From NCBI GenBank assembly GCA_016933055.1, contig JAFGBS010000009.1, forward strand, positions 630,001 to 662,000: DNA of 32,000 nucleotides, written 5' to 3'. The notes beneath the pieces were generated by a model. It was not told the origin of the DNA. It was given only the letters and a program-made list of their open reading frames with translations, and did not search any database. The position numbers and the translations under genes are program-made. Positions within the stretch are counted from its first letter, which is position 1. Every line of letters begins with the position of its first letter. This DNA is from Promethearchaeota archaeon (GTDB lineage Archaea > Asgardarchaeota > Lokiarchaeia > Sigyniarchaeales > Promethearchaeaceae). Of the stretch, positions 1-32,000 are shown one piece after another.

Positions 1-2
1 CC

Positions 3-551
3 AATTTTGATACTCGAAATGTCACCAGTTTGGAACTTTCTGATCCAGATGATTACAAGGCTGAAGCGTGGTTCTCGTCCGAAGCTAAGGTTACTGGTGG
101 GCGCATCATCACTCGAATCGCCGTATCGGGGAAGAATCAGAGTTTAGAGATTCGCGTGTGGTGTAACGATCCTGGACAATTAACAGGATTTCTGGCTAAA
201 ATCATTGAATTACTCTTCCTGGAAATTAATATCGTTAGGAAGGTAAAAGCAGAAGAACGTCAGCGCACCTTAGATGTAATGTCTATAACACAGAACCTAA
301 TTACTGCTAGTGATTTTTGTGCTGTTAGATATAAAGCTAAGGATATATTATTAAAATTAGAAGATACGCATTATCGTATGTCACGTGTAGTGGGTAATAC
401 AGATCCTACACTTGCTAAGATTCAGTATTGGATAGAAAAACTTCAGAAATATGACGAGGAAGAGAAAATCCAAGAGAAAGAAGCTGATTCGTTAATGAGT
501 GATATTGAAGGCTTCCAAAACACCCTAGCTCGAAGTTTAGCACCCACATAA
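3..551 (+). CDS. C-terminal part of a 5'-truncated hypothetical protein; possible coatomer/adaptin appendage platform-like domain followed by a helical bundle
   Basis: The frame is open from the window edge (NFDTRNVTSL precedes the TTG at 30), so the real start is upstream. The segment WFSSEAKVTGGRIITRIAVS...LEIRVWCNDPGQLTGFLAKI resembles platform subdomains, and the rest is amphipathic helices. The CDS is well supported; the domain call is tentative. Confidence 0.6.
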   Translation, partial: NFDTRNVTSLELSDPDDYKAEAWFSSEAKVTGGRIITRIAVSGKNQSLEIRVWCNDPGQLTGFLAKIIELLFLEINIVRKVKAEERQRTLDVMSITQNLITASDFCAVRYKAKDILLKLEDTHYRMSRVVGNTDPTLAKIQYWIEKLQKYDEEEKIQEKEADSLMSDIEGFQNTLARSLAPT

Positions 552-560
552 CACCTATCA

Positions 561-567
561 TTTTTTT
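561..567 (+). terminator. Oligo-T tract, candidate archaeal intrinsic terminator
   Basis: T7 run 10 nt after the stop at 551. Oligo-T termination is established in archaea, but T-runs are common in this AT-rich DNA. Confidence 0.3.
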
Positions 568-625
568 ATTGCTTTATTAACACACCAAAACTTTCCTTTT
601 TTTACCCTCTTGCATATTATCCCTT

Positions 626-2215
626 ATGATCAAACGTGCTTTAGTATCAGTGTTTAATAAAACTGGTGTTCTAAATTTCGTAAAAACCTTACAAGATGAA
701 TTTGGTATTGAGATCTTATCAACAGGAGGAACCGCTAAACTTCTACAAGAAAACGGAATTGAAGTTATTCAAGTATCGGATTATACAAAATCTCCAGAAG
801 TTTTTAGTGGACGGGTGAAAACATTGCATCCTCGTATTGAAGGAGGTATTTTAATGCGTCGAGATAATGAATCTGACTTAAAGGAAGCAGTAGAGAACAA
901 TATACCTCCCATAGACATGGTAGTATGCAATTTATATCCCTTTACGAACGTAATTTCGAAACCTGATGTCCCATTAGAAACAGCTTTGGAAATGATCGAC
1001 ATTGGAGGCCCGACAATGATCCGAGCAGCTGCCAAAACATTCCCTTTTGTGACCGTTATTTCTGATCCATCCCAGTTTGAGATGATATTGCAAGAATTGA
1101 GGGAAAATCATGGCCAAACAACTTTGAAAACTAGGGAAGCATTAGCAGTTACAGTGTTCCAGAAAATGGCTTTCTATGACAGCGCTATTGCAAATTATCT
1201 GATATCAAGGCAACACAAACAGCCATTACCTGAAATACTAATCCGTCAATACCAAAAAATACAAGACTGCAGATATGGAGAGAATTGGGATCAAAAAGCA
1301 GCATTCTATAGAGATATGGAAGCTGTTCTTGGATTATCTGATTTCAAACAGTTACACGGAAAGGAGTTATCCTTCAATAATTTCCTAGATGTGGACTCTT
1401 GCGTTCAGATGCTTTTAGATTTAGACACCAAACATTTTGTTACTGCGATTCTCAAACACACTACCCCCAATGGAGTGGCAATAGATTATGAAAGTCAGCT
1501 TGAATCCTGTAAACGGGCTTTTAGTTGCGATCCCATGTCTGCATTTGGAGGAGTTTGGGGATTTAATAAGAAATTAGAAAAATCAGTAGCCGATTACATT
1601 ATCAATGAAAAGAAAATATTTGTAGAGGTAATAATCGCTCCCGAATATGAGGAGAGTGCATTATCTATATTAAAGACCAAAGAAAATATTCGTATACTTG
1701 AATTTCCTGGCTTTCTAGACCGTCGGGATGAATTTTATGCAAGACCTGAGCTAAGAAGCACTCTTGGGGGGGTTCTGATGCAAGATTACGATTCGGGTCC
1801 TGTTATAAAGGAATGGGATGAAAAAACAAGCAGGAAAACTGATGAACGCGAAAAAGAAGCCTTGATTTTTGCCTATAAGGTAACTAAATGGGCAAAAAGT
1901 AATTCTGCAGCGTTTGCTAAGGAATACGAAACTGGAGTATACACATTAGGTATAGGAGCAGGACAACAATCTAGGGTACATGTTGTAAAACTAGCGATTC
2001 AAAAAGCTCACGAATTTGGACATGACTTAAAAAATAGTGTAATGGGAACGGATTCATTCTTTCCCTTTCCGGATGGACCCGAAGCCGCAGCAAAAGCAGG
2101 CGCCAAGGCTATTTTAACTGTTGGCGGTTCCATTCGAGATGATGTAGTCATCCAACGAGCTGAAGAATTAGGTATATCATTAGTGTTCTGCGGTAAGCGC
2201 GTATTTCGTCATTAA
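626..2215 (+). CDS. purH: Bifunctional AICAR transformylase / IMP cyclohydrolase
   Basis: Motifs RALVSV, ILSTGGTAK, GRVKTLHP, VVCNLYPF, IDIGGPTMIRAAAK, RYGEN, KELSFNN, KSN, IGAGQQSRV, DSFFPFPDG, GGSIRD, RVFRH; 529 aa, bacterial-type full length. Confidence 0.98.
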   Translation: MIKRALVSVFNKTGVLNFVKTLQDEFGIEILSTGGTAKLLQENGIEVIQVSDYTKSPEVFSGRVKTLHPRIEGGILMRRDNESDLKEAVENNIPPIDMVVCNLYPFTNVISKPDVPLETALEMIDIGGPTMIRAAAKTFPFVTVISDPSQFEMILQELRENHGQTTLKTREALAVTVFQKMAFYDSAIANYLISRQHKQPLPEILIRQYQKIQDCRYGENWDQKAAFYRDMEAVLGLSDFKQLHGKELSFNNFLDVDSCVQMLLDLDTKHFVTAILKHTTPNGVAIDYESQLESCKRAFSCDPMSAFGGVWGFNKKLEKSVADYIINEKKIFVEVIIAPEYEESALSILKTKENIRILEFPGFLDRRDEFYARPELRSTLGGVLMQDYDSGPVIKEWDEKTSRKTDEREKEALIFAYKVTKWAKSNSAAFAKEYETGVYTLGIGAGQQSRVHVVKLAIQKAHEFGHDLKNSVMGTDSFFPFPDGPEAAAKAGAKAILTVGGSIRDDVVIQRAEELGISLVFCGKRVFRH

Positions 2216-2245
2216 CTTCACACTAAAAAATATAAAAATCTAGAA

Positions 2246-3250
2246 TTATAGTTTCTTTTTCTTCAAGAAAATTGCTAAAGGGACCCCTATTACTAGAAAT
2301 ACGCCAATACCGATTCCAATATAAATCCATAATTCGAGATTAACTAGTCTGGGTTCTTCGGGACCTTGAGGATTCTCGGTACTTTCTTGTGCGATCATGG
2401 TGAACATCCACCACATTGCATAAGTTTTCATATTAGCGTTCAATGGTTGGGAATGAGCAGAAGGACAAGAAAACCAATCCAATCCTTCAGTGTGGCTATT
2501 TTGCCATTCTATAGCCCAATTACCTCCATCATAATCACAGTCATCTTGAACATTCTTATCACCGAAATATTTTCCATCGGGATCATAACTTTCAATATCA
2601 GCAAAATCAAATAGAACTCTATTATTGGACGAACAATATGAACGGATTTGTTCATTTCTGATATGAAGATTTCCGGTTAAACCAGTTCCGTCGACATGAC
2701 CAGTCATATATACAAATGTTACATTGGGATAATCAATCTCTAATTCTGACATCAAACTTAGATATGTGTCGATGTTGGATTCACTAGCTGAGGAAACTTG
2801 CCCACACCAACTACCCATTAACACGTTTACGTCAGGATTATCATTTAAGTAGATTCGCGCTCGGTTCTTCCAAGTGGTCCAATCGGGATTTCCTAAATCC
2901 CCGTCAAAACAGTAGTCATCCAAATCGAGACTATTACCATCACCGTTTTCAGTCCAGTTATACAATTCTCCTTTAAATTCAATCATTTCACCCCTATTAC
3001 CAGTTAATTGACTTCCATGGCTTGTATGGAAATATCCTACATGAAGAATGTCTTTTGCATATTGAACCTTTGTCGAATTAATTAAGTCCAAGCGAACTTG
3101 GTTTATAATCGTATGATCTGCAATAATGGAGGTGGATATAATTGACGGATTTGGGTATTGTTCAATGGATGCAAACTGAGGAAGAGTGTACGGTGCACAA
3201 ACACAAAAAACTATTATACTAAAATTCAGATAAAATAATTTATGTACCAT
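2246..3250 (-). CDS. Membrane-anchored extracellular protein, putative SGNH-like/alpha-beta hydrolase domain
   Basis: Hydrophobic N-terminus; core with HTSHG, SWCGQ, YMTGH and FDFADIESYDPDG; C-terminal TM helix (LWIYIGIGIGVFLVIGVPLAIFL) followed by KKKKL. Confidence 0.7.
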   Translation of the reverse strand: MVHKLFYLNFSIIVFCVCAPYTLPQFASIEQYPNPSIISTSIIADHTIINQVRLDLINSTKVQYAKDILHVGYFHTSHGSQLTGNRGEMIEFKGELYNWTENGDGNSLDLDDYCFDGDLGNPDWTTWKNRARIYLNDNPDVNVLMGSWCGQVSSASESNIDTYLSLMSELEIDYPNVTFVYMTGHVDGTGLTGNLHIRNEQIRSYCSSNNRVLFDFADIESYDPDGKYFGDKNVQDDCDYDGGNWAIEWQNSHTEGLDWFSCPSAHSQPLNANMKTYAMWWMFTMIAQESTENPQGPEEPRLVNLELWIYIGIGIGVFLVIGVPLAIFLKKKKL

Positions 3251-3339
3251 ATCTTATCCAGCACAATAATTGTATAAATATTTCAATGTTCTAGTAGGAT
3301 GGAATATTACCCTCATTGAAAAAAGTGATGAAGGCAATT

Positions 3340-3843
3340 TTACATTTGTGTTTCGACTTTTTTTGCAATTCGATTTCGAGAAATCGTCATGATCAGTAGC
3401 ATCAGTCCCAAAATTACTCCACCTGCAACATAAACCCAAATATTCGTAGGTGCACTTGCGGGGATTATTGTCATCCAAACTTCATCAGAAATTGTATTTC
3501 CTAATCCATCATTTACCACGATAGTAATATTGTAAATCTTTGGTTCCAGATCTGTTGGTGGGTTAATTATTATCGTTCCCTCCCCCCCCTCCAAATTCCA
3601 TGTAAAAGCAGAAATGAATTTGACCCCATCTCTGAACACATCATAGGTTGGATTGCTACCTACCGAATCTATTGTAACAACCCATGTTATGCTGATTTCA
3701 TCTCCTGCTTGTACAGAAAAATCATCCGGATGGGTAATACTATCGAATCCTTGTGCGTGAACAATTCCAGACATACAAATAAAAAGTACTACGATATAAA
3801 CTAAATACAATTTAGACTTGATTCTTTTCAAATTCGAATTCAC
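3340..3843 (-). CDS. Cell-surface protein: signal peptide, single Ig-like beta-sandwich, C-terminal TM anchor
   Basis: Signal-like LYLVYIVVLFICMSGIVHA; Ig-like pattern HPDD..V.AG..I.W...YDVFRDG..W...YNITIVVNDGLGN..SDEVWMTI; TM helix IWVYVAGGVILGLMLLIMTI followed by basic residues. Confidence 0.8.
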   Translation of the reverse strand: MNSNLKRIKSKLYLVYIVVLFICMSGIVHAQGFDSITHPDDFSVQAGDEISITWVVTIDSVGSNPTYDVFRDGVKFISAFTWNLEGGEGTIIINPPTDLEPKIYNITIVVNDGLGNTISDEVWMTIIPASAPTNIWVYVAGGVILGLMLLIMTISRNRIAKKVETQM

Positions 3844-4033
3844 TATACAATCAATATTAAAAAAAAAATAAATTCTTTTGTTTCAATTCCAAACGAGTGA
3901 TATTTTGCATTATCCATCTTTGGTTAATCAACATCTATTCCATCCTTTCGAGCGATTTTTTTATGCCTTCCATAGTGATTTATTAATACATAATCCAATT
4001 GACTCTTTATAAAAAAAGGAAATGTGAGGCATC

Positions 4034-5452
4034 TTGAATCCAAGTGTTGGGAAACTGGTATATGATGAAGAATTATACGAACCCATTCATGGGATGGGAA
4101 ATATGGTCATCAATTATCATTTTGAATTGAATCCTGATCGATCAACTCTCAAAAATTTTGAAGAGTCAAGAAAAGATCTAGAGGATTTTTTCGAATGGTT
4201 TGAAAAAAAACAACAAGAAATGGAAAAAAAGTATTACAGTGCTAATGGAGAAGCGAAGATTGCTGCTGCGAAAGAATTGATACGCTTTCTTTTGGATGCT
4301 TATGTGAAGTGGGGGGAGATTCAAACGCCCAGTAGCGGTAAATGGAATGGATTTTATACCATTACTGCAAGGTTGAAAGCAATAAATTTCAATATAGACC
4401 ATTCCAGCGATTTATCCATGGTTGTTCACAAATCCTCGAATTCGAAAGGGCGGTCTAATGTAACCGGTACAGTCACCAATGGAATAAGTAAAGTTGATGC
4501 AGGATCCATGTTGAAAGGAAAATTGCGATATTTGGGAGAGATGACTGGTTATATATCTGGGGGCAAATTATCCCTTATCGTCACAGAATGCATTCAAGAT
4601 TTGGATCTTAAAATTCTCGGAGGATTAGCTTCTGGAACGATGACTGCATTCAACAAAAACTCCAGGGAAGGTATATCTGGTTTAAAAAAATACAAGTTGT
4701 TGGTTAAGGTCGGGGAAAAGCAATTACCGATGAAAATAGAACTTATAAAATGTGGTGAACAAGTCCGGCAATTTGATTTTGAAGGATACGAAGAATTCGA
4801 ATTCGATGAACTATTACGTAAATATTTCACATGGTTAGTTCATACTACTGACGAAGTTAGGACTGCACAGTTTTCCTCGTGCAGTCTTCAAGAGAAAATG
4901 GAATTAGCCATGGATATGTTTACGGAATTATTGAATTTATTGGCGAAAGGGCAATCGCTTGGAATACCTCAAGGGGTTTTGCAGGAATTGAATCTGATTA
5001 CTAATACTGTGGATTCTTTGTATGATAAATGGTTTCGGATGTGGTTTATTGCGGGACGAACCTTCTGGGAAGAAAAAGTTAACTCAAGCCCATCAATTGC
5101 AAATTATAAAAGTCGTTTTTATTACTTTTTGAGCGCTGCGGAATTAAATGTAACTAGTATTGTGTCGAAACAACCTTTTCGAGATTTCAAAATCACCTTG
5201 CCCGGAGAAGCTATTGATGCGGCATTCATTGACTATTATAATATTGCTCTCCAGGATTGGCTGGAAAGAGTAACCGAGAATCCAAAGATAGTGAGAGATG
5301 CCGTGGGGTGGGTAGTGAAATTAAGCGAATTAATATTTACCAAGGTCATATCTGAATCCGCAGGTAAACGGATAGGGTTGATTCCATTACCTCCCACGGC
5401 ATATTATCAATTATATAAAGCAGCGGGGATAAAGGGGGTAAAAGAAAGATGA
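4034..5452 (+). CDS. Hypothetical protein (472 aa), helical / beta-rich / helical, no recognised family
   Basis: Long ORF with GTGAGG 4 nt before the TTG; ATGA overlap with the next gene; no signal peptide or TM segment. Confidence 0.8.
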   Translation: MNPSVGKLVYDEELYEPIHGMGNMVINYHFELNPDRSTLKNFEESRKDLEDFFEWFEKKQQEMEKKYYSANGEAKIAAAKELIRFLLDAYVKWGEIQTPSSGKWNGFYTITARLKAINFNIDHSSDLSMVVHKSSNSKGRSNVTGTVTNGISKVDAGSMLKGKLRYLGEMTGYISGGKLSLIVTECIQDLDLKILGGLASGTMTAFNKNSREGISGLKKYKLLVKVGEKQLPMKIELIKCGEQVRQFDFEGYEEFEFDELLRKYFTWLVHTTDEVRTAQFSSCSLQEKMELAMDMFTELLNLLAKGQSLGIPQGVLQELNLITNTVDSLYDKWFRMWFIAGRTFWEEKVNSSPSIANYKSRFYYFLSAAELNVTSIVSKQPFRDFKITLPGEAIDAAFIDYYNIALQDWLERVTENPKIVRDAVGWVVKLSELIFTKVISESAGKRIGLIPLPPTAYYQLYKAAGIKGVKER

Positions 5453-6789
5453 ACCACGATCAGCGCTATCGTAAATCTACCGTAGATCACTTACCAGAAT
5501 GGAAAATCCCCCAATTTCCCGATGTTCCTTTAGCGGACACAAATTATACCACAACGGTTGAATTGGAACCTCAAGGATACACCTATAAAAACCCTATATC
5601 CCAGAAAGAAATTCTGGATACTGAAGTGAAAATAGTCAAAATGGAACTGGAAAAAAACAAATCCGTGAAGATTCGGGTTGGGATAGAAGAATCGGCTCGA
5701 ATTTCTCACAGTGATGCGGTCCCTTGCGTCATGGTGATCGGTGAGGACTTTCATCCATTTGATTTTTGGGCATCCTTTTTTAGCTCAATTGGTTTAATGG
5801 GATATCCTTTGGAATTTGCAATGGGAACGGCTAATCAACCTGCGGAAATTGCATTTACTCCACAGTGCAATAAACTCGTTCGAGTGGCATTCTGGGTACT
5901 ACGAGGTCCGTTGAAAACCGCTTCTGAAGAAAAATCTTTCGGAATGAAAGCTTCAGATGTTAATAAATTCTTGGAGATTGTGCGAAATCAACCCTTTTAC
6001 CTCGCATGGCTAGGGCACAATTATGATATCCAAGAGATGCAATCAAAATGGAAGAACAATGACCAGTCTGATTGGAAAACTGCTCCTCTTAACTGTTCGA
6101 TCTTACCGGGGGTTGAAGGAACTTCAAGTTATAGAAATTTGTTACCTTCTCTTTTGGAAAAGTATGGGATTAATCCCATGGCTTTATGTGGATCTAATGC
6201 AGATCAAAAACGTTGGTTAGCCATAACTGAACGCATGTCCTCACTATCGGAAACCATCAACAAAACAATCGAAATGGTAAAAACCCATGCACTAAATATA
6301 AACGAGAACCCACTGTTTAAAATCCGATTGCAGAGCTATTTGAAACATCCCTCACTTTATATTGACTTGCTAAAGAATCATCGTAAATACATCAATTGGT
6401 CAAAAAGTGAAGTTCACGCTTCCTTTATCATGATGGAAATCGCTCAAGCAAGTTCCACGCTAGAAATATTAGAGAGTGAAGTTTCAGTTGTGTTAGCAGA
6501 TTTCCTCACTCATCTCGCCGCTTTTGATGCTATAATTACTACAAAAAATGGACTGGTCACTGCATCAACCTCGAAAAACTTCCAATTGACCCTCTGGGAG
6601 AATGATTATTGGTCTGTGCTAGAAGACGCAATGGATACTCACGAACTCGGACAGAACCTTCTTCTTATCAGCGAAGCTCAACGAGAACCTGTGCTTGAAT
6701 GTGATTATGTGATGGGTGCCGTGTCCCTTCTAGACGAAAACGGTACGATCATAGGGTGGTTATTAATGAAAATAGTCATAGGGGGATGA
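5449..6789 (+). CDS. Hypothetical protein (446 aa); possible N-terminal PPC-like jelly-roll and C-terminal Cache/PDC-like domain
   Basis: Long ORF coupled to the upstream gene. The C-terminus AIITTKNGLVTAST...YW...ISE...AVSLLDENGTIIGWL matches the Cache-like pattern by eye. Confidence 0.75.
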   Translation: MNHDQRYRKSTVDHLPEWKIPQFPDVPLADTNYTTTVELEPQGYTYKNPISQKEILDTEVKIVKMELEKNKSVKIRVGIEESARISHSDAVPCVMVIGEDFHPFDFWASFFSSIGLMGYPLEFAMGTANQPAEIAFTPQCNKLVRVAFWVLRGPLKTASEEKSFGMKASDVNKFLEIVRNQPFYLAWLGHNYDIQEMQSKWKNNDQSDWKTAPLNCSILPGVEGTSSYRNLLPSLLEKYGINPMALCGSNADQKRWLAITERMSSLSETINKTIEMVKTHALNINENPLFKIRLQSYLKHPSLYIDLLKNHRKYINWSKSEVHASFIMMEIAQASSTLEILESEVSVVLADFLTHLAAFDAIITTKNGLVTASTSKNFQLTLWENDYWSVLEDAMDTHELGQNLLLISEAQREPVLECDYVMGAVSLLDENGTIIGWLLMKIVIGG

Positions 6790-7420
6790 AGTCTTTCTAT
6801 TATTACTTCGAATTAGAATAAATATCTCGGAAGGCGCTATGGAATTCGCATAGCAGCTGCCTGGAATCGATTTCAATATGATACTTAAGGCCACTAGATT
6901 GCGTTTTGGTCATTACAATGATTTATGAAAATCAAGTGTATCAAGTGTCCAGATTTTAAATAGGGCGGAATCTGGGGAACATTTTTTCCCATAAGGTATA
7001 AATTGAAATAGATAAATGGACGAATTTGATACAACTGTGATCTTTATACGACAATTTTTGTGCCATTTTGATTCAAAAATTGGATTCCTACTCAATTCGA
7101 TTATTTTTAAAGAAATTGTGATAACAATAAATAAGTTCTTTACAGCCCTATAACTAATAATTAGCAGGGAATATGGGATAGTATTTGATAAATTTATATG
7201 AAAAAAATACACGCACCAAAAAAATTGGGCTCAGATTTACGAGACTCCTTAACATTCCTAATTTTAATGTACAATGATGTAATTGTTATATCTACATATC
7301 TAAATTAGATTTCAAATCAATAACGACACAAGTACTACTAACAGGTAAATTTAGGAAAACATGAATTCCCACTGAGAAGAATAATTGGAAAAAATCTTAA
7401 AAAAATATAATGAACATGTA

Positions 7421-7606
7421 ATGAAAATACTAGTAACAGGGAGTTCTGGATTTTTAGGGCATGCGATCAGAATCCATCTGGCCAATATCGGTCATGAAAC
7501 ATATGGGACCACTCGATCTCGACCACCTATGGACGAGCGGGAATTTCGGTTCGATGTTATCAAAGATTCTTGTGAAAAGACTTTTAAAAATATAAATTTT
7601 GAGTAA
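7421..7606 (+). pseudogene. Truncated NAD-dependent epimerase/dehydratase (SDR) N-terminal fragment
   Basis: MKILVTGSSGFLGHAIRIHL is a Rossmann GxxGxxG start, but TAA follows after about 61 aa. There is no room for the catalytic YxxxK part before the convergent gene ending at 7682. Confidence 0.8.
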
Positions 7607-7681
7607 TCACAAGTACACGCAGAAAGAGGGACAAAAACTGCGATTTTTAATTTTTCTTCACTCATTATTACTCATTTCAAC

Positions 7682-8138
7682 TTAAGTTTTTGATTTATCG
7701 CTTTTTAGAACTGCTTCAACTATTAAATGCTTTACCATATCAATTTGAGTAGGTGTTATATATTCAAATATCAATTTTGATGAATTCGTAGGGATATCCT
7801 TTGCCAGTGAAAATTTTTTAATACTAAGATCTCCCACAACATTTATGGGAACTGGTTTAAATCCTGCTTGTTCAATTAATTTCTTAGAGCATGATAAAGG
7901 GCATCCATCAACAGTGATAATCTGCTTGGATGCTTTAGTCTTTGATATCACATTTGGTGATTTTAAAGGGATTGCAGCAAGACAGCCAATTCCTGCTTTC
8001 TTCAGACCAAGAATTTTTATTACTTCTAGTGCCCCCATCAGCTAACAAACCAGTATTTGACATACATCCAAAACAAGAAAATTCAATATTTTCTGAAATA
8101 TCTATTCCTGGTTGGATATTATTTTCTTCTTTTTTCAT
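7682..8138 (-). pseudogene. DGC-domain putative zinc-binding protein split by a +1 frameshift (or sequencing error)
   Basis: The 5' part (ATG 8138) encodes FSCFGCMSNTGLLA. The 3' part, in another frame, encodes GALE...AGIGCLAAIP...IITVDGCPLSCSKK. The frames switch at the C5/G5 run at 8032-8036; total 457 nt = 3n+1. Confidence 0.8.
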
Positions 8139-8434
8139 TTGACCGATAACTCCTTTTTGGGAAAATTTGCTTCTAAAAAACGTCGAAGTTCCAAAAATGA
8201 TGAAAAAATTAATGGTTTATCTCGATTAGGGGGATCAAGGATTACTACTGAATTATTAAAAAGACGATAGGATTGTGCTTCTTCTCCCTGAATGTCTTTG
8301 ACTTCGACATCAATTTTTTCACTATAGGGGATAAATTCAGCAAATATCCTGTCCATGAATCGAGTGTAACTACATCCACAAGTTGAAATCGGAACAAAAA
8401 CCAAAACTTTCAGTTTTTTATCTTCTTCAGTCAT
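8135..8434 (-). CDS. Small thioredoxin-fold-like protein with TCGC motif
   Basis: Beta strand KVLVFVP, then STCGCSY, a helix, IDVEVKDI and NNSVVI; sits within the operon and overlaps the next start (ATGA). Confidence 0.7.
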   Translation of the reverse strand: MTEEDKKLKVLVFVPISTCGCSYTRFMDRIFAEFIPYSEKIDVEVKDIQGEEAQSYRLFNNSVVILDPPNRDKPLIFSSFLELRRFLEANFPKKELSVK

Positions 8435-8452
8435 TTTATATCACAAAAAAAA

Positions 8453-9559
8453 TTATAAAGGTATTTTATAGATTAGAGCGTATACAACTGCAGAGAGAAT
8501 ACTTATAACAAAAGATACTATGCTATACAATAATACTCCCTTCCATTTGAAATATTTCGAGTTAGGAACCATAGATACAAAATCATAAGGTTGTCCCATC
8601 ATAAAGGAGAGAGCAGTCGCATTATCCATTCCCTTTAATATAAAAGATCTTGTCATCACAATTTCAACTAAAGTTGGAGTATAAAGTGGTCCTCCCAGGA
8701 GTGCTGCAATCACAATACCTACAAATCCCGTGAAATAAGTAGTAATCCATTCATCTGGAATATATGCTATCAAGAAACTTACAGCAACAAGCCCTAAAAG
8801 CAATCTTGGTAATATATTCTTCATAATATCCAAAGTGAATTTGTAAGCGGTTTCCACACGATCATGGATCGTTTTTTTGACTTCAAATCGCTTAACTTGA
8901 CCAGTTGTTGCATATTGCTTATCGTACTGGTTTCTTAATTCTCTAGAAACTCTTAATCGATCGAATAATATTCCACTTAATACCGCTGCTACAAATGACC
9001 AAGCTAATCTCCATAATCCAAGATTCCATCCGATATATTCTCCCGTCATTAAAATAGTTATGAAGTTTGCAGCGGGTGCCATAAGGAAAAACGTCATTGC
9101 TACACCTAAGCTTGCACCTGAGGCCAAAATACCCACATAAACAGGAATTACTGAACAACTACATGTAACAAAAATGGGAGCTAACAATGCAGCTAAGAGG
9201 TAATGATAAAATTTCCCACCACCCAACCATTTTCTTATGGAAGTTGTAGGAACAAATTCATAAATCACTCCTGAAAGCATGAATGCAAGTAACAATGAAT
9301 TCCATGCATGTTTTATATAATTGATAATATATACATAGGGAATTATGTACCATTCATATGCTGCATAATCTATAGATTCAGTTGGAGGTGTAGTGAATAA
9401 GAGTTTTATTTTGGAATAAATGAAATATCCAACCAGTGCTGCTAAAACTATAAAATAAAATATAGTGTATAGTTTTTTTCTTCGTTCAGCATTAAAATAA
9501 TTCAAAAATCGTTTTTTTAGACTTATTCGTCTTTCATGCATAGTATCTGATACGGCCAT
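8453..9559 (-). CDS. ArsP/DUF318-family permease
   Basis: Multiple TM segments; motifs PIFVTCSCSVIP, GVAMTFFLMAPAAN, GGPLYTPT, ALSFMMG; GAGGAG RBS upstream. Confidence 0.88.
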   Translation of the reverse strand: MAVSDTMHERRISLKKRFLNYFNAERRKKLYTIFYFIVLAALVGYFIYSKIKLLFTTPPTESIDYAAYEWYIIPYVYIINYIKHAWNSLLLAFMLSGVIYEFVPTTSIRKWLGGGKFYHYLLAALLAPIFVTCSCSVIPVYVGILASGASLGVAMTFFLMAPAANFITILMTGEYIGWNLGLWRLAWSFVAAVLSGILFDRLRVSRELRNQYDKQYATTGQVKRFEVKKTIHDRVETAYKFTLDIMKNILPRLLLGLVAVSFLIAYIPDEWITTYFTGFVGIVIAALLGGPLYTPTLVEIVMTRSFILKGMDNATALSFMMGQPYDFVSMVPNSKYFKWKGVLLYSIVSFVISILSAVVYALIYKIPL

Positions 9560-9572
9560 GGAATTGTCTCCT

Positions 9573-9845
9573 CTATTTAAGAAAATGCTCTAATATTTTT
9601 TCTACAATGCTCTCAGTGGGAATACTACCCTCATGTACTATTGTATCTTGAATTATGATACATGGTGGTAACATAGGTCCGTATTTACTAATTGATTCAG
9701 GTCGTGAGATGTTAATATGGTCAAAATCTATATGGACATCGGGAAACTTTTTTTCCACTACTTTTTTTACAACATCTCTAGTTTTACTACAATTTATACA
9801 ATAGGTGTCTAATCCACCACCAATTATAATTGTCAACTCTTTCAT
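9573..9845 (-). CDS. Small redox-active disulfide protein (thioredoxin family, MTH895-like)
   Basis: CINC motif, KYG..LPPCIII.D.IVHEGSIP; typical neighbour of DUF318 permeases. Confidence 0.85.
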   Translation of the reverse strand: MKELTIIIGGGLDTYCINCSKTRDVVKKVVEKKFPDVHIDFDHINISRPESISKYGPMLPPCIIIQDTIVHEGSIPTESIVEKILEHFLK

Positions 9846-9908
9846 CGTTTACAATCTCGTTAGGTTTTAAAAATATCACTCATACGATATTTTTTAACCT
9901 ATTTAAAT

Positions 9909-9932
9909 TTTTTTCAAATTGATTTGAAAAAA
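9909..9932. promoter_or_regulatory. Candidate ArsR operator, perfect 11-2-11 inverted repeat
   Basis: TTTTTTCAAAT-tg-ATTTGAAAAAA in the divergent intergenic region; extends to 9902-9938 with one bulge. ArsR/SmtB operators are known to be about 12-2-12 inverted repeats. Confidence 0.65.
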
Positions 9933-9961
9933 TTTAAAAAAATCATTTCATATTCAATACT

Positions 9962-10318
9962 ATGAGTTCACAGAAAGTTGAGAATTGGTTAAAAAATACA
10001 GACAGTGAAAATTCTGTTGAAGGCTATTTATTTGATCTAAATAATAAATTGAAGACTATTCAAAATACTGCAGAATTTGCAGATGATCTAAAGAAATATA
10101 CTGCACTAGGAAACAGCATTCGTTTATCGATATATAAAATTCTTCAACAACAGAATTTGTGTACCTGCGTGTTAGCAGAACTGTTTGATATAAAAGAAGG
10201 AACGATATCTCATCATCTGAAAATATTAGAAAACGCAGGATTAATTTTTGGATTAAAAAGGGGATTCTACACTGTCTATCACACAAAAAAAAACATTATT
10301 GAGGCTTTAGACAGATAA
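9962..10318 (+). CDS. arsR: ArsR/SmtB-family transcriptional regulator
   Basis: ALGNSIRLSIYKIL, LCTCVLAELF (ELCVC-type alpha3 metal site), GTISHHLKILENAGLI; divergent from the permease operon. Confidence 0.9.
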   Translation: MSSQKVENWLKNTDSENSVEGYLFDLNNKLKTIQNTAEFADDLKKYTALGNSIRLSIYKILQQQNLCTCVLAELFDIKEGTISHHLKILENAGLIFGLKRGFYTVYHTKKNIIEALDR

Positions 10319-10323
10319 AAAAA

Positions 10324-10330
10324 GAGGTGA
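10324..10330 (+). promoter_or_regulatory. Shine-Dalgarno GAGGTGA for pruA
   Basis: Archaeal-type anti-16S complement, 6 nt upstream of the in-frame CTG at 10337. Confidence 0.7.
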
Positions 10331-10336
10331 AAACTG

Positions 10337-11968
10337 CTGTCATATGGAAGATTTACAATTAGAGAACCGACAAATGAACGTGTTTTAGAGTATATTCCGA
10401 AATCATGGGAGCGAATTACTCTGAAACGTGAATTGGAAATCTTAAAGAAAAAACCCATAAATTTACCTTTAATTATTGGTGGTGAAGAAATCACAACAGA
10501 AACACAGATTGAAATTCGTTCTCCTCATGATCATTCATTAATATTAGGGAATGCGTCCCAAGCAACAAAAAAACATGTTTCTGACGCAATTAAATCCGCT
10601 CTATCAACTAAATTAGAATGGATGGAATATTCATGGGATGAAAGAGCTGCAATATTTCTAAAAGCAGCGGAGTTACTAGCGGGGTCATATCGAATAAAAA
10701 TGAATGCTGCAACGATGCTTAATCTAAGCAAGAACCCTCATCAAGCAGAAATCGATAGTGCTTGTGAACTAATTGATTTTCTACGCTTTAATACATATTT
10801 TATGTATAAAATCTATGGAGAGCAACCTAATAGTCCTAAATCGCAATTCAACCGATTGGAATATCGTCCATTAGATGGTTTTGTCTTTGCAGTTACCCCC
10901 TTTAATTTTGTTTCCATAATGGGTAATCTACCCTCGGCTCCCGCAATCATGGGAAATGTAGTTTTATGGAAACCGGCTTCCAGTGTTATTTATGTTGCTT
11001 ACAAGCTTATGAAATTATTCCAAGAAGCAGGACTCCCTGATGGAGTGATCAATTTCATTCCAGGAAGGGGTTCTATTGTAGGAGATACGATATTAGAAAA
11101 TCCGAATTTGGGGGGAATTCATTTCACAGGAAGTACAGAAACATTTGACCATTTATGGCAAAAAGTAGGCGAGAATATAAAAAATTATAACCAATATCCA
11201 AGATTGGTTGGTGAAACTGGGGGAAAAGATTTTATCATCATGCATAGGTCCGCAGATATAAAATCAACTGTAACCGCGATCATTCAAGGTGGTTTTGAAT
11301 ATCAAGGTCAAAAATGTTCTGCGGTTTCACGGGTTTACATTCCAAAAAGTGACTGGAAGGAAGTAAGAGATAAACTAGTGAACTCTCTTAAAGATATAAA
11401 AATCGGACCTCCAGATGAGTTCTCAAATTTCATCAACGCAGTAATTGATAGAAAATCATTTTTAAAGATTCAAGAGTATCTTGAAATTACAAGACAATCA
11501 GTGGATGCACAGATAGTATTTGGAGGAAACACTGACGATAGCAAAGGATATTTCATTGAACCGACCATTATTTTGAGTAAAGAACCGGATTTTAAGACCA
11601 TGGTCGATGAGATTTTTGGACCTATAGTAACAATTTATCTCTATGAAGATAATAAATTTGAGGAAACCTTACGCTTAATAGACAACACATCGAAATATGC
11701 TCTCACAGGATCAGTTTTTGCATCAGATCGAAAGGCAATTGCGGATGCAACAAAGATTTTGCGATATTCTGCAGGTAATTTTTATATAAATAGCAAACCG
11801 ACTGGAGCGGCAGTCAACATGCAACCATTTGGGGGATCTCGTAAGAGCGGTACAAATGACAAGGCCGGTAGTTTTCTAAATTTACTCCGATGGGTATCTA
11901 CGAGAACCATTAAGGAAGAATTCCTACCCCCACAAGACTATTCTTATCCTTTCTTAACTAGGGATTAA
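10337..11968 (+). CDS. pruA: L-glutamate gamma-semialdehyde (delta-1-pyrroline-5-carboxylate) dehydrogenase, ALDH4 type
   Basis: AEIDSACELIDFLRFN, YRPLDGFV.AVTPFNF, WKP, HFTGST, GETGGKDF, FEYQGQKCSA, EIFGP, YALTG, QPFGGSRKSGTNDKAG. Homology-like sequence extends upstream of the TTG at 10433 (GRFTIREPTNERVLEY) to a CTG at 10337, giving 543 aa. Confidence 0.95.
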   Translation: MSYGRFTIREPTNERVLEYIPKSWERITLKRELEILKKKPINLPLIIGGEEITTETQIEIRSPHDHSLILGNASQATKKHVSDAIKSALSTKLEWMEYSWDERAAIFLKAAELLAGSYRIKMNAATMLNLSKNPHQAEIDSACELIDFLRFNTYFMYKIYGEQPNSPKSQFNRLEYRPLDGFVFAVTPFNFVSIMGNLPSAPAIMGNVVLWKPASSVIYVAYKLMKLFQEAGLPDGVINFIPGRGSIVGDTILENPNLGGIHFTGSTETFDHLWQKVGENIKNYNQYPRLVGETGGKDFIIMHRSADIKSTVTAIIQGGFEYQGQKCSAVSRVYIPKSDWKEVRDKLVNSLKDIKIGPPDEFSNFINAVIDRKSFLKIQEYLEITRQSVDAQIVFGGNTDDSKGYFIEPTIILSKEPDFKTMVDEIFGPIVTIYLYEDNKFEETLRLIDNTSKYALTGSVFASDRKAIADATKILRYSAGNFYINSKPTGAAVNMQPFGGSRKSGTNDKAGSFLNLLRWVSTRTIKEEFLPPQDYSYPFLTRD

Positions 11969-11983
11969 ATCCCCGATTTTTAG

Positions 11984-12301
11984 TCATAAATTTCTCTTTT
12001 TTTGATTTGTATTAATAGATTTAAAGGGATTACATTTTGAATTCTGAGAAATAAGTAACACATTTACTAGCTCGTCCTCAAGAATTTCAGAAATTATTAA
12101 AATTTCTTCTTTCTTTACGCTATCCTTTCTAGATTCAAGCCTCTTACAAATGGAAATTAATTCGTTATAAATCCATGAATTCTTTGCAGGATTCTTAATT
12201 CCCTCCCGAATCTCATCTGCATATTCTTTTGAATAAAATCTTAGCAAGTAACTATTTAATAACTGGTTATTTGTTTTCATGCGAACTCGGTTTTTAGTCA
12301 A
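11984..12301 (-). CDS. Small hypothetical helical protein
   Basis: 105-aa ORF filling the intergenic gap, with amphipathic composition; the start may be the later ATG (MKTNNQ). Confidence 0.5.
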   Translation of the reverse strand: MTKNRVRMKTNNQLLNSYLLRFYSKEYADEIREGIKNPAKNSWIYNELISICKRLESRKDSVKKEEILIISEILEDELVNVLLISQNSKCNPFKSINTNQKKRNL

Positions 12302-12458
12302 TCAAGATATAATTTAATATATAATGAGATTAAATTTTTAATGTCATCCCATGGAGCATAATATACGATATAGAAGGAATAGCATTATTCCAGATTCTTT
12401 CTTGTAGAACGGTATAAAACCGAAGATAGGAGCAATAATAAATAATCGCATATCGAAT

Positions 12459-12998
12459 CTACTGATATCCTAATTTTTTCCCAAGTTCGACTATCCGATT
12501 TCCAAGCCCTTTAGTGCTTTCAATTGCATCAGAGTCTATTTTTATGTCACCAGTATTGAAAGCAAATCCCAAAACCCCCCTATTCACGGGAATCATTTCA
12601 TGTTTAAGGAAAAATGCATTAATGGCTGTAATTGCCCCTTCTGCTCCGTATTTTCGTCCAACCACGATAGTTCCCCCCATTTTATTTTGCAAATGACCCA
12701 TTAAGCAATAGGTTCTATCTATGAATTTTTTCATATGCGAAGAAACATTGTTGAAATAAACGGGGGTACCAAGGATTATTACGTCGCTTTTAAGAAGCTC
12801 AGGTATTATCAATTTTTGCATGTCGTCTTCAATAATACATTTGCCCATACCACGACAGTCTCTGCATGCACGACAAGGTTCTATGTAATAATCTGAAAGC
12901 TTGTAAAAAATACCCCCTATCAAAGATCTTAATGCTTCTAATAAATAATCTGTATTACTATTTTTTCGTGGGCTTCCAGAAACGTACATAATGTCCAT
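12459..12998 (-). CDS. Iron-sulfur flavoprotein (Isf) / flavodoxin-family NADPH-dependent FMN reductase
   Basis: GSPRKNSNT, CxxCxxCx5C (CRACRDCRGMGKC), IEDDM, GTPVYF, MKKFIDR. Confidence 0.92.
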   Translation of the reverse strand: MDIMYVSGSPRKNSNTDYLLEALRSLIGGIFYKLSDYYIEPCRACRDCRGMGKCIIEDDMQKLIIPELLKSDVIILGTPVYFNNVSSHMKKFIDRTYCLMGHLQNKMGGTIVVGRKYGAEGAITAINAFFLKHEMIPVNRGVLGFAFNTGDIKIDSDAIESTKGLGNRIVELGKKLGYQ

Positions 12999-13332
12999 AT
13001 TTTATCAGATAGCTATGTAATTTTTTAATTTTTTTGGATTTACGACCATATAAATAAAAGAAGACTTTTCCCTGCATAAGAATGTATAAAGAGGAATAAT
13101 CACTTCCAATTCAACATGAAGAAGTTCGAAAAAGGTTCAAAAAATGGTGAGAGTAATCTGGATGTCTCAAGTAATTGAAGATTGGGAGCAAATCACAAGT
13201 TATATCGGTCCTAATCACATACAGATGTTTTAAATGAGAAAATACGACATTTGGGTATTTCTTTCTTAAAAATCACTGACGACTGAAATTTATGCAAGAT
13301 CAAGCTTGAATTTAGAAAAATATAAAGTATTT

Positions 13333-14460
13333 TTATCTTTGTTCCCATAATCTAGATATTTTTAGAGCTTTTTCCTTTCCTGATTGAAAAATTTTCCTAA
13401 TTTCAGGAATCAGTTTCAAATTTTGGAGGTCCTCCATTTTTGAAGACATTGAAACTGTGATCAAATCCGTTAGGAACATAATCGCCATCTGTGCTCGTGT
13501 GTCTGCGTCAGCGCTTGAATTATGGGGTATAAAGATAAATTTCAATTCTGGATTCCGATTTTGAATTTGTCTAAATCTGTCTAACGTAATATTATCTATT
13601 GGTTCTTGTTCAAACACATCGAACACTAAATTTATTGAGACCACATCTTTCTCCATTAAATTTAATAAATCGTCAAAATTAATGATGTCACCTCTTGCAG
13701 TGTTTACCAATAATGCTCCTTTTTTCATCAGTTTTAACAACTTTGCATTAATTATATGGTAAGTCGAATTCGACAAAGGTATATGTAATGAAATTATATC
13801 GGATTGAGTAAAAATTTCTTCCAAGGAACTGACAAATTTAAGGTTCGGATAATCAATTTCAAATTCTAATTGTTGGTTAATATCATAATACAGAATTTTT
13901 ACACCCCATGGATACAATCTTTTAGTAACTTCTTTGCCAATTTCACCCATTCCAACAATACCAAGCATAAGATTATCTAGTATCGCACTCAAATTTTCAT
14001 CGAGATCCCACTTATGACTGGCTTTCCACTCACCATTCCATACAAAATTATGTAATCCAACAATATTTCGAAGATTTGATAAGATTGCTGCAATAGCAAA
14101 ATTTGCAACAGTATTATGAAGAACTCCTGGAGTATGTGTTATTATGACACCAGGTTCTTGTGAGATATGATTATACCCTGCAGTACATGTACAAACTGCA
14201 ACTATATTTGAGTTTTGAAGCATTTTAGAAGTAATAGGATGACTAAGGTGGCATCCCAGAATTTCTGCCCCCCAATTTTGTATAGCATCTGTAATCTCTT
14301 CCTCTGAGGGAAATCGAGTTCCAGATATCTTGAGTTCTGTTACTCTTTTTAGTTGATCCCATAATTCGGTAATCTTTTGTTTTTTCTCATCCGATACTTT
14401 TGGATGTTCTGCAATCTCGCGAAAAACGGGAGATGTTAAGTAACACTTCAATTTTTTCAT
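13333..14460 (-). CDS. D-isomer-specific 2-hydroxyacid dehydrogenase (glyoxylate reductase-like)
   Basis: TAGYNHI, THTPGVL, GIVGMGEIG, DIISLHIP, LVNTARG, DVFEQEP, PHN. Confidence 0.92.
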   Translation of the reverse strand: MKKLKCYLTSPVFREIAEHPKVSDEKKQKITELWDQLKRVTELKISGTRFPSEEEITDAIQNWGAEILGCHLSHPITSKMLQNSNIVAVCTCTAGYNHISQEPGVIITHTPGVLHNTVANFAIAAILSNLRNIVGLHNFVWNGEWKASHKWDLDENLSAILDNLMLGIVGMGEIGKEVTKRLYPWGVKILYYDINQQLEFEIDYPNLKFVSSLEEIFTQSDIISLHIPLSNSTYHIINAKLLKLMKKGALLVNTARGDIINFDDLLNLMEKDVVSINLVFDVFEQEPIDNITLDRFRQIQNRNPELKFIFIPHNSSADADTRAQMAIMFLTDLITVSMSSKMEDLQNLKLIPEIRKIFQSGKEKALKISRLWEQR

Positions 14461-14476
14461 TGATTATATACCAAAT

Positions 14477-15187
14477 TCATTCTGATTCTACTTTATTTCT
14501 TAGAGTACCTATATTTTCGATTTTCACCTCAATAAAATCTCCAGGAGATAATGATCCAACACCCGAGGGTGTCCCTGTAGCGATTATATCTCCCGGATAA
14601 AGAGTGAAATACTTAGAAATATACTCTATAATAATGTCAACCTTGAAAAACATTTCAGAAGTGTTAGTTTTCTGAACTTCTCGGTTATTTAGCAGTGTTG
14701 TTAATATCAAGTCATTGGGATCATCTATATCTTCTTGCAGAACTAATTGAGGGCCGATTGGACCAAATGTATCAAGACTTTTAGACATAAACCAAGGCCA
14801 TGATTTCTCACGTAGATGCAGCTGAAAAGCCCTCGCAGTTACATCATTAAAACATGTATACCCTAAAACAAATTCCTTATAATGCTCTTTAGAAATATTT
14901 TTTCCCCGTTTTCCCATAATTACTGCAAGTTCTCCTTCATAATCCACTTGATCTAGCCCTATTTTGTGCAAAATTTTTGGATATAATATCTTTGAATCAT
15001 TTCCAATCAATACGTTAGGAGTTTTTGGGAATAAAAGAGGTGTTTTAGGGGGATCTTTCGGTACTTTTCTCTTACCTTCAGTTGATTGTATTGGATAATT
15101 AAACCCAAGACATAGTATTTTTGACGGATTTACACTATAATTGCTTGAATTATGCGCAATTGGCAGTTCAATTTTATTTTCATTCAT
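14477..15187 (-). CDS. Fumarylacetoacetate hydrolase family protein
   Basis: KILCLGFNY, DYEGELAV, GYTCFNDVTAR, KSLDTFGPIGP, PGDIIATGTPSGVG. The ATG at 15187 fits the GGAG RBS spacing better than the one at 15196. Confidence 0.93.
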   Translation of the reverse strand: MNENKIELPIAHNSSNYSVNPSKILCLGFNYPIQSTEGKRKVPKDPPKTPLLFPKTPNVLIGNDSKILYPKILHKIGLDQVDYEGELAVIMGKRGKNISKEHYKEFVLGYTCFNDVTARAFQLHLREKSWPWFMSKSLDTFGPIGPQLVLQEDIDDPNDLILTTLLNNREVQKTNTSEMFFKVDIIIEYISKYFTLYPGDIIATGTPSGVGSLSPGDFIEVKIENIGTLRNKVESE

Positions 15188-15887
15188 TTTTGGCATCTCC
15201 TATTATAGAAACAAAGGAATCTTTATCTGCATCATATTTTGCATAGGAGTCAATTGGGAATGCTGACTCAAGGAGAATGTATTTATTTTTCTTGGAAACT
15301 TCTAATTTTTCACCCTGATTACTTTCGGTCTGTTCTCGATTGAGTTGATTAAAAAAATTATTCCTTATTTTCATATATTCGTTCAAATCCTCTTCCTCCA
15401 ATAAATGCATATTATAGCGAATAGGATTAGATTTCCAGTAGGATGAGGATTTTTTTTTTATTTGAATATCTGAAGATTCGAGATTTTTTTCTAGAAATTG
15501 GTACAAGAAAAAAACATGAGTGAAAATTTCTCGAAGTAATCCAATCGTAAGTAGATCCCTTCTGAAAAATAACTGTTCGAGCTGCTCTTTATTATCTGGA
15601 TTTATTTTGAGAGCATGTTCCAATTCGATATTAAATATCTTCAAGAAATTTGGATGATAAACATAATACTTACCAATTCGTTGAATTACTCCTAATTTTT
15701 CGAATTTCTTTACGTGATGGAGTATAGTTGATTTAGATCTACCGATTTGTTCACTCAATTCTGTTAGGGTCATTTTTCGATTTATCAACATTAGAAGCAG
15801 CCCCCTAAGTCTTGTTTCATTTGCTGATAATTTCATTACTCTATTATGCATTTTCAATTCTTGAATTAGATCAAACGATTTCGACAT
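15180..15887 (-). CDS. Winged-helix (ArsR-like) transcriptional regulator with C-terminal domain
   Basis: ETRLRGLLLML..RKMTLTELSEQIGRSKSTILHHVKKFEKLGVI wHTH; embedded in the catabolic gene run. Confidence 0.82.
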   Translation of the reverse strand: MSKSFDLIQELKMHNRVMKLSANETRLRGLLLMLINRKMTLTELSEQIGRSKSTILHHVKKFEKLGVIQRIGKYYVYHPNFLKIFNIELEHALKINPDNKEQLEQLFFRRDLLTIGLLREIFTHVFFLYQFLEKNLESSDIQIKKKSSSYWKSNPIRYNMHLLEEEDLNEYMKIRNNFFNQLNREQTESNQGEKLEVSKKNKYILLESAFPIDSYAKYDADKDSFVSIIGDAKNE

Positions 15888-15933
15888 TGATTCAAATCCT
15901 CGTATAATATTAAAAGATGGACGGTTATTGTTT

Positions 15934-16245
15934 TTATATTGGGATATTAATTAATACTAACGGTCCATATTGTTGACCTGCATAGTTATCACCATCACAT
16001 ATATCTCCTTGAAAAAAGGGACGTGGCATGGAAATCTTAATTGTATGTGCAATATCATAATAATAAATCTTAATCAGATCACTCTTTATGTTGTATAAAT
16101 CACTAAACAATTTTGTTGTGAAAAATCCGGTTGTTATCACCTTATCATAGATTTCCTTTGATGGAAACATTATGTCAATGGTCATGATAAATGGTCCCGC
16201 ATTTTTTGACCGGACTACCTTTGCTAGTTCTCCTAAAGTCGTCAT
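15934..16245 (-). CDS. DUF4387-family protein
   Basis: LGELAKVVRSKNAGPF.MTIDI.F, IKISMPRP...GD..D.D.YAGQQYGPL; GAGGAGG RBS; directly follows the AtuA-family gene, the usual pairing. Confidence 0.9.
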   Translation of the reverse strand: MTTLGELAKVVRSKNAGPFIMTIDIMFPSKEIYDKVITTGFFTTKLFSDLYNIKSDLIKIYYYDIAHTIKISMPRPFFQGDICDGDNYAGQQYGPLVLINIPI

Positions 16246-16247
16246 CC

Positions 16248-17618
16248 TCAAACCTCCTCATAGCTGAACCTAAACATTTCAAATGGATCATCGGGTTCAA
16301 CAACGTGATTGACATTAAATCGATAAACGGGTCCCTTCTCAATTTCTGGAGGGGAAAAGGGATATGCAATTGTACTTATAATGCCTTCCCATTCCGGAAT
16401 TGGAAGATGAGCAGAAATATGAGCGACAAATTTTGAAATTTCGGTAGCAAGTTCCTGACTCTGAGCTGTTATTGTAATTAATAATCCCACTTCATGACCC
16501 ACTTGATCTTTAAGAGGTTCCATGGGACCCATTACACCATTTTTCCCATATACGCGAAAATGTATTGAGAAATCATCTTTTTTTAGTCCGGGAAACATTT
16601 TTGGAACTTTTTCCCCAAAATAGGCATCTGCTAATTTGAATAAGCTATCTAATTGCTTTATGATGTAAGGGTCTCGAATTCCTCCAATAATTACCGTTTG
16701 GTATCCAACTAATTCAGCCCCTTCTAATTTGATCGTGTAAGTTTCTTTCCTAAATTCTGATCCCTTCACAATCACTGAACGATTATCTTTTGCTTGATAT
16801 TCACAATTCTCAGTCACTATCGTTCCTTCAGGTTCACGAATCTCAAACGGGCTTAAATTTTCATATAAGGTATGGGCTGCAATCGTTAATGGGGTTACTT
16901 TTAAATCGAGATCAAGAGGTTCAACTTCAAATTCTGTATCCCGTATACGCACAAACATGCTATCAGCTGCGGGAACTACTGCACAAGCTGCGCCACATTC
17001 GATTGTTTTTGCCATATGCCACGTAAGCCCAGGATCTGCGCCCATTCGCAGCGGAACTACTGCAAACAAGGATGTATCTGTCGCTCGCCCTGCAAGTATC
17101 ACATCCGCTCCTTCAGATAATGCTCGATTCAATTGTTCATATCCCATCACTCCAACAATTCGAGCGCTCTTATTAATTGTTTCTTCAGTATATTCAAATT
17201 CAGGAAATAATGGTTTAATTTTTCCTTCTCCTAATTTTTGTTTAAGGTAGGTTTTATCTTGGTCAGCTTTAATCAGTGCTATTTTAAAGTGGAGATTTTC
17301 TTCTTTGGCAATTTCGATAACTATGTCACGCATCCAATCTACAGCTACGTCAGATCCGCTGGTACCACAGGATCCAATAATGAGTGGCACTTTAAGTTCA
17401 TCTCGACCAAGAAGAATTAAACGTGTGTCTCGCTTGATTGCAGATCGAGCAGGCTTCGCTATTCCTGTCCCTAAGGCATATGCTCCCGAATCTGTGGACC
17501 CCGCATCACATGCAATCACATGTGGATTCAGTTTGATACCTCTTTCAAAGGATTCCTCCTTAAACCCGGTTCCGATATTACCATTAGGACCTAATACCCT
17601 TATTTCCATCTTTATCAA
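16248..17618 (-). CDS. Acyclic terpene utilization AtuA-family (DUF1446) protein
   Basis: DAGSTDSGAYALGTG, IIGSCGTSG, GADVILAGRATD, KTIECGA, AHTLYEN, IKLEGA...GYQT..IGGIRDP. The start may be the ATG of MEIRVLG. Confidence 0.9.
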   Translation of the reverse strand: MIKMEIRVLGPNGNIGTGFKEESFERGIKLNPHVIACDAGSTDSGAYALGTGIAKPARSAIKRDTRLILLGRDELKVPLIIGSCGTSGSDVAVDWMRDIVIEIAKEENLHFKIALIKADQDKTYLKQKLGEGKIKPLFPEFEYTEETINKSARIVGVMGYEQLNRALSEGADVILAGRATDTSLFAVVPLRMGADPGLTWHMAKTIECGAACAVVPAADSMFVRIRDTEFEVEPLDLDLKVTPLTIAAHTLYENLSPFEIREPEGTIVTENCEYQAKDNRSVIVKGSEFRKETYTIKLEGAELVGYQTVIIGGIRDPYIIKQLDSLFKLADAYFGEKVPKMFPGLKKDDFSIHFRVYGKNGVMGPMEPLKDQVGHEVGLLITITAQSQELATEISKFVAHISAHLPIPEWEGIISTIAYPFSPPEIEKGPVYRFNVNHVVEPDDPFEMFRFSYEEV

Positions 17619-17743
17619 TCACAATTCCTTTCATAAATTTATAAACATTTCGAACTTTTTTCAAAGATATTTAAAGAGATAGAACAGATTTATATAGGAT
17701 TAGGATAGATAAAAAATTAGCTTTATATCATGGTGAATAAGGT

Positions 17744-19012
17744 ATGGAAACTCAAACCAAACGTAAATTCAAAGCAGGAACGGTGTTTTTCCTTTCACTT
17801 GCAGTATTTGCTCAGGAAATATCATTTAATTTTTATGATTCACAAGTTCCTCCACTACTTGCCAAATATATTGGAAGTGCTAGTATTATCGGCTTTATCA
17901 TGGGAATTGATAATTTAATTGGATTATTCCTAGAACCAATAGTAGGAAATTTGTCAGATAACACTAAAACAAAGATTGGTAAACGAATACCGTATCTATT
18001 AATAGGTATTCCTTTGTCGGCAATAGCTTTTTCATTAATACCATTCGAAACATCCTTACTCTCATTAATGATCATCATCTTGACTTACATAACAACGATG
18101 CTTGCATTTAAAGCACCTGCGGAAAGTTTAGTACCAGATTTTATAGTTCCAGAACATCGAAGTAAAGCAAATGCGTTAATCAAATCCATGACGGCTTTTT
18201 CGATTATTATTGCTGCATTACTCAGTGAGTTTTTAGTGGATGATTTTTTACACATATCGTTCTTAATTCCTGCAATCATAATGATAATTTGCCTAATAAT
18301 TGTTCTTACAACTGTGAAAGAAAAAGATTCCCTAAGAGTTCAGATGGAATTAAAAGAAGAAGAAAGTGGTGAACAGAAAGAATCTCCTCAAGATAAAGTT
18401 AGCTTTTTAAAATCTTTTGGTGCAATTTTTCAGCGAGAAAACAGACATATCCTCTTTTTGCTAATTTCAGTATTTTTGATGGCAGTGAGTTGGTCTTCAG
18501 TGCGATCTCTTTTAACATTGTATGGTGTAAATGCTCTGGGTATGACTGAAGGAGATGCCGGGGGTATGAGTCTCTATGCAGGAATAGTTTTCATACTTCT
18601 TGTGTTTGTAATTGCATATTTCTCCGAAAAGGTTAACCGATTGCTCTTTTTCCGAATTGGATTTGTCATTTTTATAATCGGATTTGCGCTTGGTTTTGCT
18701 ATCCGGACAGAATTTGGAACCATATTATCTACATGTATTATTGCTGTCGGATACGGTTTCATTGGCGCTAATGCAATAGTGATCTTGTGGAATCATGAAC
18801 CAAATCAAAAAGCTACTGGAACCTACACTGGAATTTATTACATCTTCTTTTATGGAGCTTATACAGTTGGAGGATTTATTGTTGGAGGACTGGTTGATTT
18901 AACAGGATGGAATTACATGTTCATTGATGCAGGAATATTTGTCACTATTGGGTTCATATTTGCGATGCTGATAAAACCTCCAAAACAAGTTGAAAAGGCA
19001 ACAGATCAATAA
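17744..19012 (+). CDS. MFS transporter, GPH/SLC45-like sugar or organic-solute symporter
   Basis: About 12 TM segments; GIDNLIGLFLEPIVGNLSDNTKTKIGKRIPYLLIG. Confidence 0.9.
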   Translation: METQTKRKFKAGTVFFLSLAVFAQEISFNFYDSQVPPLLAKYIGSASIIGFIMGIDNLIGLFLEPIVGNLSDNTKTKIGKRIPYLLIGIPLSAIAFSLIPFETSLLSLMIIILTYITTMLAFKAPAESLVPDFIVPEHRSKANALIKSMTAFSIIIAALLSEFLVDDFLHISFLIPAIIMIICLIIVLTTVKEKDSLRVQMELKEEESGEQKESPQDKVSFLKSFGAIFQRENRHILFLLISVFLMAVSWSSVRSLLTLYGVNALGMTEGDAGGMSLYAGIVFILLVFVIAYFSEKVNRLLFFRIGFVIFIIGFALGFAIRTEFGTILSTCIIAVGYGFIGANAIVILWNHEPNQKATGTYTGIYYIFFYGAYTVGGFIVGGLVDLTGWNYMFIDAGIFVTIGFIFAMLIKPPKQVEKATDQ

Positions 19013-19237
19013 AAAAACACCTATCTATTTTTTGGTAGAAAAGGAATCGGATTGCTCCTTAACGAAAAAGCAATCATAAAAGTGATTATTTCTACAAGCT
19101 AAATTTATTTTAGGAATAAAAGTATATCCGGGGATAACAGCTAGATGACATCCTGGTATCGTTTAATGCATAACTGAAAGGGACCATTTTTCTACATTAA
19201 GCGGTGGGTTTATTAGTTGTAAAAAAATCTAGGAGAT

Positions 19238-20248
19238 ATGACCATCCTACCCATTAAAAGCCGTGAAGTTCATCTTATTAGTCGACCTATAGGGATACCA
19301 AGCAAGCAAAATTTTACCATTGCTAAGAATACAATCTCCGAACTTCAAGATGGAGAAGTACTCGTAAAAAACCTATATTTCTCTGTAGATCCTTATATGA
19401 GGGGAAGAATGGCAGATCGTAAAAGTTACGCAGCCCCATTTGAACTAAATCAACCTATGGACGGAGGTTGTGTTGGTGAAATCATAGTTTCCCGGAGTAA
19501 AAAATTTAAAATTGGGGAATTTGTTTACGGCTTTAGTGGTTGGAGGGAATATTTTGTATCAGATGGTCAAGAATTGATGAAGATTGATCCCACCTTAGTA
19601 CCTCTTCAATCATATCTCGGGGCATTAGGGTTGACTGGATTTACTGCATATATAGGACTTTTTGAAATAGGTAAAGTACTGGACGGGGATACCATCTATA
19701 TTTCTGCGGCAGCTGGTGCTGTGGGTTCCATGGTGTGCCAAATCGCGAAAATCAAACAATGTACGGTTATAGGGAGTGCAGGATCACAGAAAAAAGTTGA
19801 TTGGTTATTAAATAAAGTTGGAATTGATATTGCGTTTAATTATAAGGATGTGTCTAATTTACGAGCCGAACTTAAAAAGCACTGTCCTAACGGAATCGAT
19901 TTATATTTTGATAATGTAGGAGGTGAATTTTTAGATGCAGCCTTATTTAACATGAATAAATTTGGTAGGATTGTAATTTGCGGAATGATTTCCCAATACA
20001 ATAAAAGTAAACCTGATCCGATCTATAATTTAATTTTAACTATCCAGAAAAGATTATCAATCAAAGGTTTCCTTGTTGGAGACCATATGAGTAAACTTCC
20101 AGAATTTCTAACTCAGATGAGTAAATGGTATGTTAATAAACAAATAATTCAAGAGGAAACCATCACTGTGGGTATCGAAAATTCTGTAGATGCTTTTCTG
20201 GGATTATTTTCTGGAGAAAATCTTGGAAAAATGATGGTGAAATTATAA
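19238..20248 (+). CDS. NADP-dependent oxidoreductase, MDR family (prostaglandin/alkenal reductase, CurA-like)
   Basis: LYFSVDPYMRGRM, LGALGLTGFTAYIGL, SAAAGAVGS, GIDLYFDNVGG, GRIVICGMISQYN, GENLGK; AGGAG RBS. Confidence 0.95.
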   Translation: MTILPIKSREVHLISRPIGIPSKQNFTIAKNTISELQDGEVLVKNLYFSVDPYMRGRMADRKSYAAPFELNQPMDGGCVGEIIVSRSKKFKIGEFVYGFSGWREYFVSDGQELMKIDPTLVPLQSYLGALGLTGFTAYIGLFEIGKVLDGDTIYISAAAGAVGSMVCQIAKIKQCTVIGSAGSQKKVDWLLNKVGIDIAFNYKDVSNLRAELKKHCPNGIDLYFDNVGGEFLDAALFNMNKFGRIVICGMISQYNKSKPDPIYNLILTIQKRLSIKGFLVGDHMSKLPEFLTQMSKWYVNKQIIQEETITVGIENSVDAFLGLFSGENLGKMMVKL

Positions 20249-20869
20249 ATTCATAGGAGTTTCTCGAAGTGTACTTCCACACCATTCGCAGATCTCGGCA
20301 GTAGATGCGATATTACCCCCACAATGCGGACATTGAATAACTTCTATCTTTGTCGGTCCCATTGCTACTTGTTTTATATGATATGGCATTAAAATATCCC
20401 TTATCTGCCTAGAAATTCTTTCCTTTTCTCGCTCCTCAATATTATGAAACACACAAAGGATCATCAAAGAACATAATAACAAAAATCCCCCTAAAAATCC
20501 AAACAAGAAATAGAAAATATCTTGCCTTAGAATGACCATTAAAACCAAAAGAATTACAGCTATTGCGCCCATGACAATTGGTGCAATTGTGAACATATTC
20601 TTAGACACTTTGGCACTATCAAGGGCATTTCGTGTCCTTTTAATCTTCCTCTGATCCTTATTTTCAAGCGTATTGAAACATTTTGAACAGAGACCCGTTG
20701 ATGAATTTGACCCCATTACGTTACATATATTACATAATTGTTTACCGCAACCAAGGCATCGGGGGACATCTCCAACCACTGTTGCCTTAGCACCGCAATT
20801 ATCGCACACATATGCTACTGGTTCAGGATTTTTCTTTTTAGTTTTCATAAATCCATTAGCAATTCCCAT
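20243..20869 (-). CDS. Membrane protein with N-terminal 8-Cys FYVE-like Zn finger, 2 TM helices and C-terminal zinc ribbon
   Basis: CxxC-12-CxxC-4-CxxC-11-CxxC, two hydrophobic helices, C-terminal CPHC...CEWC. Confidence 0.8.
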   Translation of the reverse strand: MGIANGFMKTKKKNPEPVAYVCDNCGAKATVVGDVPRCLGCGKQLCNICNVMGSNSSTGLCSKCFNTLENKDQRKIKRTRNALDSAKVSKNMFTIAPIVMGAIAVILLVLMVILRQDIFYFLFGFLGGFLLLCSLMILCVFHNIEEREKERISRQIRDILMPYHIKQVAMGPTKIEVIQCPHCGGNIASTAEICEWCGSTLRETPMNL

Positions 20870-20909
20870 GAGTTATAGAAGAAATTTTCAGCCTAAATAA
20901 TTAATCTAA

Positions 20910-21359
20910 AAGACAATAATTGAAAAGAGTGGATTCAAAAATCAACAACAAACTAAAGGATATCCCATTGAATACTCATCATATGGAGTAGTTCATCTAG
21001 CATTTGATCCTGATTTTAAAAGATACAGGACATATTCTCACTACGTAGATGAGATCGCATCAGATTATATGGTTCCTTATTCTGCGATTGATTATGATAT
21101 ATATAGATACAAGCCAACAGAACGCGAAGTAAAAAGTGATCTTCAATATTATAATAAAGACAGCTATAGTGATGTTGGTTATGCACACGATATTTTAGCT
21201 TACGCTATGGTCACACACAACCCTGATCCCAGTGATCATGATTGGAAATTCTGGGATTATTCAGGATTTGTACAGGAAGTTGTATCAGAGCTTACATATT
21301 CTGAGATAGAAAACTATTGGTATAAAGACACTAGCGGATCACCGAGTAAGTGTACCTAA
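20910..21359 (+). pseudogene. Tyr/Asp/Ser-rich open frame, probable remnant of an extracellular protein gene
   Basis: The frame is open from just after the TAA at 20907-20909 to 21359. The first ATG is only at 21069, and the upstream 53 codons look protein-like but have no canonical start. Confidence 0.45.
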
Positions 21360-21533
21360 ATACCTTTAATCATCCTATTGCTTACTCACGGATATTCCTA
21401 TGTTTGTTCCCTTTTTCGCGTAGTGTAGGTATAGTATACGTTCTTATAATTAACGCATTTTAAGAAAAAATTAAAAGATATAGAGGTGCCGGGATAGATG
21501 TTAAATATCAAAAAAAATGATTATTGCTTTTTA

Positions 21534-22343
21534 TTAAACTGGGATATCACGTTTCATGAAGTAAATGATAGCACATACGCTCATAACGACCGACCATCCC
21601 ACCAAGATCAGTATATCTCTTACCACATTAGTCATGAGTTCGTCAATCAGTATTACTCTTGTATTGAAATACTGAAATATGCTAATATATTCGATATTAT
21701 CAATTGGAATGCTTCCACTAAATGCAGGTATAAACCAAAGCACCATGATCACCGCAAATCCAATAGCAGTAGCTGATCTTCTTCTAAAAACGGTCGAAAT
21801 CAATAACACTGTACTTTCTATAGCCCATAGTAATATAGTCAACCATAAATAACTCAGTAGAATCCCTCCAAAATTAACATTTGTGTTAAGAATTTTAGTG
21901 TTAAATCCTATTGCTGCTAAACTTAGTCCCAATGGGATTGTTACTGCCACAAATATCGTGATAATATGGTGTAGCTGCTTACTTAATACATATTCCCAGC
22001 GTTTTATAGGTTTGCTTAGTACTAAATCAATAGTCTTATTTTCCATCTCCCCTGGTATATCTTGTGCTACTTTGAGGATTAAATATAAACCGAACCACAT
22101 CCACGCAAACTCTAAAGTATACATGTTGAAATATCCCGAGAAAGTTCCTAAATCCACTTGCCCCCCCAGTAATCCCAATAATTCGGGAGGAAGTGATTCA
22201 ATGATTTCATTATAATGTTCAAAAATTGCAGGATCATACATAGCAACTAACACCAAGAATAGAAGCCCTATTACTCCTCCAAAAATCAACATGGACTTCC
22301 ATCCTTTTTTAATCTCAAACTTGAGAGCATCAAATAATTCCAT
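21534..22343 (-). CDS. ABC-2 type exporter permease
   Basis: About 6 TM segments; IPGEMENKTIDLVLSKPIKRWEYVLSK motif; ATG at 22343 immediately follows the ATPase stop. Confidence 0.92.
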   Translation of the reverse strand: MELFDALKFEIKKGWKSMLIFGGVIGLLFLVLVAMYDPAIFEHYNEIIESLPPELLGLLGGQVDLGTFSGYFNMYTLEFAWMWFGLYLILKVAQDIPGEMENKTIDLVLSKPIKRWEYVLSKQLHHIITIFVAVTIPLGLSLAAIGFNTKILNTNVNFGGILLSYLWLTILLWAIESTVLLISTVFRRRSATAIGFAVIMVLWFIPAFSGSIPIDNIEYISIFQYFNTRVILIDELMTNVVRDILILVGWSVVMSVCAIIYFMKRDIPV

Positions 22344-22344
22344 T

Positions 22345-23292
22345 TTATTTCTTCTTCTCCTTTTGGTCTTTTTCCGATTCATAATACTGAAAGAATATAT
22401 CCTCTAATGCTGGGCTCGTAATTTGCAAATCTTGTATTTGCGATTTTATCCGATTGAATTGTTCTATTAATAGTGGTAATTCTGTAGTTGGGCATAGAAA
22501 TATTAAACGTGAATTATCTATCTGCTGATTTTGAATAATATCAGTGGGTAGCAAATTCGTGATATTTTTAGCATCCTCATTGGATTTGGTAAAAATTTCT
22601 ACCCGTTTCAAAGCCATCTTTTTCAGACTTGCGATTGAGGATACTTCAACGAGAGTTCCCTTGCGAATAATTCCCACTCTATCCGCTACTTTTTCCACTT
22701 CTGGGAGCAAATGGGACGATAAAAATACTGTAGCATCGGCTTGTTTTTTTCTTTCTTTCAAGATTTTATAAAATTCATTCTGCATTAAGGGATCTAACCC
22801 TGAAGTAGGTTCATCTAAAATGTATAGATTGACCTCTGGAGCCAAAACGAGTATATTTCCTATTTTTTGTTTATTTCCCTTACTTAACTCTCTAACTTTC
22901 TTATCCATATCAAGGTGCATTCTAGATGCAAGTTCCTCAACGATAGCCCAATCCACTTCCACATCATATAACGATAATAAAAATTTCAGATTTTGCCGTG
23001 AAGTCATATTTGTATATAAACCTAATTCTCCGGGCAAATAAGCTATCTTTTTTCTGATTTCAACGGAATTTTTTCTATCCCCTGTATCTATTCCGAAAAT
23101 GGAGGATTTACCTGAAGTTTTATTCAGTAATCCAAGTAGAGTTCGTATAGTAGTAGTTTTTCCTGCACCATTAGGACCTAAAAATCCGAAAATCTCCCCC
23201 TCTTGTACTTCAAGATTTAAGTTTTCTATCCCACGGTGTTTTCCATAAAATTTCGTTAAATTTTTGGTTTTAATTATACTAATTTTTATCAC
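22345..23292 (-). CDS. ABC exporter ATP-binding subunit (DrrA/CcmA-like)
   Basis: Walker A GPNGAGKTT, signature LSKGNKQK, Walker B ILDEPTSGLDP, SSH switch. Confidence 0.97.
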   Translation of the reverse strand: MIKISIIKTKNLTKFYGKHRGIENLNLEVQEGEIFGFLGPNGAGKTTTIRTLLGLLNKTSGKSSIFGIDTGDRKNSVEIRKKIAYLPGELGLYTNMTSRQNLKFLLSLYDVEVDWAIVEELASRMHLDMDKKVRELSKGNKQKIGNILVLAPEVNLYILDEPTSGLDPLMQNEFYKILKERKKQADATVFLSSHLLPEVEKVADRVGIIRKGTLVEVSSIASLKKMALKRVEIFTKSNEDAKNITNLLPTDIIQNQQIDNSRLIFLCPTTELPLLIEQFNRIKSQIQDLQITSPALEDIFFQYYESEKDQKEKKK

Positions 23293-23301
23293 CTACTATC
23301 A

Positions 23302-23321
23302 TAAGTTTAATTTTCGTGAAA
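23302..23321. promoter_or_regulatory. Operator copy 1 (TAAGTTTAATTTTCGTGAAA)
   Basis: 19/20 identical to the reverse complement of 23375-23394; contains the palindromic core TTTC-gt-GAAA. Confidence 0.65.
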
Positions 23322-23374
23322 GTTAAAATTACTTATGATCCATTATTCCAATCGAATATTTAAGTGTTTGCAAA

Positions 23375-23394
23375 TTTCATGAAAATTAAACTTA
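23375..23394. promoter_or_regulatory. Operator copy 2 (inverted)
   Basis: TTTCATGAAAATTAAACTTA; the reverse complement differs from copy 1 at one base. Confidence 0.65.
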
Positions 23395-23425
23395 AATTTG
23401 ACTTTTTCCTTATAATATAACAAGA

Positions 23426-23947
23426 ATGAATGAAGAAGCACGGGATACTTTTGAAGAGATACAGAGGGAATTAGTGGAAATAATCGCTGAAATGGGATAT
23501 CAGAAAGGTCGAAGTAACAAATTCTCCATAATTGTAGCTTATGTATACATTTTGGGGGATGTTACGCAAAAGATTCTCCAAGATCGAACAAAATTTTCCT
23601 TATCTACAGTTTCAAACGCGTTAAATACGCTGGAAGAAAACGACACCGTGTATAAAAAATATAATCAAGATGATCATCAATATCATTATTTCCTAAATGG
23701 AACGCTTTCTGATATTTTAGGTAGAAATATGGGAGATTTTCAAACGTATTTTTCACAACTGTCCAAGAAAATTCAAGAAGTAGGAGAAATCCTAAAAGAT
23801 ACCAGGTTATATGATAAAAAGGGATATGATAATATCAAAGAATTTGTCGAAAAAATGGCAATACTCATTCCTGCATTTCAAAATTTGATGATTAAATATC
23901 AACTTTCAACACAACAACACAGAAAAGAGGAGGGTAGTCCTAAATGA
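23426..23947 (+). CDS. GbsR/MarR-like winged-helix regulator
   Basis: AYVYILGDVTQKILQDRTKFSLSTVSNALNTLEE wHTH followed by a C-terminal helical dimerisation region. Confidence 0.82.
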   Translation: MNEEARDTFEEIQRELVEIIAEMGYQKGRSNKFSIIVAYVYILGDVTQKILQDRTKFSLSTVSNALNTLEENDTVYKKYNQDDHQYHYFLNGTLSDILGRNMGDFQTYFSQLSKKIQEVGEILKDTRLYDKKGYDNIKEFVEKMAILIPAFQNLMIKYQLSTQQHRKEEGSPK

Positions 23948-24498
23948 ACGAAAAAAACCATATAAAACAAATATCTTTTGATCCCGAAATTTTGGAGATT
24001 GAAGAAGACCTTGTAAATTTCCTTGTGGACGGAATGATCAAATATAGTGGACGGGATCCTATTCTCTCTCGAACCATGACGTATTTTTTTACCAGAAAAA
24101 ACTTAACTCAAAAAGAATTACAAAAATTGACGAGTTACTCAGCAGGCACGATTTCAAAGACTACTAGGCAATTACTTGATCTGAACCTAATAGAAAAGAG
24201 TTTCATACCGGGAACACATAAACATCTTTATAGAATGGAAGAGTTACCATATGCTAAACCCTCGTATTTGATGAATGTAGAAAATCTATTAGGAGGAATT
24301 TCCGTTAAACTCGAAAACTTAAAAGGAAAATTAAAGGGAATAAAAACATATCAAGATGAACTTGATGGATTTGAAAAGGTAGAATTAATTTTGAACCAAC
24401 TCTTAACAATTATAAAAAGCGTTCCTCAATTTGTTGAGATTTTGAACACAGAACTGAAGGGGTATCTACAAAAATATCCGCAATTCACTTCGTTTTAA
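23944..24498 (+). CDS. GbsR/MarR-like winged-helix regulator (paralogue of the upstream gene)
   Basis: YFFTRKNLTQKELQKLTSYSAGTISKTTRQLLDLNLIEK; ATGA overlap with the upstream paralogue. Confidence 0.85.
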   Translation: MNEKNHIKQISFDPEILEIEEDLVNFLVDGMIKYSGRDPILSRTMTYFFTRKNLTQKELQKLTSYSAGTISKTTRQLLDLNLIEKSFIPGTHKHLYRMEELPYAKPSYLMNVENLLGGISVKLENLKGKLKGIKTYQDELDGFEKVELILNQLLTIIKSVPQFVEILNTELKGYLQKYPQFTSF

Positions 24499-24572
24499 AT
24501 GATATTTCATCTCCCTTATAATCCCTAATAACACCACCTAGCTCTTATAAATATCGAAGGATTATACTCATT

Positions 24573-25091
24573 ATGCAAAAAAGAGTAAGAGTTTCCTTAT
24601 TTGTAATTCTAATATTCTTAATTTTAGCGGTTTCCTCATTTGGCGGTACATTATGGTTTTCTTATAAAAATGTAAGATATCAAATAGGGGAATCTACGGT
24701 CTCTGGGTATATTACAAAAATTAACTTATTACCTCCTACTTATGAAGGTCATATTCTTGTTGACACCCCATTGGAGATCGATAATGATGGATTATATAAT
24801 ATCAATGATCTACAGATTGCAATACAAGTATATGGACAAAATTTTTCAACAAGTATCCTGAATGAAGAATTATTAGGAGAAGGGGTAAATCCGATTGGTA
24901 ACATCCAACATGGAACCTCTTGGTCTGGAGTATTACAGTTGAATATGACTGAATGGATTGCACTATTAGCAGTTTACAATGGCGAAATGAGAATTGAAGT
25001 TCAAATATCATTCCATTTGGATTTTTTTATTTATCAACAACAATTGAATTTCAATCAAACTCAGGTCGAACCCTGGAACTCACCTTTTTAA
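24573..25091 (+). CDS. Single-pass membrane protein with beta-sandwich, LEA_2/WHy-like
   Basis: N-terminal TM helix, then beta-rich LEIDNDGLYNINDLQIAIQVY...IEVQISFHL. Confidence 0.6.
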   Translation: MQKRVRVSLFVILIFLILAVSSFGGTLWFSYKNVRYQIGESTVSGYITKINLLPPTYEGHILVDTPLEIDNDGLYNINDLQIAIQVYGQNFSTSILNEELLGEGVNPIGNIQHGTSWSGVLQLNMTEWIALLAVYNGEMRIEVQISFHLDFFIYQQQLNFNQTQVEPWNSPF

Positions 25092-25153
25092 TAGAGATTA
25101 AAAAAATAATAAACACCAAAGAATATTAGAAAAAATTGAGATTGTTGAGAAAC

Positions 25154-26332
25154 ATGGTAAAAAATGTGGTTATTGTGGGTTCGGGTGCTATGGGGGGTGG
25201 AATTGCTCAAATATCTCTAATGGCTCAGTATAATATTACACTCGTTGACATTTGTGATGAATTTATCAGCCGTGGAATCAAGAATATAAAATTTGGATTA
25301 GAAAAACTGGAGTTGAAAAAAAAATTAAAAGATATAACCGCATCTCAATTGCTATCCTCAATTAAATCCTCAACTAGATTATCAGAAGCTGTAAAAAATG
25401 CGGATTTAATGTTAGAAGCGGTCACTGAAGATTTAGCGATTAAAAAAGAAGTCTTTAGAATAGCTGGGGAAAATGCTCCATCTCACTGTATTTTTGCATC
25501 TAATACTTCCTCCATGAGTATACATGAATTAGGAATGGCTTCACAACGTTCTGAAAAAGTATGCGGAATCCACTTTTTTAATCCTGCACCACTTATGAGG
25601 TTGGTTGAGGTAATAAAAGCAGAAAATACCTCTATAGATACATGCCAAATTGCCATAAACTGGGCTAAATCCCTTCCTTGTTTGAGAGGTAAACGATATG
25701 TACCTCTTGTTCTAAAAGATAGTCCTGGCTTTATTGCAAATCGAATTCAGGCTCCAGTGTCTATTGCAATATCGTGGGCGTTAGATTATGCAGTCGATCA
25801 TAACATTCCGATAGAGCATGTGGATAATGATTTATTTGTTCCCGTAGTCCCAATGTCTCCATTAGTGCTTCTTGATTTTGTTGGGTTAGATATATCATAT
25901 TCTACCTCAAAATATTTTGAATCTAAACTCCATCCAGATTTCAAACCGGGCAAACTTATTTCAGAAAAGATTGAAAAAGGGGAATTGGGTATGAAAACGG
26001 GGAAGGGTTTGTATCAGTGGAAAGGTAAGATTCCACCCGAGATAGATAGAAGCAAAAAAGCAGATTTACTTAATTTGGATCTGGTCTTAGCTATTCAAGC
26101 CAATGAGGGATGTCGTTTACTGGAGGAAGGTGTTGTGAAGGACTGGTCAACAATTGATAAAACTATGAGGGCTGGGTTTAACTCACTCGGTCCGATGACA
26201 ATTTTGGCAGATGGGAATACAGATAAATGGATGGATTTACTAGAACAATTTTCGGATAAATCTGGCAAGGAATATCTTCGTCCTTGTGAGATGATGAAAT
26301 CGGGTAAGTACATGGGTCTGCAATTTTCCTAA
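25154..26332 (+). CDS. 3-hydroxyacyl-CoA dehydrogenase with duplicated C-terminal domain
   Basis: VVIVGSGAMGGGIA, EAVTEDLAIK, ASNTSS, GIHFFNPAPLM, KDSPGFIANRI, LDFVGLD, GMKTGKGLY, second C-domain NEGCRLLEEGV. Confidence 0.93.
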   Translation: MVKNVVIVGSGAMGGGIAQISLMAQYNITLVDICDEFISRGIKNIKFGLEKLELKKKLKDITASQLLSSIKSSTRLSEAVKNADLMLEAVTEDLAIKKEVFRIAGENAPSHCIFASNTSSMSIHELGMASQRSEKVCGIHFFNPAPLMRLVEVIKAENTSIDTCQIAINWAKSLPCLRGKRYVPLVLKDSPGFIANRIQAPVSIAISWALDYAVDHNIPIEHVDNDLFVPVVPMSPLVLLDFVGLDISYSTSKYFESKLHPDFKPGKLISEKIEKGELGMKTGKGLYQWKGKIPPEIDRSKKADLLNLDLVLAIQANEGCRLLEEGVVKDWSTIDKTMRAGFNSLGPMTILADGNTDKWMDLLEQFSDKSGKEYLRPCEMMKSGKYMGLQFS

Positions 26333-26429
26333 TACTTTTTATCAAAATTAGGCATGGATACTCTTAGAACAAGAATATCTGCATATTCTAAGCATATTAA
26401 TAGTTTCATAAACCAATTAAGTTACCAAC

Positions 26430-28229
26430 ATGAATAGGATTGTTGGGAGCGTTCATGAAGGATCCACTTTGGGCGAGAAAAAACTATATCGTTATCTCAA
26501 TATTTATCTAAAAAATTCTCAAGAAATGGACGGTATTCGCTGCTATTATGATCAAACCATGAGAATAGAGATTCGTCCGGATTTTACACTTATAACCAGA
26601 TACTTCGGTATAATAATTATTGAAGTGAAAGATTATTCTGATGAATCTCTAGCTTACGTATATCCGGATGATAAATGGGTGGTATTAAATATAGGATTAG
26701 TTCCCAATCCCTATCAGCAGTTGCATAAATACAAAAATCAATGTCAGAATATTATCGATATAAAAGGATATAGAACGCTCCAAGTTCCGATTATCCAGAT
26801 TTTGGCATTACCATTTTTATCTAAAAGTAGCGATGTGGCTTATAAGATTCAAAATAAACCCCAAAAAAAAATAAAGGTCATGTTTCAAGAAGATCTTGAT
26901 ACATTTTCCAAGTTTGAAGCTAAATTAAATTCATTTCTTGAGAAAAATTCCGATTTAACAGGTCACCAGATGGATCATATAAATGCTGAATTATTTCCCT
27001 CACACAAACTCCCAACCTATTCACAAGAGCGGATTTTTAATGTGCATCCGGAATATCAGAAAATAAAACTCCTAGATAATAAGCAAAAAAGTTACGCATG
27101 TGCTCTAAAAGAAGGTCATAGATTGGTTTTTGGCTGTGCAGGTAGTGGAAAAACCGTTGTACTCATTGCAAGAGCCCGCTATCTTGCTCAAAATAATCCA
27201 AACAGCAAGATTCTTGTTCTATGTTATAATCGATTACTTTCCCAGATGATAAAAAATTATATTTTACCCAATGAATTCACAGCTCAAATAGAGGTGAAAA
27301 CTTTCCATGCTTGGGCAAAACACTTAATATATAATATCGATTTTCGCTTTCAGAGTGTTTATGAGATGAGGAAAAAAGAATCCGAATTAAAAGTATTTAA
27401 GAACGGCCTAAGCTTGTTTTTTATGAAAGATGTCCCTCAAATTTTGGAACAAGCGATAGAGTATCAAAAAACTATAGTGAAAAATCCTGAATCTATAATG
27501 TATGATGCTATTTTGATCGATGAAGCTCAAGATTTTGATGAATCTTGGTTTCCTTCAATACTTAAAGTGTTAAAAGATGGTGAAAATGGTTCGTTATTGA
27601 TTGCATGCGATGGAATGCAAGGAATTTATGCACGTAAACGATTCACATGGAGTTCTGTAGGAATCCAAGCTAGGGGGAGAAGACATAGTTTCACCAAATC
27701 CTACAGAACTTCGAAAAATGTTGGCTTCTGCGCCCAATCAATCATTACAGACGAAATGAAACATCTTGCTACTAATGAGGATGAATTTACTCTTCCAGAT
27801 GAATACAATGGCTTACCGGGAGAAATATCACTTCGTATCCATAGAAGTCGTGAGGAGGAGTATGAAGAAATATGTAAAATCCTGAAACAAATAAGGCAAA
27901 CTTCCGTACTGATAATATTTCGAAAAAATATATGGAACATGGAAAATCATCCGTTTTTGAAATTGATGGAGGAATCTGGGTTAAGGAACCAACTTCATAA
28001 AACTTGGACTTCAAACCGTGATGGAATTGTGTTAAGTACAATGCATAGTGCAAAAGGTCTTGAAGCGGATCTGGTAATTATTCCGGAGCTAGATATGTAT
28101 ACAAAAAAGACAGAAGATCGACAATTACTTTACGTAGGAATGATGCGTACCATAAACAAGTTGGTTTTATCGAGTATTGCTCGAACGGACCTAGTATCTG
28201 AAATTGAGAAATGTATCAAATCTACTTAG
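26430..28229 (+). CDS. NERD-domain nuclease fused to superfamily 1 (UvrD-like) helicase
   Basis: N-terminal RPDF..I....GIIIIEVKDY and NPYQQ; helicase motifs GCAGSGKT, LCYNRLL, IDEAQDF, CDGMQGIY, KSYRT, STMHSAKGLE, LLYVGMMRT. Confidence 0.9.
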   Translation: MNRIVGSVHEGSTLGEKKLYRYLNIYLKNSQEMDGIRCYYDQTMRIEIRPDFTLITRYFGIIIIEVKDYSDESLAYVYPDDKWVVLNIGLVPNPYQQLHKYKNQCQNIIDIKGYRTLQVPIIQILALPFLSKSSDVAYKIQNKPQKKIKVMFQEDLDTFSKFEAKLNSFLEKNSDLTGHQMDHINAELFPSHKLPTYSQERIFNVHPEYQKIKLLDNKQKSYACALKEGHRLVFGCAGSGKTVVLIARARYLAQNNPNSKILVLCYNRLLSQMIKNYILPNEFTAQIEVKTFHAWAKHLIYNIDFRFQSVYEMRKKESELKVFKNGLSLFFMKDVPQILEQAIEYQKTIVKNPESIMYDAILIDEAQDFDESWFPSILKVLKDGENGSLLIACDGMQGIYARKRFTWSSVGIQARGRRHSFTKSYRTSKNVGFCAQSIITDEMKHLATNEDEFTLPDEYNGLPGEISLRIHRSREEEYEEICKILKQIRQTSVLIIFRKNIWNMENHPFLKLMEESGLRNQLHKTWTSNRDGIVLSTMHSAKGLEADLVIIPELDMYTKKTEDRQLLYVGMMRTINKLVLSSIARTDLVSEIEKCIKST

Positions 28230-28318
28230 AATTTTCTTCTTGTTCGAGTAAAGATCTTATAAGTGAACTCGTGGATTAACAAACAAATTTATAAACCACT
28301 TTGAGACTTCTTATCGTT

Positions 28319-29029
28319 ATGGTCAATCCTCAATTTCTGTTTCCGATGATTTATGAATTTGTGATCTATTTTTTTACTCTTCTAATGGTAATAGTCATAG
28401 GAAGAAGATATAGAGAAAAAAGAAAACCAGTTGTTCGCTTTATGTTTTTCTTTGCGCTTATGATGAGTACGGGTATATTGATGGCCGCCTTTTCTCGAGT
28501 ATTGAGGTATACTGCCCTATGGGAGGTTCGTCCTGGTGTTTTCATTGAATTCCTCACGTTTACGATTAGTTTTATTGCATTAGGTAATATCTTCATGCTT
28601 GCATTTTGTTTAGAAGTGTTCTATAAGGGTCCTGGTAGCAGATGGGGAATATTTATAATGGCAATTTATTCTGTTGCAACAGCATGGTTTATTCTATTTG
28701 CAATTTACACGGGATTATTTGTTGTTGATCTCACAGAGCTTATTTGGGGGGTTGCCATAGTCCTTTCGCTATTTGTTTACGGCACAACGATGATAGCAGC
28801 TTTAAGATTAGCGGTAAGGATGGATAAGGGTCCAGATAGAGTAAGTGCAGTGATGATTAGTATTAGTCCATTAAGTATTTTATGCGTGTTTGTAATGTTT
28901 TTCTTAGATCGCATATTCGGTGGTAACTTCACACCTTTCTATTACAGCGGATGGGTGTTTGTTATCATCTCGATGGTATTTTTATACATTGGTGTAATTA
29001 GACCGAAATGGGCATTTAAGAAACAATAA
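28319..29029 (+). CDS. Seven-transmembrane hypothetical membrane protein
   Basis: Seven hydrophobic segments by eye, short basic loops, C-terminal IRPKW; no attached signalling domain. ATG at 28319 (alternative TTG at 28301). Confidence 0.75.
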   Translation: MVNPQFLFPMIYEFVIYFFTLLMVIVIGRRYREKRKPVVRFMFFFALMMSTGILMAAFSRVLRYTALWEVRPGVFIEFLTFTISFIALGNIFMLAFCLEVFYKGPGSRWGIFIMAIYSVATAWFILFAIYTGLFVVDLTELIWGVAIVLSLFVYGTTMIAALRLAVRMDKGPDRVSAVMISISPLSILCVFVMFFLDRIFGGNFTPFYYSGWVFVIISMVFLYIGVIRPKWAFKKQ

Positions 29030-29163
29030 TAAGATTTTTTTAATTATTATGGCATTCTCTTCTTAAATCTCCTTAGCTTTTGAGTTCTTGCTTCTATACA
29101 TAACATTACAACTGGATAATTGAAATTTTCAAGCAATGGTATGAAATTAGAAGAAATAAAAAA

Positions 29164-30504
29164 TTATAATGAAATTTCGAACGGTTTTTTTTCGGATACG
29201 GGCTCTTTTTCAAAAACTTTGGGATATTTTCGTATATCACGGATGAGAAGTATCAACAGAACAACTCCGGTTAATGCAGCTACAATTCCCAGAGTCCAAT
29301 ATGAGTTAATCGAAAATTCCCCTATTGTCAACCCACCAATTTGAAGGATACCTGTAGAAATTAACGGAAATAATGTTTGTGCTATGGATTGTGTCGTTGT
29401 CGCCCATCCGGAAACTTCTCCTTGGCGCGTTGCATCGACAGCCTTCATTGTATTCACGTTAATAATGGGTCGTGCAAAACTCATGTAGATGGTGTAAAAT
29501 GGGAGAAATATGCTGATCATCCACAATTTTTCCATAACAGGAAAATAGAGAAATGCGATAATTGCTACTCCTACTGCAAATAATATTAGATATTTGATCC
29601 CAAACTTTCTTCGCAATGGTCTAAACACCACGATTGCAAAAAACACCATTAAAAGAATCATTCCTGCTGTTAACAGTCCAATTGTCATTGGACCTCCTCC
29701 ATATCGCTCAGCAATTACCAATGGGGAACTCGAATTGAACATTACTATTATTGCGTTGAAAAAAAATGTCTGAAAAAGGCGTAAAACTAACTCTTTAGTA
29801 AAAAACTTATTTCTTAAAGCTTGTGGGATTCGTTCTTTCGCTTGGTTAAGATCTTCTCGTCGTTTTGCTGGCATTGTCTCCTTTAGAACTTTTAAAGTGA
29901 TTAATATTGATGCTAAAGATAAACCTGCTGTAATTAAAGGGGGCAGTTTCCAATTGTACTCACCAGATATGCCCCCAATTAACGGTCCCGCCAATGCTCC
30001 TAACGAAACTCCTGCCATCACCTTAGCCATCTTATCAGGTCTTGTATAGGGGGTTGTAATATCAGATATAATTGCTCTAATAATCGGGAGCTGACCACCG
30101 AATACGCCATCTAATAATCGGGCTCCAATTACGATATAGATTCCATATGGTCCTTCTGCAAGAGCCAAAATGATAAAAGCTACGAATGTTCCGGCTTGAG
30201 ATATAATAAGTATAGGTCTTCGACCGTATTTATCACTTAGTTTTCCCCATATCGGACCAAAAATCAAGGAGGTAAACGAGTTTGCACTGATAATTATCCC
30301 AACCATGAATTTACTTGCTCCAAAGTAATCAGCGATGGTAGGTAAAAGTGGAAGAGTTAGCGTAAATCCCAAAACGTCCACAAGAATAGATAAAAATAAG
30401 GCAAACATAAGAGACTTCTGATTAAGACCATAATTCTTTAAAACTTCATTCATTTCTTCGTCGGTCGTAATCTCGAGTTTGTGTTTGAAGTTTTCGTCTT
30501 CCAT
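29164..30504 (-). CDS. MFS transporter, TetA/DHA1-like efflux
   Basis: DVLGFTLTLPLLP, motif A WGKLSDKYGRRP, ARLLDG, AIISDIT, motif C GALAGPLIGG. Start taken at MEDENF. Confidence 0.92.
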   Translation of the reverse strand: MEDENFKHKLEITTDEEMNEVLKNYGLNQKSLMFALFLSILVDVLGFTLTLPLLPTIADYFGASKFMVGIIISANSFTSLIFGPIWGKLSDKYGRRPILIISQAGTFVAFIILALAEGPYGIYIVIGARLLDGVFGGQLPIIRAIISDITTPYTRPDKMAKVMAGVSLGALAGPLIGGISGEYNWKLPPLITAGLSLASILITLKVLKETMPAKRREDLNQAKERIPQALRNKFFTKELVLRLFQTFFFNAIIVMFNSSSPLVIAERYGGGPMTIGLLTAGMILLMVFFAIVVFRPLRRKFGIKYLILFAVGVAIIAFLYFPVMEKLWMISIFLPFYTIYMSFARPIINVNTMKAVDATRQGEVSGWATTTQSIAQTLFPLISTGILQIGGLTIGEFSINSYWTLGIVAALTGVVLLILLIRDIRKYPKVFEKEPVSEKKPFEISL

Positions 30505-30651
30505 TTTTTTTATTATTGACCCCACTATAACAAACTTACGGATTGTGAGGATCATGTTACAGATTATTTGACACAGGAGATCAATCAACCAAACATACAC
30601 GTGTATTATTAAAGGGATGACTCCTATGGTTATCTATCTTTCAAACAAAAA

Positions 30652-31617
30652 ATGGAAATGAGTAATATTATGGAATTGAAAGGTAGAAATGTTCTAGTCA
30701 CGGGTGCTGCTGGTTTTATTGGGAGTCATCTTGCAGATCGTTTACTTGCTGAAGGAGCAAGAGTCACGGGAATTGATAATTTATCAGAGGGTTCTTTAGA
30801 AAATCTTAAAAAATCACTTCAAGAAACCAATTTTAAATTTCATAAAGGAGATATTCGGGATAGAGAATTTCTGCACACAATTGTGGATAAGATTGATATC
30901 ATTTTTCACCTTGCCGCATTCACCAGTGTTAGAAGATCCATATCCAATCCATTAGAGTGCAACGAAATTAATGTAACGGGGACGTTAAATCTCTTAGAAT
31001 TAGCTAGAAAATATGATGTCAATAAATTCATATATTCCTCAAGCGCTGCTGTATATGGTAATACACCTCAATTGCCTATTGATGAAGATGTTCAACCAAA
31101 ACCTTTATCCCCCTATGGCATATCTAAACTAACAGCGGAGCAATATGTTCTTATTTATAATGAACTGTATGATATTGAAACCACTGCATTACGATATTTC
31201 AATGTATATGGTCCTAGGCAAAAATTATCAGAATATTCTGGAGTTATCACAATATTCTTAGAACGATTGAAAAATCACCAAGATCTGGTTATCTATGGGG
31301 ATGGAAATCAGACTCGTGATTTCATCTATATAACAGATGTGGTAAATGCAAACCTGAAAGCTACTAAAACCAAAAGTCAGGGAAATATTTTTAATATTGC
31401 GACGGGAGACCGTATATCCATTCGAGAACTCGCAGAAATAATCGTAAAACAAAGTGGGAAATCCAATACGAAAATTATTCATGATCCCCCAAAACTGGGA
31501 GATATTATCCATAGTTATGCAAATATCGAAAAATCAAGACAAAAATTGGATTTTTCTGCACAAATATCCATCAATGAGGGATTGCGAAAGGTAATACAGT
31601 GGTATATGAAGAACTGA
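30652..31617 (+). CDS. Extended SDR NAD-dependent epimerase/dehydratase (UDP-glucose 4-epimerase-like)
   Basis: VTGAAGFIGSHL, IDNLSEG, HLAA, SSSAAVYG, catalytic YGISK, LRYFNVYGPRQ, GDGNQTRDFIY. Confidence 0.95.
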   Translation: MEMSNIMELKGRNVLVTGAAGFIGSHLADRLLAEGARVTGIDNLSEGSLENLKKSLQETNFKFHKGDIRDREFLHTIVDKIDIIFHLAAFTSVRRSISNPLECNEINVTGTLNLLELARKYDVNKFIYSSSAAVYGNTPQLPIDEDVQPKPLSPYGISKLTAEQYVLIYNELYDIETTALRYFNVYGPRQKLSEYSGVITIFLERLKNHQDLVIYGDGNQTRDFIYITDVVNANLKATKTKSQGNIFNIATGDRISIRELAEIIVKQSGKSNTKIIHDPPKLGDIIHSYANIEKSRQKLDFSAQISINEGLRKVIQWYMKN

Positions 31618-31766
31618 CTTCTATGCTGTAATATCCAAAAATCTTTCTATGTAAGACATCGTACTTAAGTTCGCACTTCTGTCAATTTGCCAATCCTAAT
31701 TCCTACCATATAATTGAACAAATGAGAAAGACAAATTTATATAAAAATATAGAGAAACAGGAAAAA

Positions 31767-32000
31767 TTAGCTCAATTGCTCGTATAACTGAATTAATCGG
31801 TCTTTTACGACTTCACTACGATACTCCGGAAGTATTATAGGAGCATATTTCTTGGGTTTAAGATTTAGTGCATCCAGTGCTTTCATTGTATTATGCACAT
31901 GATTCAGAGTTAACTTTCGAGGTATAGAATTTTTCCTATATTCTTTCGCTGCTGTAATACCCGCTCTTCGACCAAAAACGTTGATTTCTAAAAGAGAGTT
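31767..32000 (-). CDS. C-terminus of an FAD-dependent oxidoreductase (succinate dehydrogenase/fumarate reductase/L-aspartate oxidase flavoprotein family), 5'-truncated
   Basis: My translation from the window edge, NSLLEINVFGRRAGITAA...APIILPEYR...LS-stop, matches the GNSLLE..VFG..AG motif. Not in the provided ORF track. Confidence 0.8.
   Translation of the reverse strand, partial: NSLLEINVFGRRAGITAAKEYRKNSIPRKLTLNHVHNTMKALDALNLKPKKYAPIILPEYRSEVVKDRLIQLYEQLS

Follow-up and report, generated by a model that had tools for sequence, protein, structure and literature searches.

A putative ESCRT-linked adaptor of the Asgard Vps28-C/appendage/UFL1-like fusion family in a Promethearchaeota archaeon

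Introduction

Among the hallmarks of eukaryotic trafficking and ubiquitin-like systems are the ears of adaptins, Vps28 and the UFL1/DDRGK1 scaffold. In Asgard archaea, fusions have been described that combine a Vps28 C-terminal domain (Vps28-C) with the C-terminal region of adaptin/COPI subunits and with winged helices of the E3 UFM1-ligase-1/PCI type (Liu et al., 2020 preprint; Liu et al., Nature 2021, Fig. 5a), and such fusions also appear in a later survey (Makarova et al., 2024, Fig. 6B). They have been predicted to serve ubiquitin-dependent membrane remodelling or to act as an ESCRT-0 analogue (Liu et al.; Makarova et al., 2024). Alpha-adaptin C and beta2-appendage domains have likewise been listed in Asgard archaea (Eme et al., 2023). 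That a single conserved Asgard protein combines these three eukaryotic hallmarks is relevant to the assembly of the eukaryotic endomembrane toolkit, a point that has already been published.

The DNA analysed here, referred to as the window, is a stretch of 32,000 nucleotides (contig C17:630001-662000) from a 3.76-Mb Promethearchaeota assembly that is 91% complete. A gene at its left edge, flagged in an initial annotation of the window, is a member of this already described Asgard family and encodes a putative ESCRT-linked adaptor. The overall reading that we consider likely is that of a zinc/winged-helix/appendage/Vps28-C protein acting as a soluble ESCRT-linked adaptor or hub. To the published fusion the present analysis adds Z-scores for the individual domains, the position of the DDRGK1/UFL1 junction within the second winged helix, a distribution at the level of the order, and the observation that this gene carries the only Vps28-C domain found in its genome.

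The gene and its domain order

An open reading frame on the plus strand (window 3-551), open at its 5' end, encodes 182 residues and contains both strings quoted in the initial annotation, each of them exactly: FSSEAKVTGGRIITRIAVS at window 72-128 and LEIRVWCNDPGQLTGFLAKI at window 144-203. That annotation had placed further N-terminal domains upstream of the window, and retrieval of the upstream DNA bore this out. The frame forms the last 182 codons of a gene for 784 residues whose start lies 1.8 kb before the window; downstream of its stop codon, purH starts after 75 nt, at position 626. Since a full-length search returned 274 homologues at 45-87% identity, most of them about 785-790 residues long and the best mostly of that length with the same Pfam set, the frame is judged by its relatives to belong to a real gene. 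These homologues are labelled "PCI domain-containing" or "DUF2042".

The features are as follows; residue r starts at window base 3r-1806, and the window opens at residue 603.

L002:13197-15551 (contig C17:628197-630551), plus strand: the whole gene for 784 residues
L002:13197-13598, plus strand, upstream of the window: zinc module, residues 1-134
L002:13599-14486, plus strand, upstream of the window: five winged helices, residues 135-430
L002:14553-14861, plus strand, upstream of the window: Ig-like sandwich, residues 453-555
L002:14865, plus strand, upstream of the window: start of the platform, residue 557
Window 3-551, plus strand: 3' part of the gene, codons 603-784 and the stop (ORF translation)
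Window 3-245, plus strand: C-terminal two-thirds of the platform (residues 603-683 of 557-683), a four-strand beta-meander and packing helix in the AF2 model
Window 72-128, plus strand: first string of the initial annotation, residues 626-644; two platform strands with the near-invariant K631 of the 'AKVTG' motif
Window 144-203, plus strand: second string, residues 650-669; last platform strand and first part of the long helix, carrying the conserved Q..TGFLA motif
Window 255-542, plus strand: four-helix bundle assigned to the Vps28 C-terminal domain, residues 687-782 (Pfam PF03997, 2j9w_B and the profile of alignment A1)
Window 549-551, plus strand: stop codon of the gene

The product is a cytoplasmic, multidomain Asgard protein in which the zinc module (1-134) is followed by the five winged helices (135-430), the sandwich (453-555), the platform (557-683) and Vps28-C (687-782).

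Two further regions of the window lack Pfam families. Two overlapping frames of 472 and 446 residues (window 4034-6789) match none at E<=0.001. On the minus strand, the frames at 2246-3250 and 3340-3843 have no Pfam match, and each contains a hydrophobic C-terminal segment.

The appendage

The AF2 model of residues 440-784 (mean pLDDT 93.9) consists of three parts. A beta-sandwich (model 16-115, residues 455-554, within a domain at model 14-116, residues 453-555) is followed by an alpha/beta domain (model 120-217) with the order beta-alpha-beta-alpha-beta-beta-beta-beta, and then by an unbroken 51-residue helix (220-270) that leads into three further helices (275-342).

The flagged segment had been annotated as an adaptin/COPI-type platform, and residues 557-683 do adopt this fold. 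On a DALI-scale alignment, the platform (model 118-244) matches the AP-4 beta appendage 2mj7, which comprises a platform only, with Z 13.6 and an rmsd of 2.7 Å over 118 of 141 residues. In an exhaustive search, independent of Foldseek, 2mj7 was the best of 48,161 PDB chains for the platform region, the next unrelated fold reaching Z 9.9. The GAE domain that the initial annotation had envisaged upstream is also present, as an Ig-like/GAE-type sandwich directly preceding the platform. This sandwich gives Z 12-13.6 to many Ig-like domains, 10.2 to the GGA2 GAE domain (3mnm) and 9.9 to the gamma2-adaptin ear (2ymt).

Sandwich and platform together match the appendages of AP2 alpha (3hs8), COPI (9qpq_H) and beta2-adaptin (1e42) with Z 13.0-13.1 over 201-221 residues. 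The rmsd is 6.7-9.4 Å for these three and 6.7-9.8 Å over the two-domain fits as a whole, which indicates that the angle between sandwich and platform differs from that in solved ears. Appendages also head the Foldseek search of the PDB (E 3e-11 to 1e-8), with COPI 9qpq_H (E 2.9e-11) and beta2-adaptin 1e42 (1e-10) at the top, accompanied by gamma-COP (1pzd, 1r4x) and alpha-adaptin (2vj0, 1b9k), each alignment spanning about 235 columns.

Conservation was assessed in an alignment, A1, of query residues 440-784 and 63 related regions (64 members), drawn from an exhaustive representative search (711 clusters, E<=1e-3) and from the full-length family search. Across these 64 diverse carriers of the module, the most conserved platform positions are K631 and Q661/T663/G664/F665/L666/A667, all of which fall within the two strings of the initial annotation. 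Pfam gives sub-threshold signals for the sandwich only, namely GAE_BBS1 in 26, Alpha_adaptinC2 in 14 and Coatamer_beta_C in 3 of the 64 members. None of the Pfam platform families (Alpha_adaptin_C, B2-adapt-app_C, Coatomer_b_Cpla, COP-gamma_platf) was matched by the window frame in HMMER at E<=10, a setting at which the HMMER filters discard most matches above E of about 0.1. The C-terminal region of the query matched no Pfam platform family at E<=1, and no such family is among the 25 most often matched by the members of A1, out of 56 matched altogether. The initial annotation had also aligned the segment residue by residue with the beta-COP platform, for which HMMER gives no support. The likeness to adaptin and COPI platforms is one of fold only.

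The sandwich-platform module also occurs in many other architectures, of 285-2560 residues, with TPR, Ig, PCI or zinc-ribbon domains. Three more carriers are encoded in the same genome. The first (L004:1201-2100, contig C28) is a 299-residue frame with PCI and appendage domains and has an in-frame TAA inside the match region. The second (L005:973-2391, C17:294894-296312) encodes a 472-residue protein with no Pfam match and lies about 10 kb from a Snf7 gene. The third (L006:373-1767, C36) is a SNAP/TPR protein with a TRAPPC13_C-like Ig domain.

The Vps28 C-terminal bundle

A helical tail of about 100 residues, taken for a hairpin, had been described after the two strings. The helical length stands; the hairpin gives way to a four-helix bundle in the model, the first helix of which is continuous with the last helix of the platform. 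Pfam PF03997 (VPS28) scores 36.7 bits on residues 683-780, above its cut-off of 24.5 (E 4.7e-9), the match being limited to profile positions 87-188. The A1 profile recovers the four Vps28 C-terminal domains of the PDB at E 0.006-0.026. By fold, the bundle (model 248-343) matches the Vps28 C-terminal domain 2j9w_B with Z 14.4 and an rmsd of 1.8 Å over 96 of 99 residues. On bare fold there is a tie, since in the exhaustive PDB search the bundle also matches bundles of the HPt type (CheA P1, Z 12.4), and the Vps28 assignment is therefore carried by the sequence profile. Judged by that profile, the tail represents Vps28-C. An HPt reading of the bundle was considered and rejected: other members of the family do not share its sole histidine (in 'DTHYR'), and adjacency to a kinase is not conserved either.

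The NCBIfam model NF045535 ('Sel_Asgard, putative selenocysteine system protein', 195 positions) matches residues 587-769 of the protein (P0001) at E 7e-11, below its cut-off. The match spans platform and Vps28-C bundle (in-window part 3-503), so the NCBIfam family looks like a stand-alone platform plus Vps28-C protein. Its name probably reflects gene context only.

The zinc module and the winged-helix array

In a model of residues 1-450 (pLDDT 88.6), a Cys/His-rich region (1-134) is followed by five winged helices of the PCI type, wH1-wH5 (residues 135-190, 193-251, 252-311, 312-370 and 371-430). The Cys/His-rich region comprises an AN1-like zinc finger and two zinc ribbons. An AN1-like pattern is formed by the invariant C3, C6, C15, C18, C23, H26 and C35 and the near-invariant H38, the zf-AN1 model itself matching weakly (E 0.008, 6 of 20 members), and the region contains two further Cys clusters. 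No N-terminal membrane-anchor helix is predicted in this model, the first 134 residues being taken up by the zinc module.

Three Pfam families exceed their cut-offs in this half of the protein: DDRGK (PF09756; residues 134-219, 39.5 bits), E3_UFM1_ligase (PF09743; residues 224-431, 51.8 bits) and PCI. Against the human DDRGK1-UFL1 chimera 8b9x, the array gives a Foldseek E-value of 5e-13 (TM 0.67), and as one rigid body it matches 8b9x_B with Z 14.8 and an rmsd of 3.1 Å over 242 of 255 residues. In ribosome-bound E3 complexes, UFL1 29-247 aligns to model residues 222-431, and the part aligned to DDRGK1 204-304 has its end at model residue 220. The array is the single-chain equivalent of the eukaryotic DDRGK1-UFL1 array. 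In eukaryotes, this array is split over two proteins that together restore a "composite" winged helix (Peter et al., 2022). The ends of the alignments, at 219-220 for DDRGK and 222-224 for UFL1, place the eukaryotic split point inside wH2 (193-251), which is intact in the archaeal protein.

This arrangement raises the idea that the archaeal protein represents the undivided ancestor of the UFM1 E3 scaffold, that DDRGK1 and UFL1 arose by fission inside wH2, and that the ancestral task was membrane sorting linked to ubiquitin or a ubiquitin-like protein rather than ribosome UFMylation. Such a fission would explain why DDRGK1 and UFL1 need to re-form a composite winged helix, and the ancestral array would then have shared its protein with an ear of the adaptin type and a Vps28-C bundle that docks on ESCRT-II. 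We hold this proposal as tentative and rather unlikely. In the literature searched, DDRGK1/UFL1 and Asgard archaea come together only in Picchianti et al. (2023), who trace both proteins to Asgard archaea; the single-chain or fission reading of the junction was not found stated there or elsewhere in that literature.

An alternative would make the array the core of the protein, which would then be chiefly a scaffold E3 of the UFL1/DDRGK1 type, a single-chain ancestor of the UFM1 ligase in which wH1-wH3 activate E2~Ubl and the appendage and Vps28-C serve only for targeting. The two above-threshold Pfam matches, collinear and with their junction in wH2, and the rigid-body fit to 8b9x with its coinciding ends agree with this idea, as does the composition of the eukaryotic minimal ligase (WH1', composite WH and WH1), all three elements of which are present here in one chain. 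Ubiquitin and E2 genes occur in the genome, and the Asgard origin of UFL1 and DDRGK1 given by Picchianti et al. points the same way, although these authors also suggest a UFM1-independent role. Against a UFM1 ligase, the Pfam models for Ufm1 and UFC1 have no match in the 91%-complete genome, a weak objection in that the UFC1 model matched no control genome either, and divergent Asgard Ufm1 homologues that may escape Pfam have been reported (Koestlbacher et al.). We regard a role chiefly as scaffold E3 as quite unlikely; it is moreover compatible with the reading as an ESCRT-linked adaptor.

Coat and regulator readings

The initial annotation had proposed a prokaryotic proto-coat or BBSome-like subunit, built from beta-propeller, GAE, platform and helical domains and working with a small GTPase. 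The appendage fold on which this was based is real, and the order of sandwich, platform and helices is indeed that of BBS2, BBS7 and BBS9. These three are among the Foldseek matches (E 1e-7 to 1e-5) and were also recovered by structural alignment, BBS9 (6vbu_9) with E 1e-7 and Z 12.2 over 233 residues, and the weak GAE_BBS1 matches in the carriers of the module fall in with them. The helical part is another matter: a BBSome-type identity was not upheld, as the tail scores above the Pfam cut-off for Vps28 and matches 2j9w_B. The global fits to BBS proteins have an rmsd of about 21 Å. Where a beta-propeller had been anticipated upstream, zinc fingers and the five UFL1/DDRGK1-like winged helices were found instead, and neither Pfam nor the N-terminal model gives a beta-propeller, solenoid or coiled coil there. 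GTPase and longin genes, suggested as neighbours, are absent within about 15 kb upstream and 12 kb downstream, and likewise beside the orthologues in five relatives. Taken together, the Vps28-C tail, the lack of propeller or solenoid and the lack of a GTPase or longin neighbour argue that the protein is neither a proto-coat nor a subunit of a BBSome; its place is in the published Asgard Vps28-C/appendage/UFL1-like fusion family. The BBSome reading is largely refuted by the N-terminal architecture, and we consider it highly improbable.

That the protein is a DNA-binding regulator (Lrp/MarR/ArsR, as named in several annotations) or an HPt partner of an upstream histidine kinase is barely credible: many weak HTH matches in Pfam, the JGI names, a PAS histidine kinase on the same strand some 150 nt upstream and the Z of 10-12.4 to CheA P1 and other HPt bundles would suit it, but the winged helices are of the PCI type and, taken as a rigid array, find their best match in UFL1/DDRGK1, and the kinase is adjacent in none of the five relatives examined.

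Distribution and genome context

In a sample of 151 genomes of the phylum, 24 of the 27 further members of the window's order carry the form of about 790 residues, and none of those from other orders does. Outside the order, the Vps28-C profile matches small proteins only in the same sample. Some homologues bear NCBI submitter labels (such as Thor-, Hod- and Hermodarchaeota) that disagree with this sample, and the sample was relied on.

In five relatives (45-47% identity), the gene lies in shared synteny, in the order His_biosynth-like, DsbD_2, the gene of about 790 residues, an RHH regulator and a PpiC rotamase. A wider view of the relatives (L010, L012-L016) adds GT87 glycosyltransferases before the His_biosynth-like gene and, beyond PpiC, HD, Fer4_5 and aCPSF1 genes. 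The conserved downstream neighbour, of 138 residues, is no more than a regulator of the RHH/CopG type. In the genome of the window this synteny is lost, and the neighbours are the PAS histidine kinase and purH. The kinase (PAS-HisKA-HATPase; L002:11463-13040, C17:626463-628040) has this position here and not in the relatives.

Elsewhere, the genome encodes a Vps22-like EAP30 protein, Vps25 (on C27) adjoining Vps4, two Snf7 proteins, two ubiquitins and at least two E2s (C16:94717 and C22:160065). With both Pfam and a family-specific profile, the gene for 784 residues was the only carrier of Vps28-C found. A predicted complex of the genome's Vps22-like protein with the Vps28-C domain scored 0.19 (mark 0.32), a value that weighs neither way on binding. 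Within the region L009:6039-9811 (C16:35039-38811), the only Vps22-like EAP30 gene (240 residues; C16:37253-37924) comes immediately after an Arf-like small GTPase that has an N-terminal extension of about 130 residues. This pair is preceded by a weak Yip1-like membrane protein and followed, on the other strand, by a DsbD_2 membrane protein; in the relatives, DsbD_2 also has the conserved place upstream of the gene of about 790 residues.

A model of function

Eukaryotic Vps28-C docks to ESCRT-II, an established property of ESCRT-I, and adaptin ears are peptide-binding hubs. By analogy, the Vps28-C bundle may dock the archaeal protein onto ESCRT-II/III in the way that Vps28-C of eukaryotic ESCRT-I does. 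As the genome yielded no second Vps28-C domain, such docking would bypass canonical ESCRT-I. The appendage would recruit clients with short peptide motifs, as adaptin ears do, and the winged-helix array together with the zinc module might act as a scaffold on which a ubiquitin-type E2/Ubl, or some other large partner, assembles. Reasoning from these parallels, we regard the coupling of clients with such motifs to ESCRT-II/III as the most likely role of the protein. It could thereby act as an ESCRT-0/I-like cargo selector, as has been proposed for such proteins (Makarova et al.). For Asgard ESCRT components, an interaction of Vps28/Vps23 with Vps22 has been reported from yeast two-hybrid assays (Hatano et al., 2022). 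It is the adaptor function, and not the identity of the domains, that we infer by analogy. No ESCRT or ubiquitin genes adjoin the gene here or its orthologues in the five relatives, and because of this lack of linkage the mechanism is kept at moderate confidence.

Comparison with known systems

The ears of AP-2 alpha and beta2, AP-4 beta and COPI beta and gamma resemble the archaeal protein in having an alpha/beta platform after an Ig-like sandwich. The archaeal appendage differs from them in sequence (8-14% identity, no Pfam platform match) and in the angle between its subdomains. Instead of a hinge to an alpha-solenoid trunk, a zinc module and five winged helices occupy the N-terminus, and the last helix of the platform continues straight into another domain.

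With the C-terminal domains of eukaryotic Vps28 (2j9w, 2j9u, 2g3k), that next domain has in common a four-helix bundle, 18-20% identity and a Pfam score above cut-off. Eukaryotic Vps28 also has an N-terminal core/steadiness-box half, which builds the ESCRT-I headpiece and binds Vps23; this half is absent here and a platform precedes the bundle instead.

UFL1-UFBP1/DDRGK1 complexes (8b9x, 8c0d, 8ohd, 8qfc) contain the same tandem PCI-like winged helices in the same rigid geometry. In the archaeal protein these lie in one polypeptide rather than two, with an intact wH2 in the position of the composite winged helix, and there is no transmembrane anchor and no UFL1 C-terminal region. BBS2, BBS7 and BBS9 show the same succession of GAE-like sandwich, platform and helical region; propeller and coiled coil are missing from the archaeal protein, the global fit is poor, and the helical part falls by its profile into the Vps28 family.

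The closest counterparts are the Asgard fusions of Liu et al. and Makarova et al. They have the same domain set, the gene described here is one of their members, and nothing essential sets it apart from them.

What the first reader, a model, noticed from the sequence alone, without database searches (positions are those of the whole stretch)
13333..19012. Uncharacterised organic-acid catabolic pathway: AtuA-family + DUF4387 + wHTH + FAH + 2-hydroxyacid dehydrogenase, with divergent MFS
Seen: five tightly packed minus-strand genes (gaps of 16-46 nt or short overlaps) and a divergent transporter. Established: FAH-family enzymes act on 2-oxo/dioxo acids, D-2-hydroxyacid dehydrogenases interconvert 2-oxo and 2-hydroxy acids, and the AtuA(DUF1446)/DUF4387 pair has no clear biochemical function that I know of. 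Inference: import of a sugar acid or dicarboxylate, AtuA/DUF4387 lyase/isomerase/dehydratase step, then 2-oxoacid processing. This would be a substrate-defining context for two poorly understood families in an archaeon.
Basis: partly seen in the sequence, partly recalled or inferred. Interest (0 to 1): 0.6.

Follow-up and report, generated by a model that had tools for sequence, protein, structure and literature searches.

The report
Asgard citramalate-lyase-type acid uptake module
An Asgard archaeon carries a rare transporter-enzyme-regulator module, probably gained from bacteria, whose "unknown" gene pair is a cousin of a recently solved ATP-binding citramalate lyase; it probably splits an imported citrate-like acid, but the two downstream enzyme genes are mostly local add-ons rather than a conserved pathway.

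Summary
All six genes are real and intact. The premise that the AtuA/DUF4387 pair has no known chemistry is out of date. Both subunits match citramalate lyase CmlA/CmlB (PDB 9ERQ, 9EVF, 2025; model TM 0.91), a nucleotide-binding lyase reported to cleave citramalate directly to pyruvate and acetate. The scan has met this family before in other genomes.

This copy is not the enterobacterial orthologue: 38% identity, a separate clade, and no glutamate-fermentation genes found. The conserved unit is MFS + A + B + regulator, seen in other Asgard loci, 44 actinobacterial loci and proteobacteria. Some proteobacterial copies sit beside citrate-synthase-domain regulators and a CitMHS transporter. Only 2 of 400 Asgard genomes have an intact copy.

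The dehydrogenase follows the module only in this strain, and the other module-bearing genome had no match to it. The FAH is a duplicated variant that lacks the lid histidine; it is coupled to the regulator in three close lineages only.

Best reading: import and retro-aldol cleavage of a citrate-like 3-hydroxy acid. Substrate unresolved: citrate about 0.3, citramalate about 0.25, other about 0.45.

The parts
16248..17609 (-). CmlA-like large subunit (AtuA family, PF07287), 453 aa; predicted nucleotide-binding C-C lyase subunit
   Evidence: phmmer to 9erq_A E 5.5e-92; AF2 model pLDDT 91.9 matches 9evf_A TM 0.91, Z 49.5, rmsd 2.5, 441 aligned and 9erq_A Z 48.9; 38% identical to E. coli O157 ECs0760
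15934..16245 (-). CmlB-like small subunit (DUF4387), 103 aa, starts 2 nt after the A stop
   Evidence: PF14330 E 1.3e-30; 9erq_B E 6.4e-22; RSKNAGP, D84, D86, Q91 conserved; A+B model score 0.94, best control 0.00 (probably by likeness to the solved complex)
17744..19012 (+). Divergent MFS transporter of a GPH/SLC45-like subfamily that travels with this lyase clade
   Evidence: PF07690; homologue beside the pair in the Asgard loci (47-74%), L055/L087 (43-47%) and 43 of 44 actinobacterial loci
15180..15887 (-). ArsR/TrmB-like winged-HTH regulator with an unassigned helical C-terminal domain; the Asgard counterpart of the bacterial GntR or HTH-citrate-synthase regulators
   Evidence: homologue downstream of B in L053 (70%), L051 (43%), L001 and L105-108 (31-33%)
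14477..15196 (-). FAHD-type protein; an extra, faster-evolving duplicate of a widespread Promethearchaeota gene. Metal and catalytic core kept (E87, E89, D118, R122, Q125, K139); lid His replaced by Gln37
   Evidence: ancestral copy at C17:547k is syntenic with G001; coupled to the same HTH in L100 and L126
13333..14460 (-). D-2-hydroxyacid dehydrogenase (glyoxylate/hydroxypyruvate-reductase-like; GxGxxG, NTARG, DVFEQEP, PHN motifs intact); orthologue of a widespread gene, adjacent to the module only here
   Evidence: not after the FAH in L100, L101 or L126; no match in module-bearing genome G400
17610..17743 (.). Divergent intergenic region with TATA-like words at 17645-17638 (-; about 30 nt before the A start) and 17689-17696 (+; 48 nt before the MFS start)
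   Evidence: read from the sequence; similar words align in Asgard relatives; pattern only, not shown to be promoters

Best explanation
The functional unit is four genes: MFS importer, CmlA-like and CmlB-like lyase, and wHTH regulator. It was most simply gained from bacteria by a few Promethearchaeota. Steps: (1) The MFS imports a citrate-like acid with a tertiary 3-hydroxy group (inferred from co-conservation). (2) The A/B heterodimer binds ATP at a site shared with CmlAB and cleaves the acid by retro-aldol chemistry without CoA, giving a 2-oxo acid plus acetate or a similar short acid. Fold, partner and motifs are shown here; nucleotide binding and net reaction are shown only for the enterobacterial enzyme. 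A transient acyl-phosphate in place of a thioester is my inference from the AMPPNP-citramalate and ADP-pyruvate structure titles. (3) The products are central metabolites, which is why the module usually has no downstream enzymes. Substrate odds: citrate 0.3, citramalate (either enantiomer) 0.25, other 0.45 (HMG, homocitrate, methylcitrate, hydroxycitrate, possibly freed from an ester or amide). The FAH is a lineage-specific add-on, most likely a metal-dependent decarboxylase or tautomerase of the oxo-acid product. The dehydrogenase is a recent neighbour, possibly co-transcribed but not needed.
For: Sequence and structure match to CmlAB only, far above all other folds. Invariant motifs are kept and lie at the modelled A/B interface. 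[quoted passage not shown] Asgard copies form one clade (SH-aLRT 99) among bacterial copies, apart from E. coli CmlA. Transporter-A-B-regulator recurs: GntR in 41 and MFS in 43 of 44 actinobacterial loci; HTH-citrate-synthase regulator with MFS or CitMHS (TIGR00784, 529 bits against a cut-off of 260) in proteobacteria. An intact copy is in 2 of 400 Asgard genomes, while FAH and dehydrogenase relatives are in 47 and 44 of 61 relatives, unlinked.
Against: No activity is known for this clade. 22 columns are fixed differently from the Cml-like rows, so the chemistry could differ. The contexts come from few independent lineages, and the 44 actinobacterial loci are close kin. Citrate-synthase-domain regulators also flank a different clade (L110), so they are not specific. 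This genome already has ATP-citrate lyase, aconitase and IDH, which weakens citrate. The direction of transfer was not tested with a rooted tree.
Confidence: 0.65

Rival explanations
1. All five genes plus the MFS form one working pathway in this lineage: citrate to oxaloacetate + acetate (lyase), to pyruvate + CO2 (FAH), to D-lactate (dehydrogenase), like citrate fermentation in lactic acid bacteria but with unrelated enzymes.
For: Tight co-orientation. HTH-FAH coupling in three lineages. The FAH duplicate has a long branch and a changed lid. An RraA/HMG-aldolase-family gene, a family that includes oxaloacetate decarboxylases, follows B in L087. CitMHS and citrate-synthase-domain neighbours. 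The dehydrogenase triad is intact.
Against: The dehydrogenase is not after the FAH in L100, L101 or L126 and had no match in G400. The FAH is absent from L051, L001, L105 and L054. The same FAH variant precedes hgdAB in L101, and the dehydrogenase follows hgdAB in G001, so both may derive from a 2-hydroxyacyl-CoA dehydratase block. FAHD decarboxylase activity is a minor side activity (PMC10825186). The genome has ATP-citrate lyase.
Confidence: 0.15
2. It is simply an (S)-citramalate lyase doing the enterobacterial job, the last step of glutamate or mesaconate fermentation.
For: The only solved relative is Cml; core motifs are conserved.
Against: No methylaspartate ammonia-lyase or glutamate mutase found in the 91%-complete genome. 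None in 44 actinobacterial loci. 38% identity and a separate clade. The dedicated importer points to an external substrate.
Confidence: 0.08
3. This clade uses the fold for a different ATP-dependent reaction, such as ligation, activation or breakdown of an amide, ester or lactone conjugate, not C-C cleavage of a free acid.
For: Hydrolases recur beside the clade: a PahZ1/PHB-depolymerase-like gene after B in 20 of 44 actinobacterial loci, and cyclase-family hydrolases in Asgard L001, L054, L105 and Cupriavidus L110. Many clade-fixed substitutions.
Against: The hydrolases are optional and absent here; they are equally explained as releasing the acid before cleavage. Residues invariant with Cml are kept.
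Confidence: 0.12

Closest known systems
Citramalate lyase CmlAB (PDB 9ERQ AMPPNP-citramalate complex, 9EVF ADP-pyruvate complex, released October 2025; Raoultella planticola Cml in bioRxiv 10.64898/2026.01.16.699985; E. coli O157 ECs0760/0759)
   Same: Full-length homology and fold of both subunits, gene order A then B, invariant motifs (DAGSTDSG, GRAxD, HxxKxxEC, HTLYE; RSKNAGP)
   Different: 36-38% identity; separate clade; no glmS/glmE/mal/fumD context; paired with an importer and regulator; clade-fixed changes such as A-subunit S44, C84, T205, S415, N437 and the B-subunit end GQQY instead of AQQH
Uncharacterised bacterial GntR-MFS-AtuA-DUF4387 units (Streptomyces and relatives, L055, L087) and HTH-citrate-synthase / CitMHS or MFS units (Pseudomonas, Stutzerimonas, Steroidobacteraceae)
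   Same: Same clade (50-62% identity); same minimal architecture; same MFS subfamily in the GntR type
   Different: An archaeal wHTH replaces the bacterial regulator and the MFS is divergent; I found no paper on them
FAHD proteins (human FAHD1, B. subtilis YisK, Cg1458; oxaloacetate tautomerase OAT1, PMC10825186)
   Same: Metal ligands and the Arg, Gln and Lys of the catalytic centre align
   Different: Lid His (FAHD1 H30, YisK H104) is Gln or Met in the window's four-member subclade; the genome keeps a canonical paralogue
Archaeal glyoxylate reductases (Pyrococcus 2DBQ and relatives)
   Same: D-2-hydroxyacid dehydrogenase fold and catalytic triad
   Different: 168 bits against a cut-off of 455 for PRK13243; Promethearchaeota-wide subfamily; substrate unknown

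Membership tests
CmlAB-type (AtuA + DUF4387) lyase family | Full-length AtuA-family large subunit with the CmlA fold | tested here: met
   TM 0.91; Z 49.5, rmsd 2.5, 441 aligned
CmlAB-type (AtuA + DUF4387) lyase family | Adjacent DUF4387 small subunit homologous to CmlB | tested here: met
CmlAB-type (AtuA + DUF4387) lyase family | A and B form a complex | tested here: inconclusive
   score 0.94, best control 0.00; mark reached by 58 of 80 solved and 2 of 110 mismatched pairs; runs agree in at least 93% of contacts; partner pLDDT at least 93. A like complex is solved, so this shows likeness only.
CmlAB-type (AtuA + DUF4387) lyase family | Residues invariant across the family are retained | tested here: met
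CmlAB-type (AtuA + DUF4387) lyase family | Binds ATP/ADP and cleaves a 3-hydroxy acid without CoA | not testable with these tools
   known only from the titles of 9ERQ/9EVF and in vivo use of Cml
Enterobacterial citramalate lyase of glutamate fermentation (orthologous function) | [quoted passage not shown] | tested here: not met
   PF06368 and PF07476 not found in the 91%-complete genome
Enterobacterial citramalate lyase of glutamate fermentation (orthologous function) | Falls in the Cml clade | tested here: not met
   38% identity; separated by several branches with SH-aLRT 95-99 in quick trees; no formal topology test
FAHD hydrolase/decarboxylase/tautomerase | Metal ligands E-x-E and D, plus catalytic R, Q, K | tested here: met
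   E87, E89, D118, R122, Q125, K139; roles from PMC8398924
FAHD hydrolase/decarboxylase/tautomerase | Lid His-Glu dyad | tested here: not met
   Gln37 at the His position, Glu40 kept (His role)
D-2-hydroxyacid dehydrogenases | GxGxxG with acidic residue; Arg-Glu-His triad | tested here: met
Glyoxylate reductase PRK13243 equivalog | Score above curated cut-off | tested here: not met
   168 against 455 bits
Pseudomonas acyclic terpene utilisation (atu) pathway | atu operon context (geranyl-CoA carboxylase, dehydrogenases; from my own knowledge) | tested here: not met
   no such genes among the neighbours scanned; only a partial PF07287 match

The most novel reading that the evidence does not exclude
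This clade is a CoA-independent, ATP-using citrate lyase, a further architecture for citrate cleavage besides CitDEF and the ATP-citrate lyase/citryl-CoA systems. One Asgard lineage has added a lid-altered FAHD duplicate as oxaloacetate decarboxylase (and, in this strain, a reductase) to make a compact citrate-fermentation module.
Probability: 0.2. Interest if true: 0.65.

Novelty: new variant of a known kind. Interest (0 to 1): 0.33.

Why it matters
The CmlAB family has one characterised member and many clades with different neighbourhoods. This is a well-delimited clade with a minimal, testable module and cultured carriers (Streptomyces, Pseudomonas), so its substrate can be found in a few assays. 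It would add a carbon source for some Promethearchaeota and, if the substrate is citrate, a new type of citrate lyase. It is not a conserved Asgard pathway and does not give the two families a first function.

Tried and rejected
Paper searches for DUF4387, AtuA + citramalate lyase, and CitMHS + citrate-synthase regulator found nothing. The primary CmlAB paper was not found in the library; only a preprint using the enzyme was. The FAHD1 mechanism paper was not held, so I could not check what loss of the lid His does to each activity.

The sigma-70 promoter scan gave chance-level counts and does not suit an archaeon. The regulator's C-terminal domain had no informative match, so it gives no ligand clue. 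The MFS has no informative solved relative.

Sampling 400 Gammaproteobacteria, 100 genomes of one family and 400 Chloroflexota gave no new member of this clade; viral contigs gave none. Weak Foldseek hits to carbamate and aspartate kinases (E about 0.02, TM up to 0.25) were not listed by VIA-align and are not used. The careful tree did not finish; both A-subunit trees are quick trees.

The flanking MDR oxidoreductase (19238-20248) and flavodoxin-like gene (12459-12998) were rejected as parts: not co-conserved.

Full report
Observation. The six ORFs exist as described and are intact. The probable starts of the two lyase genes are ATG 17609 and ATG 16245, which leaves a 2-nt gap between them. 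A second assembly, L104, is identical and collinear. The host is an Asgard archaeon: close homologues are labelled Promethearchaeota.

What the pair is. The large gene matches PDB 9erq_A, named citramalate lyase subunit A (E 5.5e-92), and the small gene matches 9erq_B, subunit B (E 6.4e-22). An AlphaFold2 model (pLDDT 91.9) superposes on 9EVF, 'Citramalate lyase - ADP - pyruvate complex' (TM 0.91; Z 49.5, rmsd 2.5 over 441 residues), and on 9ERQ, the AMPPNP-citramalate complex (Z 48.9). The next fold scores Z 9 or less. [quoted passage not shown] In E. coli O157 the genes sit in the glutamate mutase, methylaspartase and fumD operon, whose citramalate step was open in 2015 (PMC4682846). The complex model scores 0.94 against a best control of 0.00 (the mark was reached by 58 of 80 solved and 2 of 110 mismatched pairs). 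This probably reflects likeness to the solved complex; its use here is that the invariant motifs fall at the A/B interface. I found this before consulting earlier scan notes, which agree.

Not the enterobacterial orthologue. Identity to E. coli CmlA is 38%, and 22 columns are fixed differently between this clade and Cml-like rows. In two quick trees the Asgard copies form one group (SH-aLRT 99) beside actinobacterial, proteobacterial and unclassified bacterial copies of 50-62% identity, and E. coli CmlA is several supported branches away. Neither glutamate mutase nor methylaspartase nor CitF was found in this 91%-complete genome.

The conserved unit. Other Asgard loci keep a divergent MFS, A and B (L001, L051, L053, L054, L086, L105-108), and most also keep the homologous wHTH. 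Of 44 actinobacterial loci, 43 have the same MFS subfamily and 41 a GntR; only one each has an FAH or a 2-hydroxyacid dehydrogenase anywhere in the flanks fetched. Proteobacterial members have an HTH-citrate-synthase fusion and an MFS or a CitMHS citrate:proton symporter above its cut-off. The module is rare in Asgard: 3 of 400 genomes match DUF4387, one of them with stops, and 1 of 61 relatives matches the large subunit. Gain from bacteria together with the transporter is the simplest reading; I did not test direction with a root.

FAH and dehydrogenase. Both families are widespread in the order (47 and 44 of 61 genomes) and lie apart from each other and from the module. The genome has a second copy of each. 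The canonical FAH at C17:547k is syntenic with the single copy of congener G001, and FAHD proteins are broadly conserved oxaloacetate tautomerases (PMC10825186). The window's FAH belongs to a four-member subclade (support 100, branch 0.37) that keeps the metal ligands and the catalytic Arg, Gln and Lys but has Gln or Met in place of the lid His. It overlaps the module's wHTH in two other lineages, L100 and L126; those contigs do not reach the lyase genes. In L101 it precedes hgdAB-type dehydratase genes instead. The dehydrogenase groups with G001's single copy (support 97), which follows hgdAB. It does not follow the FAH in L100, L101 or L126, and the other module-bearing genome, G400, had no match at E 1e-20 (its completeness is listed as 92% under handle G204, which appears to be the same genome). 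So the FAH is a plausible late recruit and the dehydrogenase a local neighbour.

How it most likely works. The transporter imports a citrate-like tertiary 3-hydroxy acid. The A/B enzyme uses a bound adenine nucleotide and no CoA to split it into a 2-oxo acid and acetate or a similar acid. An acyl-phosphate replacing the thioester is my inference from the ligands named in the two structure titles. The lack of conserved downstream enzymes suggests products that enter central metabolism directly. For citrate: the citrate-synthase-domain regulators, CitMHS, two separate recruitments of families with oxaloacetate-decarboxylating members (FAH here, RraA/HMG aldolase in L087), and no full-length ATP-citrate lyase alpha match in G400. 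Against citrate: this genome has ATP-citrate lyase, aconitase and IDH; aerobic carriers have a TCA cycle (own knowledge); such regulators also flank another clade; and an earlier scan note links CitMHS to HMG elsewhere (unchecked). Optional hydrolases beside the clade (PahZ1-like in 20 of 44 actinobacterial loci; cyclase family in several Asgard loci) hint that the acid may arrive as an ester or amide. Odds: citrate 0.3, citramalate 0.25, other 0.45.

Verdict. Real genes and a real four-gene module of a recently solved enzyme family, in a subclade of unknown substrate and in a rare archaeal setting. The proposed five-gene pathway is not conserved. New variant of a known kind; interest 0.33.

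Noticed in passing
G000 C16:125600-142700 (L123, L124): One cluster with aconitase, ATP-citrate lyase alpha and its likely beta, and an IDH-family gene, plus ORFs that look like class II fumarase, FrdAB, a 2-oxoacid:ferredoxin oxidoreductase and SucCD (the latter judged only from N-terminal sequence and size): a near-complete TCA/rTCA gene set.
   Followed up: partly
L003-L006, L009-L011, L013, L045 about 8690-9570 and others: A PahZ1 / PHB-depolymerase-like hydrolase without a Pfam match is coupled directly after DUF4387 in many Streptomyces modules (20 of 44 loci hold it).
   Followed up: partly
L069:3469-6954, L101:37-2673, G000 C17:606847-609171: hgdAB-type 2-hydroxyacyl-CoA dehydratase genes are flanked by the dehydrogenase orthologue in G001 and by the lid-altered FAH in L101; in this genome they lie about 34 kb from the dehydrogenase.
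   Followed up: partly
L067 / L081 (G294:C194:42-290): A DUF4387 match with five internal stops at a contig end in a distant Asgard family, probably a decayed copy.
   Followed up: no
family f3 genomes (such as G043:C165, G057:C57; L102/L103): Two FAHD paralogues lie in tandem in many genomes of this family.
   Followed up: no
L001:8730-9476, L105:11739-12473: A 244-248 aa probable membrane protein without a family match sits between DUF4387 and the wHTH in one Asgard lineage.
   Followed up: no
L001:6780-7020: The MFS/AtuA intergenic region holds a short repeated word (TTTAATCGAATATTAGATA) three times; possible operator duplication or assembly artefact.
   Followed up: no
L109 (Streptomyces chartreusis plasmid NZ_CP108842): The GntR-MFS-A-B module lies on a linear plasmid beside transposases, which shows it can be mobile.
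   Followed up: no
L110 (Cupriavidus oxalaticus plasmid): Two AtuA-family genes, two citrate-synthase-family genes, an MFS of the window's subfamily, a cyclase and TctC proteins in one cluster.
   Followed up: partly
window:23426-25091: Three co-oriented ORFs of 172-184 aa without a Pfam match precede a 3-hydroxyacyl-CoA dehydrogenase gene.
   Followed up: no
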